Origin: Geobacter sulfurreducens PCA
Lineage (GTDB): Bacteria > Desulfobacterota > Desulfuromonadia > Geobacterales > Geobacteraceae
Length of the DNA: 32,000 bases
Reading direction: 5' to 3'
Assembly (NCBI RefSeq): GCF_000007985.2
Contig: NC_002939.5
Span: 1,860,001 to 1,892,000 of the forward strand
Shown piece by piece: positions 1-32,000 of this stretch; position 1 is the stretch's first letter; every line of letters begins with the position of its first letter. The position numbers were made by a program, and so were the translations under genes. The notes below the pieces were generated by a model, which saw only the letters and a program-made list of their open reading frames with translations, made no database searches and had not been told where the DNA came from.

Positions 1-486
1 GGCTTGAAGGGTGATAAGTATGGGCTTGACGGCCTTTTCTCAGCGTTCAAAAAAGGGGTGGGGGAACAACTCGACCAGGGCGACACGGAGACTCATTACA
101 ACCTCGGCATCGCTTACAAGGAAATGGGACTGTACGATGATGCCGTCGCCGAGTTCAAGGCAGCGGCGCAGGACCCCCGTCGCCTTGTGGATTGCATCAC
201 GCTTCAGGGGATATGTTACCGGGACAAGGGAGAACCGGCCCGGGCGGAGGAGTTGTTCAATTCGGGGCTGATGCTGTCGGAGCTTTCGCCGGAGGAGTTC
301 CTCTGTCTGACCTATGAATTGGCACTTACCCTCGAGCAAAAGGGAGACGTGGAAAAGGCCCTGACCGAGTATCGCAAGATTGCCGACGTCGACCCAGCTT
401 TCCGTGACACGGCCGGCAAGCTGGAGCATCTGGGCCACGACGGCCTTGCCGATGCGGATCTTGTTGATCTTGAGGAAACGCCGTAA
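1..486 (+). CDS. TPR-repeat protein, C-terminal part (5' end lies outside the window)
   Basis: The frame is open from the window edge to the TAA at 484-486. The translation shows TPR-like helix pairs (YNLGIAYKEMGLYDDAVAEFKAA; GICYRDKGEPARAEELF; ELALTLEQKGDVEKALTEYRKI). Confidence 0.7.
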   Translation, partial: GLKGDKYGLDGLFSAFKKGVGEQLDQGDTETHYNLGIAYKEMGLYDDAVAEFKAAAQDPRRLVDCITLQGICYRDKGEPARAEELFNSGLMLSELSPEEFLCLTYELALTLEQKGDVEKALTEYRKIADVDPAFRDTAGKLEHLGHDGLADADLVDLEETP

Positions 487-492
487 CGCCTT

Positions 493-1206
493 TTACGAAA
501 AGAGCAGTCCCCGGGGCGCCACAAGTCGGACCGGGGCCAAAAACAACTCGCTGGTATAGCTGTCAGGCAGGGGGGGCAAGGGGTTAGCCGCTTGAATCGC
601 CTGGAGAATCAACCGGTCATAGGCCGGACTTCCCGTACTCTTCACCAGCTGCACGTCAACCATCTCGCCGCTTTTCTTCATCACAATGGTGAACATCGCC
701 TCCGAACGACCCAGATCCATTCCAGACGCGTTCGCAACCGTCCACCACCGCTCGTTTATGGTTTCCAGCAGCGTAAAGTAATATTCGCGGACATCGCTTC
801 TCAGGGATTCGCCTTCGGCTATGCCGCGGAAAAAGCCGCGGGACATGCCCAGCGAAAGAGGCGAGGGGGGCGCCGAAACCACCGGCGGGGGAGGCGGCTC
901 AACCGCCTGGGGGGGCGGAAGAACTTCTTCGGCAGGTGGTTGCTCGTTTTCCACCGGCAAACTCATGTCGCTCGCAACAGCAGGTTCAGGTACGGGTGCC
1001 GGCTTGCTGTCGGGCGGTGATGGCGCAACGGGGCGAATTTCACTGCCGGACAGATCCACGGAAACGACCTGCATCCCTTCAACGCCGGCCACATGGCGCG
1101 GCAGGAGTGAGGTTACGGAATAGAGTGCTCCGTGCAATGCAATGGAAAGGGCGATGGTCCAGAGCATCGGCGCATCGCTTCGTCTTGTCTGTATCAACTG
1201 GTCCAT
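493..1206 (-). CDS. TonB-family energy transducer-like protein (N-terminal TM anchor, Pro-rich linker, TonB_C-like domain)
   Basis: 237-aa ORF with an N-terminal hydrophobic segment (MLWTIALSIALHGALYSV), a long proline-rich spacer (PPPAPVPEP...PPPPPVVSAPP), and a C-terminal segment typical of TonB C-terminal domains (FTIVMKKSGEMVDVQLVKSTGSPAYDRLILQAI). Confidence 0.75.
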   Translation of the reverse strand: MDQLIQTRRSDAPMLWTIALSIALHGALYSVTSLLPRHVAGVEGMQVVSVDLSGSEIRPVAPSPPDSKPAPVPEPAVASDMSLPVENEQPPAEEVLPPPQAVEPPPPPVVSAPPSPLSLGMSRGFFRGIAEGESLRSDVREYYFTLLETINERWWTVANASGMDLGRSEAMFTIVMKKSGEMVDVQLVKSTGSPAYDRLILQAIQAANPLPPLPDSYTSELFLAPVRLVAPRGLLFS

Positions 1207-1308
1207 GGACTGACTCCCAGGCGGAGTAGGTACGTTACGTGGTCATTCTACCTTTTTCCCCAAGGCCGTGACAACCCGATTTCTTGTTTACCTATCGGAT
1301 TTTGCGAC

Positions 1309-1332
1309 AAAAAAAGGGGGCCGACGGCCCCC
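1309..1332 (-). terminator. Rho-independent terminator downstream of maeB
   Basis: Perfect 7-bp GC stem GGGGGCC (1316-1322) / GGCCCCC (1326-1332) with loop GAC. On the minus strand it is followed by a 7-nt T run (A run 1309-1315 on plus). It lies 26 nt after the maeB stop. Confidence 0.75.
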
Positions 1333-1357
1333 TTTGTCATTTCCATATGTTGGCGCT

Positions 1358-3616
1358 TCAGTTGCTTTGCGCGTCGACAACGGCAATGGCTGCCATGTTG
1401 ACGATATCCATTACGTCATCGCCGCGCTGCAGTACGTGCACCGGCTTCTTCATTCCCATGAGAATCGGGCCGATGGCGTCGGCTCCGCCAAGGCGGGTAA
1501 GGAGCTTGTAGCTGATGTTGCCCGAGTTCAGGTCGGGGAAAATGAGGATGTTTGCTCCGCCTTTGAGTGTGGCAAAGGGATAATGGGACTCCAGAATGTC
1601 AGGCACAACGGCGGTGTCGGCCTGCATCTCGCCGTCGATTATCAGTTCCGGCGCCCGCTGTTTGACGATCTCCGCAGCCCGCTTGACCTTGAGGGCCTGG
1701 GGGTGGTTGACGGAACCAAAGTTGGAAAATGAAAGCATGGCGATACGGGGGTCGAGATCCAGAAGCCGTGCCTTCTCGGCTGCCAGTATGGCGGTTTCGG
1801 CCAGTTCCTCGGCGGTAGGCTCGATGCAGACCGTGGTGTCGGCCAGCAGGAAAATGCCCCGCTTGAAAACCATGAGGTAAAGGCCGTGGACGCTGGAGAG
1901 GCCTTCCTGCTTGCCGATCACTTCAAGGGCAGGGCGGATGATGTCGGGATAATGGGCATCAATGCCAGAAAGCAGAGCATCGGCATCGCCGCAACGGACC
2001 ATCTCGCAGCCGAAATAAGTGCGGCCCCGGCGCCGGATCATGCGGCGGGCCTCGGTCAGGGTGATCCCTTTCCGCTGCCGCTGCTCGAACAGGGCTTGGG
2101 AGTAACGCTCAGTGTCGGGGCTGTCGTCTGGGTCAATGATAGTGACGCCGCCATTAAGATCAAGGTTGAGCTCTTCGATCTTTTTGCGGATTTCCTGCCG
2201 ATTGCCCAGGAGGATCGGATAGGCGATCCCCTCTTCGATCATCACTTGTGCGGCCCGAAGGATCTTTTCATTCTCGCCCTCGGGCAAGACGACCCGCTTG
2301 GGATCGGTCTTCGCCTTGTTGATGATGAGGCGCAGAGTCTCCTTGGCCTTGCCCTGGAGCGTCTCCAGATGCTCCATGTACTTTTCCATGTCGGCAATGG
2401 GCTGGCGGGCGACCCCCGACTCCATGGCCGCCTTGGCAACGGCAGGAGCCACCCTCAGGAGCGCGCGGGGATCAAAGGGCTTAGGAATGATGTACTCGCG
2501 ACCGAAGGCGAATTTCTTATTGCCGTACGCACGACACACCGAGTCCGGGCAGTCCTCTTTGGCCAGTTCGGCCAGAGCGAAGACGCACGCCTTTTTCATG
2601 GTCTCATTGATGGTCGTGGCCCGCACATCGAGTGCGCCGCGGAAGATGAAGGGGAAGCCCAGAACGTTATTCACCTGGTTAGGATAGTCGGAGCGGCCGG
2701 TGGCCATGATGGCGTCGGCCCGGACCGCCGCCACCTCCTCGGGGGTGATTTCGGGATCGGGGTTTGCCATGGCGAAGATGATCGGGTTGGGCGCCATGTC
2801 ACGGATCATTTCGGGGGTGAATGCCCCCTTGCTGGAGAGGCCGTAGGCCACATCGGCATTTTTGAAGGCATCTTCCAGGGTGCGGTCTTCGGTTTCGACG
2901 GCGAAGCGCTCCTTGTACTCGTTCATGCCGGCGCTACGTCCCTTGAAGATGACGCCCTTGGTATCGCAGAGAATGATGTTCTCCTTTTTCGCACCAAGTT
3001 CAACCGCCATCTGGGCGCAGGCGATGCCGGAGGCTCCGGCGCCGTTGACCACGATCTTGATGTCTTCGATCTTCTTGCCGACCAGTTCAAGGGCATTGAT
3101 GAGGGCTGCGCCGGAAATGATGGCGGTGCCATGCTGATCGTCGTGGAAGACCGGAATGTTCATGGTCTCCTTGAGCTTTTCCTCGATATAAAAGCATTCA
3201 GGTGCCTTGATGTCCTCAAGGTTTATGCCGCCGAAGGTCGGTTCCAGCAACTGGCAGACCTTGATTATTTCGTCAGCGTTTTTGGTGTCAACCTCGATGT
3301 CGAAGACATCGATATCGGCAAAACGCTTGAAGAGAACCCCTTTGCCCTCCATGACCGGTTTGCCGGCCAAGGCGCCGATGTCACCGAGACCGAGAACGGC
3401 CGTACCGTTGGACAATACCGCCACCAGATTCCCCTTGGCAGTATATTTATATGCGTCTTCAGGGTTTTTTTCGATTTCAAGACAAGGTTCGGCTACACCG
3501 GGTGAGTAGGCAAGGGAGAGGTCGCGCTGGGTAAGACATGGTTTTGACGGAATTACCTCTATCTTCCCTTTTCGTCCTGTGGAGTGATAATCAAGGGCGT
3601 CCTGCTTTTTGCTCAT
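1358..3616 (-). CDS. maeB: NADP-dependent malic enzyme (malic enzyme domain fused to a phosphotransacetylase-like C-terminal domain)
   Basis: 752-aa ORF. The N-terminal half has the malic-enzyme signature context (ALDYH...[28 protein letters not shown]ossmann motif). The C-terminal ~330 aa is PTA-like, which is the characteristic MaeB architecture. Confidence 0.95.
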
Positions 3617-3905
3617 GTGGTGTTCGCTCCTTTCGCGGCCCGCACGTTTTAGTGAAGCTAAAATTTGTTTTGATATGCTGTGACGAGCCCAACACGGTTT
3701 TATCGCCAGCGTTTTTATTGAAATTAAACAACCTTATTCTCAGGTTCAATGCTTTGTCAAGGGATAATTACAGCTACACTAAAAAATCATTCTATTTCTG
3801 TGTGGACACTGAAGGAGCGTGGCGTGCTTGTAATTTAGAGTATTTTCACGGATAATCCCGGGGAAAATCGACCGGGAGCTATGGCTCTTGAAGGGAGGAT
3901 CCGTC

Positions 3906-4394
3906 GTGGAACGTGTCTGGGCGCCTTGGCGCATGGAATACCTCGTGGATGAAAAACCCGCCGGATGCATCTTCTGTCCCGGTAACGGACAGGCCAGCGA
4001 CCGGGAGCGGCTCATCCTCCACAGAACACCGTTATCTCTCGTGATGCTGAATCGCTACCCCTATACCAACGGTCATCTAATGGTGGCTCCTCTGCGTCAT
4101 ACCGCCGACATGGATTCCCTGTCCGACGCGGAAATGCTTGACCTGTTCCGCACGGTCCGGCTCTGCCGCTCCATCCTGCGGGATGCGGCCAGCCCCAATG
4201 GCTACAATATCGGCATCAACCTGGGAAAAGCGGCCGGTGCCGGTGTTGACGACCATCTCCACATCCACGTGGTGCCCCGTTGGAACGGTGACACGAATTT
4301 CATGGGGGTCGTGGCGGATCTACGGGTAGTGCCGGAAGGGCTTCAGGCTGCCTGGGACCGCCTGGCCCCGCTGTTCTCACGGGAGACCCCATGA
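3906..4394 (+). CDS. HIT (histidine triad) family nucleotide hydrolase/transferase
   Basis: Histidine triad DDHLHIHVVPRW and an N-terminal APWRMEY motif. The ORF track starts at TTG 3888. I prefer GTG 3906, which sits 6 nt after the RBS GGGAGGA (3893-3899). The stop overlaps the next gene's start (ATGA at 4391-4394). Confidence 0.85.
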   Translation: MERVWAPWRMEYLVDEKPAGCIFCPGNGQASDRERLILHRTPLSLVMLNRYPYTNGHLMVAPLRHTADMDSLSDAEMLDLFRTVRLCRSILRDAASPNGYNIGINLGKAAGAGVDDHLHIHVVPRWNGDTNFMGVVADLRVVPEGLQAAWDRLAPLFSRETP

Positions 4395-5347
4395 TCCGCC
4401 CGGCGTTCATCGGCATGGATATCGGTGGGACCAATCTGCGGATGGGACTCGTCGACGAGGCGGGAACGATCCTTTTCCGCTTCAGGCAGAAAACCGATAT
4501 TCATGAGGGGAGAGCCGCCTTTTACGAAAAGCTCGCCGAGGGGATAGGCATTCTCAAAGAGCACGCAGAGCAGGCGGGATTCCGCATCGTGGCAGTTGGT
4601 GCCGGCGTTCCGGGGCTTGTGGCAAATGACGGACATATCCACGTATCGGTGAATCTTCCGGCCATTGACAGCATCAACCTCCGCCATGACCTGGAACGCA
4701 TCAGTGGTCTGCCGGCGACGGTGGCCAACGATGTCAACGCCACCGCGTACGGCGAGAAATCCTTCGGTGCCGGACGCGAGTTCGACTCGTTCCTGATGGT
4801 TACACTCGGCACCGGCGTCGGAGGAGGGCTCATCCTGAACGGGCGGCTGTGGACCGGAATCGACGGCGTAGCCGGCGAGTTCGGTCATGTGACGGTCGAG
4901 CCCCAGGGGACGTCCTGTCCCTGCGGCAACCGGGGTTGTCTTGAGCAATATGCCTCTGCCACGGCCATAGCCTCAGCCGCGCGAGAGGCCATGATGACGG
5001 GGCGATACGTACCGGCTGACGGGTCTGCGATACCTCTCACTACCCAGGATCTGGCCCGTCTCGCCCGGGAAGGGGATGGTGCGGCGGCGACATTTTTCGC
5101 CGAGGCGGGACGTTATCTGGGCATGGCAACGGCATCACTGGCCAACGTACTCAATCTGGAAGCACTGATCGTTGGTGGGGGCGTCGCTGCAAGCTTTGAT
5201 CTGATCAGGAGTTCCATAGAGCGAGAGGTTCGTGCCCGAGCTTTCCCGATTCCGGCCCAGCGGCTGGTGGTGGTCCGTGGCGCATTGGGCGACGACGGAG
5301 GACTCCTGGGAAGCGCTGCGCTGGCCCGTGATGAGTTCGACATCTAA
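4391..5347 (+). CDS. glk: ROK-family glucokinase
   Basis: 318 aa with an N-terminal ATP-binding DIGGTN motif and the ROK zinc motif CPCGNRGCLEQY. The ATGA overlap suggests translational coupling to the HIT gene. Confidence 0.85.
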   Translation: MIRPAFIGMDIGGTNLRMGLVDEAGTILFRFRQKTDIHEGRAAFYEKLAEGIGILKEHAEQAGFRIVAVGAGVPGLVANDGHIHVSVNLPAIDSINLRHDLERISGLPATVANDVNATAYGEKSFGAGREFDSFLMVTLGTGVGGGLILNGRLWTGIDGVAGEFGHVTVEPQGTSCPCGNRGCLEQYASATAIASAAREAMMTGRYVPADGSAIPLTTQDLARLAREGDGAAATFFAEAGRYLGMATASLANVLNLEALIVGGGVAASFDLIRSSIEREVRARAFPIPAQRLVVVRGALGDDGGLLGSAALARDEFDI

Positions 5348-5392
5348 GAGAGTAGAGAGTATTTTCATAGTTATCAACGACGGGGAGGAATC

Positions 5393-6484
5393 ATGGCGCG
5401 TAAAGTAGGCATACTGACCGGGGGGGGAGACTGCCCGGGACTCAATGCGGTGATCAGGGGAGTTGTCAAAAGCTCCATCATCCGGCGCGGCTGGGAAGTG
5501 GTCGGCATCAGGGACGGGTTCGACGGCCTGCTCTACAACAACAGAATCGTACCGCTCGGTCTCAATGAAGTACGTGGAATACTCCCCCGCGGCGGAACCA
5601 TCCTCGGTACGTCCAATCGCGGCAATCCCTTCTCATACCCTGTTGAAGCGGATGGCAAAACCGTTTTAACCGATGTGTCCGACGAGGTCGTCGCGAACAT
5701 CAAAAAACAGGGAATCGACGCGCTCGTGGCAGTGGGAGGGGACGGCTCGCTCAAGATCGCGCTTGAGCTCATGAACAAGGGGATTCCCGTTGTGGGCGTG
5801 CCGAAGACCATTGACAACGATCTGATGGAGACCGATGTCACCTTTGGCTACAACACCGCCCTGGAAACCGCAACCGATGCCCTGGACAAGCTTCACTCCA
5901 CGGCCGAGAGTCACCACCGGGTCATGATCATGGAGGTCATGGGGCGCTATGCCGGTTGGATCGCTCTCGAATCGGGCATCAGCGGCGGTGCGGACGTCAT
6001 TCTCATCCCCGAGATTCCCTACGATATCAGTGCCGTCTGCCGCGCGGTCGACGAGCGGCGAAGACGGGGAAGCTCCTTCAGTATCATCGTGGTGGCGGAG
6101 GGGGCGTTCCCGCGCGGCGGCAACCGGGTCGTGCAGAAGCGGGCCGATGAAACGAACACCATCGAGCGGCTTGGGGGGATCGGTCAATACGTGGCCCGGC
6201 AGCTGGGAGACTGCCTCGACATGGATGTTCGCGTCATGGTCCTGGGCCACCTTCAACGGGGCGGTTCACCATCGACCTTTGACCGTTGCCTAGGCAGCCG
6301 CTTCGGCGTTGCCGCAATAGACCTCATTGAACAGGAACAGTATGGACGCATGGTCTGTCTGCGCGGCCGCGACATCAAATCGGTATCCATCGAGCGGGCG
6401 GTGCGGAAGCTGAAACTGGTGAACCCCGGCGGTCAGATGGTGACGGCGGCGGAAGAGCTCGGCATCGTGGTGGGGCGGCGGTGA
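5393..6484 (+). CDS. pfkA: ATP-dependent 6-phosphofructokinase
   Basis: 363 aa with PFK motifs GGDCPGLNAVIRG, GGDGS, PKTIDNDL and MGRYAG. Confidence 0.9.
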   Translation: MARKVGILTGGGDCPGLNAVIRGVVKSSIIRRGWEVVGIRDGFDGLLYNNRIVPLGLNEVRGILPRGGTILGTSNRGNPFSYPVEADGKTVLTDVSDEVVANIKKQGIDALVAVGGDGSLKIALELMNKGIPVVGVPKTIDNDLMETDVTFGYNTALETATDALDKLHSTAESHHRVMIMEVMGRYAGWIALESGISGGADVILIPEIPYDISAVCRAVDERRRRGSSFSIIVVAEGAFPRGGNRVVQKRADETNTIERLGGIGQYVARQLGDCLDMDVRVMVLGHLQRGGSPSTFDRCLGSRFGVAAIDLIEQEQYGRMVCLRGRDIKSVSIERAVRKLKLVNPGGQMVTAAEELGIVVGRR

Positions 6485-6504
6485 GAGTTGACATGGAATG
6501 GCCC

Positions 6505-6529
6505 ACGAGCTAGAGTGCTCTCGTTTTTT
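6505..6529 (+). terminator. Possible intrinsic terminator after pfkA
   Basis: Stem ACGAG (6505-6509) / CTCGT (6520-6524) followed by a T run (6524-6529), 20 nt after the pfkA stop. The stem is short. A sigma-70-like TTGACA-N17-TAGAGT (6487-6515) overlaps it, so the call is ambiguous. Confidence 0.4.
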
Positions 6530-6646
6530 CTTAAGAAATTCTTTCCGCCGCCGATGTTATACATAGTGCATATGAGCCGAACTGCCGGTGTGGCCGGGTC
6601 GGTGCCGCCCGTTGCCGGGTAATGCGCACAATGGAGGGATATCCGC

Positions 6647-8638
6647 ATGGAATCCGGTGCTGTATTCAAAAACAGGAGCAGTCTGTACGGGGTTCTCGGC
6701 TGTGCGTTGGGAATCGGCGCTCCCATCGCGTGGACTTTTATCCGTCTCGTTTTCTTTTCCGACCCCGGTCAGCCCCTTCTTGGGCAGGTATTCTCCGATA
6801 TAACCCGCTCAACCTACCAAGTAGCCCTCTATACATATATGGGCATGGGCACTGCCCTGGTCCTGGCCGTGGTGGGGCACCACATCGGCAAGACGAGCGA
6901 CGAACTCCACAAGCGCGCCGCCGAGTTGAACCTGTTGCATCAGGAAGTTGCATCCCAAAAGGAGATTTTTGAAAACCGCTACCGGATCCTTGACAACAAC
7001 ATCAAGAATTTCCACCAGATCAGCAGCAGGATTCAGAAATCGATCGATGTGGACGAGGTCCTCCGGCTGTGCGCCGAGGGGCTTCACGATGTTCTTGGCT
7101 ACGAGCGGGTAAATATACTCATGGCGGATACTGCGCGGACCTCACTTTCCTTTGTGGCCGCCGTGGGCACCGCCGACTTCAACCCGGCCGGCGTGGTGCT
7201 GCCCCTGGATCAGCGGGGGGGCGTAATCACTAAGTGCTTTACCGACCGCCAGGTCTACATGATCGATGATGTCAGTGCCTATCCGACCGATTTCCGGCTC
7301 CAATCACCCTATGATGCCATCCGGGCCCTGAGATCAAAAAGCTTCGTGATCTGCCCCATTGTCGTCAAGGGAGAGGCCATCGGTGTGTTTGCCGTGGACA
7401 ACCGTTCGAGCCGCCGGTCGCTCAACGATACGGACGTGGACACCATCAAGCTCTTTGCCGACCAGGCTTCGTCGGCGATCGTCCGCATCAATCTGCTCAA
7501 GGCCATTGGAACCCTCACCTCGGAACTGGAGACCACCTTTGCCGATCTGCTCAAGAACCGCGACCATTATTCCCGCTACGTGGTCAATCTGAAGGATGCG
7601 GTCAACTCCGTGGCCGACGGCACCGCCCACATCGCGTCAGCATCAGAGAGCGTTCTCTCGGCGGTGGATGAGACGAGTTCCGCCGTAAGCAACATCTATG
7701 TGGCCATCGAGCAGGTGACGCGGAACATCGACTACCTGTCGGAGTCCATCGACAAGTCGGTGTCTGCCATGGAGGAGCTGAACTCTTCCATCAAGAACGT
7801 TGAGCAGAGCGCCGCCATCTCGCACCAGGTATCGAGTACGGTCAAGGAAAAGGCCGACAGCGGCCGGGCCGTGGTGGATGAAACCATCCAGGCCCTGGAC
7901 GAGATCCAGCGTTCGGTTGACCAGTCCTTCGAGGCCATGAAACGCCTTTCCGAGAACAGCGGCAAGATCGAGAGCATTGTCGGCGTGATCAACGACATCA
8001 CCAAGCGAACCAACCTCCTGGCGCTGAACGCGTCCATCATTGCGGCCCAGGCGGGAGAGTACGGCAAGAGCTTCGGCGTCGTGGCCGACGAGATCCGCAA
8101 CCTGTCGCTCCAGACCGGCCAGTCCACCGGCGAGATAACCGGCATTATCGAGGAGATCATGCGGGAATCCCGCTCAGCGGCCCAGAACATAACCGCCTCC
8201 AAGGATCTGGTCCAGCGAGGGGTTGAACTGGGCGGCATCATGGGTCAGTCGCTCCAGGTCATTCACGAGAGCTCCACCCGCTCCATGGACATGACCCATG
8301 AGATCAAGACCGCGACCGAGGAGCAGGCGCGCAGCGTCCAGCTGGTCACCAACTCCATCGAGAACGTGAGCAGCATGAGCACGCAGATCTACAAGGCCTC
8401 AAAGGAGCAATCCGACGCCGCCATGAGCATTGTCCGCTCCGTTGACACCATCAAGGAGATGGCCCAGGAGATGGTAAGGGCAACCGTCAAACAAGTCGAG
8501 GACGGATCGGAAATCAAGAAGTCGGTGGAAGCGGTGGGCGAGATGGTAACGCGGATCTTCGAGGATATGGAAGTTCGGCGCGAGGAGAGCGGTGAGGTGG
8601 TAAAAGAGCTCGAACTGATGAAGAAGATAGCCAGCTGA
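6647..8638 (+). CDS. Methyl-accepting chemotaxis protein with two N-terminal TM segments and a cytoplasmic GAF domain
   Basis: 663 aa with the MCP signalling hairpin core ([34 protein letters not shown]) and heptad-rich flanks. A GAF-like block spans residues ~130-290 ([13 protein letters not shown]...[19 protein letters not shown]). RBS GGAGGG lies 8 nt upstream. Confidence 0.9.
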
Positions 8639-8695
8639 TTTAAATTAGTTCTGGACAAAACCACGATATTTGTGGTATTCATGCACGTATTCTAA

Positions 8696-8735
8696 TGACG
8701 GCCCGCAACCCAGGTGGAGCCGTCATCCTTTTTTT
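8696..8735 (+). terminator. Rho-independent terminator after the MCP gene
   Basis: Stem TGACGGC (8696-8702) / GCCGTCA (8719-8725), extendable inward, followed by TCCTTTTTTT (8726-8735). Confidence 0.65.
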
Positions 8736-8883
8736 CGGATATACTGCCTGGATTCACGACTGAACCGGGACGGAAGGCAATAGCCGCACCGACGAGGATA
8801 GGATGAGCTTTCCCTTCCATGGTCGTTTTCGTGCGCCTCCGGACCCCGGTGGCGCATTTGTTATTTGACAGGGGACAACCACG

Positions 8884-9687
8884 GTGAACCGCGCGAAAAC
8901 CATCCTCGATATCCAGAAAATGAAGGCGACGGGCGAGAAGATAACCGTCCTTACCAGCTACGACTATCCCTTTACCCGCATTATGGATGAATGCGGCATC
9001 GACATGATTCTGGTCGGAGACTCGGTCGGTGTTGTCTTTGCCGGTCACGACAACACCCTGCCGGTTACCGTGGACGATATGCTCTATCACACCCGCGCCG
9101 TTACCCGGGCCAGACCAAAGGCTCTGGTGGTTACGGACATGCCGTTTCTTTCCTACCAGACCGATTTGCGCGATGCCCGCATCAACGCCGGACGCCTGGT
9201 CAAGGAGGGTGGAGCCGAAGCGGTGAAGCTGGAGGGGGGAGCCCACGTGACGGACACCATCAGGGCCATCGTCGATATGGACATCCCGGTCATGGCCCAC
9301 ATCGGACTTACCCCCCAATCGATCCACCGGATGGGGGGCTACAAGGTGCAGGGCAAAAAGGACGAGCAGGCTCAGCGGTTGCTGGAGGATGCCCTCGCGG
9401 TCCAGGAGGCGGGAGCCTTTGCCGTGGTCCTGGAAGGGATTCCGCTCAAGCTTGCCGGCCGCATCACCGCAGAACTCTCCATTCCCACCATTGGCATCGG
9501 TGCCGGTCCCCACTGCGACGGCCAGGTTCTCGTTATCCACGACATCCTCGGCCTGTGCGAGAAGTACTCTCCCAAATTCGTCAAGCGCTACGGCGATGCT
9601 CGTACGCTCATTTCCGACGCGGTAGCGTCCTACATCTCAGAAGTCAAGAAAGGAGAATTCCCCACCGAGGGGCATTCGTTCAGCTGA
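8884..9687 (+). CDS. panB: 3-methyl-2-oxobutanoate hydroxymethyltransferase (ketopantoate hydroxymethyltransferase)
   Basis: 267 aa with a GTG start. The sequence is typical of PanB ([48 protein letters not shown]). Confidence 0.95.
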
Positions 9688-9688
9688 C

Positions 9689-10540
9689 ATGCGCATCATA
9701 GATTCTGTTGCCGACATGCAGGCATTTTCCCGCGATGCCAGGCGTTCGGGGAAAACCATTGCCTTGGTCCCCACCATGGGCTATCTCCACGACGGACACG
9801 CCTCGCTCATGCGCGAGGGGCGCACCCGGGCGGACATCCTGGTGGTGAGCATTTTTGTCAACCCGACCCAGTTCGGCCCCAACGAGGATTTCACCACGTA
9901 CCCACGCGACCTGGAGCGAGACCTGCAGGTTGCCGAAGCAGCCGGGGCGGACGTGATCTTCGCCCCCCGGGCCGATGACATGTATCCTGCCGGATTCCAG
10001 ACCTATGTCGATGTGGAAAAGGTGACGCTTCCTCTCTGCGGAGCGAGCCGGCCTGGACATTTCCGCGGAGTAACCACCGTTGTGGCCAAGCTCTTCAATA
10101 TCGTCATGCCCCACACGGCGTTTTTCGGCAAGAAGGACTTCCAGCAACTGGCCGTAATCCGTCGGATGGTTGCGGATCTGAACATGGATCTGAGCATCGT
10201 GGGCATGCCCATTATCCGCGAGCCGGACGGATTGGCAATGAGCTCCCGCAACGCCTACCTGGGGCCGCAGGAGCGCACTAACGCCCTCTGCCTCAATCGG
10301 TCCCTTGCCGCCGCACGAACCCTGTTCACCGATGGTGAGCGAAGCGTCGCACGCCTGCGCGACACGGTGTTGCGGATACTTACCGAAGTGCCCGGCGCCG
10401 CCATCGACTATGCTGATTTCCGTGACAGCGAAACACTTGAGCCGGTGGAAGCGGCCAATGAAAAGACTCTCCTCGCCCTGGCCGTCAAGATAGGAACAAC
10501 GAGGCTGATCGACAACTGCGTCCTGGGTGAGGAGCAGTAG
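9689..10540 (+). CDS. panC: Pantoate--beta-alanine ligase (pantothenate synthetase)
   Basis: 283 aa with PanC motifs [25 protein letters not shown] and [12 protein letters not shown]. It starts 1 nt after the panB stop. Confidence 0.95.
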
Positions 10541-10583
10541 TTGTCTGTGCCCGCGGGCAGCCTGACGACTGCCTGCCCAGAGG

Positions 10584-12254
10584 ATGAAGCGAACCATGCC
10601 GAAAAATCGTGACGCAGCTCGTGCCAGCCTTGAGAACCTCTACCGGATCTTCACCGTGCCTGAAGCACCCGACTCGACCCTCGGCGCTATCGATCAGGCG
10701 ATTTCCGGCGATGTTACCGGTTTCCTGCAGACCCATATCGTCGCCATCGAGCGTGATCTGGAAGATATCGAAGCAAATTTCTCTTCCTTCTCCATTCCGG
10801 AAGAACCGACCTACGTTTCCGAATACACCGAATTCGTCAAAGAGAACCTCGTCGCCCACTCGGTCCATACCGCTTCGCCGGCGTTCGTCGGTCACATGAC
10901 CTCGGCGCTCCCGTACTTCATGCTGCCGCTGGCGCGTCTCATGACCGCCCTCAACCAGAACGTGGTCAAGGTGGAGACATCCAAGGCCTTTACACCGATG
11001 GAACGGCAGGTCCTTGCCATGCTTCACCACTTGGTCTATCGCCGCGACGAGGACTTCTACCCATCATGGATTCATAACAGCCGGCATGCTCTGGGGGCCT
11101 TTTGTTCCGGCGGTACCATCGCCAATATTACGGCCCTGTGGGTGGCACGCAACCGCCTGTTTGCCCCGAACGGAGCATTTCGCGGCATTGCCCAGGAGGG
11201 GCTGGCCCGTGCGCTTAAGCATCGCGGCGCGGACGGCATTGCCGTGCTCGTCTCCGAACGGGGGCACTACTCCCTGGGAAAGGCGACCGACCTGCTCGGC
11301 ATTGGCCGGGACGATCTGGTCAAGGTGAAAACCGACGCGAACAACCGCATTGACCTCAAGGCACTGAGAGAAGAGTGCCGGCGCTTCCAGGACCGGAACA
11401 CGCTCCCGCTGGCACTGGTCGGCATCGCCGGAACCACCGAAACCGGCAACGTGGACCCTCTGGAGGCGATGGCCGATCTTGCTCAGGAACTTGGCTGCCA
11501 TTTCCATGTGGATGCCGCGTGGGGTGGACCGACCCTCTTTTCGGATCGCCACCGCTCTCTGCTTAAGGGTATCGAGCGAGCCGACTCGGTCACCATTGAC
11601 GGGCATAAGCAGCTCTATGTGCCGATGGGGGCGGGAATGGTCGTCTTCAAGGATCCCACCGCCCTGTCGGCCATCGAGCATCACGCCAACTATATCCTGC
11701 GCCACGGTTCCAAGGACCTGGGCAGCCATACCCTGGAGGGATCACGGCCGGGGAAGGCGATGTTGGTACATGCCGGTTTCTCGATCATTGGACGCAAAGG
11801 GTACGAACTGCTGATCGACATGGGGATCGAACGTGCTCGCACCTTTGCCGACATGATCAAGCAGCATCCCGATTTCGAACTGATCAGCGAACCGGAACTG
11901 AATATCCTTACTTATCGCTACTGCCCGGCCGCCGTTCAGCAGACCTTGCACGACGTGACGGACCGGGAACGCGCCGATATCAATGCACTCCTCGATCTGG
12001 TCTGCCAGTTGCTGCAGAAATTCCAGCGCGAAGCCGGGAAAACATTTGTCTCCCGGACACGGCTGCATGTGGCGCGCCATGATCGGGAACTCACCGTGCT
12101 GCGCGTCGTCCTGGCCAACCCGCTGACAACTGACGAGATTCTGGAGTCCGTACTGGCGGAGCAGTGTGAACTCGTGCAACTGCCGGAGATTCAGGCAGTG
12201 CTGCAGCAGGTGGAAGAGCTCTGTACCGGCTTGGCAAAAGCAGCTTCATGGTAG
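10584..12254 (+). CDS. PLP-dependent group II amino-acid decarboxylase (candidate aspartate 1-decarboxylase supplying beta-alanine)
   Basis: 556 aa with the group II decarboxylase PLP-lysine context SVTIDGHKQLYVPMGAGMVVF and the GGTIANITAL motif. It lies immediately downstream of panBC in the same orientation. Substrate assignment is inference from context. Confidence 0.85.
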   Translation: MKRTMPKNRDAARASLENLYRIFTVPEAPDSTLGAIDQAISGDVTGFLQTHIVAIERDLEDIEANFSSFSIPEEPTYVSEYTEFVKENLVAHSVHTASPAFVGHMTSALPYFMLPLARLMTALNQNVVKVETSKAFTPMERQVLAMLHHLVYRRDEDFYPSWIHNSRHALGAFCSGGTIANITALWVARNRLFAPNGAFRGIAQEGLARALKHRGADGIAVLVSERGHYSLGKATDLLGIGRDDLVKVKTDANNRIDLKALREECRRFQDRNTLPLALVGIAGTTETGNVDPLEAMADLAQELGCHFHVDAAWGGPTLFSDRHRSLLKGIERADSVTIDGHKQLYVPMGAGMVVFKDPTALSAIEHHANYILRHGSKDLGSHTLEGSRPGKAMLVHAGFSIIGRKGYELLIDMGIERARTFADMIKQHPDFELISEPELNILTYRYCPAAVQQTLHDVTDRERADINALLDLVCQLLQKFQREAGKTFVSRTRLHVARHDRELTVLRVVLANPLTTDEILESVLAEQCELVQLPEIQAVLQQVEELCTGLAKAASW

Positions 12255-12314
12255 AAGCATGACGTTCTGTTTGTGCTAACGAGCGGGATGATTGACTAAG
12301 CGAGGATCAGTACG

Positions 12315-13577
12315 ATGGAGCTCTACGCCGCCTCATACCTTGTTCCCATTTCATCGCCCCCTGTCGCCGGCGGCGCACTAGCCGTCGACAATGGCCGGAT
12401 AGTCGATACGGGTACGTTTGCCGAGCTTCGTGCCCGGTACGGCTGTCCCGTTCACGACTTTCCGGGCTGCACCATTCTTCCCGGCCTCGTCAACGCCCAC
12501 ACGCACCTGGAGCTTACCCATTTCCCGTCATGGAAAATCCGCAAGGGAATCGATTACTCACCCCGGACGTACGTTGATTGGATCATCCAGGTAATAAAGA
12601 TCCGCCGGGCCCTGACGCGGCAGGAACAGGAACTTTCCGTACGGGAAGGGCTGCGCATCTGCCTTGAAGCGGGGACCACGTCCATCGGCGAAATTCTCAC
12701 CGACCGGTCGCTCCTCCCTCTGTATGCCGATTCCGGCCTGGGGGGGCGGCTTTTTCTCGAGGCCATAGGCCACGACCCGGTCCGCAGCGCCGAGCTCATC
12801 TCGGAGCTTGGTGCCGCCGTAGCTTCTTTCCCTGCTGGAGACTTACTGCCGGGCCTCTCGCCCCATGCCCCCCACACTGTTTCTGAGCAGCTCCATCAGA
12901 ATGTTCGCCGGCTGGCGGAAGAGTACAACGTGCCGCGAATCATCCATCTGGCCGAATCCCGGGAAGAGAGTGATTTCTTCTTCGATTCGACCGGAAAAAT
13001 TGCTGAGCTTCTCTATTCCCACGTCAGGTGGGAGTCGTACCTTCCCGCCCCGAGACGTGCTACCGCAACCGCCTGGCTTGACGGACTCGGCGTCCTCAAC
13101 GGTGCCATCTCGGCGGTCCACTGCGTTCATCTTACGCCGTCGGATGCCGAAACCCTGGCCAAACGCGGAGTCGGCATTGTGCTTTGCCCCCGGAGCAACG
13201 AAAAGCTTGCTGTGGGGCGCGCACCTGTCGCCTATTTGAAGAAACTTGGTATTCCCCTTGCCTTGGGCACCGACTCGCTGGCCAGCAACGATTCCCTCTC
13301 ACTCTGGGATGAAATGCGTTACCTCCTCGATCTCTTCCCGGGCGTCTTCACCCCGTCAGAGGCCCTTGCCATGGCAACCATCGGTTCGGCACGACAGCTC
13401 GCTCTCGCCGATCGGGTAGGGTCCATCGAGAAGGGCAAACGCGCCGATCTGCTTGTCATGAAACTACCTGGTCCGCAGAGCACCGGCGAAGGACTCCACG
13501 AAGCCGTTATCGGCAGCGGAGAACTTCTCCATGTGATTCTGTCCGGCAGGTTCACCGACCGGACAGAACCCCGCTAA
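12315..13577 (+). CDS. Metal-dependent amidohydrolase (chlorohydrolase/deaminase-like, MtaD/SsnA-type)
   Basis: 420 aa with the HxH metal motif in LPGLVNAHTHLELT and later H/D ligand contexts (IIHLAES, AVHCVHL, LGTDS). The substrate cannot be read from the sequence. Confidence 0.8.
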   Translation: MELYAASYLVPISSPPVAGGALAVDNGRIVDTGTFAELRARYGCPVHDFPGCTILPGLVNAHTHLELTHFPSWKIRKGIDYSPRTYVDWIIQVIKIRRALTRQEQELSVREGLRICLEAGTTSIGEILTDRSLLPLYADSGLGGRLFLEAIGHDPVRSAELISELGAAVASFPAGDLLPGLSPHAPHTVSEQLHQNVRRLAEEYNVPRIIHLAESREESDFFFDSTGKIAELLYSHVRWESYLPAPRRATATAWLDGLGVLNGAISAVHCVHLTPSDAETLAKRGVGIVLCPRSNEKLAVGRAPVAYLKKLGIPLALGTDSLASNDSLSLWDEMRYLLDLFPGVFTPSEALAMATIGSARQLALADRVGSIEKGKRADLLVMKLPGPQSTGEGLHEAVIGSGELLHVILSGRFTDRTEPR

Positions 13578-13655
13578 TTCCCCCTCAAATAGCGGACAAC
13601 CATAGTCTTTTTTACTCCTTGCAATGATTTCACCATATCTGTTAGTATCATTTGC

Positions 13656-14117
13656 ATGGGAGAAAAGCTGATCTGCAACAACAAGAAAGCGTTTCACGAT
13701 TTCTTCATAGAAGAGCGTTTTGAAGCGGGAATGGTGCTGAAGGGGACCGAGGTGAAATCCCTTCGCGACGGCAAGGCAAACCTCAATGATTCCTTTGCCT
13801 TGATCCGTAACGGTGAAATCTTTCTGCACAATCTCCACATCAATCCCTACGCGTTCGGCAACCGGGAGAACCACGATCCTGACAGGCTGCGCAAGCTCCT
13901 GATGCATAAGAAAGAGATCGAAAAGCTCTTCGGCAAGATCCGCGAAAAGGGATACTCGGTTGTGCCGTTGCGCCTCTACTTCAAGAATGGCCTCGCCAAG
14001 GTCGAGTTGGGACTTGCCAAGGGCAAGAAGCTCTACGACAAGCGGGAAGACATGAAGAAGAAAGACCAGTCGAGGGAGATGGCCCAGGCCCTCAGAGAAA
14101 AGAGCAAGAGTCACTGA
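13656..14117 (+). CDS. smpB: SsrA-binding protein
   Basis: 153 aa, typical SmpB ([27 protein letters not shown]...LHNLHINPY...[10 protein letters not shown]), located directly upstream of tmRNA. Confidence 0.95.
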
Positions 14118-14130
14118 ACAGAGTTTACAA

Positions 14131-14489
<359 letters not shown>

Positions 14490-14537
14490 ACCTGAAATCA
14501 TTAAGGTTTTGGGACGAAAACCCAAGGTGCTGCTCGG

Positions 14538-14559
14538 GTGTAACGCATTACTGTTACAC
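14538..14559. promoter_or_regulatory. GTGTAAC-N8-GTTACAC inverted repeat just inside attL (candidate integrase arm-type or operator site)
   Basis: Perfect 7-bp inverted repeat at 14538-14544 / 14553-14559, 12 nt upstream of the integrase start. The same GTTACACAA motif recurs twice near attR (19677, 19690). Confidence 0.4.
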
Positions 14560-14570
14560 AAGGGGGTTCC

Positions 14571-16241
14571 ATGGGTTTTCCTTTTTTGGTAAGAAGAGGG
14601 GCAAGGTTCTATTTCAGGGTTCGGATACCTGTTGACCTTAGAGAGCCTTTCGGAAGGCTAGAGGTATGGCGGTCTCTCAAGACGGCAGACCATAAGAAGG
14701 CCCGGACCTTGGGGAAACTTGAGGCAGCCAAAGCCGAAATCACCTTCGAGAAGATGAGGAACAGAGAGTTGACCAGAGACCAGCTAAGAAAGATTGCTGA
14801 AGAGTACCTTCATTCAACCTTGGAATACTGCGAAGGGCACAGGGAAGGGGGCTTTCTCCCAAGGACACATGATGAGAAAGAGGGCAAGCTACTTGCGTAT
14901 GGTGATCTAGCTGATCGTTACAAGGGGGCGCTGTCTGACTTGGACGTTCAAGAGACAAGGGCCAGAGGGCTGAAGAGGGCCGGGGAGCTGGTGGATTCTG
15001 TCCTGAAGGAAAGAGGGCTTACGCTGCCGAAGGATTCAGAGGAATACGCAATCCTTGCACGGGAACTGCTCAAGAGGGCGCTAGAGGTGTGCACCGTTGA
15101 AGCGTCTCGGATTATGGGGGACTACTCTAATGATTACGACAGAAGCCGCCTGTATCGGCAACAAGAGGCCGCGGAAGAGAAACAGGCGGGGTTGCTACTC
15201 TCCGAGGTGATTCAGGCGTATGTAAAGGACCATCTCACCTGTAAGAAGTGGACACCAAAGACGGAACAGGAGAACACAAGTATCCTTGCTGTATTCCTTG
15301 AGCTGATAGGGGACCGTGATATTACAACCATCACCCATCAAGACCTCATGAGCTTCAGGGATACACTGGTGAAGCTGCCAGCTAATCCGAAGAAGGGGAG
15401 GGCAAAGGAAGGGAAGCCCCTGAAAGAAGTCCTAGAAATGGGCCTTCCCCCGATGAGTCTAACCACCGTGAGAAAGTACCTTATACGGATTGCTTCTTTC
15501 TTCAAGTGGGCGAAGCTACACAAGTACGTCACCACCAATGAAGCTGAGGGGTTGACCATAAAGGAAAAGAAGAAGGTGAAGGCTTCAGCAGCACGAGACA
15601 CCTACGATAGTGAGGATATTCAACGGCTATTCCGTGCCCTTGAGTACGCCCCAAATAAACCTGAACGCTTTTGGATACCGTTGATCTCCCTCTATTCAGG
15701 GGCACGGCTGAATGAGATATGCCAGTTACACCTTGAGGACGTGCAAGATATTGATGGCGTCCCTTGCTTCCGTATTGAGGAGGAGGGGTCAAAGAAGGTA
15801 AAAACCGTGGCTGGCAAAAGGGTTGTCCCCGTTCACCCCGTATTGATTGAACTTGGTTTCATGCGATATGTGCAAATGCTCCGCGAGAAGGGAGCGAAGC
15901 GCCTATGGGAAAACCTGAAGTTGAAGCGTGACGGCTACGGTCAAGACTTCGGGAAGTGGTATCAGCGGTTCAACCGTAGGTATATCACATCCCACAAGAA
16001 GAAGGTGTTTCACTCCTTCAGGCACACCGTAGCCACGGCTATGAAGCAATCAGGGGTTCTTGAAACTGTAGCGGCTGAAGTCTTAGGGCATGAAAACTCA
16101 AACATGACATACAGCCTATATGGAAAGGGCTATTACCCGAGACCGTTACTTGAGGCACTCTTGAAGCTGGACTATGGGGTTGACATTGGGGAACTGAGGG
16201 AGAAGGCTAACACGGGGCTGAATTACCGCCCAAGGAAGTGA
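14571..16241 (+). CDS. Tyrosine-type site-specific recombinase (phage integrase family) with a long N-terminal extension
   Basis: 556 aa with C-terminal catalytic motifs ARLNEICQL (Arg), HSFRHTVAT (His-x-x-Arg) and LGHENSNMTYSLYGKG (His...Tyr). It is adjacent to the ssrA attachment site. Confidence 0.9.
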   Translation: MGFPFLVRRGARFYFRVRIPVDLREPFGRLEVWRSLKTADHKKARTLGKLEAAKAEITFEKMRNRELTRDQLRKIAEEYLHSTLEYCEGHREGGFLPRTHDEKEGKLLAYGDLADRYKGALSDLDVQETRARGLKRAGELVDSVLKERGLTLPKDSEEYAILARELLKRALEVCTVEASRIMGDYSNDYDRSRLYRQQEAAEEKQAGLLLSEVIQAYVKDHLTCKKWTPKTEQENTSILAVFLELIGDRDITTITHQDLMSFRDTLVKLPANPKKGRAKEGKPLKEVLEMGLPPMSLTTVRKYLIRIASFFKWAKLHKYVTTNEAEGLTIKEKKKVKASAARDTYDSEDIQRLFRALEYAPNKPERFWIPLISLYSGARLNEICQLHLEDVQDIDGVPCFRIEEEGSKKVKTVAGKRVVPVHPVLIELGFMRYVQMLREKGAKRLWENLKLKRDGYGQDFGKWYQRFNRRYITSHKKKVFHSFRHTVATAMKQSGVLETVAAEVLGHENSNMTYSLYGKGYYPRPLLEALLKLDYGVDIGELREKANTGLNYRPRK

Positions 16242-16321
16242 AAAAAACAGATAGGAACACAGGGGAGACTATTGTTAACCATAAGGGATACATAGGTTGA
16301 CCATTGAGAAAATATAGATAT

Positions 16322-16337
16322 TGGCACTATAGTTGCA
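16322..16337 (+). promoter_or_regulatory. Sigma-54 (RpoN) -24/-12 promoter element
   Basis: TGGCAC-TATAG-TTGCA matches the TGGCAC-N5-TTGCW consensus at every specified base with correct GG-to-GC spacing. It points into an ORF-free repeat region. Confidence 0.45.
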
Positions 16338-16370
16338 ATAATGCCCCCCCCTATAGTAGATACCTTATGT

Positions 16371-16600
16371 TTTACACCAGAGTCTTTCACCAGTGTAAGG
16401 GTTTTACCGGCTACGCCGTAGTAGGTAATAACTCTACAGTAGTCCCTTAGAGTAGAACTGTAGCGGCTACTAGAGTATTACACCAGAGTTTACACCAGTG
16501 TTACCCTAGAGTATGGGAATTTACAGGGGTAAGGAGTAGTAAGAGTATCCCTTAAGTCTCTGATTATCCCCAGAGTTTCACCCTTAAGTATCTGATTTAG
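16371..16600. repeat. Degenerate ~100-bp tandem repeat / iteron-like array in an ORF-free spacer
   Basis: CACCAG(A/T)GT occurs four times (16375, 16388, 16481, 16493) as two 26-nt blocks 106 nt apart, with a third partial block at 16568. The 18-mer CCCTTAAGT(C/A)TCTGATT(A/T) is at 16549 and 16581. AGAGTA occurs four times. The inverted repeat CTACAGT (16434) / ACTGTAG (16457) is also present. Confidence 0.5.
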
Positions 16601-16905
16601 ACCGATAGAAAATTGGATTTTATAGAACATAGTACTCCATTTCTAAAACATACACCAATCACAGGCGGTATTCTCTTCTTAAAGTGGTGAGATGAAAAAT
16701 TTCTATGTGATTACCTACACTTAAGCGTAAACATCTGATAGGTTCCTTCTATAAGTGGGCACATGAAAATACTCCTGATTACTGGTACTTACCGGGTACC
16801 CATGCCATAAGGAAACATAAGGGAGAATCTCCAGGCCGCTTGTCCGACAATGTGAGGGCAACACACGGGCCAGGGTTAAAGAATCTCCCTCTTTACGTTC
16901 TCCAG

Positions 16906-17478
16906 TCAACAGGCATTGCCAACCGAACCCTTGTGCTCCTGAATGATCCGGTAAACCGATGCTACCCCGATCCCAAGTTCATCCGCTACGGTCTGCTTTC
17001 CCTTGCCTTGTGCAATGAGGCTCAACACTTCCCCCGCCTTTGCCTTCGCCGTGGCCTTCCGCCCTGTGTAGCGTCCCTCTGCCTTCGCCGTGGCGATCCC
17101 TTCCCGTTGCCTCTCAAGCATCATCTCCCGTTCAAACGTGGCGATTGCCCCCAACATTGTCAACATGAGCTTGCCTGTGGGCGTTGTGGTATCAAGGTTC
17201 AGGTTCAACACCCGAAAGGCTACGCCCTTCCTCTCTAGCGTCTCGGTTATCTCAAGAAGGTGTGCCGTACTCCTGGCGATCCTGTCCAGCTTGCAGACCA
17301 CCACAACGTCACCCTCACGCACGTAATCCAACATCGCCACCAGTTCAGGTCGATCACGCTTCACACCTGACACCTTTTCCCGGTAGAGACGATCACAACC
17401 GGCCTCAGTTAGTTGCTTCACCTGTGCTGTCAGGTCTTGATCCTCAGTGCTCACCCTTGCATAACCTATCATTGCCAT
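16906..17478 (-). CDS. Serine recombinase (resolvase/invertase family, Hin/Gin-like size)
   Basis: The N-terminal catalytic motif MIGYARVSTEDQDL, the context ...VVCKLDRIARS..., and a C-terminal HTH (TVADELGIGVASVYRII) are present. I prefer ATG 17478, 8 nt after the RBS GGAGG, over the ORF-track GTG 17487. Confidence 0.9.
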   Translation of the reverse strand: MAMIGYARVSTEDQDLTAQVKQLTEAGCDRLYREKVSGVKRDRPELVAMLDYVREGDVVVVCKLDRIARSTAHLLEITETLERKGVAFRVLNLNLDTTTPTGKLMLTMLGAIATFEREMMLERQREGIATAKAEGRYTGRKATAKAKAGEVLSLIAQGKGKQTVADELGIGVASVYRIIQEHKGSVGNAC

Positions 17479-17490
17479 GGCCCACACCTC

Positions 17491-17585
17491 CTATCAATAG
17501 AGTTAAAGATGTTTCGATAATATTCTATCAAAAACCCAATGTCAACCCTTATGATAGACTATTTCAACCATACCCATACCTATCA
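17491..17585. promoter_or_regulatory. Cluster of CTATCA/TGATAG motifs upstream of the serine recombinase (candidate res/hix-like or operator sites)
   Basis: CTATCA is at 17491, 17525 and 17580 (plus 17466 inside the gene start), and TGATAG at 17552. A 7-bp inverted repeat TCTATCA (17524-17530) / TGATAGA (17552-17558) is present. TATCAAAAACC (17526-17536) equals 11/12 of the Hin hix half-site TTATCAAAAACC as I recall it. Confidence 0.35.
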
Positions 17586-17817
17586 CAAGGGCATGCCCTA
17601 TTGAGAGGCAGGTCAGCAGGCGAGTAAAGTCACTGCCATGTCACCCAGCCACCACAGAGAAGGACAACGGGGTGAAACGAAAGGTACCGCCGAAGAGTCC
17701 TCGCAGTAGCACCATAAGGCACCCCACGGGGGGTAATTCACCAATCCGCGAATCACATATGGCCTTTCACAATTTTGTGGTATTTTGGGCCGAAAACTTC
17801 ACGTAGAGGAGGCCCCA

Positions 17818-18069
17818 ATGTCCGCCCTAAGACTCGCCCTTCTGTTCCTCCTGCTGGCTACTCCAGCCCTTGCGAAAGACTTGAACGGAGAGGTTGAGGA
17901 ACTCAAGCTACAAGTGAGCACTCTTGAGTACACCATAAATAGTCAACGCTCCACGATCAACCGCCTAAAGGAACTCCAGGAGGAACACGAGGCCCTCTTA
18001 AAGAAACTTGTTATCCAGTATTGGGAGCTTAAAGAACAGGTCGAAAAACAGAAGAAAGCGACAAGATAG
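17818..18069 (+). CDS. Small secreted coiled-coil protein (hypothetical)
   Basis: ATG 17818 lies 6 nt after the RBS AGAGGAGG. A signal-peptide-like N-terminus (MSALRLALLFLLLATPALA/KD) is followed by a heptad-rich, charged helix. No family was recognised. Confidence 0.55.
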   Translation: MSALRLALLFLLLATPALAKDLNGEVEELKLQVSTLEYTINSQRSTINRLKELQEEHEALLKKLVIQYWELKEQVEKQKKATR

Positions 18070-18077
18070 AGACGGAT

Positions 18078-18294
18078 GTGACCGCCTCTTCCAGTTTGCT
18101 TGCCCTTTTCGGTGAGCAAATAGGCCACCTTTAGGGGTTTATCGGGAAAACCCGGAAAACCTCATAGTCAAGACGGTTGTGGCCGCCATGCTTCGTTTGC
18201 TTCACATTTTCGTGAAATGAACAATAGTCCACCGTTGGGCGACCACCTTTGGGGTTTCTCCCTTTTTCGGTGAAAACCCTCATAGTCCACCCCA
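18078..18294. repeat. Two tandem ~101-nt hairpin-repeat units (18078-18178 and 18179-18294)
   Basis: Both units start GTG(A/G)CCGCC. Each contains a hairpin with an (A/C)TTTTC loop, a TAG(T/G)CCACC 9-mer, TTT(A/G)GGGG plus a second hairpin, and CATAGTC. The second unit carries a 14-nt internal duplication (18234-18247). Confidence 0.6.
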
Positions 18295-18541
18295 TCACGC
18301 AAATCTGCTTGGCGGCGTCTAAAGAGATGAGGTATTCGATGGTCTTTTGAGGACGCGCTTTTGTGCTCCCCGATTTCGGGGAGCTCAAACCTTGAGCGGT
18401 GATATAGTCCACCCCATCGACCAACATAGCCTTAACGATCTGTTCCTTAATCCAAGAGGAGAAGTCTTTGCGCACCCCAAGGGCCTTATGTAGCTCCCTT
18501 GCGTCTACTGCGTTGACTGTCCCGGCACTGAGTACTTTCAC
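18131..18541 (-). CDS. AntA/KilAC-type phage antirepressor-like protein; 3' third is built from repeat units, so it may be chimeric or decayed
   Basis: GTG start. Residues 1-90 resemble AntA-type antirepressor domains (VDARELHKALGVRKDFSSWIKEQI...GVDYI...IEYLISLDAAKQICVM). The last ~45 codons are the translation of the hairpin repeats and lose family resemblance. Confidence 0.55.
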   Translation of the reverse strand: MKVLSAGTVNAVDARELHKALGVRKDFSSWIKEQIVKAMLVDGVDYITAQGLSSPKSGSTKARPQKTIEYLISLDAAKQICVMGWTMRVFTEKGRNPKGGRPTVDYCSFHENVKQTKHGGHNRLDYEVFRVFPINP

Positions 18542-18636
18542 CTCTCAGGCTTCCGTATTTGGCTTCTGAGCGGTTTTCATTGGCTAACCCTAGTCATCCT
18601 ATTACCAAATAAGGCGGCTTATTTTAGGCGTCTCTA

Positions 18637-18669
18637 CTGCTTGGCGCGTCTAAAGAGATGAGGTATTCG
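18637..18669. repeat. Near-identical copy of an AntA coding fragment (partner at 18305-18338)
   Basis: CTGCTTGGCGCGTCTAAAGAGATGAGGTATTCG differs from 18305-18338 only by a 1-nt indel (GGCGGCG vs GGCGCG). The partner encodes IEYLISLDAAKQ, while this copy is outside any ORF. Confidence 0.7.
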
Positions 18670-26067: not shown

Positions 26068-27705
26068 TCAGTCATCCGTCTTGCTCACCCGGAACGATGG
26101 CGGCACGTAGCCGGCCGGCCGGAACTGCTCCGGAACCGTAACCGTGTTGCCGTCGCGCAGCTGGGAGTAGTGGGGCGACATGATCTCGACCCCGGCCTCA
26201 TTGAACGCATCCTGAATATTCTGGTGAAGCTGCGAATACAGGTTTGCCATCCGGTTCGGCTTGTCCGTGTAAGCGTTCAGTTCATAGGTCACGTAGAAAT
26301 CGTTGAGCGCTGTCTGGAGAATGAACGGTTCGGGCAGCTCAAGCACGTGCTCGGTACGGCGGGCGGCACTGATCAACAGCTCGTGGACCTGCCGCCAAGG
26401 CGTGTCATACCCGATGGTGACGCTGGTATTGAGGATCAGCCCGTATTCCTGGGCCGAAGAACTGTAGTTGACCACGTGGCTGGAAAGCAGCAACGAGTTG
26501 GGTATGGTCACGTCCACGTTCTTGATCGTTCTCAGCCTCGTAATGAGCAGGTTTTTCTCAACAACGTCTCCCACCGTCTCCCCCACCTTGATCCGATCCC
26601 CAATGCGGTACGCACGCATGTAGGTAATGATGATTCCCGCCACTACGTTGGCTACCGCCGACGTCGACCCCAGTGAAAAGAGGACCCCGAGAAAGATGGA
26701 GATCCCCTTGAACGCGGGCGATTCCGAGCCGGGAAGATAGGGGAACGCCACGGTAACCGCGAATGCAATCACCAGAAAACGGCAGATCTTGTAGGTCGGT
26801 TCCGCCCATTCTGGGAAAAATCCGGGAATGGTTATGGTGCCCTTGCCGATTTCACCGATCACGACCTTCAACAATCGGCTGATAAAGTAGGCAATCACAA
26901 CAATGACCGCGATGAAGAACAGGTTGGGCAGATAATCGGCCACGGCCTTTACCGTGATTGCCAACGGATTGGTCAGGTAATGCAGGAGCAGGGGGGCAAA
27001 ACGCCTGGTCCAAGGGAAAAAGCTCAGCACCGACAGGAGATAGACGCACACGAGCAGGAAAACAGCCAGGATCCTGATCCACCGGACCGCGCTGAGGATG
27101 ACCTGAGTTATCCGACCGGCCGAGACAATTTCGAAAGACTGGATTTTCAGATCCCGGATCCTGGTACCGCTCCATGACTCGATGGTGTTTCGCACCACGG
27201 GGTACGACCGCTTGATGATCAGGAGCAGCAGAGCCAGCAGGATCGTGACAGCAATGGTTAAGCCGGCTCCCTTGATCAGGCTGTGGACCGAATAGTCGTT
27301 GTGATAGTCCTCCAACGCCTTGCGAATAACGTCACTATACGATTGCACCAGTTCGTGCCTTGTCTTCCCTTCGGCACGGGCATCGTCATCGGTTACGGTC
27401 AGGATCAGCGTGTCACCCGCGATGATATCGGTAACCGTCTCGGCCTCAACGGCATGAACATCTGCCGGAGACACCAGAGGCGAACGCGCAAGGCGCACCA
27501 ACCGCTCGGAGATGAGAGCGGCCCGCTCCCGGGGCATCAGCGAAAGGGCGCGATGCCGCACGTAAAAGAGAGGCTTGCCGCCCAAGGTAACTGCCGCCGG
27601 AGCCTGGGCCAGGGAATTCTCGCTCACCACCGGCATGTCTGCCGAACACAGCGGGGTCGCCAGCAAGCCAGCCAGCAGGGCGACTATCACGATCACGAAG
27701 CGCAT
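26068..27705 (-). CDS. Mechanosensitive ion channel (MscS family) with signal peptide and an extended N-terminal region
   Basis: MscS core: TM3 VVAGIIITYMRAYRIGDRIKVGETVGDVVEKNLLITRLRT..NVDVTIPNS. I prefer ATG 27705 (MRFVIVIVALLAGLL, RBS GGGAGGA upstream). The ORF track extends to 27744. Confidence 0.85.
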   Translation of the reverse strand: MRFVIVIVALLAGLLATPLCSADMPVVSENSLAQAPAAVTLGGKPLFYVRHRALSLMPRERAALISERLVRLARSPLVSPADVHAVEAETVTDIIAGDTLILTVTDDDARAEGKTRHELVQSYSDVIRKALEDYHNDYSVHSLIKGAGLTIAVTILLALLLLIIKRSYPVVRNTIESWSGTRIRDLKIQSFEIVSAGRITQVILSAVRWIRILAVFLLVCVYLLSVLSFFPWTRRFAPLLLHYLTNPLAITVKAVADYLPNLFFIAVIVVIAYFISRLLKVVIGEIGKGTITIPGFFPEWAEPTYKICRFLVIAFAVTVAFPYLPGSESPAFKGISIFLGVLFSLGSTSAVANVVAGIIITYMRAYRIGDRIKVGETVGDVVEKNLLITRLRTIKNVDVTIPNSLLLSSHVVNYSSSAQEYGLILNTSVTIGYDTPWRQVHELLISAARRTEHVLELPEPFILQTALNDFYVTYELNAYTDKPNRMANLYSQLHQNIQDAFNEAGVEIMSPHYSQLRDGNTVTVPEQFRPAGYVPPSFRVSKTDD

Positions 27706-28018
27706 TGTTCCTCCCGGACGGGGTAGAGGTTGTAACCAGGGCATCTGTTAATTGTATTGAGCAATTTCAGGTGCCGGTACGAGTCGGAGTTCAGGACCTG
27801 AAGCTGGAGTGAATCATTTTAAGCTTACCATAAGCTGCGAGAGCTATCCGTACCGCCTCCTGCCTGATTCGTGTCCTAAGCTGGAGCGGCAGTCGATCAA
27901 CGAAGCCTGGTTCAATGCTCAAGGGAGCGGCTTCAGAGCCGGGTAGACTCAACCCGACTTTGCCCTTGAACAATGCCGTCGGTTAACTGTATGTTGACGC
28001 TAAAAGGACACAAGCAGC

Positions 28019-29275
28019 ATGACGAGATACCGTTTTTTCCACACCGCCGACATCCACCTCGGCAAAACCTACCGCACATCCACCGGTGAGGCTGAACGCT
28101 ACGAAGACTTCTTCCGCATGCTCGGCAGCATTGTGTCCGACGCCATTGCGGCAAGGGTCGATTTCGTTCTGATTGCTGGCGACCTCTTCCACACCGGGCA
28201 GATTCTCCCCCGTACCTTCGCCCGGACCATCGAGACACTTCAGCCGCTCAAGAACGCCGGCATCCCCTGCATTGCCGTGGAAGGGAACCACGACTGGATA
28301 CACCGCCGCGACAGCATCTCGTGGATGGAAGCGCTGTCGCAGATGGGTTATATCCACCTGCTGCGCCCCAGCCGTACTGAGACCGGCGGCTACCGCTTCA
28401 GTCCCTTTGATTACGAACAGGGCATGGGCGGCCACATCGAGGTCAACGGAGTCAACATCTACGGCCTCGGCTACATCGGCACCCAGGCGGGCGCCCACGT
28501 AGCGCGCATCTGCGAGGCTATCACCACCACGAATAACATCCTCCTCTTCCATGTGGGTGTCTGGACCTACTCACCGGTTGAGATCGGCAACATGAAGCCG
28601 GAGGAGGCGCTCCCCCTGGCCGATGTCTTCGACTACGTGGCCTTGGGCCACGGCCACAAGCCCTACATCATCGCCACCCCGGAAGGCCGCGCTTACGCCT
28701 TCAATCCCGGCTCCCCCGAATGCGTCAACTTTGGCGAGGAAAAGTACGACAAGGGGTATTACCTCGTTACTGTCAATGACGGAGTCTATACCCATGAGTT
28801 TCGGCCGACCAATCCCCGCCCCATGCTGGTGACCACCATTGACCTGGATGGCGCCGGAGATGCGGAAACGGCTCTGACGCGGTTCCGCAACGTGGTTGCC
28901 GCAAAGATCGCATCGTTCAGCGATGACCGTCAGCCGCTCCTGGAGATCAAGCTCACCGGCCGGGTCGGCTTCCACCCCTTTGAGCTGGGGCGGGAACGGC
29001 TTCGCCTGGCCCTTGAGGAGATCTGCAACCCTCTCCATGTGGAGATCAAGAACCACCTCTCCCTGGTCACTGCCGGGGGGGGCGCAGAATCCGAAAAGAA
29101 GAGCCTCGCCGAGATCGAGCGGGAGGTGCTCAGGGAGTTGATATCCGCCAAGAGCGAGTACAAGGGGCGGGAGGATGAACTGGTGCGGCTCTCCCTGGCG
29201 ATCCGCGACCAGGTGCTCAAGGGGGAGACGGACGGCGAAGAGTTGCTGGGACTTCTGATGCGGGAGCCTGCCTGA
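28019..29275 (+). CDS. sbcD: Mre11/SbcD-family DNA repair exonuclease
   Basis: 418 aa with calcineurin-like phosphoesterase motifs FHTADIHLG, AGDLFH, GNHD and LGHGH. The stop overlaps the sbcC start (TGATG). Confidence 0.85.
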   Translation: MTRYRFFHTADIHLGKTYRTSTGEAERYEDFFRMLGSIVSDAIAARVDFVLIAGDLFHTGQILPRTFARTIETLQPLKNAGIPCIAVEGNHDWIHRRDSISWMEALSQMGYIHLLRPSRTETGGYRFSPFDYEQGMGGHIEVNGVNIYGLGYIGTQAGAHVARICEAITTTNNILLFHVGVWTYSPVEIGNMKPEEALPLADVFDYVALGHGHKPYIIATPEGRAYAFNPGSPECVNFGEEKYDKGYYLVTVNDGVYTHEFRPTNPRPMLVTTIDLDGAGDAETALTRFRNVVAAKIASFSDDRQPLLEIKLTGRVGFHPFELGRERLRLALEEICNPLHVEIKNHLSLVTAGGGAESEKKSLAEIEREVLRELISAKSEYKGREDELVRLSLAIRDQVLKGETDGEELLGLLMREPA

Positions 29276-31716
29276 TGCGGATACTCTCCATCCATCTGAA
29301 GAACATAAAATCCCACCGCGACACGGAGCTGACCTTCTCCGCCGGTATCAATGTCCTTTCCGGCCCCAACGGCGTCGGCAAGAGCACGGTGTTCGAGGCG
29401 ATCGGCTACGCTCTGTTCGGGGTGGACGCCCGGGACTTCGTCTCCAACGTGGACCGGTTTCTCTCCATCGGCACCAAGAAGGGAGAGATCGCCGTCGCCT
29501 TCTGCACGGATGCCGGAGAAACCTGGCGGGTGACCCGAACCGTCGGCACCCCGGCCAAGTGGCTCCTGGCCAGGGAGCAGGGTGGGGCCTTCGAGGTGGA
29601 GGAGCACGCCCGAATCGAAGAAACCGAGGCCCGCATCGCCGAACTCCTCGGTCTCGACAACGGCCGTCCCCTGGCGGAGCAGTTCAAACTGGTGATCGGC
29701 CCCTTCCAGAACGAATTCCTCGGCCCATTCGTCATCAAGCAGCCCACCAAACGCCAGGAGGCCTTCGACGAGATCCTCGGCATCGATGCCTGGCGCAAGA
29801 CCTACAAGAGCACCAGCTCGCTCCTCTCCGCTGTGCAGGAAAAAATCAAGATTATCGCCGTGGAGATTGAGGCGAAAGAAGCCCAGGTTGCGGTCCTGCC
29901 CGAGCGTGAGGATGAACTGGCAAAGATAAAAACCGATGCCGAGGCGCTCCGGAAAGTCCTTTCATCACAAGCGGATGCCCTGCGGGACGTGGAGAAGCAG
30001 CTGGTCGAGCTCGATGACCAGGAAAAGGGAATAGCCGCGCTCCAGGCCGAGATCCAGATCCTCGTTAACCGCATCACTGATGGCGAAGGCAAGATCAAGG
30101 ATCAGGGGCAAAGGGTAGGGGAGGCGGAGAAGGCCGGCGGGGTTCTGGAGCAGACGCGGGCGGGCAAGGAGGCTTTCGAACGGGCCGAATCGCGGCTGGC
30201 GGAGTTGGTGAGTAAAGACAAACAGCGTCGAGAGGTCGAGAAGGACGTTACCCGCCTTGAAAATGAGACCCAGCGCCTGACGCAGGCAGTCGAGCATGAA
30301 CAGAAGGAGATTGAAGGGGAGGGGCGCCGCCTCAGAGAGGAAGAGGACGCCCTTGCCAAAGCCCGGAACGAACTAGAGCCGGACCGGAAGGTGGTGGACA
30401 CGGCTGGCCGGCTGCCAGGACTTCGCGACGAGATCAATCGCGTTCGCTCGGAAAAGGGACTCCTGGAAGGGCGCCGCATCGGACTTCTGGAGGGGCAGGA
30501 GAAGCTTGGCGAAGGGACATGCCCCTTTTTCAAGGAGCCCTGCCGGAACGTGGCCGGAACCACGCCGAAAGACGTGTTCACCACGAGGATTGCCGAGCTT
30601 GACCGGAAGATGCAGGCACTCACCGAGGCCTTGGGCAAACTATCCGTAGAGGTGGCTGACGCCGAGGCGGCCGAGAAACAGCTTGCCGCCCTGACAGTCC
30701 GGAGCCAGGAACTGCACAAACAGACGATGGGCTTGGTTGAACGCCGCGCCAGAAATGAAAAACGCGTCGCTACGTTGCAGACATTGTCAACGCAACAGAT
30801 CGAAGCGGCCACCCGGGCTAAAGCGCGCAGGGACGATCTTCAGGTCTTTGCCGGCCTTGACCATGAGATTGAACGTGCAACCGCAGAGCGGGGCCGGTTC
30901 CAGGCCGACCGCGATGCCTACCATGCCCACGAAAAGGATGCCCTGGATCTGGATAACCGGCGCCAGACCCTGGAGAAGATGCTCCGGCTCCTGGATGAGT
31001 TGCAGAAGCAACTCATCGGGAAGAAAGAGGAACTTATCCGGCTTCAGGAAACCTATAAACCGGGCCAGCACAAGGAAGCCCGTGACCAGAAAGACCGGCT
31101 GGTAGCGCAAGTCGCCTCGCTAGGCCAGCAGATCGAAAATCTGGAGAAGGACCGGAAGCGCCTTGAGGATGAAATCGGCAAACTGAAGCTGCTTAAAGAC
31201 GAGATTGGGCGGAAGCAGGCCGAGAGGAACTCCTTCGAACAGAAGGAGAAACTCGTCAAATTCCTCCGCAACCAGGTCTTCAAGAACGTCTCAGCCCAAC
31301 TCTCGGAGCGGTTCCGGGAGGAAATCAGCCTCCGCGCCGACCGGATCTACCGCACCATTGCCGAGGCCGATGAGGAACTGGTCTGGTCCGAGAACTACCA
31401 GATCGTGCTGCGAGACATGACGGACGGCGTTGTTCGCGAACGGAGCGACGACCAGCTCTCCGGCGGCCAGACCATGAGCGCCGTAGTGGCCCTGCGGCTG
31501 GCACTGCTTCAGACCATCGGCGCCCGGATCGCATTTTTTGACGAACCGACATCCAACCTTGATGCCTCGCGGCGGGAAAACCTGGCCACCGCATTCCGCG
31601 CCATCGATGTAGGCCGGGAAGAGGTCACCGAACACTGGTACGACCAACTGTTCCTCATCAGCCATGATGTAGCCTTCACCGAGATTACGGATCAGATGAT
31701 TCAACTGGGCGAGTGA
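29275..31716 (+). CDS. sbcC: Rad50/SbcC-family ATPase (SMC-like, long coiled coil)
   Basis: 813 aa with Walker A GPNGVGKST, ~550 aa of heptad-rich coiled coil, signature LSGGQ, Walker B IAFFDEPTSNLD and His-loop ISHD. A Cys pair (CPFFKEPC) sits at the coiled-coil midpoint. Confidence 0.85.
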   Translation: MRILSIHLKNIKSHRDTELTFSAGINVLSGPNGVGKSTVFEAIGYALFGVDARDFVSNVDRFLSIGTKKGEIAVAFCTDAGETWRVTRTVGTPAKWLLAREQGGAFEVEEHARIEETEARIAELLGLDNGRPLAEQFKLVIGPFQNEFLGPFVIKQPTKRQEAFDEILGIDAWRKTYKSTSSLLSAVQEKIKIIAVEIEAKEAQVAVLPEREDELAKIKTDAEALRKVLSSQADALRDVEKQLVELDDQEKGIAALQAEIQILVNRITDGEGKIKDQGQRVGEAEKAGGVLEQTRAGKEAFERAESRLAELVSKDKQRREVEKDVTRLENETQRLTQAVEHEQKEIEGEGRRLREEEDALAKARNELEPDRKVVDTAGRLPGLRDEINRVRSEKGLLEGRRIGLLEGQEKLGEGTCPFFKEPCRNVAGTTPKDVFTTRIAELDRKMQALTEALGKLSVEVADAEAAEKQLAALTVRSQELHKQTMGLVERRARNEKRVATLQTLSTQQIEAATRAKARRDDLQVFAGLDHEIERATAERGRFQADRDAYHAHEKDALDLDNRRQTLEKMLRLLDELQKQLIGKKEELIRLQETYKPGQHKEARDQKDRLVAQVASLGQQIENLEKDRKRLEDEIGKLKLLKDEIGRKQAERNSFEQKEKLVKFLRNQVFKNVSAQLSERFREEISLRADRIYRTIAEADEELVWSENYQIVLRDMTDGVVRERSDDQLSGGQTMSAVVALRLALLQTIGARIAFFDEPTSNLDASRRENLATAFRAIDVGREEVTEHWYDQLFLISHDVAFTEITDQMIQLGE

Positions 31717-32000
31717 TCTCGGTGATCACGCGAACACAACCACATACCAGTGTAACGGCATATGGCTACTGAACCCGGCTCCGATCAATGCCTTTAGTCC
31801 GGCGCCGGCAAAAGGGCGAAAGCCAGGCCTTCTGAACTTCTATCCTTCACTGACACCATGAACTTTACATAATATATCTTATGGGACGTTAAATATATGG
31901 AGGTGACTCCATGAAAAGCACCAGAGCTCCACCCCCGTTGGCCATCCCCTCTGTCGGTGGCAGACGTCCTAGACATTGGCTGGATCGGCTTCGGCAATCA

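Follow-up and report, generated by a model that had tools for sequence, protein, structure and literature searches.

In the 32,000-nucleotide stretch of the Geobacter sulfurreducens PCA genome analyzed here (hereafter, the window), a sigma-54 (RpoN) −24/−12 element, TGGCAC-TATAG-TTGCA (TGGCACTATAGTTGCA; 16322–16337, plus strand), was recognized by exact match, by matrix score, and by conservation. Judged from its sequence, it is a top-grade RpoN element in a host that encodes RpoN, and it appears to mark where a conserved non-coding module begins on its 5' side; the module is shared by a family of small tmRNA islands in relatives of Geobacter. What seems to be particular to this case is the setting: a miniature tmRNA island carries a non-coding module, conserved and exchangeable, that is predicted to fire into an array of iterons. 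We regard the chances as evenly balanced that TGGCACTATAGTTGCA is a genuine site and promoter of the RpoN holoenzyme, from which transcription would cross the iterons and run antisense into a recombinase gene.

The element lies on a 5.3-kb island of lower GC content, which is inserted in the tmRNA gene (14131–14486). This gene forms the upstream edge of the island and is itself preceded by smpB (13656–14117). The island is delimited by attL (14465–14489, plus strand), which is the 3' end of the tmRNA gene, and by attR (19776–19800), a second copy of that 3' end; the two constitute a 25-nt direct repeat with 96% identity. Between them are encoded a tyrosine integrase with DUF6538 and Phage_integrase domains (14571–16241, plus strand, identified by domain search), a small serine recombinase, proteins with AntA and Bro-N domains, and small ORFs. 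An earlier note on this DNA had placed the serine recombinase gene at 16906–17478 on the minus strand, and this was borne out: the gene (16906–17478/17487, minus strand) is convergent with the motif and its product contains Resolvase and HTH_7 domains. The gap between the integrase gene and the convergent recombinase gene is 664 bp long and holds TGGCACTATAGTTGCA. The integrase ORF ends at 16241, and the motif follows at a distance of 80 nt, the value given previously. In the domain search of the island, no replication-initiator, primase, or partition gene was found, nor any gene for an enhancer-binding protein. In a close relative, locus L011, the island was assembled as a joined attP-type junction, which points to a tandem copy or to an excised circular form. 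A literature search found no paper mentioning GSU1709–1712.

In TGGCACTATAGTTGCA, the GG (16323–16324) and GC (16335–16336) dinucleotides are exactly 10 bp apart. When both strands of the window were scanned for exact matches to TGGCAC-N5-TTGCW, TGGCACTATAGTTGCA was the only one, in agreement with the earlier description of a perfect RpoN consensus with the required spacing and no second copy in the window. Shuffled versions of the window gave a mean of 0.05 exact matches (5 of 100 shuffles contained one), so the earlier estimate of about 0.06 chance matches is correct per window. Extrapolated from 0.05 per 32-kb window to the whole genome (3.8 Mb), about six perfect matches are expected by chance, and for this reason the exact match alone carries no evidential weight for function. 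In other words, the case for the function of TGGCACTATAGTTGCA rests on the conservation data, not on the match statistic. The earlier note had also proposed scoring the site with a sigma-54 position weight matrix. Of the 110 sites of Leang et al., the 90 that yielded cleanly extracted 17-mers, mostly predictions themselves, were used to build such a matrix. On it, TGGCACTATAGTTGCA scores 17.7 bits and takes rank 7 of 90 among the published G. sulfurreducens RpoN sites, and the second-highest score in the window (64 kb, both strands) is 14.0 bits. The rpoN gene of this organism is GSU1887; attempts to delete it have failed, and it is apparently essential (PMC2725144). From the standard −24/−12 geometry, which places the start 12 nt past the C of the −12 element, transcription would begin at about 16348. 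This position falls inside a C8 homopolymer that is read directly from the sequence (16344–16351, plus strand).

For comparison, loci were collected through relatives of the integrase and relatives of the recombinase. An nhmmer search over all the fetched loci found the block around the motif in L006, L011, L032, and L033 only, with no diverged copies among these loci. The window, L011, L032, and L006 are counted as four independent copies of the module; L033 is a fragment of the L032 type. The motif of L011 is identical to that of the window (0 mismatches), beside an integrase with 95% identity to that of the window and a recombinase with about 80% identity (an estimate from a partial gene). 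It is also identical (0 mismatches) in L032, beside a recombinase with 78% identity and an integrase with 36% identity. In L006, whose integrase and recombinase have 59% and 38% identity to those of the window, the motif reads TGGCAT-TATGT-TTGCA (TGGCATTATGTTTGCA). This 16-mer has three substitutions, two of them in the spacer, and it keeps GG, GC, TTGCA, and the spacing; it scores 17.1 bits on the G. sulfurreducens RpoN matrix. The GG and GC dinucleotides and their spacing are intact in all four copies, three of which are close relatives with 87–90% identity across the flanks. The earlier note had named the absence of the motif from otherwise conserved copies of the island as evidence against a promoter; what we found is the motif in every one of the four module copies, aimed in each at the convergent serine recombinase gene and 290–570 nt from the 3' end of that gene.

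The conserved non-coding block (16319–16385, plus strand) was delimited by alignment with positions 8128–8193 of L006. It comprises the sigma-54 element, the C-run, a stretch of the form TAT..GATAC..ATGTTTTACAC, and the first iteron. The two sequences share 82% identity over 68 nt, and the remainder of the gap is unalignable; the alignable part opens at the 5' border of the −24 element and takes in roughly the first 50 nt of the predicted transcript. In the window, L011, and L006 the C-run has eight residues (C8); in L032 and L033 it has ten (C10). L032 has the module at 87% identity, beside an integrase of only 36% identity, and L006 has it beside a recombinase of only 38% identity; the module therefore seems to persist as a unit through mosaic exchange. 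It should be mentioned that the calculated probability of keeping 10 of 11 consensus bases in a block of 82% identity is about 0.39, so the conservation shows that the block matters, not specifically that it is read by RpoN. The block was not found in seven more islands with integrases of this family (L012, L013, L015, L016, L017, L019, and L021), and no further module copies were found in phage and plasmid collections (blastn) or in scans of a viral contig collection. Pattern scans of metagenomes gave no module copies either, returning nothing or only chance marine matches.

The earlier note had described degenerate repeats at 16371–16600, and an iteron array was indeed found from 16368 to about 16600 (plus strand). 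It consists of at least six direct copies of a unit of about 12 nt (TTACACCAGAGT, with CCCTTAAGT variants), spaced at 11–13 nt and arranged in two clusters. Six copies of the TTACACCAGAGT unit lie between 16368 and 16576, and the CCCTTAAGT variants continue to about 16600. Across the window the unit has 12 matches against 4.7 expected, and six of the 12 are clustered at the array. Counterpart arrays are present in L006 (TTACCCTTATGT, four copies), L011, L032, L012 (a 13-nt unit, 8.8 copies), and L007 (TTACCCTTTAAGT). Because the repeats are direct, spaced at 11–13 nt, placed in two clusters, and different in sequence between lineages, they appear to behave as protein-binding iterons and not as an RNA gene. 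No sigma-54 motif was found near the arrays of L012 and L007, which suggests that the array is independent of the promoter. TTACAC-type words also adjoin attL and attR, and for this reason we considered the iterons as arm-type sites of the integrase. We rejected this as the main reading: L032 has the same iterons beside an integrase of only 36% identity, and the integrase is therefore disfavored as the protein that binds them. The recombinase or the AntA/Bro-N proteins are candidate binders. Farther downstream, the motif CTTCT(T/A)(A/T)AAGTGG..A.ATGAAAA occurs in two copies 71 nt apart (16675–16769, plus strand), and related copies are present in L011, L032, and L007. Of the features of an iteron-type replication origin, the region has iterons and a GC content of 0.44–0.45, but no initiator-like gene was recognized and no DnaA box was found in the gap; an initiator might be supplied in trans by a helper.

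Between 16338 and 16839 there is no plus-strand ORF of 60 aa or more, as had been claimed. The short ATG frames, which the earlier note gave as 27 and 36 codons at 16368 and 16341, are in fact 27 aa long at 16367 and 26 aa long at 16341–16421. A small conserved peptide was rejected as the product, since L006 lacks the 26-aa frame found at 16341 and the copies have no ORF in common. A 132-aa ORF with a TTG start at 16840 runs antisense to the recombinase gene; it is probably spurious. No intrinsic terminator in the direction of the promoter was found in 16100–17700 of the window, in 8050–9100 of L006, or in L032. When the stability of the RNA fold was compared with that of shuffled sequences, the z-scores were −0.46 (window, plus strand), −0.70 (window, minus strand), and +0.22 (L006); with values so close to zero for either strand of the window and for L006, a structured RNA was discarded. 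An Rfam scan of the window at gathering thresholds returned only tmRNA and the pan motif, and a permissive scan of 16200–16950 returned a single chance-level match (osmY, E = 2.1), and hence membership in a known RNA family was set aside. A discrete sigma-54-dependent small RNA gene was likewise rejected, there being neither a terminator, nor an unusually stable fold, nor an Rfam family. The alternative products that had been suggested, a non-coding RNA or a transcript antisense to the recombinase gene, are permitted by this anatomy: the motif has no coding target, it is convergent with the recombinase gene in four copies, and in the window, L006, and L032 no terminator comes before that gene; this is the layout of a cis-antisense promoter.

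Directly upstream of the −24 element there are two direct repeats, TGTTAACCATAAGGGATA and GGTTGACCATTGAGAAAA, spaced at 22 nt (16273–16312, plus strand). At the equivalent place, L006 has a different direct-repeat pair (two copies of CAGGGTGATA, spaced at 16 nt), and the pairs adjoining the motif in the two loci are non-homologous. No conserved IHF-like site was found upstream of the motif, nor was any inverted-repeat enhancer recognizable there. A 22-nt palindrome over the motif (TATTGGCACTATAGTTGCAATA) was considered as an operator and rejected, because its symmetry is lost in L006.

How else might the conserved block be explained? It may be a DNA-level site for a protein of the module or the island (origin-like, partition-like, or recombination-accessory, and including the iterons), with an incidental likeness to a sigma-54 element and no transcription by RpoN. 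The surroundings are of the DNA type, with two clusters of direct iterons at 11–13 nt and the paired repeats adjoining the motif, and they contain no conserved ORF and no stable RNA fold (the three z-scores given above). The arrays of L012 and L007 lack the motif, and the iterons differ together with the recombinase (TTACACCAGAGT against TTACCCTTATGT, at 38% recombinase identity), which fits a co-evolving DNA-binding protein; the attP-type junction of L011, moreover, fits an excised circle possibly needing cis sites. On the other hand, the calculated probability of a perfect 11-position consensus arising by chance in a block of about 85 nt is about 1e-4, the palindromic symmetry expected of a dimer is lost in L006 where the sigma-54 core is kept, and neither a DnaA box in the gap nor a replication-initiator or partition gene on the island accompanies the block. 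On balance we hold a DNA-level site to be unlikely, if still credible. Decidedly less probable, to our mind, is that the motif is a functionless chance match in AT-rich island DNA, present in relatives because they inherited a block whose conservation has other reasons or which has not yet diverged. Such a match would not be surprising when about six are expected per genome by extrapolation, when three of the four copies come from close relatives with 87–90% identical flanks, and when the motif has no gene to drive. Against this, the flanking gap of L006 has diverged past alignment and the block there is still 82% identical, with GG, GC, and spacing kept, and the module survives beside integrases that are mutually only 36% identical.

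Two further explanations concern the promoter itself. A sigma-70-like promoter, TTGAGA-N18-TATAGT (16304–16333, plus strand), overlaps the sigma-54 element, matches 10 of 12 consensus positions, and is retained in L011 and L032 as TTGAAA-N18-TATAGT. It may be the working promoter, with a start at about 16340, and RpoN would then not bind or would merely compete, as at glmY and glmZ of Salmonella, where fully overlapping sigma-70 and sigma-54 promoters are known (PMC3844500). At the homologous place in L006, however, no co-oriented sigma-70-like counterpart was found, yet the sigma-54 core is kept, and the AT-rich gap gives seven such matches in any case, against 2.4 expected. We therefore think it rather unlikely that this is the working promoter. 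The last explanation is a Hin-type invertible promoter, in which the recombinase would flip a 1.37-kb segment between perfect 14-nt inverted repeats (GGGTTGACATTGGG, 16177–16190 and 17535–17548). These repeats bracket the gap and the recombinase gene, and by our estimate chance would give about 0.08 such pairs in the 6.4 kb that were examined. The similarity of the recombinase to the Gin invertase is about equal to that to the gamma-delta resolvase, and the sequence GGTTTTTGATAG beside the right arm resembles a hix half-site, which we count in favor of inversion. Nevertheless, the inverted repeat is unconserved in L006, its right arm is no more than the −35 region of the promoter that serves the recombinase gene itself, the loci returned from public assemblies all share one orientation, and inversion would truncate and alter the C-terminus of the integrase. 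An invertible promoter is thus highly improbable.

If TGGCACTATAGTTGCA is instead the genuine RpoN promoter that we prefer, an enhancer-binding protein of the host would activate it, and transcription would start within the C-run at about 16348. The transcript would then traverse the direct repeats of about 12 nt, which would act as protein-binding DNA sites and not as RNA structure, and, with no terminator in its way, would run on antisense into the convergent serine recombinase gene. Such a path, through the iterons and into the recombinase gene without termination, points to a non-coding, cis-acting transcript as the product. Through it, the state of the iterons, the expression of the recombinase, or both would become linked to a signal from the host. 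Bound but not activated, the closed holoenzyme could moreover block the sigma-70-like promoter that overlaps its site. RpoN binding, the start site, the activator, an antisense or iteron effect, and any phenotype are all what we infer for this locus. Counting for the RpoN promoter is that the competing palindrome and sigma-70-like features are both unconserved in L006. Counting against it are the start inside a C-run, which is an unusual context for initiation, and the observations that no enhancer or IHF site was recognized, that the island carries no activator gene, and that the array is found without the motif in L012 and L007.

We may speculate further that the module is a switch, gated by a host signal, for miniature tmRNA islands. 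Transcription would start in a poly-C tract of variable length (C8 or C10), and polymerase would pass through iterons whose occupancy controls the maintenance, replication, or packaging of the excised circle, before reaching the recombinase gene in antisense. We consider so elaborate a function rather improbable. If true, it would couple the behavior of the island to an activator ATPase of the host; to our knowledge, no integrative element uses activator-type control of the sigma-54 kind. Even the simpler promoter, if active, would extend the RpoN regulon of the best-studied electroactive bacterium to a non-coding target on a mobile element. It would also provide an experimental handle on a compact module of promoter, C-run, and iterons that is exchanged among the tmRNA islands of Geobacter relatives. 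No long-standing question is opened by it, as orphan and antisense sigma-54 sites are recognized in other bacteria.

Orphan, intragenic, and convergent-intergenic sigma-54 sites have been documented in Salmonella, Escherichia coli, and Vibrio cholerae (PMC3844500). In a ChIP-chip study of Salmonella Typhimurium, 41 of 70 sigma-54 sites were intragenic, and transcription that depended on sigma-54 and an activator was seen for four of the eight that were tested; in E. coli, sites inside genes or between convergent genes make up 18% (PMC3844500). Antisense RNA, transcriptional interference, and occlusion have been suggested as roles for such sites (PMC3844500). The earlier note, which called a promoter of this kind unusual, had therefore overstated the point. 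Like the orphan sites, TGGCACTATAGTTGCA scores highly, has no co-oriented gene downstream, and faces against a neighboring gene. Unlike them, the predicted promoter lies on a mobile island, is the conserved edge of a transferable non-coding module, and faces an iteron array.

With glmY and glmZ (PMC3844500), the locus shares a predicted non-coding product and, in three of the four module copies, an overlapping sigma-70-like promoter. It differs from them in that no terminator, no conserved or unusually stable fold, no Rfam family, and no recognizable activator site were found for the region, and for these reasons the region is unlike a discrete small RNA gene. Qrr, CrcZ, and NrsZ are further small RNA genes that depend on sigma-54. 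Iteron arrays flanking or following promoters are also known from the cis regions of plasmids and phages, namely parC of R1, ori/crr of P4 with its TGTTCACC repeats, and the ori of SaPIs. Common to these systems and the module are direct repeats of 11–13 nt with approximately helical spacing, placed beside a (here predicted) promoter on an element that is able to exist as an excised circle. The island differs from them in having no replication-initiator, primase, or partition gene, and its gap has no DnaA box. We know of no use of sigma-54 in R1 parC, P4 ori/crr, or the SaPI ori.

RpoN promoters of G. sulfurreducens were surveyed by Leang et al. (2009), whose PromScan analysis gave 798 elements with a score of at least 80, of which 110 were published; their consensus is TTGGCACGGTTTTTGCT (PMC2725144). 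TGGCACTATAGTTGCA, which has this consensus and this organism in common with their regulon and would rank among the best of it, is not in their tables or supplements of predicted RpoN promoters (PMC2725144). Their list is restricted to non-coding sites upstream of co-oriented protein genes (PMC2725144), and this accounts for the missing entry; orphan sites of the TGGCACTATAGTTGCA type were excluded from the published lists by design. Two published RpoN sites map at a constant offset, by which the published coordinates equal those of the window plus 1,860,004. The window is accordingly PCA 1,860,005–1,892,004, and TGGCACTATAGTTGCA is PCA 1,876,326–1,876,341. Published gene coordinates agree as well, 1,874,995–1,876,245 with the integrase stop and 1,876,494–1,876,634 with an ORF of 46 aa. 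Unlike TGGCACTATAGTTGCA, two other sites in this part of the island are listed. One of them, promoter 105 (AGGGCAAGCTACTTGCG), is at 14881 (PCA 1,874,885), inside the integrase ORF. The other, promoter 53 (CTGGCCCGTGTGTTGCC, PromScan score 84), is at 16857–16873 on the minus strand (PCA 1,876,861–1,876,877); its part of the gap is missing from L011, and so the site is not conserved. It faces into the 664-bp gap in the direction opposite to TGGCACTATAGTTGCA, from which it is 520 nt away, and is the weaker of the two.

The homopolymer 3' of the sigma-54 -24/-12 element consists of eight C residues in strain PCA (window 16344-16351) and in the related islands of the comparison loci L011 and L006. 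By sequence comparison, it comprises ten in L032 (about 3317-3326, minus strand) and in L033 (about 1241-1250), where the end of the contig lies 4 nt upstream of the tract. The C-run, where transcription is predicted to start, could be variable in length.

In 2009, Leang et al. (PMC2725144) published predicted RpoN promoters, two of which, promoter 53 (window 16857-16873, minus strand) and promoter 105 (window 14881-14897, plus strand), fall within this island. Promoter 105 is located inside the full-length integrase ORF. Promoter 53 has a non-conserved 46-aa ORF (16490-16630) as its target, and L011 lacks the sequence around this promoter. Both promoters look doubtful. An island with a 61%-identical integrase also carries a sigma-54-like site with one mismatch, TGGCACCAACAATGCT, followed by a run of six C residues, on the minus strand of L017 (8007-8022) and L018 (3318-3333). 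A DarT/NADAR toxin-antitoxin operon follows 150 nt downstream of this site, which could be a chance match.

Iteron arrays of the same style, followed by a pyrimidine-rich tract, are found in the related tmRNA islands of L012 and L007, and no sigma-54 motif occurs in the vicinity of these two arrays. In L012, a 13-nt unit, CTTAATGTTTACA, is repeated 8.8 times (4592-4705), and the array of L007, TTACCCTTTAAGT, is found at both 11610-11640 and 11798-11825, the entire unit of approximately 135 nt being present in duplicate.

The gap that holds the motif and the convergent serine recombinase gene are together enclosed by a perfect 14-nt inverted repeat, GGGTTGACATTGGG (window 16177-16190 and 17535-17548), and the -35 element of the recombinase promoter, TTGACA-N17-TATTAT, sits in its right arm. 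The repeat is not conserved in L006, and none of the loci returned from public assemblies carries the segment between its arms in the inverted arrangement. Upstream of the recombinase gene (window 17488-17560, minus-strand reading), we found TCTATCA-N21-TGATAGA, another CTATTGATAG, and GGTTTTTGATAG, which matches 11 of the 12 bases of the Hin hix half-site. This stretch probably serves the recombinase itself, as its binding region or as a res-like region, and numerous TGATAG words occupy the equivalent place in L007. Also upstream of the recombinase gene is a second block of conserved non-coding sequence (window 17640-17790; L006 9230-9310). In minus-strand reading, it contains CCAAAATAC..CAAAA.TGTGAAAGG.CATAT and a hairpin-like element, CCCCCCGTGGGG, and its core in the window is 87% identical to that of L006.

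In L011, whose island is 95%-related, the attR-side island end, with its 82-aa gene and partial tmRNA 3' copy, is fused directly to the attL-side integrase leader (640-1100). This is the arrangement of an attP-type junction and points to either a tandem copy or an excised circle. Such islands already have a curated name in Geobacter annotations, since the source name "integrative genetic element Gsu5, resolvase" is attached to a Citrifermentans bremense recombinase (P0240) of 69% identity.

Elsewhere on the island, the AntA and Bro-N genes (window 18200-18750) have several direct repeats of 15-39 nt in common, for example, 18315-18341 and 18646-18672 (96% identical), and because these are shared by both genes, a partial duplication is suggested. 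The same region coincides with a contig break in one public assembly. Just beyond attR, inside an AT-rich stretch (19800-20430, GC 0.37), the minus strand carries a pair of perfect DnaA boxes, TTATCCACA, at a spacing of 21 nt (19931-19939 and 19952-19960), distant from the chromosomal origin. A pan motif (RF01749, 38.6 bits) is located at window 8700-8777 (plus strand), upstream of panB-panC.
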